In this document: positions 1 to 64,000 of the stretch, piece by piece | Layout of the letters: each line of letters starts with the position of its first letter | Numbering within the stretch: the first letter of the stretch is position 1 | NCBI GenBank assembly: GCA_964347045.1 | Contig: CAYFXC010000001.1 | Location: 96,001-160,000 of the forward strand | DNA: 64,000 bases | Source: an uncultured archaeon | Lineage (GTDB): Archaea > Asgardarchaeota > Hermodarchaeia > Hermodarchaeales > Hermodarchaeaceae | Reading direction: 5' to 3' | Translations under genes and position numbers: made by a program | The notes under the pieces: model-generated | Told to the model about the DNA's origin: nothing | What the model saw: the letters and a program-made list of their open reading frames with translations, nothing else | Databases searched by the model: none

Positions 1-861
1 TTAGAAGGCCATCAAGAGTTTATCAATCAAATTGAAGAAACAGGCTATGCAGTTGATGTCAAAACGAAACCACTTACTGACCAATTACCAGAAGTCGTTG
101 AAGTTCCAAATCCGGTGGATGAAGTCTTGTTTTTCCCTGGGTGTCTTATTAACCTAAGAATTCAAAATGTAGGAATGAACGTTGTCGAGGTACTAAAGCG
201 TAATAATGTGCGAGTGCATATTCCAAAAGATTTCGTTTGCTGTACTAGTGTGGCATTTCGGACTGGAGTAAAAACCATTGCCTACGATATGGTCATTCGT
301 AATACAGATTATTTCAAGAAACTCGGTGTAACTAAAGTGGTATCTCTTTGTCCAGGCTGTATGTCTACTATTAAACAAGATTGGCCGCTCGTGTTACATG
401 AGAAAGATAAACCTCCATATGATTTCGAACCTTTCGATATCAATGAATATTTAGTAAAACATCTTGGTGTGCAAGGCTTTAACCAAAAGGATCTAAAGCC
501 TCTCTCAGTTCGAGTAGTTTATCATGACCCCTGTCATCTAAACAGGCACCAAGGCATAAGTGAAGAACCACGTAAACTTCTTCAGATGATTCCAGGTATT
601 GAATTTATTGATGTTGAAGATAGTGATAGGTGCTGCGGTGCTGGAGGAGGCGTACGTGCAGGTCGTCGAGAACTTTCTGAGGAGATTGCTGGAATAAAAT
701 TCGAAATTCTTAGTAAAGTCAAACCTGATGTAATCGCCACTTCTTGTTCTTTTTGTTACATTCAATTATTAGACGAAGTGAAAAGGGTCAATTCAGACAT
801 TAAGATCATGAATGTAACAGATCTTCTGGCTGCTTCCTATCGCGGTGAGACTATCAAATGA
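1..861 (+). CDS. Fe-S oxidoreductase with two CCG domains (HdrD/GlcF-like), 5'-truncated by window edge
   Basis: Frame open from position 1; FFPGC, CC..., CPGC, YHDPCHL, CCGAGGG and CSFC motifs typical of CCG domains. Confidence 0.85.
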   Translation, partial: LEGHQEFINQIEETGYAVDVKTKPLTDQLPEVVEVPNPVDEVLFFPGCLINLRIQNVGMNVVEVLKRNNVRVHIPKDFVCCTSVAFRTGVKTIAYDMVIRNTDYFKKLGVTKVVSLCPGCMSTIKQDWPLVLHEKDKPPYDFEPFDINEYLVKHLGVQGFNQKDLKPLSVRVVYHDPCHLNRHQGISEEPRKLLQMIPGIEFIDVEDSDRCCGAGGGVRAGRRELSEEIAGIKFEILSKVKPDVIATSCSFCYIQLLDEVKRVNSDIKIMNVTDLLAASYRGETIK

Positions 862-867
862 AATAAT

Positions 868-1467
868 TCAGAGCCCCACCTGATTGTAAATCTTTGTGCG
901 ATTCCTCTCTACATTTGCACTAACCTGTTCGAAAAGATTCATTCCTGTTGAATCTATAGATACGATTAATGGGCCAAAATTCTTGACTTCCATAATCCAG
1001 AGTGCTTCTGGCATACCAAGATCAAGCCACTCACCTTTAATAATTCGTCGAATCGCCTTTGCTGCTAAAACAGCTGCTCCACCTGTGAAAGCCCCATAGA
1101 CTGCTCCGTATTTTTTCATTGCCGCAGCTGTTTTAGAACCCATACCTCCCTTTCCAATAATAACTCGTACCCCAAAAGCTTCAATGAATTTGTCTTCAAA
1201 CATTTCCATTCGTGTACTTGTAGTGGGACCCGCTGCGATAACCTCCCACCCTGAATCAGTTTGTTTAACAATTGGCCCACAATGAAAAACACATAATCCA
1301 GTGGGATCAATTGGCAAATCCTTTTTCTCTTCAAACCATTTAAGCGCACGTTCGTGCGCTTCATCGCGGGCGGTGAATATTGTACCAGTGATATGAACAA
1401 TATCGTTGACACGAAGTTTTCTAATTGTTTCTTCGGAGATTGGAGTGGTTAAGTTGTAAGTTGCCAT
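868..1467 (-). CDS. Fe-S hydro-lyase (class I fumarate/tartrate hydratase) beta subunit
   Basis: TARDEAH, GPTTSTRM, IGKGGM and LGMPEA motifs. Confidence 0.92.
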   Translation of the reverse strand: MATYNLTTPISEETIRKLRVNDIVHITGTIFTARDEAHERALKWFEEKKDLPIDPTGLCVFHCGPIVKQTDSGWEVIAAGPTTSTRMEMFEDKFIEAFGVRVIIGKGGMGSKTAAAMKKYGAVYGAFTGGAAVLAAKAIRRIIKGEWLDLGMPEALWIMEVKNFGPLIVSIDSTGMNLFEQVSANVERNRTKIYNQVGL

Positions 1468-1468
1468 G

Positions 1469-2362
1469 TTAGTCGACCTTGTGTGAGGTAAATTTAACTT
1501 CTCCTTCCTTTGTAATTAGGACTGAGGCACGTCTTGCAGCCCAACATTGGACAGCAACACCAACAGGAAATGATGCAGGATGCCTCATTGCCACATCAAT
1601 ATGGACATCCAAAGATGTTGTGTCACCTCCCAATCCCATTGGTCCAATACCTGTCTGATTAATTGCGGATAATAGCTCTTCTTCCATTTTAGCAATTTTA
1701 GAATCAAGGTGACGTTGTCCTACAGGTCTGAGTAATTGTTCTTTAGCAATTTTCATGCAGATATCGGCACCTCCCCCTATCCCTATTCCAAGAATCGTAG
1801 GTGGGCAGGGTTTTGCTCCGGCATCAATTACAGAATCAATCACAAATCGCTTCATCCCCTTCAATCCTTGTCCTGGGGTTAGCATGCCAAGTTGACAGAC
1901 ATTTTCTGAACCCCCACCTTTTGGCAAGGCAGTAATTTCTAGATTAGTTCCCTTAACAATTTTCCAATTAATCCATGGAATATGAAGACCTGTATTATCT
2001 CCAGGATTCTTTTGCAAAATTGGGTTTACAGTATTAGGACGCAGTGGAATTTCTTGTGTTGCTCTTTGGACCGCGTGTTTGAGAATAATTGGAAGCTGGT
2101 CTAGTAAAGGAAATTTTGCTCCGACGGACAAATAGAATATTTGAATTCCTGTATCTTGACACATTGGAATTGAACGAGTTCTTGCAAGACTAACATTATC
2201 TAAGATCGCTTGGAGTTGGCTTTTGGCGGTTTTGTTCCGCTCTTTTTCAAAAGCTCGTTTAAGACCTTCAGATACATCTAGTGGTAAATCGGTAACAGCC
2301 AATCGAAGAAGATCTACTACTGTATCTTCTAAAAAAGAAACTTGCAAACTCAAACTCTCCAT
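1469..2362 (-). CDS. Fe-S hydro-lyase (class I fumarate/tartrate hydratase) alpha subunit
   Basis: CQDTG, PKGGGSEN, CPP, GIGPMGLGG and QCWAAR motifs; adjacent to the beta subunit. Confidence 0.92.
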   Translation of the reverse strand: MESLSLQVSFLEDTVVDLLRLAVTDLPLDVSEGLKRAFEKERNKTAKSQLQAILDNVSLARTRSIPMCQDTGIQIFYLSVGAKFPLLDQLPIILKHAVQRATQEIPLRPNTVNPILQKNPGDNTGLHIPWINWKIVKGTNLEITALPKGGGSENVCQLGMLTPGQGLKGMKRFVIDSVIDAGAKPCPPTILGIGIGGGADICMKIAKEQLLRPVGQRHLDSKIAKMEEELLSAINQTGIGPMGLGGDTTSLDVHIDVAMRHPASFPVGVAVQCWAARRASVLITKEGEVKFTSHKVD

Positions 2363-2385
2363 TTTTTTATAATTAGAAATAGAAC

Positions 2386-2976
2386 CTAGGTTCCTATCTT
2401 TTTAGGTTGTGCAAGTTTCGATCCAAGCAATATTTTTCGTAAAATTCCTTGTAGGATTTCTAGTGTGAATGTGCCTTGGATTGCTATGGTTTCAAAAATC
2501 GACGATGTACCATTTATTCCAAGAGTGTTGATTAATTCAAATCGACTAATCGCGGGTAATATATCTCGCTTGTTTAATGCAAAAATCACAGGGATTTCAT
2601 CTGAAAGTTTATCCCCGAAGAACCCCTTTAGCTCTTCCCAACAACGTTGATTTTCAGTTATTAGATTCGGATTTGAATCTGCTACAAAAACGATACCATC
2701 GGTTCCTGCTAGAACCGTTGATCGAGTCTCTGCGTAATAGTCTTGACCAGTTGCTGACCAGATATGAATTTGTATAGTCCATTCCCCATGGGAAAGTTCA
2801 ATAGGTCCGTAATCAAAAAAAAGAGTTCTTCCTGAAGTTGTTTCAATTGATTCAAGTCGAGAAAAAATATTGAGACGATGAAATAGGGCTCGAATGCTAG
2901 CCGTTTTTCCGCTCATAGCGGGACCATAATATACGATTTTCGTTTGAATAATTCGTTGACTCCAATCAATTAGCAT
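2386..2976 (-). CDS. MglA-family small GTPase
   Basis: KIVYYGPAMSGKT (G1), GRTLFFD switch I, ATGQ (G3), DGIVFVADS, NKRD (G4). Confidence 0.9.
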   Translation of the reverse strand: MLIDWSQRIIQTKIVYYGPAMSGKTASIRALFHRLNIFSRLESIETTSGRTLFFDYGPIELSHGEWTIQIHIWSATGQDYYAETRSTVLAGTDGIVFVADSNPNLITENQRCWEELKGFFGDKLSDEIPVIFALNKRDILPAISRFELINTLGINGTSSIFETIAIQGTFTLEILQGILRKILLGSKLAQPKKIGT

Positions 2977-2997
2977 GAGTGTTTTTCCCTCAATTGA

Positions 2998-3888
2998 TTA
3001 GATTGTCCAGAATCCTTCTAATCGATCTCCAAACGTTTGTCCTGCACCATCTTGCACAGAAGTCTGGAAGTCTTCGCCCCATTCCGCTTTAATGAACTCC
3101 ATTAATCGATCAATCGATGCTCCCCTATAATCAATTGCTTGTCGTAGCATTTTGTCAGAAATTACAGATTTTACTCCAACTTCTTGTAGCAAACGGAGAC
3201 GCATTAGGATAATCATAACTCTCCAAGCGGCTTCGACAAAAGCTTGAATGTGTTCCTTGTACAGACTTTGACTCACACGATCTTCTTCATGGTTGAGATC
3301 TACTAAGCTCCTTTCAAGTCGATTACTGACTTTCCCTTGTGCTGCACGTTTTAGAATTCGTGTAATTCTCTCAATCTTTGTTCGTGTTTCCGATGTAACC
3401 TTTTCTAATAATTTCAACTCAAAACTAGTATCAGAAAACCCCTCTGAACTTCCATTAGATTCTATCGTGAGCTTGCCTTTTTCAAATCGTAAAGTTAATG
3501 GTGATGTTGAGGTTTGGGCAAAAGCTTGGTAGATTTCATGCAAATGTGTTTTGTCGGTAGCAATTACCCATCCTCGAAAATCAAGTATCTGATTGGATAC
3601 TAGTTGTGCCGCAGATGATGGAACACGATAAATCAAACGTTCTCCGTTATAGTCACCCTTCTCATGGAGAACCATCTGCTCATGTTCTGAATAGGAAACA
3701 AAATCTGATCCAAAAACCATCTCGCGGCGATGTGGTACAAGTTTTACTAGGGACTCAGCAATTATATCCACTGACTCTTGGGATTCGCTGAAAATAATGA
3801 TTGGATATCTATCTAACACTGAGCGTAACACAATTGCTAATTGTTTTCTCCCTAGGGTATACAAACCATTATCCAGAAACGTATTCAT
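2998..3888 (-). CDS. Hypothetical protein with DENN-core-like N-terminal half
   Basis: LYTLGRKQLAIVLRSVLDRYPIIIFSESQESVDIIAESLVKLVP follows the cDENN pattern by eye; helical C-terminal half; ATGA overlap with the upstream roadblock gene. Confidence 0.55.
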   Translation of the reverse strand: MNTFLDNGLYTLGRKQLAIVLRSVLDRYPIIIFSESQESVDIIAESLVKLVPHRREMVFGSDFVSYSEHEQMVLHEKGDYNGERLIYRVPSSAAQLVSNQILDFRGWVIATDKTHLHEIYQAFAQTSTSPLTLRFEKGKLTIESNGSSEGFSDTSFELKLLEKVTSETRTKIERITRILKRAAQGKVSNRLERSLVDLNHEEDRVSQSLYKEHIQAFVEAAWRVMIILMRLRLLQEVGVKSVISDKMLRQAIDYRGASIDRLMEFIKAEWGEDFQTSVQDGAGQTFGDRLEGFWTI

Positions 3889-4811
3889 CGAGCGATCGCC
3901 TCCAAAAAACCATCAACATCTATTGTGGGTTTTTGTGCTGAAGGTGCCTTTTGTAATACTGATTCGATTTCAGCAATGAAATTTGGAATAATTAATCTAA
4001 GCAAGCCGAGACGCATAGAGTCCTTCCGAATTAAGGTACTGAACAGGCCTCCTGCTAATCGATAGATAAAGTGTTGTTTAGACCCACAATCGCATAGTAC
4101 CTGAAGTATCCTAGTTCGTTTCACTAGTTGAGCAACTTTTCGAGAAGTGTCAAAGAGCGTGTAGGTTAGGGTGGAATTGCGAATACGCATTCCTTCGTTA
4201 TAGCGCTGTGTTGGAATTAAGTAACCACCTTCAAGACAGACCTCGCCAGTTTGAGCGGAAGGTAAGGCTTGAAGAAAATCAGTGACAATTGCAGATATCT
4301 GTTGAGCCGCATTTTCTGTAATGGTTAAATTTAGGGTGCCCGTGGACCAAGCCCGTTGAGGCCCTTCTCGAACGTTGAATGCATTGAAAATTTGAGTGCG
4401 TTCCGCCCTCTCAAAGGATCGTAAAGGTGGAATAAATTGCTCATTCCAAAGTGCTTCGTCTAAATGGGTTATAGTCCTCTCTAATTGTAATAACAGGGCT
4501 CCTAAATTGCTGTGGCTTTGGGTAGTAACAGTAACAAAATAGTTTGCTGCTCGCGGAAGAGTGGCTAATAAAAACTTACTTCGTTCTCCTTCAATTAACA
4601 CATATGATAACTCATCATGGAGCCGTTGGGCCACTGATAAAATGGCAGCAGCTGAAGAAGATAAACCAAAAATCTCATTTTCTGACAACCACACTCCACT
4701 GCTTGAAATTGGATAACCATCCCTTTGGACTAGTACAGAATTTTCTACGCCAGGAACTGCTTTGATATTTTGCAAATGTAAATTGAACTGATCTATCATT
4801 TTACCTGGCAT
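3885..4811 (-). CDS. Tandem roadblock/LC7 (MglB-like) domain protein
   Basis: VPGVENSVLVQRDGYPI...LSSSAAAIL...VLIEGERSK...NLGALL is a canonical roadblock; second degenerate copy ends MRLGLLRL. Start moved to ATG 4811 because the longer ORF runs into the tRNA. Confidence 0.8.
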   Translation of the reverse strand: MPGKMIDQFNLHLQNIKAVPGVENSVLVQRDGYPISSSGVWLSENEIFGLSSSAAAILSVAQRLHDELSYVLIEGERSKFLLATLPRAANYFVTVTTQSHSNLGALLLQLERTITHLDEALWNEQFIPPLRSFERAERTQIFNAFNVREGPQRAWSTGTLNLTITENAAQQISAIVTDFLQALPSAQTGEVCLEGGYLIPTQRYNEGMRIRNSTLTYTLFDTSRKVAQLVKRTRILQVLCDCGSKQHFIYRLAGGLFSTLIRKDSMRLGLLRLIIPNFIAEIESVLQKAPSAQKPTIDVDGFLEAIAR

Positions 4812-4879
4812 TTTCTGGTTGCTCCACAAGTTGGAGCAGTTTACCATATAAAAACCAACAAAAGTAACCGATGGTGAAA

Positions 4880-4995
4880 TGGTGCGGGGGGTGGGATTCG
4901 AACCCACGAAGGTCTACACCACAGGAGCCTCAGTCCTGCCCCTTTAGTCGGAGCGGGTAAACCACGTTCCTTAGACCATGCTCGGGTACCCCCGC
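4880..4995 (-). tRNA. tRNA-Leu(GAG) with 28-nt D-loop intron (~21/22; ~4944-4971), CCA encoded
   Basis: GCGGGGG/CCCCCGC acceptor stem, CT-GAG-GC loop, long variable arm, GTTCGAATC; insert has GGTC/GACT 4-bp helix with 3-nt bulges. Confidence 0.93.
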
Positions 4996-5028
4996 AAGGG
5001 AGAGATAACCTCCTCGTCTCCTCCTCAC

Positions 5029-5036
5029 TTTTTAAA
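5029..5036 (-). promoter_or_regulatory. TATA box of tRNA-Leu
   Basis: TTTAAAAA on minus strand ~35-40 nt upstream of the tRNA. Confidence 0.5.
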
Positions 5037-5343
5037 TTTTGTTGGCGACAAAAATAAATTGCGTCTCACTGATTAGCCAAACACCAATTAGATATCAGAT
5101 AAGTCATCTGGTGGAAGGGGAGGGCATATTGTTTCAATTTGATTGGCGCCAATCGCTTGTTTGCAAACAATGATTATGGTAATTATTTTTTTTCTCACTT
5201 AATATGACTGGAAATGGCTTTTTCTCCATTCTATTAGCTCGCATACAAGGTAATACTGGATTTTTTTCTGCCGTTTGCTATTTAAAACCAAGAGAGCTTT
5301 AAGTTGAGTGCCTTTTGTCTCTCTAATTGTACCTTTTTACTGG

Positions 5344-5397
5344 TGGGTAATACCCAGATAATACTAGAACCTTTTCAGGATAATATCTAGGTATCAC
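5344..5397 (+). promoter_or_regulatory. Phased heptamer repeats upstream of cdrS-ftsZ (putative RHH operator)
   Basis: GTAATAC 5347, ATAATAC 5358, ATAATAT 5380, GTATCAC 5391 (11-bp phase). Confidence 0.4.
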
Positions 5398-5407
5398 GCT
5401 GATTGAT

Positions 5408-5575
5408 ATGAAGCTAATTACTGTAAACCTTCCAGAGGCATACGTAAACGGAATTGAACGACTGATTCTCGAGAAGCTATATCCAAATCGCAGTGAAGCG
5501 ATTCGCATCGCAGTAAGAGATCTTCTGAAAAAAGAACTTTGGGAACAAAATGCTCCACAACCAAAAATAAGGTGA
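5408..5575 (+). CDS. cdrS: Ribbon-helix-helix cell-division regulator CdrS (not in ORF track)
   Basis: MKLITVNLPEAYVNGIERLILEKLYPNRSEAIRIAVRDLLKKE; YPNRSEAIR motif; directly upstream of ftsZ as in the archaeal cdrS-ftsZ2 operon. Confidence 0.88.
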   Translation: MKLITVNLPEAYVNGIERLILEKLYPNRSEAIRIAVRDLLKKELWEQNAPQPKIR

Positions 5576-5582
5576 CTATACA

Positions 5583-6923
5583 ATGGATGGTGGATTATCT
5601 AAACTTGTACGTGATGCTACTAAACGTCCTATAAAAACACCTGTTCAGTATTCAAAACCTGGTGCTAGGATAATGGTAGCCGGTATTGGTGGTGGAGGAA
5701 ACAATACGATAAATAGGTTGGTTCAAATCGGAATACAAGGTGCTGAATGTATCGCCGTTAACACAGACCAACAACACCTCGATCATGTTCAAGCCCATAA
5801 GAAAATGCTTATTGGAAAAACAATTACAAGAGGATTGGGCACAGGAGGCTTTCCGGAGCTAGGAGCTGCGGCAGCTGAGGAATCACGCCAAGATTTAACC
5901 AACCTTTTACGCGGAGTAGATCTGCTTTTCATAGCTGCTGGACTAGGTGGAGGAACAGGAACTGGGGCTGCACCTGTTATTGCAGAAATAGCAAAACAAA
6001 ATGGTGCAATTGTTGTATGCACAGTAACCACACCATTTACCATTGAGGGGGCAAGAATTGATAAGGCTCATCGCGGGCTCCAAAGGTTACGTAGATACGC
6101 AGATACCGTTATTGTAATCGATAATAACAAATTACTTGAAATAGCACGCGATCTACCAATTGATGAAGCCTTTAGTGTTGCAGACGAAATTCTTGCTAGT
6201 ATGGTAAAGGGTGTTACTGAGACCATTAGCTTACCAAGTTTAATCAACTTGGACTTTGCAGACGTTCGAAGTGTTTTGGCAGGAGGAGGTGTGGCATTAG
6301 TTGGTTTGGGGGAAGCCGCACAATCTGAAACAACAGATTATGATCGCATTTCAGAAGCTGTGAAGAATTCTCTTCATTCTCCTTTACTTGGTGATTTGAG
6401 TGTAAAAGGTGCTACTGGAGCATTAATTCACGTAATTGGTGGACCTGATCTTAGTCTTGAAGAAGCTACGCGTGTTGCTGATGTAGTGACTCGTCAGATG
6501 AGACACGACGCCCGAATTATTTGGGGAGCGCGTATTATCCCTGATTTTGCAGGGTATGTCCGTGTTCTACTCATCGTGACTGGTTTGGAAGGGAACTCTG
6601 CTGTACTTCCTGGTTTTCGAGGGAATGTAGAAATTTTCGATGATGTCGATTGGAATTCACTCCATCTCTATCGATTGGATTCAAGTGGAAATGATACTGT
6701 GACAACTGAAGGGCATTCAATTAGGGTCTCACAAACACCCAGTTCGATTGAATCAGAAAAACTAACTCGTGTTCAAATAGAATCTTCTAATATTAATTCA
6801 GGAAATCAAAGTGGTAACCAAGATCCAGCCATCTCGCTTATCAGTTCAAATGTTTCCGGTAATGAACCTTTGCGTGGGTTAGGTCTAAAAAAGATCGAGT
6901 CTGCTTCGAGCGCCAGTACTTAG
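5583..6923 (+). CDS. ftsZ: Cell division protein FtsZ (FtsZ2-type context) with long C-terminal tail
   Basis: GIGGGGNN, AVNTD, GLGGGTGTG and INLDFADV motifs. Confidence 0.97.
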   Translation: MDGGLSKLVRDATKRPIKTPVQYSKPGARIMVAGIGGGGNNTINRLVQIGIQGAECIAVNTDQQHLDHVQAHKKMLIGKTITRGLGTGGFPELGAAAAEESRQDLTNLLRGVDLLFIAAGLGGGTGTGAAPVIAEIAKQNGAIVVCTVTTPFTIEGARIDKAHRGLQRLRRYADTVIVIDNNKLLEIARDLPIDEAFSVADEILASMVKGVTETISLPSLINLDFADVRSVLAGGGVALVGLGEAAQSETTDYDRISEAVKNSLHSPLLGDLSVKGATGALIHVIGGPDLSLEEATRVADVVTRQMRHDARIIWGARIIPDFAGYVRVLLIVTGLEGNSAVLPGFRGNVEIFDDVDWNSLHLYRLDSSGNDTVTTEGHSIRVSQTPSSIESEKLTRVQIESSNINSGNQSGNQDPAISLISSNVSGNEPLRGLGLKKIESASSAST

Positions 6924-6948
6924 ATCAACCTGCTAAGTAACTAATTCT

Positions 6949-7164
6949 CTATCCTCCAATCCAACCTAGAAAAGCCTGCCTTAATTGGTCTAGCTGAATG
7001 ACTATTGAATGGAAAAGTCCTTGGGACCATCCCATCACATCAAGGATTACTGTAATCAAAACTGTAATGGTGAGGATGGCTAACCCTAGGAGAAGCCCTT
7101 GTTCGACAAGTGGTGATCCTCGTTTATTACGAATGAACTCTCTAATCACCTTAATCAAAGACAT
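6949..7164 (-). CDS. Flp/type IV pilin-like protein (class III signal peptide)
   Basis: Basic leader ...RNKRG|SPLVE with Glu+5, followed by a hydrophobic helix; downstream of TadB/C-like genes. Confidence 0.7.
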   Translation of the reverse strand: MSLIKVIREFIRNKRGSPLVEQGLLLGLAILTITVLITVILDVMGWSQGLFHSIVIQLDQLRQAFLGWIGG

Positions 7165-7211
7165 GCTGGATCCCGTAAATTCGTCTAGTCATAGTTATTT
7201 AAGCTCCACAA

Positions 7212-7871
7212 TTAAAGAAGCAACAATAAGAGATTAGATATGAGAATGTAAATACTCCCAAACGCAACTAGATTTAAAGAAAGCGTTCTTAACGATCCCC
7301 CCACAGTCTGGTTGAAACTATATCCTGTTACAATGACGGTTAAAAATGATGCAATTAGAATATAAAATGAAAGTGAAGATGGAAAAATCTCTGTACTGAA
7401 CCATAGACCTTGATAAAACGCGAGAGTAAGAAGGGGGGCTATTGCCGCAATCATTCCAATGACGACTGAGGAGACAAACGAAAGTACCAATACTTTCACC
7501 TTTTGACTGCTAATCAAATTTTTCCTGTTTTTTGTCATTGCACTATTTTTTCTTACATGCCGAAGGACTTGTAACATTCTTTCTCCCCCAGCCACCGAGC
7601 CCTTGTCGACGAAACGACCTAATAATTCAAGTAGACGTGCATTTCGACTATTATCGTACTTAATCACTAAATCCGACCAAGCAACACGAAAGGATTTTGT
7701 TCCGTTTATAATACAATTCATTGCCTCAATGATATTTTTGGGTGTTTGCTTCCTAAAATAGTGTGAAGTTCTAAGTAATGCATATTCCGGGCTAGATCCT
7801 GAGGCAAGCTCTGTTGATAGATGTGTAAGGAAGTCTAAGAATTGGTCAAATTCATCGTCATGTGAATGCAT
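7212..7871 (-). CDS. T2SS-F / TadC-like pilus platform membrane protein
   Basis: FLDFLTHLSTELASGSSPEYAL helix plus C-terminal TM segments; start taken at ATG 7871 to avoid overlap. Confidence 0.7.
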   Translation of the reverse strand: MHSHDDEFDQFLDFLTHLSTELASGSSPEYALLRTSHYFRKQTPKNIIEAMNCIINGTKSFRVAWSDLVIKYDNSRNARLLELLGRFVDKGSVAGGERMLQVLRHVRKNSAMTKNRKNLISSQKVKVLVLSFVSSVVIGMIAAIAPLLTLAFYQGLWFSTEIFPSSLSFYILIASFLTVIVTGYSFNQTVGGSLRTLSLNLVAFGSIYILISNLLLLLL

Positions 7872-7876
7872 CTTTT

Positions 7877-8662
7877 CTACTCTCCTAGAAGTATCATTTC
7901 TTTGGGTAGAAGTGTTGAAACCATTATCTTTGCTAGGACAAACTGAAAGACAGGAAGAAGAAGAACCATTGGATGGTTCGCTAGACCTCGTATCGCTACT
8001 CCCATAATGAAAATAATTGGTAAAAATACCAAGATACCTGCAATTACCATCATCCGGCTCTCCCATTGCATTGTTCGTCTTTCATATCGTCTTTGTAAAT
8101 CTTCATGAGCATCATTTATTGCTGCTTCAAGATTAGTTGTTGAAGATTCAACGAATTGGATGAAAGTCAGTAGTCCTCTTCGTAACGTCATTGAAGGCTG
8201 ACTAATTGCATATTGTCGTAACAGTTGTTCGGGAGGTAAACCGTAATTCAGAGGAGTTATCATTTCAGAGAATGCGGATGAAATTGTACCATAATCGCCT
8301 TTTGATACATACTCTATTGATTCAAAAACGGAACCTGTAGTACGAAAAAGCGTGGATAATTCTTCTAGAACATGGGGGGTTGATTTTTCAATTTGAATCA
8401 ACTGTTTTTGATACTTGGAATGAACACTATTCAAGAGAATCAAACAACTCATTAGACCTATCGTAATTCCTAAAACGAGGGCACTAAGTATTGTCAGGAA
8501 AAAACTTAGAAGAAGAGTGCTTACGCCAAGGCTTGTCAAACCTACTACTATTATGCCACCGATAAGATGGCTGGGGTTCAAAGTTGTTTGATAGAGAAAC
8601 TCAATTGCTTCAGAAAACTCTGTAGTTGCAAATCGTTTGAATAAGGAGTGGTTTCCAGGCAC
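7877..8662 (-). CDS. T2SS-F / TadB-like pilus platform membrane protein
   Basis: IEKSTPHVLEELSTLFRTTGSVFESI...YGTISSAF pattern; N- and C-terminal TM helices. Confidence 0.75.
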   Translation of the reverse strand: MPGNHSLFKRFATTEFSEAIEFLYQTTLNPSHLIGGIIVVGLTSLGVSTLLLSFFLTILSALVLGITIGLMSCLILLNSVHSKYQKQLIQIEKSTPHVLEELSTLFRTTGSVFESIEYVSKGDYGTISSAFSEMITPLNYGLPPEQLLRQYAISQPSMTLRRGLLTFIQFVESSTTNLEAAINDAHEDLQRRYERRTMQWESRMMVIAGILVFLPIIFIMGVAIRGLANHPMVLLLPVFQFVLAKIMVSTLLPKEMILLGE

Positions 8663-8675
8663 ACGTTTTCCAATA

Positions 8676-10739
8676 TTAGCCAGTATAGTGATATAATCGA
8701 AAATTGTCGCCTCCTTTGTTTTTCATTGGTAATTTTATCATGTTTTGTGTTACTGGGGTTTTGTCTGCGTATGCTGCGTCGAATGCTGAAACAATAGCCT
8801 TTGGATCATACACCTCATTGGAGACAAGTGTTGCCAGCGTCTCTCGATAGACCCCTAACCGCTTTCGGATATCACGTTGTGTTAGCTGTTGAAAGCGACA
8901 CGTTCGGGAGATGAGCATCGAATACAAATCAGTGATTCTTTGTTCAAGTTTACCTGATGATTTATTCCATTCAAAAATTTGATTTAGAACCGCCTTTTCT
9001 GACTCAAACTGCACCTCACTAATTTGAGCTACCTTTCGAATTATTTGTCCTTGAACTACTTCTCTTACCATATGAACAAGTAAACCTAGAGATTGAAAAC
9101 ATACCTCTGGTATCTCATGATGTATTTGCCAACGTAATAATAGTTCTTCATTGGAATTCGCATGGCATGTTTGAATTCCTCTGATGCCTGCGCTGATTGC
9201 ATGAAACATTGCCGCACTATGTTCTGCAGTTTGTATTTCCCCTAAAAAGACCCAATCAGGAGATCGATGTAAGAGTCGGATAATTTCATTTGATTTCGTT
9301 GATTGAGTTTTACCAAATGAATCGAATGGGTCAACTCGAAACGTTACTTTATGCCTATCTTCTTCATCAACTGTTATACTTTCGAGAGCGTCTTCGATTG
9401 CTATTCGTCTCCAACTGGGAGGAGCTAACAGGTTAATGGCATTTGCCAGAGTTGTTTTTCCTGTTGAAGGTTCACCACTTATTGTGATGTTTATTCGCAG
9501 TGTCATACACAAAATTAGAAATGCTGCTGCTGAAAGTGAAATTGTTCCATTGGCAATCAATTCGGGTATAGTTAAAGTGCGTAATCGAATTTTTCGGATA
9601 TTTAGATGAGGCCCCTCGTAAGCAAGAGGTGGGATATCAATGGCTGCACGAACATGAAATAACTTAGTTTTTAGTTCTGTTTTCAATGATGGATTTTTTT
9701 CATCTAGGGGTCTTCGGCTTTCAAGACGAAGTCGTGTTATGATTCGTGCTAACTCTGATTCTAATGGTACAAGATTTGATTTACATCGGCCCCACTCTGC
9801 ATGGTCAAGATAATATGCTGTTCCAGGTTTATCTAAATAAATTTCTTGAACTTCGTCATCTAGGAGAAGTGGCATAGTTTTTGTAAGATTTAGAGTCTGT
9901 GCTGTAGCGTAGATAGCGAATTTTTTCTGTTCGATGCTTGAGAATTCTTTGAAGTGGGTGATTAAGTATTGTTGGAAGTCAGATATTTTCTGGTTTATTA
10001 GAGTCTCAAGGGTTTGAAGTTTTGTTTCCTCTAATGAGAAAATTTGGTCCTGGGAAGAGAGATTTTGTAAAAAATTCGGCGAAAAAAGTTCATCTAAAGA
10101 AACGACGGCCTGATAGAATTTTTCTAATGGAATTTGAGAGAACTTGAAAATACGTATTCTAAATGGTCCTACTTCATAGGTGTCAAGAAGTTGAAATTGA
10201 TCATCGAATAGTGCAGGATTTGAGGGTCCAATATTTCTTTTTTGAACTTTTAAAAAACCTTTAAGAACAACACTTTGATCTGAAGTATCATCTTCACCAA
10301 GTTGTTTTTTAAAGTGTGAAATCAATCTTGTTCTTTTTAGTGTAGATATGAATTCTTGTATTGCTCGATTTTTAGACGCCTTGAACGTGGTTTCAAGTGT
10401 TTTGTAAGCGGTAAAGGGATCAGTAAGTAATTTGTTCCTAATCTCAGGGTATTGGCGAAAAAGTTCTTTAGCGCGGGGCTCAAATTTAACTATCGTCGAA
10501 ATATATTCTTGTAGAACCTCCATTGAAGTTTGAGGAAGGAAAATAGTTTGATTATGAGAAATAAACTCACATGGAAAAACACCTTCAATGAAGGGTAATA
10601 TTTGGAGAAACTGTTGGCGACAATGTGAACTATTGATAATATCGCCTTTTTCAGGGGTTTGGCATGAACAGATATCACAACTAAAGGTCAGGACTTTTTC
10701 AGCATATTGATTCTTGATTACCTGGAAAGGACAAACCAT
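8676..10739 (-). CDS. Type II/IV secretion ATPase (TadA/VirB11/ArlI family)
   Basis: PLLLDDEVQEIY, LNIRK, Walker A GEPSTGKTT, IAIEDALE, RSPDWVFLGEI, TCHA. Confidence 0.9.
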   Translation of the reverse strand: MVCPFQVIKNQYAEKVLTFSCDICSCQTPEKGDIINSSHCRQQFLQILPFIEGVFPCEFISHNQTIFLPQTSMEVLQEYISTIVKFEPRAKELFRQYPEIRNKLLTDPFTAYKTLETTFKASKNRAIQEFISTLKRTRLISHFKKQLGEDDTSDQSVVLKGFLKVQKRNIGPSNPALFDDQFQLLDTYEVGPFRIRIFKFSQIPLEKFYQAVVSLDELFSPNFLQNLSSQDQIFSLEETKLQTLETLINQKISDFQQYLITHFKEFSSIEQKKFAIYATAQTLNLTKTMPLLLDDEVQEIYLDKPGTAYYLDHAEWGRCKSNLVPLESELARIITRLRLESRRPLDEKNPSLKTELKTKLFHVRAAIDIPPLAYEGPHLNIRKIRLRTLTIPELIANGTISLSAAAFLILCMTLRINITISGEPSTGKTTLANAINLLAPPSWRRIAIEDALESITVDEEDRHKVTFRVDPFDSFGKTQSTKSNEIIRLLHRSPDWVFLGEIQTAEHSAAMFHAISAGIRGIQTCHANSNEELLLRWQIHHEIPEVCFQSLGLLVHMVREVVQGQIIRKVAQISEVQFESEKAVLNQIFEWNKSSGKLEQRITDLYSMLISRTCRFQQLTQRDIRKRLGVYRETLATLVSNEVYDPKAIVSAFDAAYADKTPVTQNMIKLPMKNKGGDNFRLYHYTG

Positions 10740-10838
10740 AATTACCGTGGACTTTGTTCCGAGATTCCTATTTAAAGCAAAAAAATGTCGGAAATAGGAC
10801 TTTAAATTTCATTTACTGAGGATATTTTTGAGACGAAA

Positions 10839-11234
10839 TTGAATCAGAGTTTAGAAAAAATTGTAATAATTGGATTGAACCTAACTCTTCTAGTATCAAT
10901 AGGCATACCTCTGTTGTTTACTACTACCCAAGTTCTTTCACAATCTGAACAAACAATAGAATTTCAACAATTTGTTCAAGATATTGATGAATTAATTCTT
11001 AGAGCAGATCAAAATCGGTCTTATTTAACTACACAAATTATTGTCCCCCCAAATGTGACACTAGAAGCTGTTAGTAATCAACTCGTTTTCAAAGTTTACC
11101 TTGAAAATTGGCACATAATAACACGAACCTACAGATGCTCATTACAAATATCTGGGCTATCTCATTCTGGGTATTATCATCTTTCAATAAATGCCACCGA
11201 GTCAATTATTTTGATAACCTTTCAACGAATATAG
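10839..11234 (+). CDS. Hypothetical protein, minor-pilin-like (N-terminal hydrophobic helix)
   Basis: QSLE followed by a hydrophobic segment and a beta-rich domain; divergent from the Tad ATPase. Confidence 0.45.
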   Translation: MNQSLEKIVIIGLNLTLLVSIGIPLLFTTTQVLSQSEQTIEFQQFVQDIDELILRADQNRSYLTTQIIVPPNVTLEAVSNQLVFKVYLENWHIITRTYRCSLQISGLSHSGYYHLSINATESIILITFQRI

Positions 11235-11245
11235 GATGTAGTGGA

Positions 11246-11488
11246 ATGCTTCTCTATCAAATATTGAAGCTCATTCTCTATTGTTGGTTTCTTTTACTAA
11301 TTATCCAATCTCTAAGTAATGATTTTCCTACCCTCGTCTTAATTTCAGGCACAATAATTACATCGATGCCATTTGCACTTCTTCTTGCCTGGACTGCGGG
11401 GTCAATAACATTCCAATCGGTGGTTCTCTTTTCCCTATTTGTTCTGATTGTGATTACGCTCCAAATAACCCAACTAACATTAGGGTAA
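11246..11488 (+). CDS. Small hypothetical membrane protein
   Basis: Three hydrophobic segments; ATG at 11246 just after the previous stop. Confidence 0.4.
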   Translation: MLLYQILKLILYCWFLLLIIQSLSNDFPTLVLISGTIITSMPFALLLAWTAGSITFQSVVLFSLFVLIVITLQITQLTLG

Positions 11489-12481
11489 CATACTAAGAAT
11501 GTGTGTCTTCAACAGCTTGGCATAGTGATCTCGTACACTGTACTCTGCAGCGTTTGTTGCCTTGGAAATTAACCGCTGTGTAAGGATTGGTCGGCGTTTT
11601 GCCATCTTCGCAATCAAGAGGTCTGAACTATAAACAACTGCAACAGCAAAGATAAACGGGTTCCTTCCACCTCGTTCAGGAACACTGATTCTACTGAAGA
11701 GCTGGTTAGCGTATTTCACTAAATTCGCTTGATATTCCTGAATTGCCAAACCGGCACGACGTAGCCTTAGGCGTATTATAGCGTGGTTAACAGTCTGTGA
11801 CACAATACGTTGCAAATACTCCTCGCTCAATCTCTTTTTAGGTGCAAGTGGAATCTTTTTCTTCACAGAAAGGGCTTGACGGATAATTGATCGGCTCGTT
11901 ACTCGATGACCAAGCTTCTGAAAGGCATCTGCAATTTCTTGAAGGGTGATAGGTGCGTTTTCTTTGGATTCGCGTACTGCCAACATTAACCCATAGGCCA
12001 TAAGGGTGAGGTGACTTGTGATATCGCTATTTTCGAGCTTCTTGTCCATCTTCTGATAGTAATAGGCCGCTCTATCTTTGATGTTGTCTGATAAAGAAAG
12101 CAGATCGGCGACGCGACTTAGGGATCTTAATGCACGATATGTGGTTTCCCGTTTCGCGATTCGAAGACGTAGGTTGTAATCATATTTGAGCCTTCGGAAT
12201 AATCGCTGCCTTTGTGGCGCTAAAGGTCTACCAGTTCGGTCATAAAAGAAGCGACTAGCCTGATAATCAATGTAGCTCCCCAATCCGCCCACCATGACCG
12301 AACGTTTTCCCAACGCAACATAGGCTTTAGACTGTGAAGAAGAACTTCCATCCTCTTTATGCATCTGGTAAGGTGAACTGACTACTTGTCGCGCTAAGAC
12401 TAGACCACATGCGGCGCAGACGTATTCGCCGTTTGTGAGTATAGCATGTCCTGAACATTCAGTACAAGATAGGCTCTTCAT
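11480..12481 (-). CDS. tfb: Transcription initiation factor IIB (TFB) paralogue
   Basis: CTEC...YVCAACGLV Zn ribbon; two cyclin repeats (PITLQEIA; GGRNPFIFAVAVVY; TQRLIS...EYSVRDHY). Confidence 0.8.
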   Translation of the reverse strand: MKSLSCTECSGHAILTNGEYVCAACGLVLARQVVSSPYQMHKEDGSSSSQSKAYVALGKRSVMVGGLGSYIDYQASRFFYDRTGRPLAPQRQRLFRRLKYDYNLRLRIAKRETTYRALRSLSRVADLLSLSDNIKDRAAYYYQKMDKKLENSDITSHLTLMAYGLMLAVRESKENAPITLQEIADAFQKLGHRVTSRSIIRQALSVKKKIPLAPKKRLSEEYLQRIVSQTVNHAIIRLRLRRAGLAIQEYQANLVKYANQLFSRISVPERGGRNPFIFAVAVVYSSDLLIAKMAKRRPILTQRLISKATNAAEYSVRDHYAKLLKTHILSMLP

Positions 12482-12690
12482 CTAAGCGTCCCTTTGAGCG
12501 GCTTTGTCTGCTCAAAGAGATGCAGTTCTTAACCAGGCTTTTGGGAAACGTGGGTCCGTTCTAACGGCGACTAAATTTGCACACGCAGATTCCAGTGTTC
12601 ATTTGAACGATTAGTTCAATCAGAGAGACACATCACCGAAACTATTCAAATAGCATAGCAAAAAGTGCGTTCTTCGAATCTTGACGAGTA

Positions 12691-13041
12691 TCAACCTGAT
12701 ATTGAGAGATATACCGGTTTCTTCAACTTGATGCCGGAAATACTTCGTTTTGCCGTAATACTTCCCTGCAAACCTGAAAAGAAAATCAAATATCTAGTAC
12801 CTGATTTCGTTTTCTCTATTTGGAAAACCTCACCGCGGAGAGTAAGTAGTGCCTGCGTCTTTTTTGGTTTGGTTGTTGTAATTGAGACTTTGACTTTTTG
12901 TCCGCTCTGAAGTGAACCCACGGTATACGGTAATTCAAAATCGACTTGAATTTGTTTTCCGACACCAACAAAATACTGGTAAATTTGGGCCTGAGAGGTT
13001 TCGCGTATATCGATAGTTCCTACACCTGAAACCAAATACAT
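12691..13041 (-). CDS. rpoG: RNA polymerase subunit Rpo8/RpoG (Rpb8-like OB fold)
   Basis: VDFELP...GQKVKVSI...LRGEVF...IFFSGL...VYLSI pattern; context between TFB and Lsm. Confidence 0.6.
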   Translation of the reverse strand: MYLVSGVGTIDIRETSQAQIYQYFVGVGKQIQVDFELPYTVGSLQSGQKVKVSITTTKPKKTQALLTLRGEVFQIEKTKSGTRYLIFFSGLQGSITAKRSISGIKLKKPVYLSISG

Positions 13042-13139
13042 CACCGAACCTTGACGAAATACTCCATAATGTGACTTAACAACATATAAAAACGGATGGA
13101 TAATCACTACTCAAAACCAGAATATATGGAGGACACACT

Positions 13140-13589
13140 ATGTCTCAAAGTACAGGCGCTCGACACTTTTTCAAAGAATTAGCCTCTTTGATAGGAGCCA
13201 CAGTCGTAGTAAGTACTAATACTGGGAAATCTCTTACAGGAAAGATGCGTGGATACGACCCTGCTACGCTAAGTGTTGTTTTAGGCGAAGCTCGAGATAC
13301 TAAAGGAAATCTATTTCATCGCATTCTAATCACTGGGCATACAATTCTAGAACTCGTAAAGACTGAAGATCCTTTTAATTTGAAAGGTTTAGCTGAGCAG
13401 CTTGAGACCCTATTTCCTCCTGGAGAGGTTAGATTTCTCGAAGACGCACGTGTCATCGTTGTGCTTAACAAGGTTCGTGTAACCGAACAAGGAGTAGAAG
13501 GTACAGGACCACTTGCGGACAGAATTAGGAAAGTATACACGCGGTTTGTAGAAGAACAAGAGGCAAAAGAGGAAGAAGGCTCCACCTAA
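13140..13589 (+). CDS. Sm/Lsm family RNA-binding protein with C-terminal domain (SmAP3 type)
   Basis: Sm1 motif (GKSLTGKMRGYD...VVL) plus Lsm_C-like tail (VTEQGVEGTGPLADRI). Confidence 0.85.
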   Translation: MSQSTGARHFFKELASLIGATVVVSTNTGKSLTGKMRGYDPATLSVVLGEARDTKGNLFHRILITGHTILELVKTEDPFNLKGLAEQLETLFPPGEVRFLEDARVIVVLNKVRVTEQGVEGTGPLADRIRKVYTRFVEEQEAKEEEGST

Positions 13590-13605
13590 AAATGTCGCGT
13601 TTGCA

Positions 13606-15207
13606 ATGATTGAAATAATTCAAAAGGATTTACTTGCACGAATTGCACGGTTTCGAACCAAGAGTGGCATAGTTGATATACCCACCTTTATTCCAGTAGT
13701 TCACCCTACAAGGGAGCTTATTCCACCACGAATGATGTTCCAAGATTTTGATTGCCAAATAATAGTAACAAATGCATATTTACTCTCCAAGACTGAGAGC
13801 GAAGAAAAAATCCACGACATTCTCGATTTTCCTGGAACAATCATGACCGATTCAGGAGCCTATCAGCTGCTCATTTATGGAGATGTTAAAATTACTCCCG
13901 ACCAAATAATACGGTTTCAAGAGAGAATTGAAACTGACATTGCAGTGATTTTGGATGTTCCAACAGGGGGGAAAGCAACCTATAGGGATGCAGAATTTAC
14001 TGTTGAAGAAACCCTTCGACGCGCGAACGCCTCAATTTCACAACGTAGAAAATCCAAAATTCTTTGGGTTGGTCCTATTCAAGGTGGAACTTACCCAGAT
14101 TTGGTTGCAAGATCAGCTCGCACAATAAGTGAACTAGATTTTTCGATATACGCCATAGGAAGCCCCACTCAACTTATGGAACAATACCAATTCGATAAAC
14201 TAGTCGATTTAGTGTTAACTGCAAAAATGAACATTCCAGTCCACAAACCCGTTCATCTTTTTGGGGCTGGTCATCCTTTGATTTTCCCACTAATTGTGGC
14301 CATGGGCTGTGATATGTTTGATTCTGCGGCTTATGCACTATTTGCTAAACATGATCGAATTCTGACTTCCGAAGGTACATTTCGCCTTGCGGAACTCAAA
14401 GATGAATTCTGTACCTGCCCCACTTGTAGTCAATATACAATTTCTGAAATGAAACAACTGGAAAAAAAGAAACGGATTCAAGTATTGGCTGAACATAATT
14501 TACGAATCTGCCAAAATGAAATTAAAAGAATAAAACACGCTATCAGAGAAGGACGTCTGTGGCGACTGGTTGAAAGTAGGCTTAGTAGTCATCCCGCATT
14601 AGTAGATGCAATGCAAAGACTACAATCATATCAACCCCTCTTTGAAGAAGCCTCGCCTATCACGAAAAAACGAGCAATCTATATCACTAGCCCGTGGTCA
14701 CTTTACCAACCTGAAATTTACCGTCATAAGAAACGTATGGAAGATTATTCTCCACCCGAACCAAAGCGAAATGTACTTCTTCTATTTTCAGCTTCTCGAA
14801 ATGGTCCTTATCATTCTGCAAAAGAATATACTCGCTTCAAAAATGAATACAAGAAAATTTCGCCTGAATCTTTCCAATCGTTTGACACAATTTTTGTCTC
14901 GCCTATTTTTGGTTTAGTTCCGCTGGAATTAACCAACTATTATCCACTGGCACAAAATGTGGTCCCTCAAACCGATTTAGCCAACCTTGATTACTCGATC
15001 ATTGCTCAGTTAAAATCATATCTAACAGAAAATCTGCAATATATTCAGATTTTTGGGCTATTTGGGCAATCTGCATTCTGGCAATCATTCAAACGAAGAT
15101 GTAAGCAAATGCTTAAACAATTTCAAAAGAAATTCATGCTATCAACCACAGATTTCAGTTCGAAGTCTTTGAAAACATTAATCTCGAAGATTGCTCTTGA
15201 ATTGTAA
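13606..15207 (+). CDS. tgtA: Archaeosine tRNA-guanine(15) transglycosylase, without C-terminal PUA domain
   Basis: MTDSGAYQ, GPIQGG, HLFGAGHP, GCDMFDSAAY, CTCPTC and EHNL motifs. Confidence 0.93.
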   Translation: MIEIIQKDLLARIARFRTKSGIVDIPTFIPVVHPTRELIPPRMMFQDFDCQIIVTNAYLLSKTESEEKIHDILDFPGTIMTDSGAYQLLIYGDVKITPDQIIRFQERIETDIAVILDVPTGGKATYRDAEFTVEETLRRANASISQRRKSKILWVGPIQGGTYPDLVARSARTISELDFSIYAIGSPTQLMEQYQFDKLVDLVLTAKMNIPVHKPVHLFGAGHPLIFPLIVAMGCDMFDSAAYALFAKHDRILTSEGTFRLAELKDEFCTCPTCSQYTISEMKQLEKKKRIQVLAEHNLRICQNEIKRIKHAIREGRLWRLVESRLSSHPALVDAMQRLQSYQPLFEEASPITKKRAIYITSPWSLYQPEIYRHKKRMEDYSPPEPKRNVLLLFSASRNGPYHSAKEYTRFKNEYKKISPESFQSFDTIFVSPIFGLVPLELTNYYPLAQNVVPQTDLANLDYSIIAQLKSYLTENLQYIQIFGLFGQSAFWQSFKRRCKQMLKQFQKKFMLSTTDFSSKSLKTLISKIALEL

Positions 15208-15237
15208 CTAGATACGAGAATCAGGATTAATTAGAAG

Positions 15238-15344
15238 TGGTGCCGCGTCGGGGAATTTCTCCAAGAAGAATCACCCAAAAGGATTCGAACCCCGGTCCTA
15301 AGGTCGAGAGCCTCAGATGATTGACCTGGCTACACTAACGCGGC
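15238..15344 (-). tRNA. tRNA-Glu(CTC) with 29-nt T-loop intron (59/60; ~15255-15283), CCA encoded
   Basis: GCCGCGT/ACGCGGC acceptor; TGAGG-CTCTCGA-CCTTA anticodon arm; removing the insert restores TTCGAAT and a 78-nt tRNA. Confidence 0.92.
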
Positions 15345-15370
15345 TGTAAAGAATGAGTTTTAGCAACGGC

Positions 15371-15378
15371 TTTTTAAA
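15371..15378 (-). promoter_or_regulatory. TATA box of tRNA-Glu
   Basis: TTTAAAAA on minus strand ~30 nt upstream of the tRNA. Confidence 0.5.
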
Positions 15379-15487
15379 TTTTCGACAAGGTTGATATGAA
15401 GAATACCCCACACTTTCACACCTACAAAATCCTAATAGCCTACCAAAAGTATCGCGATATCATCATGAATAACCGGAGGAAAAAAAC

Positions 15488-15697
15488 TTGGGTAAAGTTA
15501 GAACAGTTTTAGTAAAGCGGCTTTCAAGAGAGCTGGTTGAACGGTATTCGGATAGCTTTTCAACGGATTTTGATCAAAATAAAGAAGTTGTAGATGAACT
15601 TCTCACTAATACAACTAAAAGACTAAGAAATCGAATTGCTGGATATGTAACACGATTAATGATTATTCGGCAAGACGAAGATGTTATTGTAGCTTGA
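15488..15697 (+). CDS. rps17e: 30S ribosomal protein S17e
   Basis: MGKVRT...FSTDFDQNK...KRLRNRIAGYVT. Confidence 0.96.
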   Translation: MGKVRTVLVKRLSRELVERYSDSFSTDFDQNKEVVDELLTNTTKRLRNRIAGYVTRLMIIRQDEDVIVA

Positions 15698-15769
15698 TTG
15701 AATTTTTAGGTTACTAATAGAGATTAGGCAATCTCAACAAATTGAAACGCGCTAAACGGAGTCTTATCA

Positions 15770-16630
15770 ATGGGAATTATTATCGACGCTCCACAATTAC
15801 GGATGGAAATCAAGTTTGTTTCAATAGAATCTCTTTTTAAACATGAGAAAACAATCCCTACAGCGCTTGAACAACTTAAACAGGAACTTCTGGATGAACA
15901 AATTCTAAAACACCCAATAATCGTTGATGCTGACACCTATGTTGTTCTAGATGGTATGCACCGAGTTGCGGCCCTAGAAAAGCTTGAATGCAAAATCGCC
16001 CCTGTTAGCTTTGTTGATTACCAGAATACAGCTATTGAATTGTTTGCTTGGTATAGAGAATTCGATGGAAATCTTCCATTTAGTAATCTACTAGAAACAA
16101 TTACTTTGGAAGGAAAGTATGATCAACTCAAAATCTCTTCAATACAAGCATATAAGGTAGTAAATACACGGGATGCAATGACAGCTCTTGCCAATGGAAA
16201 AACAGCATTTGCACTTATACCGAAAATTTCACTAACAATTAAAGAGATTTACGACAAGATTGCTGCAATTGAAGTCTTTGCCCAAAAAATGGGCTATAGT
16301 GTGATTTATAGTACTGAAGCGGATGCTCTCAAAAGTATTGAATCAGGTAACCGGCCTGTGCTAATCGTTCCCTCACTAACTAAAGACGAAGTCGTCCATT
16401 ATGCATTACAACACCAACTTTTCGCGCAAAAAACTACTCGTCATGTGGTACCAGCGCGACCATTATTCACAAATGTTCCTCTCTCGTGGTTGAAAACGGC
16501 GAATCTTAAGAAAGCAAACAAACAATTATTTGCTTATCTTAATTCAAAGCAAATAATAAAGAAAGATCCTGGATCTATCATCGATGGTCGTCGATACGAA
16601 GAGCCAGCGTATGTTTTTTCGGATTCTTAA
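15770..16630 (+). CDS. ParB/Srx-like N-terminal domain protein (SerK/SbnI-like)
   Basis: LFKHE...PIIVD...VVLDGMHRVAAL; C-terminal KTTRH. Confidence 0.7.
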   Translation: MGIIIDAPQLRMEIKFVSIESLFKHEKTIPTALEQLKQELLDEQILKHPIIVDADTYVVLDGMHRVAALEKLECKIAPVSFVDYQNTAIELFAWYREFDGNLPFSNLLETITLEGKYDQLKISSIQAYKVVNTRDAMTALANGKTAFALIPKISLTIKEIYDKIAAIEVFAQKMGYSVIYSTEADALKSIESGNRPVLIVPSLTKDEVVHYALQHQLFAQKTTRHVVPARPLFTNVPLSWLKTANLKKANKQLFAYLNSKQIIKKDPGSIIDGRRYEEPAYVFSDS

Positions 16631-16752
16631 CAGCGTTTTTTACGGATTATATTACCTTCTTGGAGAATTTACCTTAAATTAGAATCGAGTAGAGGGTGAT
16701 TATGAAATTAATGACCTTTTGTACTATTCCTCAACATAATTTCTGATAATCA

Positions 16753-17751
16753 ATGTCACGTTTATCGATTGAAAAACTCGTCTCTAAGCTTTTACGCGGT
16801 TTAGAGACACGTAATATTAACTTTATACTATCAGAAAACGCTCTCGGGTGTAATTTCACCGAAGTGTATCTTACTGAAGCCCGTGAACTAATTCTTTTTC
16901 ATAGAAATCAGTTGGACACCGTTTCGATTCAGTGGATATTACAAATAAGAACCCCAATAAACACAAGAATCACAATCTTCACAACGGATGTCTCAATATT
17001 AAGAACCCAGTTGATGAATGCTATTAAAAAACTCCAACAAGAAGGGTTGGAAATTACTCAACCTGAAGATGCAATTTCCATCCTAGGTTTAACCGAAGCT
17101 AATATCCAATATCTTCTCGATTCACTCAAAAATTCAACCATGTCAAAATCGAAGGGAAAACCGGTTTCCCTCAATCAAACCTCCTCTTCATATCTAAAAA
17201 AAGAAAACCGTGATTTAAATGATCAAAAATTCAAAAACTTGCGCACACACTTACAAACTGCAATCAAAACCTATTGGACTGGGCGATACTTCGCTAGATA
17301 CCTGAATATTCCTTTGCAGAAAGTAAAAGAACTTGCTACACGAATTGGAATCCAACATGAGCTGTGCGGAAATGAAACTTTGTATTTTTTTGATAGAAAT
17401 AAGGCGTTGAGGACATACTTTGCACATATTATTAAAGGCATTTTGGATGAAATGGATCTGAAATATCGAGAGACATCTACACACGATTTTTTCTTACCTG
17501 ATATCAACATGGCACTACGTTTTTTTGACGGTGAGATAGAACAGCTCAACAACCAGGCTGACCGACATACTCAAAATCCTAATTTGATAGTTATTATTCC
17601 AGAAGCATTACGAAACAATGTAGAGCAATTTCAAGACAACAGTTTGCTGGTTTTGCCTTTAAATCAAGATAAGATTAAGAGCGCGCTAATTAAGGTCGTT
17701 CAGCAAAGAGTCTATTTTATTCCAGCCTATTCCTCAGGTCTAATTCATTAG
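16753..17751 (+). CDS. Hypothetical protein (HTH-like middle, degenerate nuclease-like C-terminus)
   Basis: 332-aa ORF; no confident family match. Confidence 0.55.
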   Translation: MSRLSIEKLVSKLLRGLETRNINFILSENALGCNFTEVYLTEARELILFHRNQLDTVSIQWILQIRTPINTRITIFTTDVSILRTQLMNAIKKLQQEGLEITQPEDAISILGLTEANIQYLLDSLKNSTMSKSKGKPVSLNQTSSSYLKKENRDLNDQKFKNLRTHLQTAIKTYWTGRYFARYLNIPLQKVKELATRIGIQHELCGNETLYFFDRNKALRTYFAHIIKGILDEMDLKYRETSTHDFFLPDINMALRFFDGEIEQLNNQADRHTQNPNLIVIIPEALRNNVEQFQDNSLLVLPLNQDKIKSALIKVVQQRVYFIPAYSSGLIH

Positions 17752-17837
17752 AATGCAGAAACCTGGGCTCAAAGGACGTAGGACATAAAGTTTAAATTTC
17801 ATCTTCCTGAAGCCTATTCGCCCTGTGGGGGTTAACT

Positions 17838-18611
17838 ATGATTGAAATTATCTGGCTAAAAGAGGTAAAAGATCTTCGTGATCCTATTGCACTGGTTGGG
17901 ATGCCAGGCATTGCTAGCGTTGGGAAACTTGCTATTGAAGTTCTTATCCGGAGTCTAAACGCCGAACCAATAATTCAGGTTCTATCTGATGATTTTCCTC
18001 CCCACGTCATGATTGACGAAGAGGGAATGATGAAAATACCCGAGTGCCAAATCTACCTCCACAATGACACAGACTTAAAACATGACATTCTACTTGTGTC
18101 AGGGGATTTCCAACCTTCTACTTCACAGGGAATTTACGAATTTTCAGATAGAATTGCTGAAACGTTCAAGAAACTTAATGTGAAGAAAATTGCTGCAACA
18201 GGGGCCTATGTTCCTGGTGAATTCCCAGAAACTCCAAAGGTATTTATTTCTTCAACCGGACCACAATTCCAAGCCTTTTTCACCGAACTAGACTATGTTG
18301 AGCCAATGACCGACGGCGTCATTAATGGAGCAAATGGTGTGATACCTGCTTGGGCGCATCTTAAATATGGAATCGAAGGTGTTTGCCTTCTAGCAGAAAC
18401 TGTTCCGTTGCTACGATTAGATCCCCGAGCATCAAAATTAATCGTTGAAGTTATCAATGACCGATTTTCTATCAAAGCTGATGTTTCGGAACTAGAAGCT
18501 AAAATCGAGGAGATGAAAGGAATTTTTACCCAAGTGAAATATCATCTCCTGCAACAACGGGAACGACAAGAACCACGCGATGAATCCGAAAGTGCAAGTT
18601 ACATTGGCTAG
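17838..18611 (+). CDS. Proteasome assembly chaperone family protein (PAC2/PbaA-B)
   Basis: GMPGIASVGKL, GDFQP, GVCLLAET, DPRAS; C-terminal YIG. Confidence 0.9.
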   Translation: MIEIIWLKEVKDLRDPIALVGMPGIASVGKLAIEVLIRSLNAEPIIQVLSDDFPPHVMIDEEGMMKIPECQIYLHNDTDLKHDILLVSGDFQPSTSQGIYEFSDRIAETFKKLNVKKIAATGAYVPGEFPETPKVFISSTGPQFQAFFTELDYVEPMTDGVINGANGVIPAWAHLKYGIEGVCLLAETVPLLRLDPRASKLIVEVINDRFSIKADVSELEAKIEEMKGIFTQVKYHLLQQRERQEPRDESESASYIG

Positions 18612-18642
18612 TGCCAATAACACCTTGATTTGAGGGATAAGA

Positions 18643-19248
18643 ATGGGATTGCTATCTGCAATTTCAAAAATATTGCTAACCATCTTTGGTGTTGCAATTG
18701 TTTTGCTAATAATCGATTTTCTACTTTTTCAATCACAAAACACGATCGCACTGATAACAGCAATACAAACCGCTTTTGCTGTAAATCCTCTTCTTAGTTG
18801 GGGGCCCCTCATTTTAGTAATTTCAATTGTGCTCCTTATTGGTGCGTTACTATTCTATCGACGAAGACTCTTCATTCGGCACTTAAAGATGGAACTTAAC
18901 GAGGCTGAACGATTAACTCTAATTGAACTTGCTCAAAGGCTCGATAAGACACCCGCAAAAATCGAAGTTGAATTAAACCGTATGGCTACTTCTAAAGTAA
19001 CAAGATTCCAAGGGTTGCTCATTATCTCTCAGGGTAGACATGTCTATATCGGAGAAAAACTACTAAACAAGATCATTGAGTCATATAATGAGGGTCAAAC
19101 ACGAGGCGAAATCGCAAACTCTCTTCAAATTAGTCGATCAGAGCTAGACAAGACTATTGAACTCCTTATCGAAAAAGGAGTAATTGAAGAACGTGAAGAA
19201 AAAGTCACTCGAAAAGTGCGTCCTAGCTACCGTCGCGGTACCCGGTGA
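18643..19248 (+). CDS. Membrane-anchored tandem winged-helix protein
   Basis: Two N-terminal TM helices, RRR stop-transfer, two wHTH-like units. Confidence 0.7.
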   Translation: MGLLSAISKILLTIFGVAIVLLIIDFLLFQSQNTIALITAIQTAFAVNPLLSWGPLILVISIVLLIGALLFYRRRLFIRHLKMELNEAERLTLIELAQRLDKTPAKIEVELNRMATSKVTRFQGLLIISQGRHVYIGEKLLNKIIESYNEGQTRGEIANSLQISRSELDKTIELLIEKGVIEEREEKVTRKVRPSYRRGTR

Positions 19249-19275
19249 CCCTCTCTGAAAGAGGAAGGGAAACAG

Positions 19276-20115
19276 ATGAAAAAATGGGAGTCTGCTAGTC
19301 GACCTGAAACTTCAGATAAGCTGCAATACCATATTGGGTTAAAACCTGGTGATATTGCCACCTCTGTACTATTACCTGGTGATCCAGATCGTGCAACATT
19401 AATTTCTAAAATATGGGATTCAGCCAAAGAAATGGCAAGAAAACGAAGTTACCTAACCTTCACAGGTCTTTACAAAAACATCCCAATCACAACTACATCT
19501 ACAGGAATCGGTTGTCCTGCAACTGCGATAGCCATCGAAGAGCTAGCCACAATCGGTGCGAAAACTCTAATTCGAGTCGGAAGCTCTGGGGCTATTCAAA
19601 AAGACATCAAATGCGGAGACCTAATAGTTACAACCGGAGCTGTAAGAAATGATGGCACAAGTTCTCAATACGTGATGCCACAGTATCCAGCATTTGCCAA
19701 TCATCAAGTAACACTCGCACTTATTGAAGCCGCAGAAAGCTTTGGATTCCGTTATCATGTGGGAATCACGTGCAGCACAGATAGTTTCTACACTGGTCAA
19801 GGGCGACCAGGATTCAAAAACTACTGGCAGTCATTCATGGATAATATAATTCCTGATTTGAAAGCCGCACAAGTGCTGAACTTCGAAATGGAATGCTCAA
19901 TTATTTTCACGCTGTCAAATCTTTTTGGATTACGGAGCGGTGCCGTCTGCGCAGTCTTTGCAAATCGTGAAACTGAAGAATTCGCTACTCTTGGAGAAAA
20001 AGAAGCTAGCCAAACCGCATGCGAAGCAGTCAAAATTCTTGCTGAATGGGATGAACAATTAACTAAAACGAAAACACGAAATTGGCATCCAAGCTTATTG
20101 ACTAAATCAAAGTAA
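19276..20115 (+). CDS. udp: Uridine phosphorylase
   Basis: QYHI, PGDPDR, STGIGCP, IRVGSSG, DSFYTGQ, NFEME. Confidence 0.93.
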   Translation: MKKWESASRPETSDKLQYHIGLKPGDIATSVLLPGDPDRATLISKIWDSAKEMARKRSYLTFTGLYKNIPITTTSTGIGCPATAIAIEELATIGAKTLIRVGSSGAIQKDIKCGDLIVTTGAVRNDGTSSQYVMPQYPAFANHQVTLALIEAAESFGFRYHVGITCSTDSFYTGQGRPGFKNYWQSFMDNIIPDLKAAQVLNFEMECSIIFTLSNLFGLRSGAVCAVFANRETEEFATLGEKEASQTACEAVKILAEWDEQLTKTKTRNWHPSLLTKSK

Positions 20116-20117
20116 AA

Positions 20118-20240
20118 TGGTAGCCCGGCGCGGATTCGAACCGCGGTCCCGGGGTGGCTTCACTGTTTTAGATTTACAGTTCCAAAGCCCCGGATGATTG
20201 ACCATTTTGCATCCATGGAAGGAGGCTACACTACCGGGCT
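20118..20240 (-). tRNA. tRNA-Gln(TTG) with two introns: 19 nt in D-loop (~16/17; ~20206-20224) and 26 nt at 37/38 (~20156-20181)
   Basis: AGCCCGG/CCGGGCT acceptor, CT-TTG-G, GTTCGAATC, CCA; both inserts have 4-bp helices (TGTA/TGCA; CTTT/GAAG) with 3-nt bulges. Confidence 0.92.
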
Positions 20241-20306
20241 AGACATCCTTAAAGGCGATTCTTTTCACTCGTGCTTCTTGAGTCTTTCGGCTTTTATAGA
20301 ATCTGG

Positions 20307-22037
20307 CTATTCTGCCAGCTCTTCGCGGAGAGTCAACAAGATACGATCCATTCGACTAACAGCACGATCTCGTCGTTTTTGTAAATCTTTCTGAAGCTTC
20401 TGGTATACAGAGGCAGTAATTCGCTTTTGTCGATATCGTTGCTCTAGGGCATGAAGTGCTTCAATCGAACTAACTCTTTCTGCCTCCAATAGTTCTAGTT
20501 GACGAACACTGGATTCATACTTACCGCCAGCCTCAATTAGAGGTTGACTTCGACCTGCTAATTCTCTCTCAAGAGATCGAAATCGCCTTTCGAAATTCTT
20601 CTTTTCCTTACGGTATCGCGGTTTGGAAATCTTTCCTTGAAGCATGCTTTGTTCTAACCGTTCTGTTTGGAGCATAAGGGCAATTTTCTCGCCATATAAT
20701 GCACAAAATTCACCAAGAATCGCTGGGTCTACTTCAGCAACGGCTACGATAATTTCTTCTTCTTCACGGAAGAAAGAAATCCGTCTCACTGCAACATATC
20801 CAAGGCAGATAATTCCAACAATAAGGAAAAGGAAAAAGGGTCGAACGAGAGCAGGAGAAATTGGATATACATAGAATAGGTTAACTTCACTATTACTAAT
20901 AGAAGTGACATTTGTGGCTGGAATGGTGACAAGATATTGTCCTCTTGGGGAGATGGATGTTATAGCTCCGAGGGGAATCTCTTGAAGCCATGTTCCGATA
21001 GGAAGCAAGAATTCTGTTGTCTGTCTTTGAATCCTAAATGGATATTCAAGATAAAGATCTAAGAAGAGAAATTGGCCTGTTTGAAAAACAAGTTGGTGAT
21101 ACTCGAGAGGAATTCGGTATTCTAAATAGAATGTGTAAATATCTCCTTGTTCTAAGTGGTATTGAAAGGACACGCTGATTGTTCCTGGGCCTGTAGTATT
21201 TACTGGTGTCACAATTTGACTGGATAAGTTTGTCAAAAGATCATAGGTTCGTAAGAATTCACTTCCTGGTGGTAAGACTAATTCTATTGATCGCCAGTTC
21301 TGTTCCGTATTCGCAAATTCAGGATTGATACTATCCACACGAAGAGAATGTAATTCTTGAGCAAAGAGATAACCCCATGCATCTATAGAAAACAGTCGTT
21401 TGAACTCAACGTATGTTATTAGAGGAAAGAATTCATTTGACGCAAAATCGAGAAGGACCGAATCTTCTTCAAAGGAGTATGGGTGAACATCGCTCCCTGA
21501 CCAAAATTCTTGTGTTGGGGCTGATAATGCATCATCGAAGGTTAATCTGGTTTCATATTCTTGAATGAAATACGGACTGGTTGGAACCACAGAAAAATCA
21601 ATCGTCGCAGTTGCACTAGTTTGGGAAGTTAAACCTTCAACCGACATCTGAGCAACAAAGGTTGTTTCTTCATATGCCATTATGGGGTCTGGCAGAAAAA
21701 CCTGCCATCCTGAACAATTAGATCCAATGAGTGGGACTCTTTGAAAGAAAAGTTCTGTTCCGTTAGTGGTTTTAGCACGAAACTCCTTAACACTATCAGA
21801 TTCAGAAAGGGGATATGCCGTAAATACAGAAAAGGTAGGTTCGGGACCAGGGTTGTAAACAGTGATTGTATCTGTGAAGAGTACCATTCCGTAGGTTTCG
21901 TAGTGGACATTACGTTGTACATCTGTAATTACTAACTGTGTGTTTTCTCCATATACAGGTAGTCCAAGTGCAAATACCATGGGCAAAAAAATGAGCACAA
22001 GTAGGAGCACGACTCTAGTCTTCACAGAGACACACAC
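20307..22037 (-). CDS. Ribophorin I / OST1-like oligosaccharyltransferase subunit
   Basis: Signal peptide; two luminal repeats (VQRNVHYETYG; FKRLFSIDAWGYLFAQE), single TM and helical cytoplasmic tail. Confidence 0.7.
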   Translation of the reverse strand: MCVSVKTRVVLLLVLIFLPMVFALGLPVYGENTQLVITDVQRNVHYETYGMVLFTDTITVYNPGPEPTFSVFTAYPLSESDSVKEFRAKTTNGTELFFQRVPLIGSNCSGWQVFLPDPIMAYEETTFVAQMSVEGLTSQTSATATIDFSVVPTSPYFIQEYETRLTFDDALSAPTQEFWSGSDVHPYSFEEDSVLLDFASNEFFPLITYVEFKRLFSIDAWGYLFAQELHSLRVDSINPEFANTEQNWRSIELVLPPGSEFLRTYDLLTNLSSQIVTPVNTTGPGTISVSFQYHLEQGDIYTFYLEYRIPLEYHQLVFQTGQFLFLDLYLEYPFRIQRQTTEFLLPIGTWLQEIPLGAITSISPRGQYLVTIPATNVTSISNSEVNLFYVYPISPALVRPFFLFLIVGIICLGYVAVRRISFFREEEEIIVAVAEVDPAILGEFCALYGEKIALMLQTERLEQSMLQGKISKPRYRKEKKNFERRFRSLERELAGRSQPLIEAGGKYESSVRQLELLEAERVSSIEALHALEQRYRQKRITASVYQKLQKDLQKRRDRAVSRMDRILLTLREELAE

Positions 22038-22224
22038 CGATATCGGGTTTCGATTTGTCGATTCCTTTCACGTATTTAACTTTGTCGTTGAGTGCCTAGT
22101 CTTCTGGTGATGGGTGAATCATTAAAATTCACATCGAATCCTCTATTGCAAGGGTAATTTCAAACTGGTTTTTTGTTATGAAAAAGTGCTGGGTGTTTTC
22201 CTCTAAAGAAAAACCTAGCGTGTT

Positions 22225-22992
22225 CTATTCTAAGGGTTTCTTCCATGTATCGGGAACATCATCATGTTTTCTTGCTGGTACACCGTAAACAATTGCTTTT
22301 GGAGGTACATCCTTAGTTACTACAGCTCCTGCTCCGATAATTGCTTCAGCGCCAACTTCAATATTTGGCATAATTACAGCACCCGCTCCTACGCTTACGC
22401 CTTCACGTAAAATCGGACCTTTCAGTTCATATGGATATCGCATAGCATATTTATCGTTTGTAAGAATGCAATTTGGGCCTAGGAAAACATGATCCTCAAT
22501 CTGTGTATTCCACGGAATATACACATTCGATTGAATTGACACCTTATTCCCAATAGCACACTTACCATCAATGATAACACCTGTTCCCACAGTAGTATTA
22601 TCACCAACTTTTACTTGCTCACGAACCAACACATTATGTCCCATACGAACATTGTTGCCCAACTGAGAACCTGCATAAATTACTGATCCAGATCGAATGA
22701 TACATTCATCACCAATTCTTGTTGATTCCAGTTTTATCCAGGGAGCCTGAATTCTACCTTTTTGAAACTGCTTGACTAATTGTTGACTGGGAAAACCAAT
22801 TGTGGTTTTTTCTCCAAAAAATACATGATTTCCGATTAAGGCAGGTCCTTGAACAAGGCAACTGGGTCCAAAATAACAACCTTCACCACTTTGCACTTTT
22901 CCTCTAATTAGAACGAAAGCTTCTACTAGGCAATCTTTTCCAAGGTTAGTTTCACCTTCAACAATTGCACTAGAATGAATTCTTCCTTTCAA
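22225..22992 (-). CDS. Hexapeptide-repeat N-acetyltransferase (WbpD-like)
   Basis: LbH repeats, FLGPNCILTND, GAGAVVTKDVP, YGVPAR. Confidence 0.88.
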   Translation of the reverse strand: MKGRIHSSAIVEGETNLGKDCLVEAFVLIRGKVQSGEGCYFGPSCLVQGPALIGNHVFFGEKTTIGFPSQQLVKQFQKGRIQAPWIKLESTRIGDECIIRSGSVIYAGSQLGNNVRMGHNVLVREQVKVGDNTTVGTGVIIDGKCAIGNKVSIQSNVYIPWNTQIEDHVFLGPNCILTNDKYAMRYPYELKGPILREGVSVGAGAVIMPNIEVGAEAIIGAGAVVTKDVPPKAIVYGVPARKHDDVPDTWKKPLE

Positions 22993-23960
22993 CTAGCCCT
23001 ATACTCCTCAAGGTAAATTATCCGTTTATTTCGTGCGCTTTCGAGAGCCGCTTCAGCAATTCTTAGAGCCTCCAAACCATCAATTCCCGAAGTTAACGGA
23101 GTTTGTTTTTCTAAAATGCTTTTTACAAAATGCGTAAGCTCTAGTTTAAGTGGTTCGTCCCATTTTGAAGTTGATTTTTGTTCCCATTGATTGGTTCCAA
23201 TTGTGACTTTTTGAGAAATGTAATCTAATGCCATAACACCTTTAGAACCAGTGATGTTTAATCCTCGAAGTTTGTGAGGCGTCAACCAATTGCATTCAAG
23301 GAAAAACGTCGGCTTATCATTAAAACGAAGTACAATGTTGGCATGATCTTCATACTTATGATAAAGACTCCCGGCAATAGCATACACCGAAGTCGCTTCC
23401 TGTTTAACTAGGTGACGTGCGATATCGATGTCGTGAATCGCCATGTCTTTAATTATTCCAATATCCGCAACTCGACCAGGTACAAAAGGGCCTAGTCTTC
23501 GAGCAGATCCTAAAACCAATTCACCCATTTTGCCTTGATCAATAACCTGTGAGGCTGTATATACAGATGGATTAAAACGTTCTACAAACCCAACCATTAG
23601 AAGCACATTAGCCGCCTTCGCAGCATCGATTACCCTCTGAGCTTGTTGAACGGTATCTGTCATTGGTTTCTCAATTAACAGGTGTTTTCCTGAGATAATT
23701 ACCTCCAAGGCAAGGTCCGCATGTGTAACTGTTGGGGTGCAAATAGTTACTGCATCAATGTCATCGCTTTGTAATAGCTTGTCTGTTCGTGTGTAGTGAG
23801 TTGCGTTGTATTGTTTAGCCAATGCTTTGGCACGATTTTGGTCACGATCTGCAACAGCAACCATATTAACGTCTTCTAGTTCAGAGAAGACGCGAACATG
23901 ATTTTTGCCCCAGGCACCGACTCCTATTACGCCAACGCTTAGAGGGCTCATGGTTTTCAC
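22989..23960 (-). CDS. Gfo/Idh/MocA oxidoreductase (WbpB/UDP-GlcNAc 3-dehydrogenase-like)
   Basis: GVIGVGAWG, EKP, VERFNP, DMAIHDID. Confidence 0.88.
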   Translation of the reverse strand: MKTMSPLSVGVIGVGAWGKNHVRVFSELEDVNMVAVADRDQNRAKALAKQYNATHYTRTDKLLQSDDIDAVTICTPTVTHADLALEVIISGKHLLIEKPMTDTVQQAQRVIDAAKAANVLLMVGFVERFNPSVYTASQVIDQGKMGELVLGSARRLGPFVPGRVADIGIIKDMAIHDIDIARHLVKQEATSVYAIAGSLYHKYEDHANIVLRFNDKPTFFLECNWLTPHKLRGLNITGSKGVMALDYISQKVTIGTNQWEQKSTSKWDEPLKLELTHFVKSILEKQTPLTSGIDGLEALRIAEAALESARNKRIIYLEEYRAS

Positions 23961-24057
23961 CTAACGCTAGAGAACCGAATATACCCTAAAAAGTTACCGA
24001 TATTACGTTTAAACCAGTTTATTCGAAACGATAATTTAGGAGAATTCCAACTGGAAT

Positions 24058-24888
24058 ATGATAATTATGTCTCTCTCTAAACCAGCAGAAAAGCTTCGTC
24101 AACTAGGGCTCACAGAGTACGAAACACAAGCGTATCTAGTTCTTGTTCAGGGAACACAGATGAGTGCTGAAGAAGTGTCCCGAAATGCAAATATTCCAAT
24201 TCCCCGGGTTTATGGGGTTTTAGAAAGTCTTAGGGATTTGGGTTTAATTGTGATAATTGAGGGACGACCCAAAAAATTCGAAATCATTAGCCCAGAAGAA
24301 GGTTTACAGAATCTACTCAAACTCAGAAAACGTGCCGCGGAGGATTCATTGCGTCAACTTGAAGGAACGAGCCAAGAGGTTAAGGAGGTTCTTTCACCAA
24401 TTTTTTGGCGCGAGAGACTCCGAATAAAACCTGAGGATCTCCTTGAATCTCTAGAAAATTTGGCTTTAGCAGAAAAGCAAACGAAAAAATTAATCACAGA
24501 AGCGCAAAAAACACTCGACATTTTTACCGACGTCTTTAGTTGGTTTGATGGAGTTGAGGAGGAATTAGCAAATGCCTTAGCGCGAGGTGTCAAAATTCGG
24601 GTTCTTATGAATGTGGAACACCCCATCACCCATCAAATCGTCCAGGCACTCAAATCCATGAAGATAAGTGTTCGCCAACCATCTGATTTGAAATTTCCAG
24701 TGAGAGGTACACTTGCTGATTCGTCGAAAGTAGTTTTTCTTATTTGGGCGTCTCCTGAGAGAAATCGTGGGCATCCGCGATATGTGTATCGACCAAGCTT
24801 TTCAGCTAATGAAGGGATTGTGGCAATATTTCAACAAAGCTTCGAATATCGTTGGCAAAAAAGTAAAACTAAGAGCTTGTCTGAGTAA
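24058..24888 (+). CDS. TrmB family transcriptional regulator
   Basis: LGLTEYETQAY...IPRVYGVLESL...GRPKKF; PLD-like C-terminal domain. Confidence 0.9.
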   Translation: MIIMSLSKPAEKLRQLGLTEYETQAYLVLVQGTQMSAEEVSRNANIPIPRVYGVLESLRDLGLIVIIEGRPKKFEIISPEEGLQNLLKLRKRAAEDSLRQLEGTSQEVKEVLSPIFWRERLRIKPEDLLESLENLALAEKQTKKLITEAQKTLDIFTDVFSWFDGVEEELANALARGVKIRVLMNVEHPITHQIVQALKSMKISVRQPSDLKFPVRGTLADSSKVVFLIWASPERNRGHPRYVYRPSFSANEGIVAIFQQSFEYRWQKSKTKSLSE

Positions 24889-26269
24889 CCAGCGATGAAT
24901 TTCTCATTTCAAATCGGAAATACAACCGGGTTGAAAAGTGCCAAAGAGTTAACCAACCAAATACGAAAAAGATACCAACAACAGGCCACCAAAAACTCTG
25001 ATAATAAGAGATCAAATAATCTAGCAAAGCAAATCCTGCCATTCCCAGTCCCCAAACACCAATCATAATTGCGATTAGTCCGGTTAAACGGATACCAAGA
25101 TGATCTTTCTTTCTGAGCACTAAATATACACCCAAAACCAGAAAAAGTGGGACTATCACTAGGAATAGTGAAAATGGCCAAAAGATTATCACGCCGGGAA
25201 AAAAGGGAATAAGAAAGACGGTTAAAATTGCAAGAATACTACTTGCTAGTGTTAAGGTAGCTAATGATAAAGTGATGAGCTGTTCAGTTAAAGGACCTCT
25301 TGCAACGACAAGGCGAGTCAGCGTGATTGGAGCATTCTGATCAGTTGATGCAGCAAGTGTTCCATCATCTTGAAACACTGTTGGACGAGCTCTCATCTGG
25401 CGTCTTTCTAATAAACCCCCAATACTAACCAAGCTATAAAACGCATTCATTATTGCAGGTAAAAGTGCAATAATGGCCATGATTTCAAGGCGTCCCATTA
25501 TCGCAACGGCACCAATAGATGCACCCACTAAGAGTGACCCCGTATCTCCTGCAAAGACTTTAGCGGGGTTCCGATTGTAATAATAGTACGCAAGAAGGGC
25601 TCCAATCATAACACTGCTAAATAAAAGACCTAATCCTGCTTCTGGAATCCCAATGCTCATCATAAATAATGATACAATCAAAAGTGCAACAAACATAATA
25701 AGCGTAGTCAGTGGCATCACACCGTTAAAGACATCAGACATGTTCACCGCGTTTGATGTAATTGCTATGGCGAGGGGAATGAGAATCAAAGGATAAACAA
25801 TTGTCAAGCGAGTTGCACCTAAAAAGGGTAAATATGGAGCAGGAATATAGGTCGGCAGAAAGGGAGGAATTAGACTCAAAGAGATCAGGGTCCAAGTATA
25901 GAAGAGGATTGGAAGACAAGCCAACGCTGTTAGGAGGGGCTTAACTTTTGGTCCAAGTGATTTCAAGTCATCAATTGCTCCAATTCCACCAGCAATAAGA
26001 AGAACTACAAGAAATATCAATATTCGGAAATCAAAAAATCCTATCCCAATTAATCCCGAGCCAAGAAACAGTACAAGACATGCCACAGTCACACCTAGGA
26101 GGATTCCCACCCCTCCCATTTCAGCGACTTCAGGTTTGTCTAATTTATGCACGTCAATTCCAACGATACCTCGTCGTTTCATGGATTTAATGATATATGG
26201 CATAATCAGGAACGTCACAATGAAAGCTACTAAAAGCCCTGTAAGTGCCAGATAAAGAATTAGCGTCAC
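24869..26269 (-). CDS. aglH: UDP-GlcNAc:dolichyl-phosphate GlcNAc-1-P transferase (AglH/Alg7, MraY-like GT4)
   Basis: GIDVHK...VAEMGG, IDD, NAVNM.D.FNG, VFAGDTG; multiple TM helices. Confidence 0.85.
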   Translation of the reverse strand: MTLILYLALTGLLVAFIVTFLIMPYIIKSMKRRGIVGIDVHKLDKPEVAEMGGVGILLGVTVACLVLFLGSGLIGIGFFDFRILIFLVVLLIAGGIGAIDDLKSLGPKVKPLLTALACLPILFYTWTLISLSLIPPFLPTYIPAPYLPFLGATRLTIVYPLILIPLAIAITSNAVNMSDVFNGVMPLTTLIMFVALLIVSLFMMSIGIPEAGLGLLFSSVMIGALLAYYYYNRNPAKVFAGDTGSLLVGASIGAVAIMGRLEIMAIIALLPAIMNAFYSLVSIGGLLERRQMRARPTVFQDDGTLAASTDQNAPITLTRLVVARGPLTEQLITLSLATLTLASSILAILTVFLIPFFPGVIIFWPFSLFLVIVPLFLVLGVYLVLRKKDHLGIRLTGLIAIMIGVWGLGMAGFALLDYLISYYQSFWWPVVGIFFVFGWLTLWHFSTRLYFRFEMRNSSLVTQTSS

Positions 26270-26385
26270 TGTTCATTAGCCTCTGAGATTATTAAAGATT
26301 AATCTGAGTCCAATTCAACAGCTACTTAAAAAGTCATTTGTACACTTCTCCAAAGGGGGGTAGAAATTAAATACAGCGTATCAAG

Positions 26386-28605
26386 ATGCAGTGTATCAAG
26401 GGAGGAAACTGTTTGCCAGAGCTTAATAGACTCGACCAAATACCAGGTGTTGGACCACGCCTCATACAGAAACTAGTAGATGTGTTTGGATCAGAAGATG
26501 CAGCCCTAAACATTATAACTAATGCACAGATTGCCACACTTGCTGGTATTCCAGGAGTGGGAAAGAAAAAAGCTCTAGATATCGTACAAGAAGCTTACGC
26601 TCTCCGGGAAGGGATTAGTGCATTTGAGGTATTGAAAACCGAAGATATTCAAGAGATTTACAGAAGAATTCTAACAATTATTCAATCCTATGCAAATAGC
26701 CAATTTGCTAAAGACAAATTATCTCTCTACTATCCATTACCTTCAACAAAAATCGCCATTATAAATCAGCGTTTAAAATGGTTTCAACAAGCAGAGGAAC
26801 TTGTGAAAAAGTGTTCCCAAAATCAACTCACTACCTTAGGAGCACTTCTTTCTAATGCTCGACCATTAAGACGCGGAACCAACCTTTCATTAGCAACTTG
26901 GAGGGTGATTCTAACTGATAACGATGCTGCATATCTACAAATGAAGCAATACAGTGCTGACAAAACTTCCAGAATTATTCAACTAAAACCGGGTGAACAA
27001 CTAGATGAGTATCTACAATCATACGATTATGTGATTGCATCACTTGAAATGGGTGGCATTAGTAGAGCTGTGGAAAATGCGGCAAACCTTGATTTACTTA
27101 AAAGCGAATTTACAATGGCAGATGTTTCACCTGAATCGATAATCTCTTTTTACGCCACCAACCATGAAACCATTTTGGCTATTTGTGCAGCTGCGGAAGC
27201 CATGGCTAAACTCCCGTCTACACCTGCCCTTCAAAGATTTATTGAGAAAATTGATCTTACATCCCTCAATAACCTAGTGGAGATAGTTGGAAAAATTACG
27301 AGTTCAGGAGACATCTCTGTTGGCGCAGATGCTGAATATGATCGTTTACGATCTGCATCACAGAAATTTGAAACAAAACTAAGTGAAACTGAAATTTGGG
27401 CCAATGATAAGATTCGTGATGAAATATCAAGTAGTCAGGTTGTGCTTGAAGGGGATCAAATAATCAACATTTTAGAAGCCACAACCTCTGAAGCTATTGG
27501 TGCAGAACAACTTCGCCAATATCTTCCACCTCAAGTTTTCGAAATTCTGGTTAATGCCTTACAGGAATCAGAAGATCAATTGGCAAAGACACTGCAACTT
27601 AAACGCAATGAACTCGAGTGGGTTGATGGTATCTTTTCACAGAGTGTTGCATTACCAATTCAGGCGAATCGCCAGCAAGCAAGTAACTTACAGAACAATC
27701 TACGAAAAGCGATGCATTCACGTGAACATAAATTAAAAACTGAAATTGCCATGAAACTAAGTAAATTCGAACACCCAATCAAGGATGCCGTACAAACATT
27801 ATTAGATTTTGATGTTTTTCAAGCCCTAGGTCAATTTTCTCGAGACTATAAACTCTCAGTTCCTTTAATTAATCCTAACGGCGTAGGGATTGCGTTTCAA
27901 GAGGGTCGTAATATCTTCTTAACGCATCAGGCTATTGAAGAAAAGCTCGAAGTTGAACCTGTCTCATATGCGATTGGAGAAAACGGTTGGGCACCTGAAG
28001 CCACTAGAGGAGAACGGGTTGTCCTCCTTTCAGGAGCAAACAGTGGTGGAAAAAGTTGCCTACTTCAAAATGTCGTGCAAGTAGCAATTCTCGCTCAAAT
28101 GGGAATGTTAGTACCAGCAGTAAAAGCGGAGGTTGGTATTTTCGATGAACTATATTATTATGCGAAAGCAACTGGAATGCTCTCTGCTGGGGCATTTGAA
28201 TCTTCGTTGAACAATCTTGCAAATATCGTCCTTAGTGATGCATCAAAACTTGCTTGCTTCGATGAATGGGAAGCAAGTACCGAACCCGGAGCCGCTGCAA
28301 AAGTAGTCGCTGCTGTTCTCGAACTCTTCTCAGAAAATCCTAATTCCTGTGTAATTTTTGTCTCACATTTAGCCGGAGACATTACAAAATTAGCTCGCGT
28401 TCCGATACGCGTTGATGGTATCGAAGCTACAGGATTAGATCCAAAACTCAATTTAATAGTGAACCGCTCACCTCAATTCGGTAAAATCGCGAAATCAACA
28501 CCTGAGCTCATTGTCGAAAGACTCTATCGATCTGCCAAAGATCAAAAACAAAGAATCTTTCATCGCATCCTTGAACTCGTCAGAGGATCCGGTACTAGCA
28601 ATTAA
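26386..28605 (+). CDS. MutS-family ATPase with N-terminal HhH (archaeal MutS5-like)
   Basis: IPGVG HhH x2; SGANSGGKS, LAQMG, AGAFE, FDEWEASTEPG, SH. Confidence 0.85.
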   Translation: MQCIKGGNCLPELNRLDQIPGVGPRLIQKLVDVFGSEDAALNIITNAQIATLAGIPGVGKKKALDIVQEAYALREGISAFEVLKTEDIQEIYRRILTIIQSYANSQFAKDKLSLYYPLPSTKIAIINQRLKWFQQAEELVKKCSQNQLTTLGALLSNARPLRRGTNLSLATWRVILTDNDAAYLQMKQYSADKTSRIIQLKPGEQLDEYLQSYDYVIASLEMGGISRAVENAANLDLLKSEFTMADVSPESIISFYATNHETILAICAAAEAMAKLPSTPALQRFIEKIDLTSLNNLVEIVGKITSSGDISVGADAEYDRLRSASQKFETKLSETEIWANDKIRDEISSSQVVLEGDQIINILEATTSEAIGAEQLRQYLPPQVFEILVNALQESEDQLAKTLQLKRNELEWVDGIFSQSVALPIQANRQQASNLQNNLRKAMHSREHKLKTEIAMKLSKFEHPIKDAVQTLLDFDVFQALGQFSRDYKLSVPLINPNGVGIAFQEGRNIFLTHQAIEEKLEVEPVSYAIGENGWAPEATRGERVVLLSGANSGGKSCLLQNVVQVAILAQMGMLVPAVKAEVGIFDELYYYAKATGMLSAGAFESSLNNLANIVLSDASKLACFDEWEASTEPGAAAKVVAAVLELFSENPNSCVIFVSHLAGDITKLARVPIRVDGIEATGLDPKLNLIVNRSPQFGKIAKSTPELIVERLYRSAKDQKQRIFHRILELVRGSGTSN

Positions 28606-29107
28606 GAGACTTTAATCGATTTACTCCATCGATTTCATCAATAAATTCAGCAATTATTTCAGGTACTAACGATTTCCAATCCTTATCTAAGAGCATCCTC
28701 CGGCGAATCTCACTACCAGAATGAGTTTTCTTTTTGAATGGTGAGATTTTTTCAACAGGGATATTCTTATTTGAAAAGAGGGCTGCACCGGTTTTTGAAC
28801 CAGTGTAAACAATTCCAAAGGATGGCACATACCGTTTAACATGATCTACCCAAAGAATGAAATTGTGCACATCTGGGACTGGAATTATCAAATATCTATT
28901 GCAAGGAACATCCAGTTCTTCAAGAACGAGTTGAATCATGGTAATGCGTTCTGCAGTAGTAAATGGGTTTTTGGGTGTAAATCCAGCTTGGGCACTTCCT
29001 ATGGCAATAAACACATGCTCTTCCTGCGAAAGAATTTCTTTCAAAGCGTGTAAATGACCATTGTGGAATGGTTGAAATCTTCCAATGAAAAGGCCAGGCT
29101 GTCTCAT
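28595..29107 (-). CDS. nadM: Nicotinamide-nucleotide adenylyltransferase
   Basis: GRFQPFHNGH, IGSAQ, NPFT, SGSEIR. Confidence 0.93.
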   Translation of the reverse strand: MRQPGLFIGRFQPFHNGHLHALKEILSQEEHVFIAIGSAQAGFTPKNPFTTAERITMIQLVLEELDVPCNRYLIIPVPDVHNFILWVDHVKRYVPSFGIVYTGSKTGAALFSNKNIPVEKISPFKKKTHSGSEIRRRMLLDKDWKSLVPEIIAEFIDEIDGVNRLKSLNC

Positions 29108-29122
29108 ATGTATTCACCAAGT

Positions 29123-29704
29123 TTAGCTGATAATTGCCTTTTGATTAATCGTCCCATCACTGTTAAATGGCACACCTTCAGCTCTTAGAATTCTTGCTTT
29201 CTCTTTAGTTCCAGTTGTAGTTCCACCCAATTTTCCCAATCTACCATCGGAATGAATGACGCGATGGCATGGGATGGCCCATGGAACTGGATTAGTTCGC
29301 ATGACTGACCCTACACCGCGAGGAGATGAGTTGCTTTGTTTTGATAAACCTCCATACGAAATTACTTTGCCTCGTGGAACCTGTAGTAAATATTTCGACA
29401 CTGTTAGTCGAGCAGAAGACCAGTTTTTCAGTGAAATCTCGTCAAGAGAAAACGGTTGTCCATCACCTTGTAGAAGTTCTACGAGTCGAAATCCAATTTT
29501 TTGTGTTTTTGATGATAGGTTTGTTTCGTCAACCTCTTTAAAACGTTGTAAACGAATGAGAGTGTCCTTTAGTCTCCTCTTTGCCTGTTTTATAGATTGC
29601 TCGGACGAAGTACAGGCAACAAGTGTTCCAGTTGTTGTTTCTAGCGCATATGCTATCCATCGGTTGGGTGTTACTTGTACTGTATCAATACTAATTGTGG
29701 TCAT
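29123..29704 (-). CDS. ogt: Methylated-DNA--protein-cysteine methyltransferase
   Basis: VPRGKVISYG, NP...IPCHRV active site. Confidence 0.92.
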   Translation of the reverse strand: MTTISIDTVQVTPNRWIAYALETTTGTLVACTSSEQSIKQAKRRLKDTLIRLQRFKEVDETNLSSKTQKIGFRLVELLQGDGQPFSLDEISLKNWSSARLTVSKYLLQVPRGKVISYGGLSKQSNSSPRGVGSVMRTNPVPWAIPCHRVIHSDGRLGKLGGTTTGTKEKARILRAEGVPFNSDGTINQKAIIS

Positions 29705-29756
29705 TATGTAAGGACTTTAATTCAACCCTCTATAAAGAAATTCCAGTGACGAAAAA

Positions 29757-30824
29757 ATGGTTGTTGAAATTAATGGCTCTGTTTTGGAAGGGGGCGGCCA
29801 AATCCTTCGCTCAGCAATAGCGTTTGCTGCCGTTTTGGGTGAACATGTAGTTGTCAACGAAATTCGTGCAAAGCGAAAAATACCAGGTCTTCGCCCACAG
29901 CATCTGCATGGAATATTGGCCATTAAAAATCTAACAAACGCCCAAGTAAAAGGAGCGCACGAAGGTTCAACTCGTATCGAATTTCTTCCTCTAAATCGTA
30001 TAGGAGGTGATATTCATGTAAATATTGGCACTGCTGGTGCCATTACTCTAGTTCTTCAAGCGGTCATGATTGTTGCTCCATTTTGTGAACGACCAGTCAA
30101 AGCAACATTAATTGGTGGAACAAATGTTGCTTGGAGCCCACCCATTGATTACCTCCAAGCGATTTTCCTTCCAAGACTCAAACAAATGGGATATGTTGGC
30201 TCATTAGAAACTACAAAACGAGGTTATTATCCCCGAGGAGGCGGTGAAGTGAACGCAGTCATATCTCCCGTCATAAGGTTAGTCCCTCTTACTTTAGGCG
30301 AAGTCAAGGAAACACCAATAATAACGGGGATATCTCATTGTGGATCACTTCCTCGACATGTCGCAGAACGACAAGCTAAAGCTGCAACCAATATTCTCGT
30401 TGAAAAGAAATATCCGGTCAAAAAAATCACAATTGAACATAGTGAAAACACCTTTTCTCCTGGGAGTGGAATTTCTCTCGCTGCTCAAAATAATGGAAAT
30501 CGCATTCTCGGTGCAGATGCTTTAGGACGTCGCGGATTAAAGGCAGAAAAGGTAGGTGAAAACGCGGCCTTATCGCTTCTACAAGAATTAGCTACTTGTG
30601 CAGCTGTCGATCAATACCAAGCTGATATGCTCATTCCCTACCTCGCGCTCGCCAACGGAACCTCCTCAATCTATATAACAAATCTTACAATGCATACCAT
30701 TACGAATATCCATGTAGTGGAGCAGTTTTTAAACATCAAATTTGACGTTGACGGAGAGTTAAATTCCCCTGCACGCATTTCAGTTAATGGGACTGGTTTT
30801 GAAAGATCTGTAGCTTCTCAGTAA
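29757..30824 (+). CDS. rtcA: RNA 3'-terminal phosphate cyclase
   Basis: EGGGQILR, PGLRPQH, GGTNV, RGYYPRGGG, HTITN. Confidence 0.95.
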   Translation: MVVEINGSVLEGGGQILRSAIAFAAVLGEHVVVNEIRAKRKIPGLRPQHLHGILAIKNLTNAQVKGAHEGSTRIEFLPLNRIGGDIHVNIGTAGAITLVLQAVMIVAPFCERPVKATLIGGTNVAWSPPIDYLQAIFLPRLKQMGYVGSLETTKRGYYPRGGGEVNAVISPVIRLVPLTLGEVKETPIITGISHCGSLPRHVAERQAKAATNILVEKKYPVKKITIEHSENTFSPGSGISLAAQNNGNRILGADALGRRGLKAEKVGENAALSLLQELATCAAVDQYQADMLIPYLALANGTSSIYITNLTMHTITNIHVVEQFLNIKFDVDGELNSPARISVNGTGFERSVASQ

Positions 30825-31821
30825 TCTTCTTTGATGTCAAAACGATGTCGTGAAAAACATAATCTACGCCTTCATGGGTTATTGCGCTGATAGCTGGAAT
30901 TTCATCATTGTCAATCAAATTGCGAGCACGTTGCACCTCTTTCGGAGAAGCAATATCCAGCTTGTTAATAACTGGAAAGATTTCTACTTCTGAAAACGTT
31001 TTCCGTATTTCATTGAATAATGCCACTTGACTAGCAAGCTCATAACCACAGGTCAAGGTTGGATCTATTAAGAAGATGATTATGTCCGCCAGGTATTGGA
31101 TTGCGGCTATTGCCCGTTGCTCAATGGGATTTCTATCTTTCATAGGACGGTCCAATAATCCTGGCACATCGAGGATTTGGCTTTCAGCTGAATTTATTTG
31201 AATGTGACCAACACTGATTTTTTTCGTTGTGAAGGGATATTCTGCAATCTCAGGGGTAGCCGAAGATAGAATTGCGACAAGCGAGCTTTTTCCCACATTA
31301 GGAAATCCTGCAATCACTATCACAGGAAGCTGTAAGTTAATAGATGGAAAACGTCGGTACTCTAAAGCGGCTTTTCGGATTAACATTAGGCGGGTATCTA
31401 TTCTTCGCATTACAGACGATATACGTCCATAGGCGGCGATTCTTATATTTCGGGCTTCTGATGGAGTTGAAACTTTTCGTAGATTGCGGTTTGCATCTCC
31501 GATAATTCTTCGGATAATTCGGACCGCCGAAGTAACAGAGGCAAGTGCTTGGCGAATATCGTCAATGGTTACAACGGTGTCAGCTAGTGTACGATAGAAA
31601 GGAGGAATATTGTCGAAATTTGGGAACCGCTTGACGACTTCTTCGAGCCTAGTTGCGAGAATGTCATTTACCTTGTTTAGTTTAGCAATTTCTTTCTCTC
31701 GAGCTCGAATATGAGGACGTTTTTTTGATTTGGGAAGCGTTACCTTTGAAGCTCTAGCGAAGGCAACATCAAGTAACTCTTTGGTATTTGGAATATATTT
31801 TAAGCCAGTAAATGGATTCAC
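30784..31821 (-). CDS. NOG1 family GTP-binding protein
   Basis: GFPNVGKSS, YPFTTK, DVPGLLDRP...RN.IE, NKLD. Confidence 0.93.
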   Translation of the reverse strand: MNPFTGLKYIPNTKELLDVAFARASKVTLPKSKKRPHIRAREKEIAKLNKVNDILATRLEEVVKRFPNFDNIPPFYRTLADTVVTIDDIRQALASVTSAVRIIRRIIGDANRNLRKVSTPSEARNIRIAAYGRISSVMRRIDTRLMLIRKAALEYRRFPSINLQLPVIVIAGFPNVGKSSLVAILSSATPEIAEYPFTTKKISVGHIQINSAESQILDVPGLLDRPMKDRNPIEQRAIAAIQYLADIIIFLIDPTLTCGYELASQVALFNEIRKTFSEVEIFPVINKLDIASPKEVQRARNLIDNDEIPAISAITHEGVDYVFHDIVLTSKKITEKLQIFQNQSH

Positions 31822-31902
31822 TTGTACTCACAACACTATTGGGAAGCAAGTCACAAAGATTTTTTAACTGCTTTCCTACGTTAGCAGGCAAGGGAATTAA
31901 AA

Positions 31903-32520
31903 ATGAGTGGCCAAAATGATTTAACGCCTTTCTTCGGTGCCGCCACCGTTGGAATCACATTCAGTAATGGTGTAGTTATAGGAGCAGAAAAACGGGTTCT
32001 ATGGGGCTACACTGTGGTAAGCAAAACTGGAAAGAAAGTATTTCCAATCACGGATAACATCATTGTTGGTAGTGCTGGGGTAAGCGGAGACTATCAAATG
32101 CTTTCATCTTTCTTAACAGCTGAATCCAGTCTTTTCGAGTTGGAGAATAGAAGACCTATTACGGTAAATGCTGCAGCCCAACTCCTTTCCAATATTCTTT
32201 TTAGTCGCAAATACATGCCTTTCCTCACCCAGACACTAATAGGAGGAGTTGACGAGAAAGGTTCGCACCTGTTTAGTCTTGATCTTGCAGGTTCACTTAT
32301 GGAAGAGAAATTCGCTGCGGTTGGTACTGCAACTTCTCTTGTGTTAGGGGTTCTTGAGGCCAATTATCATGAAAATTTATCAAAATCCGAAGCAATGGAA
32401 CTTGCAGTTAAGGCAATCCGCTCTGCTACACGGCGAGATGCAATGTCGGGTGACGGAATTGACCTTCTCGTTGTTACTTCGGATGGTTTGGAATCAAAAC
32501 ACATTCCACTCGCTGAATGA
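31903..32520 (+). CDS. psmB: Proteasome subunit beta (lacks Thr1; probably non-catalytic)
   Basis: FFG|AATVGI...AEKR, GGVD, RDAMSGDGID. Confidence 0.93.
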   Translation: MSGQNDLTPFFGAATVGITFSNGVVIGAEKRVLWGYTVVSKTGKKVFPITDNIIVGSAGVSGDYQMLSSFLTAESSLFELENRRPITVNAAAQLLSNILFSRKYMPFLTQTLIGGVDEKGSHLFSLDLAGSLMEEKFAAVGTATSLVLGVLEANYHENLSKSEAMELAVKAIRSATRRDAMSGDGIDLLVVTSDGLESKHIPLAE

Positions 32521-32531
32521 GGATATTTCCA

Positions 32532-33488
32532 TTATACTTTCTCTAGGAGTATCACGCGGCTTACAGAATCCTCTTTTGAAATAATATAGTCAGATTCATC
32601 AGCTAGTTCTTCAGCGAAATCTCGGATTTCTTTCATATTTGGCATATTCTCACGAGAAAGCCGTTGCATGCTGCCACCAACGTGCATAAAGGCTTTGCAT
32701 TCAATGAAATCGGAACCTGCTCCATCAAGGATTTTTGCATATTTGGATACACTGTGCATGTTGTGACCCATTACAAGAGTCATTCGTATTACACTAGGAC
32801 AGGAGAAAGTAGACAGAAGGCCTAATGAATCCTGTAGCCTTTCCCAGGCTATAGGTACTAAAGGGCGACATAATTCTTGATGTGTTTTTTTATCTGGAGC
32901 AACAAATGAGATGTATAACTGTGTGGGTTCCTCAATTTGTTCAAGAACTTGTGGATTGGTACCGTTACTTACAAGATAGCTTGTCCAATTACGATGTTTA
33001 CATTCTTCAATTAAATCTGAAAGTCGTTCATAACGTGTAGGTTCTCCCACCAGACTAATTGCCACGTGTTGTGGGTTTCGTGCCTCTTCATACATTTTCG
33101 GAAGAACTTTGGGATGGCAAATGGGATTATATCCATCGAGAATCTTTCGCTGTTCAATAATGGCATTGTCTAAAATTTCTGAAGGTTCATCAGATACTTC
33201 TCTCTGCAAATGATTAGGAAAGCCTTCGTCCCCAGGCATAGTTCGCCAACAAAATTGACATGATTGGCTACATTGTAGCGTAGGAGAAAGTTGCATGCAC
33301 CTATGAGTAACTATCGTTTCATAGAAAGTTTGTTTGTAACATGGACGCTGCTGGGTCAAAGCCTTGTGAAGGTGATAACATTTCTTCAAAACACTATTTC
33401 TACCAATGAAACGATAACGTTGTCGACGGTAAATTTTAACTAAATCAGTAGAAACCACAAGACCAACCGTGGATTCAGCCAGAGCCAA
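32532..33488 (-). CDS. taw1: 4-demethylwyosine synthase Tyw1/Taw1 (radical SAM)
   Basis: CYKQTFY, HRCMQ, CSQSCQFCWR, HVAISLVGEPT, ECKAFMHVG. Confidence 0.93.
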   Translation of the reverse strand: MALAESTVGLVVSTDLVKIYRRQRYRFIGRNSVLKKCYHLHKALTQQRPCYKQTFYETIVTHRCMQLSPTLQCSQSCQFCWRTMPGDEGFPNHLQREVSDEPSEILDNAIIEQRKILDGYNPICHPKVLPKMYEEARNPQHVAISLVGEPTRYERLSDLIEECKHRNWTSYLVSNGTNPQVLEQIEEPTQLYISFVAPDKKTHQELCRPLVPIAWERLQDSLGLLSTFSCPSVIRMTLVMGHNMHSVSKYAKILDGAGSDFIECKAFMHVGGSMQRLSRENMPNMKEIRDFAEELADESDYIISKEDSVSRVILLEKV

Positions 33489-33539
33489 TCATTTAAGTAT
33501 TCTGTTTTCACAGCACCCACACACGACCAAATTGTTCGC

Positions 33540-34184
33540 ATGGGGTCTTCCACCATGAGCCTTAAAAAAATTGGCGATGCAATCTATGCAAATCTAGCAG
33601 TTCAAAACAAATCTCGTGATCTTCTTATTGATGAGATGCATAAAGTGCTAAAAGTAACAAGGGAAGCAATTTCTGCTATACACCAGGATGAAATGAATAA
33701 GGCCGGAAAATCAATTGAAAAAGCCCAATCACTTTTGAAGGCAGCGCAAACTCATGTTGAAAAACTCAGTCAACTCCCTGTTATTGGATTAGTACACGAT
33801 GCTGAAGGCGAAGTCGCTGAGGCTTCTTTATTTTACTCATTTCGCCGTAAAGAGAAGTTACCAGATCCCGAAAAAATTGGTGTAGGCGTCATCGGCTATC
33901 TCCAAGGGCTTGGAGATTTTGTCGGAGAGCTCCGAAGATATTCAATCGATTCCTTAATAAACGATAATCCTGATGAAGCAAAAAGAGCATTTAATCAAAT
34001 GGAACAGGTTTATGCTACTTTAATGACATTCGATTTTCCTCACGGCTTAACACCAGGGATTAGACGAAAAACAGATTTAGCTCGTGGGTTAATTGAACGA
34101 ACTCGTGCTGATCTCAGTACAGCTGTTGAAAACCGTCGGTTACTTGCAGGAATATTCTCTTTACAAAAATCGCTTGGAAAATAA
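33540..34184 (+). CDS. Translin/TRAX family protein
   Basis: EGEVAEA, YLQGLGDFVGELRR, IRRKTD. Confidence 0.88.
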   Translation: MGSSTMSLKKIGDAIYANLAVQNKSRDLLIDEMHKVLKVTREAISAIHQDEMNKAGKSIEKAQSLLKAAQTHVEKLSQLPVIGLVHDAEGEVAEASLFYSFRRKEKLPDPEKIGVGVIGYLQGLGDFVGELRRYSIDSLINDNPDEAKRAFNQMEQVYATLMTFDFPHGLTPGIRRKTDLARGLIERTRADLSTAVENRRLLAGIFSLQKSLGK

Positions 34185-34200
34185 AGGAGGGCTATCATCC

Positions 34201-34857
34201 CTGCCAAACAAGTTCTCTACTATAAGAGCCCGGCAAGTTCAACAAAGTCTAGTTAAATGCCTTATTGAAGAAGATGCATTCCCTAATCCACCTCTTACGG
34301 TATGCGGTTTAGACGTCTCTTATTTTGATCAGACAGCCATTGGAGTCGCTGTCATACTTAGCTTTCCAGATCTAAATCTAATAGAACAAAAAATTGTGTA
34401 TACCAAATCAACAGTTCCATATGTTCCCACATTCCTATCTTTCCGGGAATATCCCCCACTTTCGTTGGCTTATAATGCACTTTCAACTAAACCTGATCTT
34501 TGTTTTGTTGATGCACATGGTCGAGCACACCCCCGAAAACTTGGTGCGGCTAGTCATTTTGGCATTTTAAGAAATGTGCCCACAATAGGAGTGGCGAAAA
34601 GCTTACTGTGTGGAACCATCCAACTCAATACTAAACCGTTTGAAACAATAATTCTCGATGGTGAAGTACTTGGTGCAAGGCTATTTACAAGATACGGGTG
34701 CAACCCAATTTATGTCAGTGTTGGGCATCGAATATCATTAGCAACTGCTGTTGAAATGACCCAACAATGCGTTAGTAAGTATCGCCTTCCTGAACCCACG
34801 CGTCTTGCACACCGCATGGCAACTGAGGCACGACTTAAATTAAAAAATATGCGATGA
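34201..34857 (+). CDS. nfi: Endonuclease V (start uncertain: CTG 34201 or TTG 34093)
   Basis: GLDVSY, PYVPTFLSFRE, VDAHGRAHPR, TIGVAK, YVSVGH, RLPEP. Confidence 0.92.
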   Translation: MPNKFSTIRARQVQQSLVKCLIEEDAFPNPPLTVCGLDVSYFDQTAIGVAVILSFPDLNLIEQKIVYTKSTVPYVPTFLSFREYPPLSLAYNALSTKPDLCFVDAHGRAHPRKLGAASHFGILRNVPTIGVAKSLLCGTIQLNTKPFETIILDGEVLGARLFTRYGCNPIYVSVGHRISLATAVEMTQQCVSKYRLPEPTRLAHRMATEARLKLKNMR

Positions 34858-35552
34858 TACACTTGAAAGAACAGCTTTGGTTTACTCTTTTGGCATTGGC
34901 TCAACTTGGCGCTGTTTCTACCGATATTCGAACATCAACTTCACGGCTAGCTCAGCTTCTACAGATTAGTCAACAAACAGCTTCACGAAGACTTTATGTC
35001 CTGGAAAGAAGGGGTTTCATTCGCCGGGTTCTTGATAATCGCGGACAACTAATTCGCCTAGAACCCAAGGGGATATCGAAATTAGCCAAAGTTCAGTCCA
35101 TCCTAGAAATAGCTATAGCCAAAAAACGATATCGAAGTTTTAGAGGACGAGTCTTCACAGGGCTAGGTGAAGGCGCATACTATATCCGTTTAGAAGGCTA
35201 CCGAAAACAATTCAGAAAAATGTTAGGTTACAATCCGTACCCCGGAACACTAAATATTCAACTATTAGCCGAAACAGACGTGGACGAATTTCAGCTGCTT
35301 AAAGCAACTGTTGGTATCAAAATCTTTGGATTCGTAACTGGGGATAGAAGTTTTGGACCAGTTATATGTTATCCTGCAACAGTAAATGGTGAACAAAAAG
35401 CTACTGTCTTGTTGATTGAACGCACTCACCATCATCCAAATGTCGTTGAAATCATTGCTCCTATTTGTCTTCGTGAAAAACTCGAAGTTTCGGATGATGA
35501 TGTTGTCACTGTGAAATTCGATCTTTCTGTTTTGCAAAGGCCTTCTCAATAA
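34854..35552 (+). CDS. ribK: CTP-dependent riboflavin kinase with N-terminal HTH (RbkR type)
   Basis: SQQTASR HTH; GLGEGAYY, PYPGTLN, RTHH. Confidence 0.93.
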   Translation: MIHLKEQLWFTLLALAQLGAVSTDIRTSTSRLAQLLQISQQTASRRLYVLERRGFIRRVLDNRGQLIRLEPKGISKLAKVQSILEIAIAKKRYRSFRGRVFTGLGEGAYYIRLEGYRKQFRKMLGYNPYPGTLNIQLLAETDVDEFQLLKATVGIKIFGFVTGDRSFGPVICYPATVNGEQKATVLLIERTHHHPNVVEIIAPICLREKLEVSDDDVVTVKFDLSVLQRPSQ

Positions 35553-35976
35553 TCCGGGTTGTGCTGTTCAGCTGAAATTCATCATACAATCTTTCTAACC
35601 GAATTACCTGAGTCGAAAATCCTTTTCCTTTTAATCGCTTCTGAATTTCATCTAATGAGAACTTTTGGTTAGGACCCAACATGAGAACATCTGGATTCAA
35701 TTCTTCAATGATGCTTACAAAATCACGACCAGGGTTACCCAAAACTGCTTTTGAAACACCTTTCAAAGCTTCAACCATAAAGAGACGCTGTTTTTCGGGA
35801 ACAATAGCAGGATGCCCTTTCGTATGGATTACATTTTCATCACGAGCAATAACTACAATAACCTCACCTAGCTTTGCCGCCTCCATAATCAGAAAAACAT
35901 GACCGGGGTGAAGAATATCGAAGGTTCCAGTAATAACAATTCGCTTTTTCGTCATCCTGTTTGCCTTTCTATACAT
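35506..35976 (-). CDS. ribL: FAD synthase (archaeal RibL, cytidylyltransferase family)
   Basis: GTFDILHPGH, VIARD, PD...LGPNQ, STTRI. Confidence 0.88.
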   Translation of the reverse strand: MYRKANRMTKKRIVITGTFDILHPGHVFLIMEAAKLGEVIVVIARDENVIHTKGHPAIVPEKQRLFMVEALKGVSKAVLGNPGRDFVSIIEELNPDVLMLGPNQKFSLDEIQKRLKGKGFSTQVIRLERLYDEFQLNSTTRIIEKAFAKQKDRISQ

Positions 35977-36016
35977 GCAACTATAAAATCTTAGGGCTTG
36001 TCTCTTATGCAGAAAG

Positions 36017-36024
36017 TTTTAAAA
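36017..36024 (+). promoter_or_regulatory. TATA box of tRNA-Lys
   Basis: GAAAG-TTTTAAAA ~30 nt upstream of the tRNA. Confidence 0.5.
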
Positions 36025-36052
36025 TCAGTGGTAGAAAAAAATGCTCAATCAC

Positions 36053-36172
36053 GGGCTCGTAGCTTAGCCAGGCAGAGCGTCGGGCTCTTAATCCAATTGT
36101 ATTGGAGACACCCGATTGTCGGGGGTTCGAAAGTATGCGAATATGTATCCGAAAATCCCCCCGAGCCCGCCA
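36053..36172 (+). tRNA. tRNA-Lys(CTT) with two introns: 19 nt at 37/38 (36091-36109) and 24 nt at 59/60 (36132-36155)
   Basis: GGGCTCG/CGAGCCC acceptor, CT-CTT-A, T-loop insert with TTCG/CGAA helix and 3-nt bulges; CCA encoded. Confidence 0.93.
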
Positions 36173-36174
36173 TT

Positions 36175-37182
36175 TCATCTTTTACGAAAATGTTCATATC
36201 CCTTTGGTTCAATTACTCTCTCTTCTCCATTAATTCGTAAGACTTTGTCAGGCTCTTCGACAATTTTACCAATAGGAGTAAGAGATCCACCTGCTTGTTG
36301 AATAATTTTCGATGCTTTTTCCAACTTTTGAGCAGGTAAGGTTACGATGAGTTCGAATTCTTCACCTCCGTAAAGTGCAAGATCAATCGGATCCAATTTG
36401 TTTGCTGCAGCAAACTTTTTACAAATTTCAGGAATTGGTAAGTTGTCTATTTCGACTCCAACGCGGCTAGCCGCGGCGAGTTCATGTAATGACCATGCCA
36501 ACCCATCACTGCTGTCAATGGATGCAGACACAATTCCAGCACGAGATAATGCTACTCCTTCTTTTATTCGCGCCTTAGGATGAAGTGCCTGTTCCCGAAT
36601 CTGATCAACAAGCTTGGTAGGTTTCGAATGCCCCCGTAACAAAGCTTCAAACAAAGCCCCAGTATACCCGAAATCACCCGTGGTAGCAATCAAATCACCT
36701 GGTTTCGCTCCTTTCCTTCGAAGAATTTGATGTCGAGGTGCCTTACCTATTGCAGTACAATCAATCACGAGTTCCAAACATTGGTTTGTATCTCCACCCA
36801 GATAGTATGTTTCATGTTCACGAAAAACACAATTTAATCCTCCAACGAGAGCCGCCGCAAAATTCGTTGGGGTATCTGCGGGAAGACCCAAAGATACCAT
36901 CACCCCTAACGGTGTTGCTCCTTTTGCCGCTAAATCACTTAGTCCCATCACCCCCGCTTTCCATGCAATTTCACTAGCTGTCATTCCTGGTAAAACATCC
37001 GTTGATTCTACGAGCATGTCACTGTTTACAACAAGAGCAACTCCATTCAAAGGAACAGCCACGGCATCTTCCATACCAGATAGAAGTGCTTCATCGTAAG
37101 GAGTAATCAAATCCTGAAACCAACGGATTAGTCCTCTTTCTCCAAGTTCGCGTAGTGTGGTATGTTTTTTTGACATGAACAA
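36175..37182 (-). CDS. thiL: Thiamine-monophosphate kinase
   Basis: LGERGLI, SDLAAKGA, GGDT, IDSSDGL, GGEEFEL. Confidence 0.94.
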   Translation of the reverse strand: MFMSKKHTTLRELGERGLIRWFQDLITPYDEALLSGMEDAVAVPLNGVALVVNSDMLVESTDVLPGMTASEIAWKAGVMGLSDLAAKGATPLGVMVSLGLPADTPTNFAAALVGGLNCVFREHETYYLGGDTNQCLELVIDCTAIGKAPRHQILRRKGAKPGDLIATTGDFGYTGALFEALLRGHSKPTKLVDQIREQALHPKARIKEGVALSRAGIVSASIDSSDGLAWSLHELAAASRVGVEIDNLPIPEICKKFAAANKLDPIDLALYGGEEFELIVTLPAQKLEKASKIIQQAGGSLTPIGKIVEEPDKVLRINGEERVIEPKGYEHFRKR

Positions 37183-37253
37183 TCCCTTCGCATTCTACTA
37201 TTCACAACAGTGTCGAAATCTTTTTGGGTGTCCCTATTCAACCCATGTACAGT

Positions 37254-37353
37254 GCCTCGGTAGCTCAGTGGTAGAGCGACAGCCTCGTAAATTCTGAAAT
37301 CGTGTTGTCGAGTAAGCTGCTGGTCGCGGGTTCAATCCCCGCCCGAGGCTCCA
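37254..37353 (+). tRNA. tRNA-Thr(CGT) with 25-nt intron at 37/38 (37290-37314)
   Basis: GCCTCGG/CCGAGGC acceptor, CT-CGT-A, BHB (CTCG/CGAG with TAA bulges), CCA encoded. Confidence 0.93.
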
Positions 37354-37369
37354 TTTTTTGAAGTGCTTG

Positions 37370-37626
37370 TTAAGCTGGTTTCACGCGAGAATCTACGATT
37401 TCTTGGAATTTCAGATCTCCAGCCTGTTTCAAAAGCGTATCTAAATCCATGAAATTAATGTAAGATCAAAGGGGTCTACCTTGTGTTTTTTGAATAGCCG
37501 CCGATAAAAAGGATGATTCGGATAAATCTGGTAGCGGATAAAAGCGCGGAATTTTCGATTCTGCATAGCTTCAATTTATTCATAGCTTAGTGATTTCAGC
37601 TCATCGAAGGCTAGAAACCGTTTCAT
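37370..37626 (-). pseudogene. Remnant of a phenylacetate-CoA ligase (PaaK)-like gene: internal stop and large internal deletion
   Basis: MKRFLAFDELKSLSYE*IEAMQNRKFRAFIRYQIYPNHPFYRRLFKKHKVDPFD, then in another frame MDLDTLLKQAGDLKFQEIVDSRVKPA*. Confidence 0.6.
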
Positions 37627-37809
37627 ATTCAACACATAACAAGAGATACCATAATGACGAATTACAATGCCTGTTTTTTAATTGCAAAAAGCGTTTCGAT
37701 GATTTAAAAGAAGCACCTGCATTCCCCTGTCTAAGTACAGATAACTGTGCATTCTAAACAGGCATTATTCTGCAAGCTTATGAGAAAAAGAAATTTAGAG
37801 CGGAGTGAG

Positions 37810-38058
37810 CTAATCGACAAGGTCAATTAGTGCGACATCTTCGAATGTTCCCGAGGGTAATTTCCGTCTGATAGTAATTGGGAGAACTCGTTTTTGTAAT
37901 TCCAATTCAGCTATTCGTATCGGATCGTGGAAATTCGAAGAAATACGAGTAAGAATTGGGGCACCCATGGATATTTGAAGGGCACGAGCTCCCACTACTC
38001 GGGATTTTTCGTATCGGGTCATTCGTTTAGGACCGATTTCAGGTCCTTTCTTTGCCAC
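37810..38058 (-). CDS. rpoK: RNA polymerase subunit Rpo6/K
   Basis: TRYEKSRVVGARALQISMGAP...LPITIRR. Confidence 0.96.
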   Translation of the reverse strand: MAKKGPEIGPKRMTRYEKSRVVGARALQISMGAPILTRISSNFHDPIRIAELELQKRVLPITIRRKLPSGTFEDVALIDLVD

Positions 38059-38085
38059 ATTTTCCGCCCCTTTTAGTATGCTTTC

Positions 38086-39711
38086 TTAGTCTTCAAAGTC
38101 TTCGCCGCCAGGGGGTCCGCCTGGACCACCGCCGCCTTCCATGCCTTTTGAGGCTATTACATCATCAATACGAAGAAGCATTTGTGAGACTTCGCTTGCT
38201 GATTTAACGGCTTGACGCTTGACAATTAAAGGTTCCCAAACATTAGCTTTTGCGAGATCGCCTACTTTACCCTTAAGCCCATCAACGCCGGCAGCGACCT
38301 CTGCCTTTTCATGACGCGCTTTAAGATCGGTAATGATATCAATAGGATCAAGACCTGCATTTTCAGCTAAGGTCTTGGGAATTATTTCCATCGCTTCGGC
38401 AAAAGCAATGACAGCTAATTGTTCACGACCAGGAAAACGTTCTGCATACTCTAAAAGTTGCCCGGCGACATGGATTTCAGGTGAACCGCCACCTGCAACC
38501 ACTCGTCCATCCTCAACAACGTTTCGAATTACACAAAGTGCATCGTGTAAGGCTCGTTCAGCTTCATCGACGACAAGGTCAGTGCTTCCTCGAAGAAGAA
38601 TACTAACCGCTTTCGGGTTCTTACATCCTTCAACAAAGATCATTTTGTCATCGGCAATCTTTCGTTCTTCGAGAAGTTGAGCTGTTCCTAAATCTTTCTT
38701 TGAAAGATCATCAAGGTTTGAAATTAGTTTTCCACCTGTAGCACGGGCTAGTTTCTCCATATCGCTTTCTTTAATTCTTCGAACAGCAACAATGCCTTCC
38801 TGTGCCATGAAGTGTTGAGCTACATCGTCAATGCCTTTTTGGCAAAGAACAACATTAGCACCAACTTTTTTGACCTTGGCAACCATTTCCCGCAACATTC
38901 GCTCTTCTTCATCAAGGAATGCTTGCATCTGGGATACTTCACGAATATCAATTTTAGCTGTGAACTCAGTTTTTTCCACTTCAAACGCACTTTGAATAAG
39001 AGCAATTTTGGGGTTCTGTACAACTTTGGCCATTCCAGGATGAACGATTTCCTTATCGAGTACAATCCCTTCAATGAAGACGGTGTCGCGAATCGTACCA
39101 CCTTGTTTCTTCTCAACCTTGACATTATCAATATCAGCCCGTTTAGTACCATCTATTGTATCAGTGATGCGTTGGATGGCAGTAACAGCTAAATCAGCTA
39201 AGAACTTCCGAAACTCAGATACGACCTTTGATTGCATGGACGTCATCGCGACCTTCTTGAGCATCGCATCGCTTGAATCATTCACAGCAATGGAATCTAA
39301 AACATCAAGAGCTTTCTCCGTCGCCTTTCGATATCCTTCCACAATGACTGTGGGGTGAATCTTTTGGTCAATCAGCATTTCAGCTTGTTTAAGTAATTCA
39401 CCAGCCAAAACGACAGCAGAAGTGGTTCCATCGCCCACTTCATCATCTTGGGTCTTAGCTACTTCTACAATCATCTTAGCAGCAGGATGTTCAACATCGA
39501 TTTCTTTTAGAATAGTAGCTCCATCATTAGTAATTGTAACATCACCAAAGCTATCAACCAGCATTTTATCCTGTCCTTTTGGGCCAAGGGCTGTTCGAAT
39601 AGCCTCTGCTATTGCTACGGCCGCCATTATGTTATTGTGTTGTGCATCGCGGCCACGTTCTCGCTTTGTACCTTCTTTAAGTAACAGTACGGGGGTTCCA
39701 CCGAGTGCCAT
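38086..39711 (-). CDS. ths: Thermosome (group II chaperonin) subunit
   Basis: [28 protein letters not shown]. Confidence 0.97.
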
Positions 39712-39799
39712 GGTGGGTCACCTCTTTGAATAAAAGTAAGGATGTTGCACTTTGCGCTTCAATATAAGCATTTCTCTAGTTCTTACCGAGATTTCTATA

Positions 39800-40921
39800 T
39801 TACAACTGGAGCCGCCCACCAAGTAAACCAATATTTCCAATGTGGGGTGGTTTACCAAGTTCACGTTTGACAGCATCATAACAACGTTGAGCCTGTTTTA
39901 ATGGCGTAAAAGTCAAATCACGCATTAGATGGCGCGGATGAAATATCAAAAGACTATACTCAATGCTCGGTTGATTGAGGTCTTTAAGAAATCGAGCTAT
40001 CTGAGTCACTTCATATTCATCAATATAATGGGGAACAAGAAGGGTGGTTGCCATCAATGGAGGATAATCACGGTCGTCAAAACAAAGATTATCAGCAAGC
40101 ATTGTAAAATTATCAAAACTCGCCTTTTTTGAATTACCACAGAGGGCCTGATATACTGAATCCGAATAAGCCTTTAAATCAAATTTAATAATTCCACCAC
40201 TGTCCTCAGCTAACTTTCCCATCTTTTTTATTACGGCAGGTTTCCCTTGGCCATTCATTTCGAAACATTGTCGGAGTAACCGATTTTTAAAGCGTGTTTT
40301 ACATGCTTCCATAACACGTATTGTAAACGGTAGTTGAGGTTCTGGTGAACCACCGAAATAACACACGCAAGATATCTTCGAATTTTGTTCAATAACATAA
40401 AGAAAATCATCTAATTCTACTGAACTTCCTTGATCAATTTTTTTATGGGATACATTTTGGCAAAACAAACAATCCAGACTACATCCATAGAAAAAGACTG
40501 CAAGATTTGAATAACCATATTCTGCCCGTGGTTTCTTTGCCCATTTAGGATAACCTATTCCCGTTCCACCAGGACAGAAATATGATCCGCAACAATTTGT
40601 AATATGAGGGTCCAAATAATAGTGCATTAGTGCCCTAGTGGCCGAGACTTTTTGTTCAAAACGCCCTTTTTGATTACTTCGTAACCCACAGTAACCAAGA
40701 GCTCCAGGAGGAATTCGACATTGATTTGCACAGATCTTACATCGAATCCCGTTTTTCATTTGAGGAATAGTTTCTGGTAATTCAAATAGATAAGAACGCC
40801 ATTTATGGGCGTTCTGGACAATTTCTTTAATCTCATCAGGCGCGGATCGTATGCAAGATGCACATACAGGGAGAACTTCCGCTAAACCTGTTTTCTGCTG
40901 GCAAATAACACAACGGGTCAT
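39800..40921 (-). CDS. Radical SAM protein (AmrS/PFL-activase-like)
   Basis: CKICANQC...GYCGLR N-terminus; CSLDCLFCQN; GGSPEP; KFDLKA. Confidence 0.85.
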   Translation of the reverse strand: MTRCVICQQKTGLAEVLPVCASCIRSAPDEIKEIVQNAHKWRSYLFELPETIPQMKNGIRCKICANQCRIPPGALGYCGLRSNQKGRFEQKVSATRALMHYYLDPHITNCCGSYFCPGGTGIGYPKWAKKPRAEYGYSNLAVFFYGCSLDCLFCQNVSHKKIDQGSSVELDDFLYVIEQNSKISCVCYFGGSPEPQLPFTIRVMEACKTRFKNRLLRQCFEMNGQGKPAVIKKMGKLAEDSGGIIKFDLKAYSDSVYQALCGNSKKASFDNFTMLADNLCFDDRDYPPLMATTLLVPHYIDEYEVTQIARFLKDLNQPSIEYSLLIFHPRHLMRDLTFTPLKQAQRCYDAVKRELGKPPHIGNIGLLGGRLQL

Positions 40922-41028
40922 CGTCCTTTCAGATATAGAGCCAAAAGGCAAAAGGGTTCCGTTGGTGTTGTCTAGTGGTGTAAGTATCTTTTTGTCTGAT
41001 TACGTACCTAAAATATTGGCGAGAACAA

Positions 41029-42804
41029 TTGCTGTATCGTGAGCTTTGTCTGTATTACAATCAGCTAGAAAACACCACCAAACGGCTAGAAATGATTGAC
41101 ATCCTAGCCAGCCTTCTAACGAAACTAGCTGACACGGTTAGCGCAGAAACTTTAGGACGAGTTGTTTATTTAACACAAGGTAAACTCTATCCCGATTGGA
41201 CAGGACTACCCGAAATTGGGATAGCAGAAAAAATGGCTATTAATGCAATTGCAATAGCCTTGGGGATAAGCAATAAACAGGTAATTAAAACTGTTAACGC
41301 AACCGGAGATATCGGAATCGCTTGTGAGCAATTGTTAAAAGCAAAACAGCAAACCGCGCTTTTCCAAAGACCTCTCTCTATCCAACATGTCTATGAATCC
41401 TTGGTTAAAATCGCATCAGCAAAAGGTTCAGGAAGTGCTGATTTTAAAATCCGCACCTTAGCAGGCTTAATTAATGCTGCTGTCCCTCTTGAAGCACGAT
41501 ATTTACTTCGAACCGTTACCGGGAGTTTAAGACTAGGTATTGCAGAAATGACTGTCATCGACGCGCTTGCTTTAGCTTTTGCTGGTGGAAAACAATACCG
41601 GGACACAATAGAGCGTGCCTATAACATATCAAGTGATTTGGGATATATCGCAGGGCTTATCGCATACGAGGGGTTTCAAAGTATAGAGAATGTAAAAGTT
41701 ACAGTGGGAAAACCAATTCGCATGATGGCGGCTCAAAAACTTTCGACCCCAGATGAAATCATTGAAAAATTGGAAGGTAAACTTGCAAGTGAATGGAAGA
41801 TCGATGGAGAGCGAATGCAGATTCATAAAGACCATGAAAAAGTAATAATATTTTCTCGACGGCTCGAACAAATTACATCTATGTATCCGGATATTGTTCG
41901 CATCGCAAAAACGAAACTAAAAGCGGAACAGTGTATTGTGGAAGGTGAGGCAGTAGCAGTCGATAAGAAAGACCCTCAGAAACTATTACCCTTCCAAGTT
42001 CTTATGCGGCGGCGACGAAAATATAAAATCGATGAAATGGTCAAACAAATTCCAATTGCAATATTCTTTTTTGACTGTTTATTTGAAAACGGCAATGACC
42101 TCACCCAGCAACCATATCTGCTTCGTCGAAACCAACTTGAGCAAATTGTTACCCCAAGTGAGAATGCACGTCTGGTTCCTGCACAAAGACACTCTACCAC
42201 CTCTGAAATCAATTCCATGTTTCGCGAATCAATTGATCATGGTGGGGAAGGTCTAATCGTGAAATCCACAAGTTCAGATTCAATATATCGTGCAGGAGCT
42301 CGGAGTTGGCTTTGGGTGAAACTCAAAGAATCATATCAAGCTCAGGCAATAGGACCTATTGACCTTGTAGTTGTTGGAGCCTTCTGGGGTAGGGGTCGCC
42401 GTGCAAAGACTTATGGCGCCCTTCTGGCTGCTGTACGCGATGAGGAAAGTGGTGAATTCAAAACCGTGTGCAAGGTAGGATCTGGTTTCAGTGATGAAGA
42501 ACTAGAACAATTACCCAAACGACTTGAACCACACTTACTTGGACACAAGGATGCATTAGTTGATTCAAAAATGAAAGCTGACGTGTGGTTCAAACCAGCT
42601 TTAGTGTTTCAGGTAGTTGGTGATGAAATAACACGAAGCCCAATACACACCTGTGCTTTTAACCAAGTTGCCCCAAATGAAGGATTAGCTATCCGCTTTC
42701 CTCGATTTGATGGCACTTGGCGAGACGACAAATCTCCTGAAGAGGCGACATCTACTGAGGATATCATCACAGCTTATGAGGCTCAGAAAAAAATCACAAA
42801 ATAA
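41029..42804 (+). CDS. lig: ATP-dependent DNA ligase
   Basis: EWKIDGERMQIH, EGE, FDCL, EGLIVK, WVKLK, IRFPRF. Confidence 0.97.
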   Translation: MLYRELCLYYNQLENTTKRLEMIDILASLLTKLADTVSAETLGRVVYLTQGKLYPDWTGLPEIGIAEKMAINAIAIALGISNKQVIKTVNATGDIGIACEQLLKAKQQTALFQRPLSIQHVYESLVKIASAKGSGSADFKIRTLAGLINAAVPLEARYLLRTVTGSLRLGIAEMTVIDALALAFAGGKQYRDTIERAYNISSDLGYIAGLIAYEGFQSIENVKVTVGKPIRMMAAQKLSTPDEIIEKLEGKLASEWKIDGERMQIHKDHEKVIIFSRRLEQITSMYPDIVRIAKTKLKAEQCIVEGEAVAVDKKDPQKLLPFQVLMRRRRKYKIDEMVKQIPIAIFFFDCLFENGNDLTQQPYLLRRNQLEQIVTPSENARLVPAQRHSTTSEINSMFRESIDHGGEGLIVKSTSSDSIYRAGARSWLWVKLKESYQAQAIGPIDLVVVGAFWGRGRRAKTYGALLAAVRDEESGEFKTVCKVGSGFSDEELEQLPKRLEPHLLGHKDALVDSKMKADVWFKPALVFQVVGDEITRSPIHTCAFNQVAPNEGLAIRFPRFDGTWRDDKSPEEATSTEDIITAYEAQKKITK

Positions 42805-42811
42805 GCAGTAA

Positions 42812-43090
42812 TCACCTTAATGCAGCTAATACTGACTGTGAATCCATTCCCTCAATGAGCAGAATCTTTGTTGATTTTTTTTCACCTGAAATGATTCGAA
42901 TACAATGACGTGGAATTCTTAGCTTATTTGCTATGAGTTTTATAACTTCGATGTTTGCTTGACTACGCGTTGGTGCTGCTTTTACATAAACACTGCAAAC
43001 ACTTTCTCCTTCAAGTAAAATTGCCTGCTTTTTCGAACGCGGCTTCACACGAATTCTTAGTAAGGTTCCCTTATTATGCGACTCTAACAT
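42812..43090 (-). CDS. DUF167/YggU (UPF0235) family protein
   Basis: IRVKPRS, VKAAP...ANIE, IISGEKKSTK. Confidence 0.85.
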   Translation of the reverse strand: MLESHNKGTLLRIRVKPRSKKQAILLEGESVCSVYVKAAPTRSQANIEVIKLIANKLRIPRHCIRIISGEKKSTKILLIEGMDSQSVLAALR

Positions 43091-43179
43091 AGCTATCTGC
43101 CAGAACCTTTTAGTAAGCGATTTCAAAAATGTCTTATTAAACCATCTGTAATCTGGCAGTGAGAGGTGTAGGCACAAAA

Positions 43180-43551
43180 ATGTCTGATAATATTCAAGCA
43201 TGGGTCAACTACATGCAACAAGTCGATAATACAATAATGGCTGTTTCTGTTGTTAGAAGTGATGGAACTGTGCTTTTCACGACACCAAACTGGACGGTCC
43301 CGGGGGCTGAAATCCTTTCAGCCATTCAGAGCAAACCTCCTAGTATAACGATTCAAGGGGTGAAGTATAGCACTATCCAAGCCACTGATCATCACCTAGT
43401 AGCCACTAATGTTCGTGGTCAAGGATCAATTGTTATCACTGCCGCGCGTGACAAGGGCTATGTTATAGCTTATGTTTCTCCTCAAGGCGATGTACAAGGC
43501 GCTTACATCGAAATTGCAAAAGCATCAGCCAATATCGGAGGATTCATGTGA
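43180..43551 (+). CDS. Profilin (Asgard-type)
   Basis: 123 aa; N-terminal helix with Trp, VSVVRSDG...NW, SITIQGVKYS, LVATNVRGQGSIV. Confidence 0.8.
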   Translation: MSDNIQAWVNYMQQVDNTIMAVSVVRSDGTVLFTTPNWTVPGAEILSAIQSKPPSITIQGVKYSTIQATDHHLVATNVRGQGSIVITAARDKGYVIAYVSPQGDVQGAYIEIAKASANIGGFM

Positions 43552-43617
43552 TAACCCCCTCAACTTTCTCTGTATATCCACTTAAAATCACAGGACAATT
43601 AACACTATGTACGGGGA

Positions 43618-44064
43618 GTGTGTATTTCCATCAATCCGTCTTCGCGTTCAAAAAAACCTTCTCCAAAACCGCAAGGAAACGATGAAACACAAAATGAACA
43701 ATGGATGCTAGATCTTCGGCGAAAACGAGATCTTCAGATAACGGGCAAGCCGAAACCTACGCAAAATCGAAACCTCGAAGGGTTGAAACAGATTCTTCTC
43801 TCCGAAGGCTTCAAAATTCGTGGTAATCGAATGGTCATCCAACGAGAAGAGGCAACCTTCGAAGTCGATTTAAAAATGGGGCACGTATACGCTTTGAAAG
43901 AAGGCAAAGAGCCTCTTGTTCTATGTGTTACACTTGAATCAACTCCTTGGGCTAATATTGATGATCTCTCAGATTTTGATTTGTTCATTCTTTCAGTTAT
44001 CTACCTTCTAGCCCGTGAGCCTTTACCTCAAAGCATCACTGGACAAATTACCAACGAATCTTGA
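43618..44064 (+). CDS. Hypothetical protein resembling the C-terminal domain of DUF4132-type proteins
   Basis: FEVDLKMGHV...LCV...ILSVIYLLA...QI pattern. Confidence 0.5.
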   Translation: MCISINPSSRSKKPSPKPQGNDETQNEQWMLDLRRKRDLQITGKPKPTQNRNLEGLKQILLSEGFKIRGNRMVIQREEATFEVDLKMGHVYALKEGKEPLVLCVTLESTPWANIDDLSDFDLFILSVIYLLAREPLPQSITGQITNES

Positions 44065-44175
44065 GCGTCTGTTTTTAATAGGTACTATATACTTTTCATC
44101 CAAAAAAAGCAAGAAACGCGGAAACACTTATAGCCATGAAATATTGAATCGGCAATCCCCGTGGAGGGATACTTT

Positions 44176-45180
44176 ATGGCTGTAAAAGTTGCCATCAATG
44201 GTCTTGGCCGAATCGGTCGAAACTTCCTTCGTGGAGTCATCCACGCCAAAGACGTTGAACTCGTTGCTGCCAACGATTTAGGCGATTCTCAAATTTTGTC
44301 CCATCTCTTGCGTTATGACTCAATATATGGACGATACAACGGTTCAATCGAAACTGCCAAAGAAGAACTAATCGTCGATAATCACTCGATTAAACTATTC
44401 CAAGAACGAGATCCTTCGAAGCTCCCATGGAAACAATTGGGTATTGATATCGCTATCGAAGCCACTGGTGTTTTTCGGGATCGCGACAAAGCCGCTTTAC
44501 ACCTTCAAGCGGGTGCACAAAAAGTCATCATCTCAGCACCTGGAAAAGGCGAGGATGCTATGTTTGTCCTAGGGGTCAATGACAATACCTATGATCCAAC
44601 CAAACACCATATCATCTCAAATGCGTCCTGTACAACAAACTGTTTCGCTCCAATTATCAAAGTTCTACTCGAAAATTTTGGGATTAAGCATGGCTTCATG
44701 TCAACCATCCACGGTTACACATTAGGCCAAAATCTTCTTGATGCTATCCACAAGGATTATAGACGCGCTCGTGCCGCCGCCCTAAACATCATTCCCACTA
44801 CTACTGGAGCAGCGAATGCGATAATTCGTCTCTTTCCACAACTCAAAGGCAAAATGGCTGCCATGTCCTATCGTATACCAGTTCCCGACGGCTCAATAAT
44901 TGATCTTAGCGTTGAACTTGAAAAATCAACTACAAAAGATGAAATAAACCAGATTTTCCGTAAAGCTGCCAATACCCACCTTAAAGGAATTCTACAATAT
45001 AATGAAGACCCAATCGTATCAACCGACATCATTGGAAATACTCATTCTTCAATTTTTGATAGTGATCTTACGGCGATTCTTGACAACAACTTCGCCCATG
45101 TTGTTTCTTGGTATGATAACGAAGCGGGATTCAGTACACGATTAATTGAGCTAACTCAACTGGTAGCCTCTAAATTATAA
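44176..45180 (+). CDS. gap: Type I (bacterial-type) glyceraldehyde-3-phosphate dehydrogenase
   Basis: AINGLGRIGR, SNASCTTNC, NIIPTTTGAA, SWYDNE. Confidence 0.96.
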   Translation: MAVKVAINGLGRIGRNFLRGVIHAKDVELVAANDLGDSQILSHLLRYDSIYGRYNGSIETAKEELIVDNHSIKLFQERDPSKLPWKQLGIDIAIEATGVFRDRDKAALHLQAGAQKVIISAPGKGEDAMFVLGVNDNTYDPTKHHIISNASCTTNCFAPIIKVLLENFGIKHGFMSTIHGYTLGQNLLDAIHKDYRRARAAALNIIPTTTGAANAIIRLFPQLKGKMAAMSYRIPVPDGSIIDLSVELEKSTTKDEINQIFRKAANTHLKGILQYNEDPIVSTDIIGNTHSSIFDSDLTAILDNNFAHVVSWYDNEAGFSTRLIELTQLVASKL

Positions 45181-45194
45181 GAAAGAAAAAGAAC

Positions 45195-45223
45195 CATGGG
45201 GTCTACGTAATGTAGTCCCCATG
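45195..45223. terminator. Stem-loop between convergent genes, with U-rich tail on the minus strand
   Basis: CATGGGGTCTAC-GTAAT-GTAGTCCCCATG inverted repeat preceded by GAAAGAAAAAGAA. Confidence 0.55.
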
Positions 45224-45241
45224 ATGCTACTAGGAGCTTCG

Positions 45242-45619
45242 TTACTCTGTATTGGGTTCAGAGAGAAGCTGGATAAGGAGTTGCCCGCCAAATGAAAGAC
45301 AGACTGTGTTTCTTCCATTTTTTGTTGAGCTTTTCTTTAGCAGACCGGCTTTTTTGAGAACATTCAAGTTAAATTTGGTTGTACTGAGCGGCAGCTGCCA
45401 TTTGCGTGCTAAATAGTCTGCAAGAGCGGTCGGAGAGAGGTTCGGATGATAACGAAGCGCTTGCTGTGTCGCAAATAACAGGAATCGTTGCTTATCAGTT
45501 AGCCGTGTCTTGGCAAGCTGAGCGAAAGTCGAAGCTAGATGCTGTAAAAAATGCTCTTGAAGCTGCGTTAAACTCAAATCATCAAAGAAGCTGTCTTTCA
45601 TGGAGGATTTCGCAGCCAA
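45242..45619 (-). CDS. Winged-helix transcriptional regulator (ArsR-like)
   Basis: PTALADYLARKWQLPLSTTKFNLNVLKKAGLL...LSFGG. Confidence 0.7.
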   Translation of the reverse strand: MAAKSSMKDSFFDDLSLTQLQEHFLQHLASTFAQLAKTRLTDKQRFLLFATQQALRYHPNLSPTALADYLARKWQLPLSTTKFNLNVLKKAGLLKKSSTKNGRNTVCLSFGGQLLIQLLSEPNTE

Positions 45620-45778
45620 CCCCGTCTTGACTAGTTGTCATGCATAACACCTCCAAACTCATAAGGATTCGAGTGAAATCCAAGAGGGATTTACTGCGTA
45701 TAAAGTTTTGGTCAAGAAAAATTGTTGGATTTACTTGCGTTTGACTTACTGAACCTCATTTAGTTTGAAATTAAATGG

Positions 45779-47293
45779 TTAATTCCATTCTTGTGGAACT
45801 CTATACTCAAAGCGGGGAATTCGTTCCGAGTCCGATAGCATCTTCAACATTTCTCTTCCATTCACCAAGTCGTAGGGAGTGACAATTCCACCAATTTGTA
45901 AAACACTGCCAATTCTTCGATTTGCACCTGTTAAATCTTCCAAATCACGGAACAATGCAGATTTATTACCTGCCGTTGAACCTGATGGAACACCAAGAAG
46001 TGCAAGGGTTAGAAGAACGGTTGGCCAACCTGTTAGATGTTGCATCGCTGTAAAAGCCTGAGACTCTTCAACTTCAGAATCATCGTGGAGCGCAAGGATT
46101 TCAACTTTAGCGGGCTGGTCTATTGCTGCTGATTGAACCCAAACTCTAAGTAATGCCATATCAGGAAATCCAGCCACTTCGGGGTCATTTATTCTAGCTT
46201 TCCACTTTTGGAGTAAATTTTCAAGGGTTTCTTCCTTTTTCAATCGACTCCAAGTTTGATAATGTGGAATAAATCGTAAGGTTTTATATTCCAAGTTTTT
46301 CACTTTAGAGCGGTAAAGGTCATCAAAGCACATTCGCGAGGTTCCATCGGCGGTTGGTCTTGCTTGAAATCCCTTTAAGTAGAAATTTCCCTTGGATTCT
46401 TCAATGAACTTTTCCTGTACACGATTCTTGAGAATACTTTGAATCTCAACTGATTTCACAAGAAATGGCATCACACCAAATGGAATTGGAGCGAGATCAG
46501 AATCCTCCCAGAATTCTTTTTGGGAAAATGTAGTCGGTGTTATTAGAACTCCATCTCGAATTCCATATGCAACATTTTCATATTCGTATAAAAGACCTTC
46601 AACTGAAAATGTTGGACCATAATGGAGGTTTCCGCCCTTTGTAGTATGTTGGGGTAGCCCTCCTACTCGCATTTGAAGAGAATGTATCATTTCATTTGGG
46701 GTAGCTTTAACAGCTAGCTCATACAAACTTGCGGCAATGATATTAGCTAATCCTGGTGCAAGACCACTTTCGTGAACAATTCGCGAACCACTTTCTTGTT
46801 TTATAATTAATGATTCCATAACACGCTGTTCTTTGACTGATGAAACTCCTTGTCCAAGATCGATATAATCAATACCTAACTCGATCGCCAAAGGGACGTA
46901 GATCTTATGAGCAAAATACGTAGCTGTATTTATTATGATACGAGGCTGCAGTTTGCTTATTGGTCCTCTCATGATTGAGATAATTTTTCTTACTCGCTCT
47001 GGTTGCACTTGAACCTCTTTCATGATTTTTGTCAATTTGGAATAATTGACTGAAGATTCAATTGTGCGGAGCCTTTGAATTTTGGCATTGGTAAAACCAT
47101 TTTCAAGCTCTTGTACACACCTTTGTTCTGCAACTTTATTAGGATCATAAACCCAAAGTTCAAATTGTTCATTTTGCCGTTTTTGCTCTAGGCGAAGCAT
47201 TCGACTGATTCCGCGCCCCATTTGTCCACAGCCGATTATTAGAACACGTGGTTGTGCCATTTTAGACAACTTCATTTTCTGGTTTAATTTCAT
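45779..47293 (-). CDS. Saccharopine dehydrogenase family protein
   Basis: IIGCGQMG, YIDLG, GLAPGL, VGGLPQ, FSVEGL..EY, LEYKTLR, TAM. Confidence 0.8.
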   Translation of the reverse strand: MKLNQKMKLSKMAQPRVLIIGCGQMGRGISRMLRLEQKRQNEQFELWVYDPNKVAEQRCVQELENGFTNAKIQRLRTIESSVNYSKLTKIMKEVQVQPERVRKIISIMRGPISKLQPRIIINTATYFAHKIYVPLAIELGIDYIDLGQGVSSVKEQRVMESLIIKQESGSRIVHESGLAPGLANIIAASLYELAVKATPNEMIHSLQMRVGGLPQHTTKGGNLHYGPTFSVEGLLYEYENVAYGIRDGVLITPTTFSQKEFWEDSDLAPIPFGVMPFLVKSVEIQSILKNRVQEKFIEESKGNFYLKGFQARPTADGTSRMCFDDLYRSKVKNLEYKTLRFIPHYQTWSRLKKEETLENLLQKWKARINDPEVAGFPDMALLRVWVQSAAIDQPAKVEILALHDDSEVEESQAFTAMQHLTGWPTVLLTLALLGVPSGSTAGNKSALFRDLEDLTGANRRIGSVLQIGGIVTPYDLVNGREMLKMLSDSERIPRFEYRVPQEWN

Positions 47294-47432
47294 TTCTATA
47301 AAAAATACAAATTAGTATTACTTTGGTCAAAAAAATTGCCCATTTTGTTCATTTTGAAGATTAACAACAGATATTCTAACTCATACGAATACAATGTTTA
47401 TTGTAAAATCTGGAAAAAGGTATTATGACAAT

Positions 47433-47590
47433 TTAGCTATTAGATACAGAACTGATAGGGACCCGAGTTTTGCCTAGGTTGGTGATTACCGTTTCTAGTT
47501 TCTTGAAAGCAATCTTCCAAGCTTTCTCAAAATAGTTTCTGGCTTCATTCCATGCTTCAGAACCCCTATCCAAATGAATAATGTCGTAAG
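47433..47590 (-). pseudogene. Possible remnant of an SRPBCC/AHSA1-like C-terminus
   Basis: IIHLDRGSEAWNEARNYFEKAWKIAFKKLE resembles the SRPBCC C-terminal helix; no intact gene. Confidence 0.3.
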
Positions 47591-47753
47591 AATAGTAATA
47601 AACAAGCCCCAGAGAAGAAACAGCAGAATCGGTAAAAACCAAGTTGCAGCTAATTTTTCGTTGAGTTCAAGCAATAGAATCAATCGAAATCCGACTAGTA
47701 AGATATTATCTAATAAAAAAGGAATGAAAAAAGATTCCTAAAAAGAGTGAATT

Positions 47754-48317
47754 TTAGGATTCTTCTTTCTTATCTTTTAGCATCACCCAGCCTAAGTATA
47801 CTAGTCCGCCAATGCAAACAGGTAATAAGGCCCACAGAAATGCTGCTATCCATGTGAATATCCAATCATTGAGTGGCCATGTTTGAAAGGTAAGGTTCCA
47901 CCGACCAGTAAACCACACAATGACTAGCCATATCAATGAAACGAAACCCGAAAAACCACCGCTGCCACCAGTTTCTGCACCGCGTCGCGGCCCTTCGTAT
48001 TCTTTTCGTTCTTCTTCTGGAAGTTTTCTATACCATAGAAAAATTGTTATCACGGCTATCGGAATTGCCCAACTTGCCACAAAGGCAAGTTCCCATATTA
48101 TCACAGTTATACAAAATATGAATACAATACCAACGGTCCATAATCCAAGTGTCACCGGCACAAAACCTAGTATTTGTGCATCTACTGCTACCTTGAGAAA
48201 TACCAAAAATGCCACAATTATGGCTACCACGAGATAAACAGCCATCACTATCGTCATTTTCCAATGTCTTTGTAGAAACTTTTTCATTCGCGCTTCGCTT
48301 TGTTCATCAGTTTCCAT
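47754..48317 (-). CDS. Hypothetical multi-pass membrane protein
   Basis: Four to five hydrophobic, Trp-rich segments. Confidence 0.7.
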   Translation of the reverse strand: METDEQSEARMKKFLQRHWKMTIVMAVYLVVAIIVAFLVFLKVAVDAQILGFVPVTLGLWTVGIVFIFCITVIIWELAFVASWAIPIAVITIFLWYRKLPEEERKEYEGPRRGAETGGSGGFSGFVSLIWLVIVWFTGRWNLTFQTWPLNDWIFTWIAAFLWALLPVCIGGLVYLGWVMLKDKKEES

Positions 48318-48495
48318 AACTTCAGGCTCCTAAAATTGATTAGGTCTGATTACATTCATTGTCTCTTTACTTAAAATTAATCATATTTATAAGAAAAACA
48401 CTTCATCAGGATTTCTTTTTACTCAACTCCGCTTCAGTAGTAGCTGATAATCCTTTTATTCGAATTTCTTTGAAAACTCTATAGGTGAATTGCTC

Positions 48496-48669
48496 TTGAA
48501 AGATTTCGACTTTGAATATGTTTGTGTACAAGTAAACCATCATAGGAACATTGCTAAGACAATATCCGAATATCAGAAAGAAGGATGGAGGCTTCATACC
48601 TATCAAGCAACAGGCGATCCAAACTGGGTCAACCATTACCTACTTTTCCAACGAGAAATATCTTGGTAA
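48496..48669 (+). CDS. Small DUF4177-like protein (not in ORF track)
   Basis: TTG start after AGGTGA; MKDFDFEYVCVQVNHHRNIAKTISEYQKEGWRLHTYQATGDPNWVNHYLLFQREISW (FEY...EGWRL...LFQR). Confidence 0.6.
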   Translation: MKDFDFEYVCVQVNHHRNIAKTISEYQKEGWRLHTYQATGDPNWVNHYLLFQREISW

Positions 48670-48783
48670 GGTAAAAAAGGGTGAATTGCTTTCCTACACT
48701 TCACCTTCGGTATTGTCACAAAACGTTATTATAACGGATGGAAGCGTTATGGAATTTGATATCATCACTGGGGACGACGATTA

Positions 48784-49968
48784 ATGGTATATCTTGTTGG
48801 TGAAGCCCTCGTAGGTAAAGGAAACGAAATTGCTCATATAGACCTCATCATAGGCGAAAAATCGGGACCAGTTGGAACGGCCTTTGCTCATGGAATGACC
48901 AATGTGTCTCATGGTCATTCGCCATTGTTAGCAGTAATTCGACCGAATCTGCCACCTAAACCGCATACACTCATTATCCCCAAAGTTACTGTGAAAGATA
49001 TGGGTGATGCAGAGAAAATCTTTGGTCCGGCACAAGCAGCAGTAGCGAAAGCCGTGGCTGACGCTTTAGAAGAGGGAATAATTCCAAAGGCAAAAGCGGA
49101 TGAATGGGTAGTCATTTGTAGCGTGTTCATTCACCCCGACGCAAAAGATTACCGAAGGATTTATCATTATAATTATGCTGCGACCAAGCTGTCGATTCAG
49201 CGTGCCCTTTCCAATTATCCCCCGGTGGACAAAATCATGTATGACAAAGATCGAGCAACCCACCCAATCATGGGTTTTCGAGTACCGCGATTATGGCGAC
49301 CACCGTATTTACAAATTGCATTGGATATTCCAAGCCTTGATAAGACAAAGAAGATTATCACAGCCTTACCACGAAGCGATAACATCATTTTAGAGGCGGG
49401 GACCACCCTCATCAAACGCTACGGCACTGCAGTGCTCAGTGACATCCGTGAAGTAGCGAAAGACAAATTCCTTGTTGCTGATCTCAAAACACTAGATGTA
49501 GGAAAGGTTGAAGTCGATTTAGCCTTTGATGAATCCGCCGATGCAGTTGTCGTCGCAGGATTGGCTTCAGTGGATACAATTGATCAATTCATCTATGAAA
49601 CCAACCGGCTTGGGATTTATTCCTTTGTTGATATGATGAACGTAGAAGACCCCATTGTAAAGCTCCAGAGTCTGAAAATGCCACCCAATGTCGTTATTAT
49701 GCATCGGGGAATTGACACAGAGGGTCGTGCAGACCATAAATGGGCCGTCGTAAAGGCTATAAAAACGGCATTCAAAGGCAAACGATTACTAATATCCGTG
49801 GCTGGAGGTATACGTCCAGACAATATTGATGCCGCCCTTAAAGCTAAAGCCGATATCATCGTTGTTGGACGATATATTACGCAATCTCGAGACGTTGAAA
49901 GATCAACTCGGGAATTCCTCACACAGATGCAAGGAGATATCGACTTGTTTAGGGTCCACACCGAGTAG
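48784..49968 (+). CDS. fae-hps: Bifunctional formaldehyde-activating enzyme / 3-hexulose-6-phosphate synthase
   Basis: GEALVG...[17 protein letters not shown] (Fae); LQIALD, EAGT, ADLKTLD, HRGID, VAGG (Hps). Confidence 0.95.
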
Positions 49969-50006
49969 ATCTTTTGAAATAAAGTGAAAAGAATTAGGCG
50001 AGTTCT

Positions 50007-51617
50007 CTATTTTTTCCAACATTTTTTTCTTATGTTATAGTAGATTTTCCATTTGGGATAGGAAAGACCATATTCATCAAAAATTGTTTCAGCGATTTCT
50101 CCGCATGATTTCCCCTTGTTCAAAAGGTTCAATATTATCGTAGAAACACCATCAGGTATTGGTTGTCTTATATTCGTAGCTCTTAACTTAATCATCTCAC
50201 CAACCTTTTCTGCCTTAACCTGGCGTCCGGAGGCATGCAAGAAAAAAGGCAAAGTTATGGCCTTAAGGAGGCTTTCTGCATTAACAATAACTACTTCGAT
50301 TTCGTTTCCGCGCGATATTATTCCGAATTTTTTCAATAGCTTCATAACAAGATGTTTATTTGGTCCGCAGGCATTGCCTAGAACTTGTGATTGGGTACTC
50401 GCATAACCATCACCATCATTAATACTCTGTAGAAACATTAAACGGACTTCATAGGGAGCATCGATTAGCCAGTCAGCTCTAATAGGGTCGTAAGTAGTCA
50501 GTTTCTTTGGTCCCATGCTAAGGCAGCTTCGCATTATCCAAGTAATCAATGGAGAGACCCCAGAAACACACAAATATTCTAATTCAGATTCAGAATAGCT
50601 GAAAGAGATTCCAAGTTGAGAAAGATAGAAGCAAGTAGCTTCGATTACCTGTTTACTCCATTTATACGATTTCGAAAGGCGGAGAGTTATTCCTGTTGAT
50701 GCATGGCTATTATTCGGTTTACTTGCGTCACTTACCATCATTCCTAAAACATAAGCAAAGGCTTGTTCTTTACTTGTGACGCCAAATTGTTCACAAAAAT
50801 AGTGTCTTTCTTCTGTGATTATTGGTGTCAGCAGATCAAGAACTTTACAAATTTGGTTCCAATTAGTAATTTTTACAGGAACCTGTATGAAATTAGTAGG
50901 TTCAAAACCGTGTCCAGCTTTCAATGTTCTTGGTAACCATTTATGTCCAGGTTCAACTTCTTCAGTGGGTATTTGCCGGGCAAGGTTGACTAAATCAGGC
51001 CTTATCTTGTTTAGTAACCATTTTCTCACAAACCCACGATCTTTCCCGATTTCTTTAGCAATATCTGCAATATTTCCTCCCTCTTTGAATAGTTCAATTG
51101 CATGAAAGTATTTTTCAACTTGAGTGAGACGATGTTGATAACCGAATAGCCCAGTTAACTCCTGGAAATGATAATAGGATTTTAGACGACCCATAAGGTC
51201 ATTAATAGAGCAAATACCATTATTTTCCCGATTTATCTCAGTAATTTTAGCAAGAGCTTCGGTCTTAGAAAAGGCATTTTCAAGGAGTTGGTATAAGCGA
51301 GGTCGACGAGCCTTCTTTATATAAGCCGTTATAAGAACCAATTGAGCCTCAAGAGACCTAGTTCTACAGGTTTTCCGGGCAAGATTAGTTAAGTACCCAA
51401 ATCTCAGATGTTTTTTATTTCTTAGCTTTTTTACGAGGTCGAAATGCAGCTCAGCATTTTCAAGTAACCTATGAAACCGTCGATTACGTTTGATACCGGG
51501 GTATTCACTGTCAATAATAAGGTGAAGGTGTTCTTTTTCCTTAATACCAAATTCACCAATACGAGGATGCCAGATCTTAACATTAGCTGAAATTCTGTTT
51601 GTCCCTTCTTTGAAGTA
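50007..51617 (-). CDS. Free-standing LAGLIDADG homing-endonuclease-like protein with N-terminal HTH repeats (start uncertain; first standard start is TTG 51341)
   Basis: AYVLGMMVSDAS and MFLQSINDGDGY motifs; frame stays open 92 codons upstream of 51341. Confidence 0.65.
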   Translation of the reverse strand, partial: YFKEGTNRISANVKIWHPRIGEFGIKEKEHLHLIIDSEYPGIKRNRRFHRLLENAELHFDLVKKLRNKKHLRFGYLTNLARKTCRTRSLEAQLVLITAYIKKARRPRLYQLLENAFSKTEALAKITEINRENNGICSINDLMGRLKSYYHFQELTGLFGYQHRLTQVEKYFHAIELFKEGGNIADIAKEIGKDRGFVRKWLLNKIRPDLVNLARQIPTEEVEPGHKWLPRTLKAGHGFEPTNFIQVPVKITNWNQICKVLDLLTPIITEERHYFCEQFGVTSKEQAFAYVLGMMVSDASKPNNSHASTGITLRLSKSYKWSKQVIEATCFYLSQLGISFSYSESELEYLCVSGVSPLITWIMRSCLSMGPKKLTTYDPIRADWLIDAPYEVRLMFLQSINDGDGYASTQSQVLGNACGPNKHLVMKLLKKFGIISRGNEIEVVIVNAESLLKAITLPFFLHASGRQVKAEKVGEMIKLRATNIRQPIPDGVSTIILNLLNKGKSCGEIAETIFDEYGLSYPKWKIYYNIRKKCWKK

Positions 51618-51668
51618 CTATCAGTTATTCATTTTTAAACTAAAGAACTCCACGACCCAGGATTATTA

Positions 51669-52181
51669 TTAGAATTTGTATTCAACTTCTATTTCGTGGA
51701 GAGAAATCTCTGGTGGGAGCCAGCTTCTAAGATGCTGTTCGAGCATTTCCGCGAGGAGTACTCCCGGTTCAGCCAATGATTGGTGCCGAATTTCCATCTT
51801 GATGTGGAGTGTGCCATACAGAAGGTGGAGGTGGAAACTTAAGTCCGCAAACAGTATACTGCTACTAGGGTCGCCCCATATTGGGTCAGCTTCCGGGAAT
51901 TCGCGGTTCGGTCGGTTACACCCAAACGTAGTGATTGCACTGCGACCCATGGCGTTTTCAGAGGCAGAAACTCTATACGGTTCATTTAGATCGTAGATGA
52001 TTGGCACAAGCTTCTGTTCGCTAGCCCACAAGCGCATGATGTCGGCGACTTCTTGATAGATTCGTTCGAAGTGTGGGGGGAGCTTATCGAACTGCTTGAC
52101 TTTCACCATGCCATTTCCACTCATCACATAGATGGTGGTTCTCTTTGAAAAATCTGACCATAACGAATTTAATAGACTCAA
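51669..52181 (-). CDS. Hypothetical protein
   Basis: 170-aa ORF; likely real start nearer 52109; no family recognised. Confidence 0.5.
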   Translation of the reverse strand: MSLLNSLWSDFSKRTTIYVMSGNGMVKVKQFDKLPPHFERIYQEVADIMRLWASEQKLVPIIYDLNEPYRVSASENAMGRSAITTFGCNRPNREFPEADPIWGDPSSSILFADLSFHLHLLYGTLHIKMEIRHQSLAEPGVLLAEMLEQHLRSWLPPEISLHEIEVEYKF

Positions 52182-52188
52182 ATCACGA

Positions 52189-52256
52189 TATGTTGGTGCA
52201 GCTATCGTTGTAGTCGTAGTGCTGTCGTGGTTCTGCTTGTCAAACGTCGAGAATAG
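52189..52256 (+). pseudogene. Frameshifted remnant of a C-terminal TM anchor with basic tail
   Basis: YVGAAIVVVVV / VVVLLVKRRE* split across two frames, with no upstream ORF. Confidence 0.35.
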
Positions 52257-52472
52257 GATCTTACTAACGAGAACCGCCTTGACTCGGAGAATGAGTAACT
52301 GAATTAGTGCTTATTGAAGAGTATCTATGACATGCACCGAAGGTAACGCTACCTATTGGAGTTTGCTCAGTTTCTGCGGATACTTCTGTTGAATAGAAAA
52401 ATTCAAGAACCTACACAAACCTAACAAACCTAAGCAATTATTTATGAAAATTGCTGGGAGTGTATTCCTAAG

Positions 52473-52772
52473 ATGCCTTCGGGTATCAAACGACTCGTTC
52501 TCGATGTTCTCAAACCACACATGCCGAACCTTGTTGAAATAGCAACATTGGTCGGAAAAATAGATGGCGTCGTTGGTGTTAACGTCGCCCTTGTCGAAGT
52601 CGACTCTGCTACGGAGTCAATAAAAGTAACTGTTGAAGGCGATAACCTCGAATTTGAAGAGGTTAGATGTGCCCTCGAAGCCTGTGGCGCTTCCGTTCAC
52701 TCAATTGATCAAGTAGTTGCCGGACGTACAGTTGTGGAAGAGGTAAAAACCCATATGGAAAACCGCGGTTAG
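52473..52772 (+). CDS. DUF211 family protein
   Basis: IKRLVLDVLKPH...SVHSIDQV. Confidence 0.9.
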   Translation: MPSGIKRLVLDVLKPHMPNLVEIATLVGKIDGVVGVNVALVEVDSATESIKVTVEGDNLEFEEVRCALEACGASVHSIDQVVAGRTVVEEVKTHMENRG

Positions 52773-53479
52773 ATTCCTAACACCCACTTAGAATTCTCAA
52801 TCAATGCTTCTACATGAGGTGCTAAAAGCTCGTAAAGCGAATTATAAAACACTCTTGGAAGAATCTGTAGAACATTAAAAATCCGATTCAATAGACCACT
52901 CATAACCGGTTCTAAAAGTTCAGGACGGCTACTAATTTGCGAGGTTAAAACTGCGTCAATAGCAGCTTCTTCGGCTAATCCATCAATTAGGCGATAGATT
53001 GGTCCTGATCTTTCAAGAAAATATGGAAGACCCCGTTCGTCATAAAGGACAATAATATTTAGTTTTTCGACAACACGTTTTGCATACCAGTCTATGCTCG
53101 AATCCTTAGCTGAAAACGATTCATGAAAAAGAGGTTCGGCTGGTCGTCGTTTTGTGATCTTTGATGATTCGGCTGAAAAGTAACTCCGAGGAACAAGATT
53201 GGGGTATGTGTTGGGATGTCGGAATGCTATGTAAGTGACTGCAGCAAAGAGTGCTTCCGGTTCGCGACCAATTTCTTGAGTTCCAAGATGGCTCGCTAGA
53301 ATGCGAAGCGATGGAAGAATTAAATCCTGACGAACCTTCTTTGAAGTAAACAAACGGTATGCTTGTTTTAGGTATACTGATGGTGTCTTCAGATCAGTTC
53401 GTACGGTTCCTTCTACTCTGATCTTTGACGCCAAATCCATTTGTCTCCGCAGGAAATTACTACCCCATGTATGAGACAT
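52769..53479 (-). CDS. Hypothetical protein with one TFB/cyclin-box-like repeat
   Basis: TPSVYL...GREPEALFAAVTYIA...SSIDWYAKRVVEKLNI. Confidence 0.55.
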   Translation of the reverse strand: MSHTWGSNFLRRQMDLASKIRVEGTVRTDLKTPSVYLKQAYRLFTSKKVRQDLILPSLRILASHLGTQEIGREPEALFAAVTYIAFRHPNTYPNLVPRSYFSAESSKITKRRPAEPLFHESFSAKDSSIDWYAKRVVEKLNIIVLYDERGLPYFLERSGPIYRLIDGLAEEAAIDAVLTSQISSRPELLEPVMSGLLNRIFNVLQILPRVFYNSLYELLAPHVEALIENSKWVLGI

Positions 53480-53535
53480 AGGTCCTAAATATATTTTAGG
53501 CGAGGCTCATGTTCAAGCTTGATGTTCACCTTTCT

Positions 53536-53913
53536 CTACGTAATGTGGCCTGCTTCTTCAAGGTATTGCTTTTCTTCTGGTGTAAGGTGTGTTTGTACAA
53601 ATTCTATACCTTTTTCCGTCATTGAAACTTGTGCCATCGTATTAGTCTTTGAAAATATGGTTACAAATCCTCTTTCTTTTAATCTTTGAAGCACAGCAAA
53701 GACAATTTGGTTCAATTCCTTATCAGTGACATTTGGTTTTCCGTTAGGGCGTTGAAATTCCGGAATGTGTTTTAGAACATGACGTAGAGATGCCAGCGTA
53801 CGTCGCCTTGTTTCATGGGGGTTGGAATAGAGCCAGAGAATGAGTACATAATCTATTACTTCGCCTGAATGCTGGCGATGCAATTGACGGGCAAGATAGT
53901 AAACGGCGGGCAA
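53536..53913 (-). CDS. Hypothetical winged-helix protein
   Basis: VLQRLKERGFV...VSMTEKG wing motif. Confidence 0.6.
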   Translation of the reverse strand: MPAVYYLARQLHRQHSGEVIDYVLILWLYSNPHETRRRTLASLRHVLKHIPEFQRPNGKPNVTDKELNQIVFAVLQRLKERGFVTIFSKTNTMAQVSMTEKGIEFVQTHLTPEEKQYLEEAGHIT

Positions 53914-53967
53914 TATCTTCGCTTTATGTTAGTTGAATAATTGTTTAAAAGTTACCAAACGTCCTGT

Positions 53968-54708
53968 TTAATCCCCTGTCCATTGGTAGGTTCCTTTTGA
54001 AGTCTTGATGATATAGCCTTGGCTTCTTAGCAGATTCAATGCTTCTTCTATTCCCGCACTGGGTCCCACTATGTCTTCAAGTCGTTTGATCAGTTCTTTG
54101 TGGCTAAGGGAAATTTGTGCATCACGTAGAATAGTTCCAATTATGCGTGCTAGTTTTGTAGGGCTGGCTTTTCTAAGTTGTTTATCGATTGATGTATTTT
54201 CATCCATTACTAACCTGACTTGCCAAGGTTTAGGTAAAATGAGATGACCAGTTCGAATGAGGGTTTCAATTTGCTGTGTAGCCCAATCCCAAGGGATTCC
54301 AGCTTTAAGGCACTCTTGTTCTAAAACCTGTAAATCAAGAGGGCTTGTTTGGGCATGTTCATGTAGAATCCGCTCTAATTCTTGGTGTCGGGTCGAAGCT
54401 GTTTTTATTCTTTGCTTCGAATCCTGCAGGTGTTCTAAATTTATTTTTTTATCTGGAATTAGATTGTGGATTTTATCTCGTGATTTCTCCATTGCTTCTA
54501 TGAATTCCTTATGATGTTTTCCTGTTTGATAGAGTTTTACTCGGGTTCTCGCGGTATTTGCATCCTCTACAAACACTGCACTTAATGGGTTAATTTTGAA
54601 AATTCGTTGGCAATATACACATAATCGCGTCTTTTGGCGAGTGGGAGCATATGTGTAACGTCCACATCTTGGGCATCGAATTATGTAAAATCCTTCCCGT
54701 GACATCAA
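53968..54708 (-). CDS. Zn-ribbon (DUF1922-like) plus tandem winged-helix protein
   Basis: CPRCG...CVYC; IETLIRTGHL and LNLLRSQGYII...GTY. Confidence 0.65.
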   Translation of the reverse strand: MMSREGFYIIRCPRCGRYTYAPTRQKTRLCVYCQRIFKINPLSAVFVEDANTARTRVKLYQTGKHHKEFIEAMEKSRDKIHNLIPDKKINLEHLQDSKQRIKTASTRHQELERILHEHAQTSPLDLQVLEQECLKAGIPWDWATQQIETLIRTGHLILPKPWQVRLVMDENTSIDKQLRKASPTKLARIIGTILRDAQISLSHKELIKRLEDIVGPSAGIEEALNLLRSQGYIIKTSKGTYQWTGD

Positions 54709-54748
54709 GACAACCAGCGCCGTAAGCCTAATTAGCCTTTCGTGTTAA

Positions 54749-55087
54749 ATGTCCTCAATTGGGAACACTCATATGAGTTTTGGATTAGATCAGTATTTTA
54801 AAAAGAAAAAGCCTACCAAGAAAAATGAGACTGAACCTAAAGAAGAAGAGGTCATAGAAATATTAGAAACTGGTTCGTCAGAAACTCGAAATTGGCCTTT
54901 AATTTTAGAAGAGACTGTTAAATCCATGGTACTCTATCCCCATCTACTTGATTATACACGAACCAATATATTTCCCAAACGTCCCCAAATAACTGCTGAA
55001 GAGCTTGCAATTCAACTTCGAGTTCCTTTGGGGGTTGCAATTGTTCTTCTTGACAAGCTTCATAGTGAGATTCAGGAAACGAAATAA
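54749..55087 (+). CDS. Hypothetical protein (C-terminal HTH-like)
   Basis: ITAEELAIQLRVPLGVAIVLL. Confidence 0.55.
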   Translation: MSSIGNTHMSFGLDQYFKKKKPTKKNETEPKEEEVIEILETGSSETRNWPLILEETVKSMVLYPHLLDYTRTNIFPKRPQITAEELAIQLRVPLGVAIVLLDKLHSEIQETK

Positions 55088-55094
55088 CGCAGTC

Positions 55095-55859
55095 TCATGT
55101 TAGTGGTTCAGCCGATTGATAGAGATAGAGAAAATATATTTTGGCTAATTCTCCTAATTCAGTGTGGCTTGTCCAGATAGCTAGCGATTCAGCTGGTTGT
55201 GCTGTTAGCATGATAATTGCTTGCTTTTCATCAATAATAGCGCCGCCACCGTAGATTTCTTTTCGTTTCCGTCCCTCGCCAACTGCAAAGATTAGTCGTT
55301 TAACTTTGTCTGTTAATGTCTGTTCAGATACAAGGATTTGGATTTTAACTCCGCGGTCACGAAGGTGTAACAGTGTCGGGCTAATGAACTCGATGTCTTC
55401 TTCGTTAATAATCCCCCAAGAAAGAAGAACGCTTCGTTCTGCTTGTCCAAGTGCAACATTCAACTTTGCTCGGACATTATTTGATCCATGGAGAATGTGG
55501 ACTTCTGGAGCAGAGATTTTCGTTTTTTCATCAAACAAAGGTTGTAGATTCTCAATGACCCTTTGTTCCCATTCCGCTAGACGATCTTGAGCTGAGAGAA
55601 CCGCTGCCTTGGATGTTTCGCGAGGGCTTTTTGGAACATATCGTTTAGGGCGTCCCTGCTCAATGGTTATCCATCCTCCTTTATCAAGAGCTGCTAATAC
55701 ATCGTAAACACGGCTAAACGGAATCCGAGAATGTGAACTCACTTCACTTGCAGTTAGAGCTCCATTTCTAACCAAAGAGATATACACCCGAGCTTCGTAA
55801 CTACTCAACCCTAAGTTTCGGAGTGCTCGCATTGTTCCTTCATCTATGCGCTCACCCAT
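55095..55859 (-). CDS. TrmB family transcriptional regulator
   Basis: LGLSSYEARVY...IPFSRVYDVL...GRPKRY. Confidence 0.9.
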   Translation of the reverse strand: MGERIDEGTMRALRNLGLSSYEARVYISLVRNGALTASEVSSHSRIPFSRVYDVLAALDKGGWITIEQGRPKRYVPKSPRETSKAAVLSAQDRLAEWEQRVIENLQPLFDEKTKISAPEVHILHGSNNVRAKLNVALGQAERSVLLSWGIINEEDIEFISPTLLHLRDRGVKIQILVSEQTLTDKVKRLIFAVGEGRKRKEIYGGGAIIDEKQAIIMLTAQPAESLAIWTSHTELGELAKIYFLYLYQSAEPLT

Positions 55860-55937
55860 TTCAATCACACTCCGACAGCACATAACCTGCGAAAAAACCT
55901 TTTTGGTCACCGAGTGAAATGTACTATGGGTGACACA

Positions 55938-56861
55938 ATGGGATTTATACGGCAGCCTGTTGCGATCGGCTTTTATCCACCGGAGAAAGTGGCTCTTGAA
56001 GAATCAATTAAAACCGCTTTTGCTGACCCACATGGAGCGGGACAGATTCCTTCTATTAATCCGAAGCGCATAAAGAATTTAATTGCGGGTGTAGCTCCTC
56101 ATGCGGGCTTCATCTACTCAGGACCCATCGCTTCGCATTTATACAAAGCCAGTGCGGAGGATGGATTTCCTGAGACATTCCTACTAATTGGTGCAAAACA
56201 TAGGCTGTTGCAGTTCCCAGGTGCGGCTTTAATGGTTGAGGGGGCTTGGGAAACGCCTCTCGGAAAATGCAATATTGACTCCCCTTTTGCCAAACTTTTA
56301 TTAAAGCAAAGTCAAGATTCTGGGACAAATTGCATAATCGAAAGTACTGAAGCCCACATGGGCGAGCATTCAATTGAAGTTCAATTGCCTTTTCTCCAGT
56401 TTTTAGGGAAAAATCACGATTTTCGAATTGTTCCCTTAGTAATTTCTTCTTCAAAATATTCCGTTTGCGAGAAAGTGGGAAATACAATTGCTGATGCGGT
56501 TCAAAAAAGTAAACGAGATGTGTTTATTATTGCTAGTACGGACTTCACTCATTATGGTAAATACTTTTACGATTATGCTCCTGTTGGAAGTGGTCCTGTC
56601 GAAAAAATAATCAAATGGATTCATGAAACAGATGGTGACCTAATAAGCAAAATTGAGCAATTAAACGGTAAAGCTCTCTTGGACACCGTGGTGAAAGAAA
56701 ATCGAACTATGTGTGGGGCAAGTGCCGTAGCCACAACAATTGCAGCAGCAACACATCTTGGTGCAACAAATGGGACATGCCTAAAGTACGCAACAAGTTA
56801 TGATATTCGCGGGAGTTCAGAAGCAATAGTTGGCTATGCTTCAATTACCTTAAATCGTTAA
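55938..56861 (+). CDS. MEMO1 family protein (AmmeMemoRadiSam protein B)
   Basis: RQP...FYP, PHAGFIYSG, EHSIEVQLPFLQ, STDFTHYG, TMCG, VGYAS. Confidence 0.93.
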   Translation: MGFIRQPVAIGFYPPEKVALEESIKTAFADPHGAGQIPSINPKRIKNLIAGVAPHAGFIYSGPIASHLYKASAEDGFPETFLLIGAKHRLLQFPGAALMVEGAWETPLGKCNIDSPFAKLLLKQSQDSGTNCIIESTEAHMGEHSIEVQLPFLQFLGKNHDFRIVPLVISSSKYSVCEKVGNTIADAVQKSKRDVFIIASTDFTHYGKYFYDYAPVGSGPVEKIIKWIHETDGDLISKIEQLNGKALLDTVVKENRTMCGASAVATTIAAATHLGATNGTCLKYATSYDIRGSSEAIVGYASITLNR

Positions 56862-57460
56862 GTAGTAATTGTCTTCTTTGGCGCATTTTTACCCATTTCT
56901 AGAGCTGAAATGTTCATTTCGTGATACCGATTAGGTAGAATATCCCTAATTGTAGTAATTACCGTTTCTTCTTTGATAGGAAGTAACTTCAAACCAATAG
57001 CCGCACCAATAAGCACTATATTCATTGTCAGAATTCCACCTGCTTCTTGGGCAAATTTGGCTGCATCAAAGGTTATGACCTTGGCGAACTTCGCTAAATT
57101 CTGTAAAATTGTTTCATCGCTAGGATATTCTGCACGACCAAGAAGTACTGCTGTTGGAGTAATTCGATACTGTCCAACAATAATGGTTCCTGAAGGCATT
57201 ACTCGATTTACGTTACGAAGGGCTTCAATGGGTTCGATGCTTAAGAGTAAATCCGCTTTACCCGTAGGAATAATTGGGCCATGAACGTTTTCTCCAATTC
57301 TGATGCTGCATTTCACAGCCCCGAGGCGTTGAGACATACCGTGAATTTCCCCCAATCTGACATTCAGCCCTTCATTAAGTGCTGCGGATGCTAAAATTCG
57401 TGCTGCAGTAATAACGCCTGTTCCGCCCACTCCTGTAAACATAATATTAAACTCTTTCAT
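56858..57460 (-). CDS. iorB: Indolepyruvate:ferredoxin oxidoreductase beta subunit
   Basis: GVGGTG, EIHGMSQRLG, EP.EALR. Confidence 0.92.
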   Translation of the reverse strand: MKEFNIMFTGVGGTGVITAARILASAALNEGLNVRLGEIHGMSQRLGAVKCSIRIGENVHGPIIPTGKADLLLSIEPIEALRNVNRVMPSGTIIVGQYRITPTAVLLGRAEYPSDETILQNLAKFAKVITFDAAKFAQEAGGILTMNIVLIGAAIGLKLLPIKEETVITTIRDILPNRYHEMNISALEMGKNAPKKTITT

Positions 57461-59339
57461 TAGCCTCTACCTCACGGATCGCCTTGTAGGGACAAATCTC
57501 GGCACAGACTCCACATCCTGAACAAAGCTCTGCATCAATAGCAGAGTGTTCACCAGTCCAGATAGCCGCAGCACAACCTAGTTTATCTATGCATACTCGG
57601 CAGCCTTGACAAGTTTCAGGATCAACCTCGTAGGGGATAATTGGTTCATTATCACGACGCTTCCTTGCTCTTTCTAGGAGTTGACAAGGGCTTCGTGAGA
57701 TAATCACCGCTGGTCCATCAAAGGCAACCGCTTCTCGAATTACACGAATCGATTCTTTGACTTTTAAGGGATCAATAACTTTAACAAATTCAATTCCAAC
57801 GCCTCGTGCCACTTCTTCAATTTTGATTTGTGCGGCTTGAACGCCCATTCCGGTTAGTCCTGTTCCTGGGTGAGGCTGGTGTCCTGTCATTGCAGTTGTA
57901 TGGTTATCCAATACAATGATTTTCACAGGATGCTGGTTATATACTGCATTAACTAGTCCAGGAATCCCCGAATGGAAAAACGTTGAATCACCAATCGCTC
58001 CAACAATTGGTTTGTCTAAAACAGCAGTTAGTCCACACGCAGTTCCGATACTTGACCCCATGCAAAGCAATAGATCAGCCATTTCTAGGGGAGGTTGTAT
58101 TGCCAATGTATAGCACCCAATATCTGTGGGGTATATCCCCTTTCGTGCTGTGGCGACTGCGACTTCATAAAAGGTTGCGCGGTGCGAGCAACCTGCGCAA
58201 AGTATGGGAGGTCGGGGAGGAACCTCCAAATGAACTTCAGAAAATTTGTTATCAATTTGCTCGAAACTTGGTGGAATCTCTTTTTCTAATGCTTTTGCAA
58301 TACCCTCGATTACTTTTCTTGGTGAAAATTCACCTATTTCAGAGAAGTACTCCTGGCTCTTTCCTAAAATAGGTGTCATAATTCCCTTTTCTTGTGCAAA
58401 AGCACGAGCGTGATTCTCAAGATAAGGCTTTAATTCTTCAATGACGATGACTTTTTCCTTCGATTTTATGAATTTCTGTATCTTTTTCTTTGGAAGTGGG
58501 TAAGTCATTCCAACTTTGAAAACGGCTGCTTTCAATTGTAATGCTTCAAGAGCTTCCATCACATAATTGAAACTCACACCCGAAGTGAGAATACCGAGTT
58601 TACCTTTTCCAAAGATTTTGTTCCACTCGCTATTCTCTGAAATTTCAGTAGCCTGTTTTACCTTTTCAACTAAAATTGGGTGACGTTTTCTAGCTACAGA
58701 AGGAACGGGCACAAATCGAAATGGGTCGCGTTCAAAGTTCGGGTTCTTTCGTGGCTGGCGAATAGGACCTAACTCAACTCCTGATCGTGTATGGCTTACA
58801 CGTGTTGTAATTCGTAGTAATACTGGTTGTTCTAATTTTTCTGATAATTCAAAAGCTGCAACTGTCATGTCTTTTGCCTCTTGGGGATCTGCAGGCTCAA
58901 GCATTGTTGTATCGCCTAACATAGCGTACAACCGATTATCTTGTTCATTTTGAGAACTCCAACAACCTGGGTCGTCTGCAGAGACAATTACAAGTCCTGC
59001 TCGAACGCCAATGTAATTTAGTGTCATAAAGGCATCCGAAGCAACATTCAGACCTACATGTTTCATAATCACGAGAGCTCGAGCATTAGCCACTGCTGCT
59101 GCACCTGCCACCTCCATTGCGACTTTTTCATTCGTGCAGTATTCAAAGTAATAATCACCTTTTTTGACTGCTTGAAATAATCTGTCAGCAATCTCTGATG
59201 AAGGGGTACCAGGATATGTTGCAGCAAGTTCTAATCCGGCTTCAATCGCACCGCGTGCAATTGCCTCGTTCCCAAGAAGCAGAATACGTCTACCAGCCGC
59301 ACCCTTTGTAAGAATCTCAGCCATGTCCATTGAATTCAC
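57447..59339 (-). CDS. iorA: Indolepyruvate:ferredoxin oxidoreductase alpha subunit
   Basis: LLGNEAIARG, YPGTPSSE, MKHVGLNVA, SSQNEQD, GDSTFFHSG; C-terminal ferredoxin. Confidence 0.95.
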   Translation of the reverse strand: MNSMDMAEILTKGAAGRRILLLGNEAIARGAIEAGLELAATYPGTPSSEIADRLFQAVKKGDYYFEYCTNEKVAMEVAGAAAVANARALVIMKHVGLNVASDAFMTLNYIGVRAGLVIVSADDPGCWSSQNEQDNRLYAMLGDTTMLEPADPQEAKDMTVAAFELSEKLEQPVLLRITTRVSHTRSGVELGPIRQPRKNPNFERDPFRFVPVPSVARKRHPILVEKVKQATEISENSEWNKIFGKGKLGILTSGVSFNYVMEALEALQLKAAVFKVGMTYPLPKKKIQKFIKSKEKVIVIEELKPYLENHARAFAQEKGIMTPILGKSQEYFSEIGEFSPRKVIEGIAKALEKEIPPSFEQIDNKFSEVHLEVPPRPPILCAGCSHRATFYEVAVATARKGIYPTDIGCYTLAIQPPLEMADLLLCMGSSIGTACGLTAVLDKPIVGAIGDSTFFHSGIPGLVNAVYNQHPVKIIVLDNHTTAMTGHQPHPGTGLTGMGVQAAQIKIEEVARGVGIEFVKVIDPLKVKESIRVIREAVAFDGPAVIISRSPCQLLERARKRRDNEPIIPYEVDPETCQGCRVCIDKLGCAAAIWTGEHSAIDAELCSGCGVCAEICPYKAIREVEANERV

Positions 59340-59418
59340 CGTTTTGCCAAATCGTTTAAACGGGGTTGCAATACACTATTTTACAGTTTGTGATTTATAG
59401 TAAAGTGGGTGGCGTCCA

Positions 59419-59811
59419 GTGGACCAATGGCGAGTAACTCTTCAAGCAAAAGAACATGTTCTACATGATGTACTCAATAAAACAGGAGCTTTAATGATCC
59501 GTCCAAGATATATCAATGAGTTACGAGCAATATCACAAATTCATAGGGTGCCATTTCAGGTAAAGTCGCCCGAAGGAATAAACAAACTTCCTTCGAGCTA
59601 TTTTGTTGTTGAACTAATAAGCCCTGATAATCAGATGCCACCAGTTACTGGTCTTTTTGAATATTCGTATGGAGCGATTCGGCTTGTAGCATTAGATAAT
59701 GAAGGGCTTACAAAGAGAAGTGGTGATGAGATGGTTGCCTTTTTCGAAGCGCCTCTTCAACAAAAAACTGGAATTACCATTCGGATATATGAAGCTAAAA
59801 ATAACTTCTAA
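59419..59811 (+). CDS. Hypothetical protein
   Basis: 130-aa ORF filling the gap; no family recognised. Confidence 0.5.
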   Translation: MDQWRVTLQAKEHVLHDVLNKTGALMIRPRYINELRAISQIHRVPFQVKSPEGINKLPSSYFVVELISPDNQMPPVTGLFEYSYGAIRLVALDNEGLTKRSGDEMVAFFEAPLQQKTGITIRIYEAKNNF

Positions 59812-61238
59812 TCTCGCATTGTTTTAGCAAATGGTTGAATAGCTCTAAGAAGTATCCATAGAGCTTGTTTACCAATCTTTGTAGCCCCCTCTCTAGTCAC
59901 ATCAATAATCTGTAATTTCGGAGAGATTTGATTTTTTGAAAAATAGAAACGAAGCGCTTGCTCTGCATTCGAGAACGGTCTTAAGATTTCAACATAATAA
60001 CGCCCATTTTTTAAAAACGCATCAGGATGTTTTTCAAAAAATTCGTTTACACCTTTGACGTGATCCTGAGAGGGTCCCACTCTGATGTAAGATTGGCTAA
60101 GCTCTACATTCGCAATATGAAGAGCCACGGCAAAAACATCTTCTTGAAAAAGTTCCTCAAAAGTCACCGATCCAAATCGAGGCTCACCAGTAGGTTCCTG
60201 TTTCATGAACCTTGAAAGCTTTGAAAAATAACGGTATAGTTTATCACGGGTTTTTGTATAGTGCCAACCCGTTTGGTCTTGAAACTCGACTACAAAATAA
60301 TTGGGTTCCAATTGGTTCAATTCAGCTATTGATAACTGGGGGACTGGTTTTCTCTCAAAATATCTTTTAGAGGGATTTTGAAGGAATTGACGTGCATTAT
60401 AGGTTGTGAAAAGATAAGCTCGTTTAGAGATACTCGACGCGATATTACGACTAGGATCTGTTGGATCTGAGATAATTAAGAAATCGCGAGAAAATTTTTG
60501 CCTTAATAAATCAGAGGCACGATTAAAGAAATCCAGCGGTTCCGGTTTATCTTGGGACAAAAATTCCAATGTTGACTCAAGCGTTTGCTTGTGGAAGATT
60601 AACATTTCAGTACTGAAACCAGTGAAACCACTACGTCCTATTGGACTCGAATCTCCGTAAACAAACGTTGATTGCAAGAAGGCTTTTAGAAGTCGAACAT
60701 CATCGCGTTGGGCATCAGTAAGGTTTTCTGTTACAAAGTTAGAGTGATGTGGCGTTCGGTCGACTGCGGTGATGGGGCCATTTTCAAAGATATATTCTTT
60801 GGTTAAATCGAAGCAAAAAACAACATCAACCTTATAATCATCTATTTTAGCAATAACATATGGATGCTCGGCATACGCTACTTGAAAATTCTCAGATCCT
60901 GCGCGTTTTACCGCGCCAACAGCTACATCCTTTACCATTTTTCTTAGGAACCGCTGAATGAATGGCTTTCTAGCTTTTTCATCCTTCATTGATTCTGGTA
61001 ATATGGAAACAGGTAACCCAATGAAAACATCTAACTCTTTCCAATTTCGAAGCTGTGTTTGTTTTCGTCCAGAAGAGCCTTCTAATTCGATAAAGGCGGC
61101 ATCAATTTTTTTCTCTTCTAATTCTATTTGAATAGCGTTGTACACTTTTTTGAAAACAGCTGCTGCTTCTTTCACATCGGACTGGGTTGGACGGATATTT
61201 TTTAGACTTTGAGCGCGAATTTTGTTAAGTATAGACAT
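59808..61238 (-). CDS. cca: CCA-adding enzyme (class I, archaeal)
   Basis: EGS...TQL...ELDVF, YAEHPY, VDRTPHH, VRLLKAF, GFTG, DPTDP.RNIAS. Confidence 0.92.
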   Translation of the reverse strand: MSILNKIRAQSLKNIRPTQSDVKEAAAVFKKVYNAIQIELEEKKIDAAFIELEGSSGRKQTQLRNWKELDVFIGLPVSILPESMKDEKARKPFIQRFLRKMVKDVAVGAVKRAGSENFQVAYAEHPYVIAKIDDYKVDVVFCFDLTKEYIFENGPITAVDRTPHHSNFVTENLTDAQRDDVRLLKAFLQSTFVYGDSSPIGRSGFTGFSTEMLIFHKQTLESTLEFLSQDKPEPLDFFNRASDLLRQKFSRDFLIISDPTDPSRNIASSISKRAYLFTTYNARQFLQNPSKRYFERKPVPQLSIAELNQLEPNYFVVEFQDQTGWHYTKTRDKLYRYFSKLSRFMKQEPTGEPRFGSVTFEELFQEDVFAVALHIANVELSQSYIRVGPSQDHVKGVNEFFEKHPDAFLKNGRYYVEILRPFSNAEQALRFYFSKNQISPKLQIIDVTREGATKIGKQALWILLRAIQPFAKTMRD

Positions 61239-61307
61239 CTAATGAATTCATGGCGACTAGGCTTTTAAGTCATGAAGCATATGCCCTAAACGGAGGACCC
61301 TATCCAT

Positions 61308-61760
61308 ATGGTAGATGAAGTGGATTTACAGATTCTCCAAGTTCTTCAATCAAACTCAAGAATATCGTTCTCCGAGCTGGGTCGTAGTGTCGGTCTAAGT
61401 GCCACTGCTGCACGGAACAGAATTAATAGTTTAGTCTCACGAGGAATAATAACAAAGCTTGGAGCTGAATTAGATTGGGGAAAAATTGGATGGCCTATCC
61501 AATCCCTTTTGCTCATCCGCACTGAGCACGGCAAAGCTGAAGCGGTAACAAAACAACTTCATAAAATCCCCCAGATTCTGTCCATTACAAAAACCGCTGG
61601 AAATGTTGATTTAGTAGTTCGATTACTTGCAGGCGGTATTTCTGATTTTACCACGATCTTACACAAATCATTATCCAAAATTCCTGGGATCACCAGCATA
61701 AACACCTTAATGGTACTCGATGAAGTGAATAATGCTCCTCCTCTCCCTTCTGAAATATAA
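61308..61760 (+). CDS. Lrp/AsnC family transcriptional regulator
   Basis: DEVDLQIL..LQ.NSR.SFSELG..VGLS. Confidence 0.92.
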   Translation: MVDEVDLQILQVLQSNSRISFSELGRSVGLSATAARNRINSLVSRGIITKLGAELDWGKIGWPIQSLLLIRTEHGKAEAVTKQLHKIPQILSITKTAGNVDLVVRLLAGGISDFTTILHKSLSKIPGITSINTLMVLDEVNNAPPLPSEI

Positions 61761-61764
61761 TAAT

Positions 61765-62415
61765 CTAGAACTTGCGTTCTACGATTTTACCCTTGGGCAT
61801 TGTTTCTGAGAAAATTTGCGCTTGGAATTTCAAAATTTTTACATCTGAATCCAGAAAACAATCAGGTGGTAATCCCGCTTTTTGACAACAACCTTGTAAA
61901 AATTCTTCAGCCTTCCAACCTTGTTCTGGAGCCACTTGTGGGAGAAGAAGTCCACGATGCCACCCTTTCCCTTGAACAATTACTCCATCTCTACCAACAT
62001 TAATCTGCTCATGAAGATCCAATCTATTCTCAACAATAATCTCCTCGGGTAAGGTAAGGACACTGACTTCCACAAGGATTGATTCGAGTTCATCAACCTG
62101 CACTGGAGGAAATCGAGGATCATCGAGAGCCGAACTTAATGCCGCTTGACGAGTCGCTTCCAGAAGTGGTATTGGTTTATGGTGACTGTTTGGTCCCGGT
62201 TGTAAATGACCAATGCAACCTCGCAACCGCCATTTTGGCTCTTCAAGGGAATGACTTGCTTTCAACGTTACAAATACACCACGACGTTCTAGCAAAGTTT
62301 CAGAAGGGTGTTCAGGAAAGGCTAGTTTTTTCTTATCATGGAGAAATCTCTCGATTGTTTGTCGAGCAAATTGGGTGAGAGTAATTCCATCTTTAAGTGA
62401 TAATAGTTTGGACAT
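61765..62415 (-). CDS. AMMECR1 domain protein (AmmeMemoRadiSam protein A)
   Basis: GVFVTL, LRGCIG, DPRF, EVSVL, GLLLPQV, KAGL. Confidence 0.93.
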   Translation of the reverse strand: MSKLLSLKDGITLTQFARQTIERFLHDKKKLAFPEHPSETLLERRGVFVTLKASHSLEEPKWRLRGCIGHLQPGPNSHHKPIPLLEATRQAALSSALDDPRFPPVQVDELESILVEVSVLTLPEEIIVENRLDLHEQINVGRDGVIVQGKGWHRGLLLPQVAPEQGWKAEEFLQGCCQKAGLPPDCFLDSDVKILKFQAQIFSETMPKGKIVERKF

Positions 62416-62434
62416 TCGTTCGTCTCCTAAATGC

Positions 62435-63244
62435 TCATGATTTTTTGTCTGGCATAAAATGATTTGCAACTAAATTCACAAGATTCCGCCTTATGAGGAT
62501 GTTTTCCATAGTTGTCTTTTTCATTACAGGCAAAAGGTGTTGGTGCTCTCGGAGAAGTAATTCTGCAGCTTTCCCAACTTCCATGTCAGGTGTTGTTGTC
62601 AACTCCGTAGTGGTTAATATGTTTGACACAAGGAAATCTCGTAAACGTGTACTTTGGTATTTCGCTGGGGTTTCTCGACGAAAGGCTGCAAAGCCAAGTG
62701 CTAGCCGTTTCTTTGTAACCAATCCAATAATCTTTCCTTCGTCAAAAACAGGTAGTCCTGGCATTTTTTCAGCTAAGAGCAATTGCCTAGCATGAACTAC
62801 ACGATCAGTGAGACGAACACTAATCGGTTTTTCTAAATGCAGATCGCGAACATAGTGGTTGTCTATATCTAAACATTGGCGTACAAAATGTGTATTAGTA
62901 ATTATCCCTACAATTTCTTCATCTTTCACAACGGGTAAAGCGCGCTCTTGACGTTGAAGGAGTAATTTTGCAGCCTCAAAAATATCTGTTGATGGTTGAA
63001 CGGTTTGGGGATTTAATTCCATAACTGAACTAGCGTAAATGCTAGCTGGCGATAATTTTCCAGCACGAGCTGAACCTAATCGGTCAACAAGATCCAGTTC
63101 TGTAATTAATCCCATTAAGCGATTACCATCCGTTACAGGAATTGCAGAGATACCCATCTTTGCCATGATATCTAAAACGACAGGTATTGCTTGGTCTTTA
63201 TCGATGGTCTTTACTGGACTAGCCATGATTTTCTGTACTTGCAC
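62435..63244 (-). CDS. CBS domain protein (four CBS repeats)
   Basis: Repeated M..P / LPV..GII patterns. Confidence 0.88.
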   Translation of the reverse strand: MQVQKIMASPVKTIDKDQAIPVVLDIMAKMGISAIPVTDGNRLMGLITELDLVDRLGSARAGKLSPASIYASSVMELNPQTVQPSTDIFEAAKLLLQRQERALPVVKDEEIVGIITNTHFVRQCLDIDNHYVRDLHLEKPISVRLTDRVVHARQLLLAEKMPGLPVFDEGKIIGLVTKKRLALGFAAFRRETPAKYQSTRLRDFLVSNILTTTELTTTPDMEVGKAAELLLREHQHLLPVMKKTTMENILIRRNLVNLVANHFMPDKKS

Positions 63245-63330
63245 CTACCTCACCTCGATATACATTATTTGCTAATTGACTTCAAAATACTTTGGCTCTT
63301 ACCTCTCCGCTTGTCAAAATAAATTATTAA

Positions 63331-64000
63331 TTACTTTACAAAATCGACAGAACCTGGTGGTAATACCGCAATGATTTCATCAACGCTCAAGACATGAACC
63401 TGCTTTTTTAGTTCTTCTGAAACTTGGTCAGCAAATTGCTTGCGTATCTGCTTTGCAGCATCTGAAACTTTTATTTTTCCTGGAATAAGCAACGCATAAA
63501 TCTTAGTTTTCAACTTAATTGCTTCTTCAGGTCCTGCAATGATAATCGGAAATCCCTCTTCAACAATCAATCCTAATGCTATACGCACAGGCGCATTACG
63601 AACATAGTTTCTTTCACCTCTCACCATAACAGCTCCTTTTGGAAGAAATTCTCCTGATGGTGCGCTCAACGAAACTTGATCACTATTTACCCAATAAGTA
63701 TCTGCGGCACTCCACCCCGCCTTCCATGCACGCGAATAACTTACAGCAAATGTTGCTATTTCGAGCAGCTCTTGGTCAGTAACCTCTTGGCCCTCCGTTT
63801 TTGCTACTACGACAGGAGCGCCAGCGAAATCAGCGTGGAAAAACAAATCCAGTTCTTCAAGATATTTACGGATTAATTGCTGATTACTGCTAGCATCGCG
63901 GCCTCCTAACACCAACATGTCATTCGAAGTTCGAAACCACCGAAATTTCTCAAACCATCGCTTTTTTCGACGGGTAACAAGTTTCTCAGACTCCATTAGA
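63331..64000 (-). CDS. rqcH: NFACT/RqcH (Rqc2/NEMF) ribosome quality-control protein, C-terminal part (5'-truncated)
   Basis: WFEKFRWF, GGRDA, FFHAD..GAP, YSRAWK, QVS..APSGEFLPKG. Confidence 0.93.
   Translation of the reverse strand, partial: LMESEKLVTRRKKRWFEKFRWFRTSNDMLVLGGRDASSNQQLIRKYLEELDLFFHADFAGAPVVVAKTEGQEVTDQELLEIATFAVSYSRAWKAGWSAADTYWVNSDQVSLSAPSGEFLPKGAVMVRGERNYVRNAPVRIALGLIVEEGFPIIIAGPEEAIKLKTKIYALLIPGKIKVSDAAKQIRKQFADQVSEELKKQVHVLSVDEIIAVLPPGSVDFVK

Follow-up and report, generated by a model that had tools for sequence, protein, structure and literature searches.

In eukaryotes, membrane traffic and nutrient signalling are organised by small GTPases together with their roadblock/longin and DENN regulators. 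The locus described here, which comes from an Asgard archaeon, raises the question of whether a small GTPase and regulators of these kinds can be united in one archaeal operon, and of how they would act on each other. It lies within a stretch of 64,000 nucleotides (the window), and all positions are those of the window. We identified a tight three-gene operon in which an MglA-type small GTPase is encoded together with its two likely regulators, one a protein with two roadblock domains and the other a DENN protein resembling folliculin. The components, the distribution of the operon and the evidence bearing on its function are described below.

Layout and conservation of the operon

A direct check of the open reading frames confirms all three genes on the minus strand: the tandem-roadblock protein (308 aa, 3885..4811), the DENN-fold protein (296 aa, 2998..3888) and the MglA-family small GTPase (196 aa, 2386..2976). 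An earlier note on this DNA had described three co-directional genes, the first overlapping the 296-aa frame by ATGA and the GTPase following 21 bp later, and the junctions read in the sequence agree with this description. The ATGA at 3885-3888 combines the roadblock stop with the start of the DENN gene, and a 21-nt spacer (2977-2997) lies between the DENN gene and the ATG of the GTPase gene (2976). The operon is translationally packed, and its gene order is kept across Asgard families.

The roadblock frame could also be read from a GTG start as 340 aa reaching 4907. Since this longer frame overlaps a tRNA-like gene (4880..4995), and since the roadblock homologues are about 308 aa long in 43 of 43 cases, we take the ATG at 4811 to be the right start. 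The tRNA-like gene, also on the minus strand and carrying a CCA end, forms the upstream boundary of the operon. It was detected with Rfam through the tRNA-like ends of the tmRNA model (19.8 bits, E 8.8e-6), whereas an ARAGORN search upstream of the operon called no tRNA. Between this gene and the operon, an A/T-rich, TATA-like element on the minus strand (4846..4854), roughly 35-43 nt before the first start codon, may be an archaeal promoter. Downstream, genes for both fumarate hydratase subunits, alpha and beta, follow on the same strand after a gap of 23 nt.

The family of the middle protein is represented by a single gene in each of 164 of the 301 Asgard genomes sampled; of the 90 high-quality genomes, 66 have it. 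No member was found in about half of the sampled genomes, including 19 of the 30 families. Of 50 loci sampled in other genomes, from nine families, 49 show the genes in the order roadblock, DENN, GTPase, and the arrangement is therefore far beyond chance. This conserved synteny supports the proposal of the earlier note that a DENN-like gene sits inside an mglB-mglA pair. In one genome (G137) the roadblock and GTPase genes are directly adjacent and the DENN gene is located elsewhere, a layout that fits a core mglB-mglA-like pair with the DENN gene in between.

The GTPase and the roadblock protein

Among solved structures the best relative of the third gene product is MglA (3t12_A, E 1.1e-27, 100 bits). 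The match to M. xanthus MglA has an E value of 4e-24, compared with 29 bits (E 8e-6) for Arf1 and 24 bits (E 2e-4) for Rab11. The P-loop (GPAMSGKT) and the NKxD motif are invariant across 26 orthologues, and the G5 motif is likewise present. Also invariant in these orthologues are GRT in switch I (G49, R50, T51) and TGQ in switch II (T76, G77, Q78), and G3 carries Ser where Asp is usual. Arg50 aligns with the arginine of MglA and Gln78 with its glutamine, so that the intrinsic Arg and catalytic Gln noted earlier are indeed retained. Closest relatives and motifs together place the gene product in the MglA family, as a GTPase that carries its own arginine in switch I and glutamine in switch II.

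The first gene product begins with a roadblock domain (about residues 1-122, 4446..4811, minus strand) that matches Pfam Robl_LC7 over the cut-off (E 2.2e-6) and the PDB entries 7f8m (E 1.5e-5) and 7yh1 (E 1.3e-3), and in which Q29, D31, G32 and P34 are invariant in the family. Its second half (about residues 158-296, 3924..4340, minus strand) was recognised by comparison of profiles. In hhalign the N-terminal half aligns with the C-terminal half over 114 columns (probability 93%, E 2.8e-7), and a profile of the C-terminal half matches solved Roadblock/LC7 chains (9jue_D, 3.1e-9; 3leq, 1.4e-5; 7f8m, 1.2e-3) as well as MglB at 0.01. The Atlas feature neighbours of this half are Robl_LC7 clusters. 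By these profile matches the second half is a roadblock domain in its own right, and the two roadblock domains would make the polypeptide a covalent counterpart of the MglB roadblock dimer. The two roadblock domains proposed for this protein are thus confirmed, and the internal duplication is compatible with the suggestion that they form a single-chain MglB pseudo-dimer, as predicted from sequence.

Past the second domain the protein ends in a short tail (3888..3923, minus strand), which is alignable in all 34 of 34 family members and in which the spacing of hydrophobic residues is conserved. By analogy, this tail may be the counterpart of the MglB Ct-helix (PMC6785124).

The middle protein

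Profile searches at the level of sequence gave few matches for the second gene product. Pfam and NCBIfam scans of the protein itself returned nothing meaningful, and neither Pfam DENN nor Folliculin_C matched at the operon locus in a search of the complete genome. Three of 53 family members match Folliculin_C under the cut-off (best E 4.8e-4); a Pfam scan of ten divergent members did not locate the carriers of these matches. Searches of PDB sequences with phmmer and the family HMM recovered no DENN chain, and a ferritin match in the PDB sequence search (E 0.006) was rejected as spurious.

The predicted structure points to the DENN fold. An AF2 model built from 53 diverse sequences (pLDDT 88.7, pTM 0.86) was compared with 48,161 PDB cluster representatives in an exhaustive VIA structure search. 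The best match is the C-terminal domain of folliculin (Z 12.2 over 186 aa; 3v42, Z 12.0 over 188 of 199 aa), followed by DENND10 (11.9), C9orf72 (10.2), DENND1A (10.0) and SMCR8 (9.4). Folliculin and these four proteins make up five of the top seven rows (Z 9.4-12.2, 185-202 residues), and FNIP2 comes next at Z 7.2. The top Foldseek match is DENND1B (probability 1.00), with cDENN and dDENN both covered. The best named neighbours in the Atlas language-model space are C9orf72-like (0.94) and Folliculin_C/SMCR8_C (0.92), then SPA, Avl9 and DENND11, every one of them a member of the DENN superfamily. The DENN-like character that the earlier note had assigned to the 296-aa frame is borne out by all three comparisons.

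In the model, an alpha/beta, cDENN-like core (about residues 10-145, 3454..3861, minus strand) is followed by an all-helical, dDENN-like part (about residues 148-296, 3001..3447, minus strand) with helices at 155-183, 199-236, 245-270 and 287-294. R27, P29, R54, E76, R84 and W107 are near-invariant in the core. The modelled core starts at about residue 10 of 296, so that the N-terminal longin (uDENN) lobe is absent, and none of 89 family representatives carries a fusion to a roadblock/longin domain or to a GTPase. On the predicted structure, the second gene thus encodes a stand-alone DENN-fold protein, with cDENN and dDENN but no longin lobe, that is closest to the folliculin C-terminal domain.

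A candidate GTPase switch and its relatives

We consider it probable that the conserved Asgard operon is a self-contained small-GTPase switch, in which a roadblock GAP-type platform and a DENN partner act on an MglA-type GTPase. The GAP/GEF/GTPase reading of the earlier note is supported in this sense, as a prediction of function; of the observations that the note had named as refuting, neither the lack of a DENN fold nor a loss of gene order was borne out. The double roadblock protein would dock on the GTPase at its switch face, in the manner of MglB on MglA, and would position the GTPase's own Arg50 and Gln78 so as to speed hydrolysis, which is the role of a GAP. The DENN protein would join this platform, and the two regulators would recreate in trans the longin/roadblock, DENN and d-DENN layout of eukaryotic DENN/folliculin modules. 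The DENN protein would then either act as an exchange catalyst, like DENND1 on Rab35, or tune or localise the platform. The output of the switch may lie in polarity or in the recruitment of membrane or cytoskeleton. Counting against such a switch are the distant DENN gene of G137 and the sampled Asgard genomes, about half, that showed no family member. A complex prediction for all three chains, in which the DENN protein served as partner, gave no answer (score 0.00, without controls), which speaks neither for nor against binding.

To our knowledge, no GEF role has been demonstrated for the folliculin DENN domain in its complex. For MglA, the MglB roadblock dimer is a GAP and, through its Ct-helix, also a GEF (PMC6785124; PMC13408092), so that MglB alone is able to supply both activities (PMC13408092). 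For these two reasons the DENN protein need not be the exchange factor. It is possible, though less probable, that it is no GEF, and that the roadblock protein alone has both activities, stimulating hydrolysis by placing Arg and Gln and promoting exchange through its C-terminal tail. In that case the DENN protein would serve as a scaffold, a localisation factor or an effector that senses the state of the GTPase, like the non-catalytic DENN domains of folliculin and FNIP. The dual activity conferred by the MglB Ct-helix is consistent with this division of labour, as are the conserved tail past the second roadblock domain, a closest fold that is folliculin-C and not DENND1, and the adjoining roadblock and GTPase genes in G137. 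However, the DENN gene is conserved and coupled, through the ATGA overlap, as strictly as the other two (49 of 50 loci), and the near-invariant charged residues of its product (R27, R54, E76, R84, E157 and E269) suggest a specific interaction or catalytic surface.

Far less probable is a reading of the middle protein as a degenerate P-loop NTPase or RecA-like domain with a helical tail, whose DENN matches would reflect a shared alpha/beta sandwich only. An initial AF2 model, based on 25 close homologues, was of low quality (pLDDT 62) and was replaced; it matched only generic P-loop-type folds (Z 7-9.6). With the better model GspE, FlaI and STAND NTPases are still found at Z 8-9.9, and the DENN fold leads the P-loop NTPase folds by no more than about 2 Z units, with GspE at Z 9.9 matching mainly the alpha/beta half. 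However, Walker A (GxxxxGK[ST]) occurs in none of the 53 family members, the equivalent loop being acidic with the consensus G-D-D/S-x-E, and we rejected membership among the P-loop NTPases on this ground. The NTPase matches mostly involve residues 1-150, whereas those to the DENN family span residues 2-278 of the model and rank first. The language-model neighbours and the few Pfam matches likewise indicate the DENN superfamily, and DENN is the published annotation.

That the three genes are neighbours by chance or by shared transcription only, for example in a convenience co-transcription with the nearby same-strand fumarate hydratase genes, is scarcely credible against an order held at 49 of 50 loci in nine families, coding regions that overlap or nearly abut, and a roadblock-MglA pair that is a textbook pairing of regulator and GTPase.

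The probable switch encoded by the operon resembles several known systems in part. With MglA-MglB of Myxococcus xanthus and Thermus thermophilus it shares the intrinsic switch-I Arg, the catalytic Gln and a G3 without Asp, as well as an adjacent roadblock-partner gene and two roadblock domains per GTPase. However, those domains form a homodimer in MglB, whereas the Asgard operon fuses them in a single chain and places a DENN-fold gene between the roadblock and GTPase genes. Its host is an archaeon, and neither RomR/RomX or Frz nor a motility context was seen.

The folliculin-FNIP and C9orf72-SMCR8 complexes, which act on Rag or Arf GTPases, likewise bring together a small GTPase, a dimeric platform of longin/roadblock type and a DENN part, which in folliculin is the best fold match of the middle protein. 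In contrast to these complexes, the Asgard operon encodes the longin/roadblock and DENN parts as separate proteins, has a single DENN protein and no heterodimer, and pairs them with an MglA-type GTPase; its platform domains match roadblock and not longin profiles. The DENND1A/B-Rab35 GEF module provides the top Foldseek match. However, the Asgard protein lacks the uDENN/longin lobe and shares about 10% sequence identity with DENND1A/B, and its GEF role is a candidate one only.

A Roadblock/small GTPase/DENN operon conserved in most Asgard archaea has been described as a folliculin/Ragulator-like candidate GEF module (Liu et al. 2020; 10.1101/2020.10.19.343400, section 10). The components, phylum and interpretation are the same, and we equate that operon with the present one by its description. 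A claim to novelty therefore does not stand, the operon and the folliculin/Ragulator analogy having already been put forward (Liu et al., bioRxiv 2020/Nature 2021). Refinements only are new: the GTPase, termed Rab-like by Liu et al., is clearly of the MglA family; the roadblock protein, termed LAMTOR1-like, is a two-domain tandem and predicted single-chain pseudo-dimer; and the predicted DENN protein is without a longin lobe. These alter the suitable assays and structural templates, which would be those for an intrinsic-arginine MglA-type GTPase, a roadblock tandem and a longin-less DENN protein. Because the idea is already published, the value of the locus lies in experiment and not in discovery.

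Most Asgard GTPase genes do not share an operon with a roadblock, longin or TRAPPC3 gene (Tran et al. 2024). The present operon is one of few Asgard cases in which genome layout pairs a GTPase with likely regulators, and it therefore offers a small, soluble, ready-made test system for pre-eukaryotic DENN/roadblock regulation, with a bearing on how the trafficking switches of eukaryotes arose.

Asgard proteins that match Folliculin_C form a separate family (f4) of fused longin+DENN proteins. This family is weakly linked to that of the middle protein, with which it aligns in hhalign over the first helix-strand-helix (probability 72%, E 3.4e-5), and the neighbours of its genes gave no match to the roadblock or GTPase profiles of the operon. 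More doubtfully, the operon might represent a pre-fusion state of the eukaryotic longin-DENN module, with an unfused DENN protein and a pseudo-dimeric roadblock protein assembling in trans on an MglA-type GTPase. If so, DENN/folliculin-type regulators would have arisen as partners of MglA-like switches, and fusion to longin and redeployment to Rab, Rag and Arf GTPases would have come later. The split DENN family and the fused longin+DENN proteins have a roughly complementary distribution among Asgard families, which would then mark the transition.

Layout and boundaries of the operon

The operon consists of three ORFs, all on the minus strand of the window, which encode a roadblock protein (4811..3885), a middle protein of 296 aa (3888..2998), and a GTPase of 196 aa (2976..2386). 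A mechanical ORF list puts the start of the roadblock gene further out, at a GTG at 4907. Judged from the sequence, the ATG at 4811 that the earlier note gave is the true start, because the extension to 4907 enters a tRNA-like gene and all 43 roadblock homologues are approximately 308 aa long. The ATGA overlap between the roadblock stop and the middle-gene start, and the 21-nt spacer before the GTPase start, both described in the same note, were seen on direct reading of the junctions; the spacer contains a purine-rich stretch. Some 40 nt ahead of the roadblock ATG is a TATA-like A/T-rich element, from which we infer a possible promoter of the operon.

The tRNA-like gene (4880-4995, minus strand) is located directly upstream of the operon. 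It is 116 nt long with a CCA end and matches the tRNA-like ends of the Rfam tmRNA model (19.8 bits); ARAGORN made no call at this position. The length points to an intron-containing class II tRNA. Downstream of the GTPase gene, after a gap of only 23 nt, the same strand carries genes for the alpha (2362..1469) and beta (1467..868) subunits of class I fumarate hydratase (868-2362 together).

Identities of the three proteins

The N-terminal domain of the roadblock protein matches Pfam Robl_LC7 above cut-off, as well as the solved Asgard roadblock 7f8m. Because the C-terminal half gave no match of its own, three further tests were run on it. Profile-profile comparison of the two halves gave 93% probability (E 2.8e-7, 114 columns). 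A profile of 20 C-terminal halves matched the solved Roadblock/LC7 chains 9jue_D (3.1e-9), 3leq (1.4e-5) and 7f8m (1.2e-3), and MglB at 0.01, and the language-model neighbours of this half are Robl_LC7 clusters. On these sequence comparisons the protein is a tandem of two roadblock domains, as had been proposed. Beyond the second domain the chain ends in a short conserved C-terminal tail. The Ct-helix of MglB confers exchange activity on that protein (PMC6785124), and comparing the tail with this helix gives no more than a lead.

The middle protein has no match in Pfam, NCBIfam or PDB sequences. Its family is length-conserved (~296 aa): 64 matches came from a word-index search, the named ones belonging to Thor-, Hermod-, Hod- or Promethearchaeota, and 89 members, none carrying a fused roadblock or GTPase domain, from an exhaustive HMM search over 1.84 billion representatives. 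A structural model built from 25 close homologues was poor; another, built on 53 diverse members, has a pLDDT of 88.7 and a pTM of 0.86. In the latter, residues ~10-145 form an alpha/beta domain and a helical domain comes after it. Foldseek places the GEF domain of DENND1B first (E 1.4e-3, probability 1.00) and lists DENND1A and DENND10 as well. In a second, independent fold search over 48,161 PDB representatives the folliculin C-terminal domain ranked first (6nzd_H, Z 12.2, 186 aa; 3v42_B, Z 12.0, 188/199 aa), followed by DENND10 (11.9), C9orf72 (10.2), DENND1A (10.0), SMCR8 (9.4) and FNIP2 (7.2). These DENN-superfamily matches all cover residues 2-278. No P-loop NTPase scores above Z 9.9, and for the most part these matches are limited to the first 150 residues; no member of the family contains a Walker A motif. 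The closest named ESM-Atlas clusters carry C9orf72-like, Folliculin_C/SMCR8_C, SPA, Avl9 and DENND11 domains, and three of the 53 members have weak Pfam Folliculin_C matches. We conclude that the middle protein, which the earlier note had called DENN-like, has a predicted DENN fold nearest to folliculin-C, with cDENN and dDENN parts and without the longin lobe. The margin of the modeled fold over generic alpha/beta folds is moderate.

The closest solved relatives of the GTPase are MglA of T. thermophilus (3t12_A, E 1.1e-27) and M. xanthus (4e-24), versus only 29 bits to Arf1 and 24 bits to Rab11. Arg50, within the GRTLFFD motif, aligns with the MglA intrinsic arginine and Gln78 with the catalytic glutamine, consistent with the MglA-type assignment made before. 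A serine replaces the usual G3 aspartate, which MglA likewise lacks. All 26 orthologues taken from other Asgard genomes keep the segments GPAMSGKT, G49-R50-T51, T76-G77-Q78 and N135-K136-x-D138 unchanged. The window's genome has 14 small-GTPase matches, among which the operon GTPase (280 bits to the family profile) is by score the clear family orthologue. The next, a second MglA-like paralogue (146 bits), is found ~22 kb past the window end (G000:C1:182496-183020).

Distribution and gene order

By profile search, 164 of the 301 genomes sampled from the phylum contain the middle-protein family, each as a single copy; among high-quality genomes the figure is 66 of 90. It is near-universal in the Asgard families f6 (74/76), f9 (57/68), f1 (14/18), f2 (4/4) and f14 (4/4), and was not found in f4 (0/29), f21 (0/21), f13 (0/11) or f27 (0/11). 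The roadblock-DENN-GTPase order is present in 49 of 50 loci from nine families, so the gene order is conserved across Asgard families, in line with the original reading. In the sole exception, genome G137, the roadblock gene is immediately next to the GTPase gene, with 28 nt between them (G137:C76:1728-3330), and the DENN gene is solitary on another contig (G137:C139:19453-20346, L048). Its congener G209 has the canonical trio. The G137 arrangement may reflect a genuine rearrangement or a mixed MAG.

Family f4 encodes fused proteins of ~330 aa (L002-L018, e.g. L013:973-1953; flanking ORFs ~100-117 aa), in which the N-terminus is longin/roadblock-like and the DENN part matches Pfam Folliculin_C. 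They occur in 13 of 29 f4 genomes, versus none of 29 for the split operon, and this complementary pattern may reflect alternative solutions, one fused and one split. Their alignment to the middle-protein family is confined to the first helix-strand-helix (hhalign 72%, E 3.4e-5).

In genus g10 of f9 (L033-L047), an extra small-GTPase-like ORF is found on the opposite strand ~500 nt downstream of the operon. It matches the operon GTPase at E ~1e-9 and is absent beside the operon in the window's genome.

Proposed mechanism and relation to published work

Our analyses show what each of the three proteins is and that their linkage is tight and conserved. By analogy with MglA-MglB (PMC6785124, PMC13408092), the tandem roadblock would serve, within one chain, as an MglB-like platform and provide GAP activity by orienting the Arg and Gln of the GTPase itself. 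As in DENND1-Rab35 and folliculin, the DENN protein might dock on this platform and rebuild a longin/roadblock-DENN module in trans, with a role in nucleotide exchange or as a scaffold or effector. The latter role is a serious rival to exchange, because MglB on its own can serve as both GAP and GEF (PMC6785124; PMC13408092); we consider it less likely than not.

A folliculin-analogous candidate GEF was previously proposed for an Asgard operon whose GTPase lies outside the Rag family (Liu et al., 10.1101/2020.10.19.343400). That operon matches the present one in all but wording, and the operon and its reading are thus already known. The observation is confirmed, and the first interpretation, a roadblock, DENN-like and MglA-type module, is supported as real and correctly interpreted. 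Asgard DENN domains, MglA-like GTPases and longin GAP motifs come up in later papers; we found no experimental or structural study of the trio in the literature searched. To the published account we add that the GTPase is MglA-type, not Rab-like, that the roadblock protein is a tandem and the DENN protein longin-less and folliculin-C-like, together with numbers for distribution and synteny and one genome where the DENN gene lies apart from the roadblock-GTPase pair. The trio could serve as a tractable model for the regulation of small GTPases before eukaryotes.
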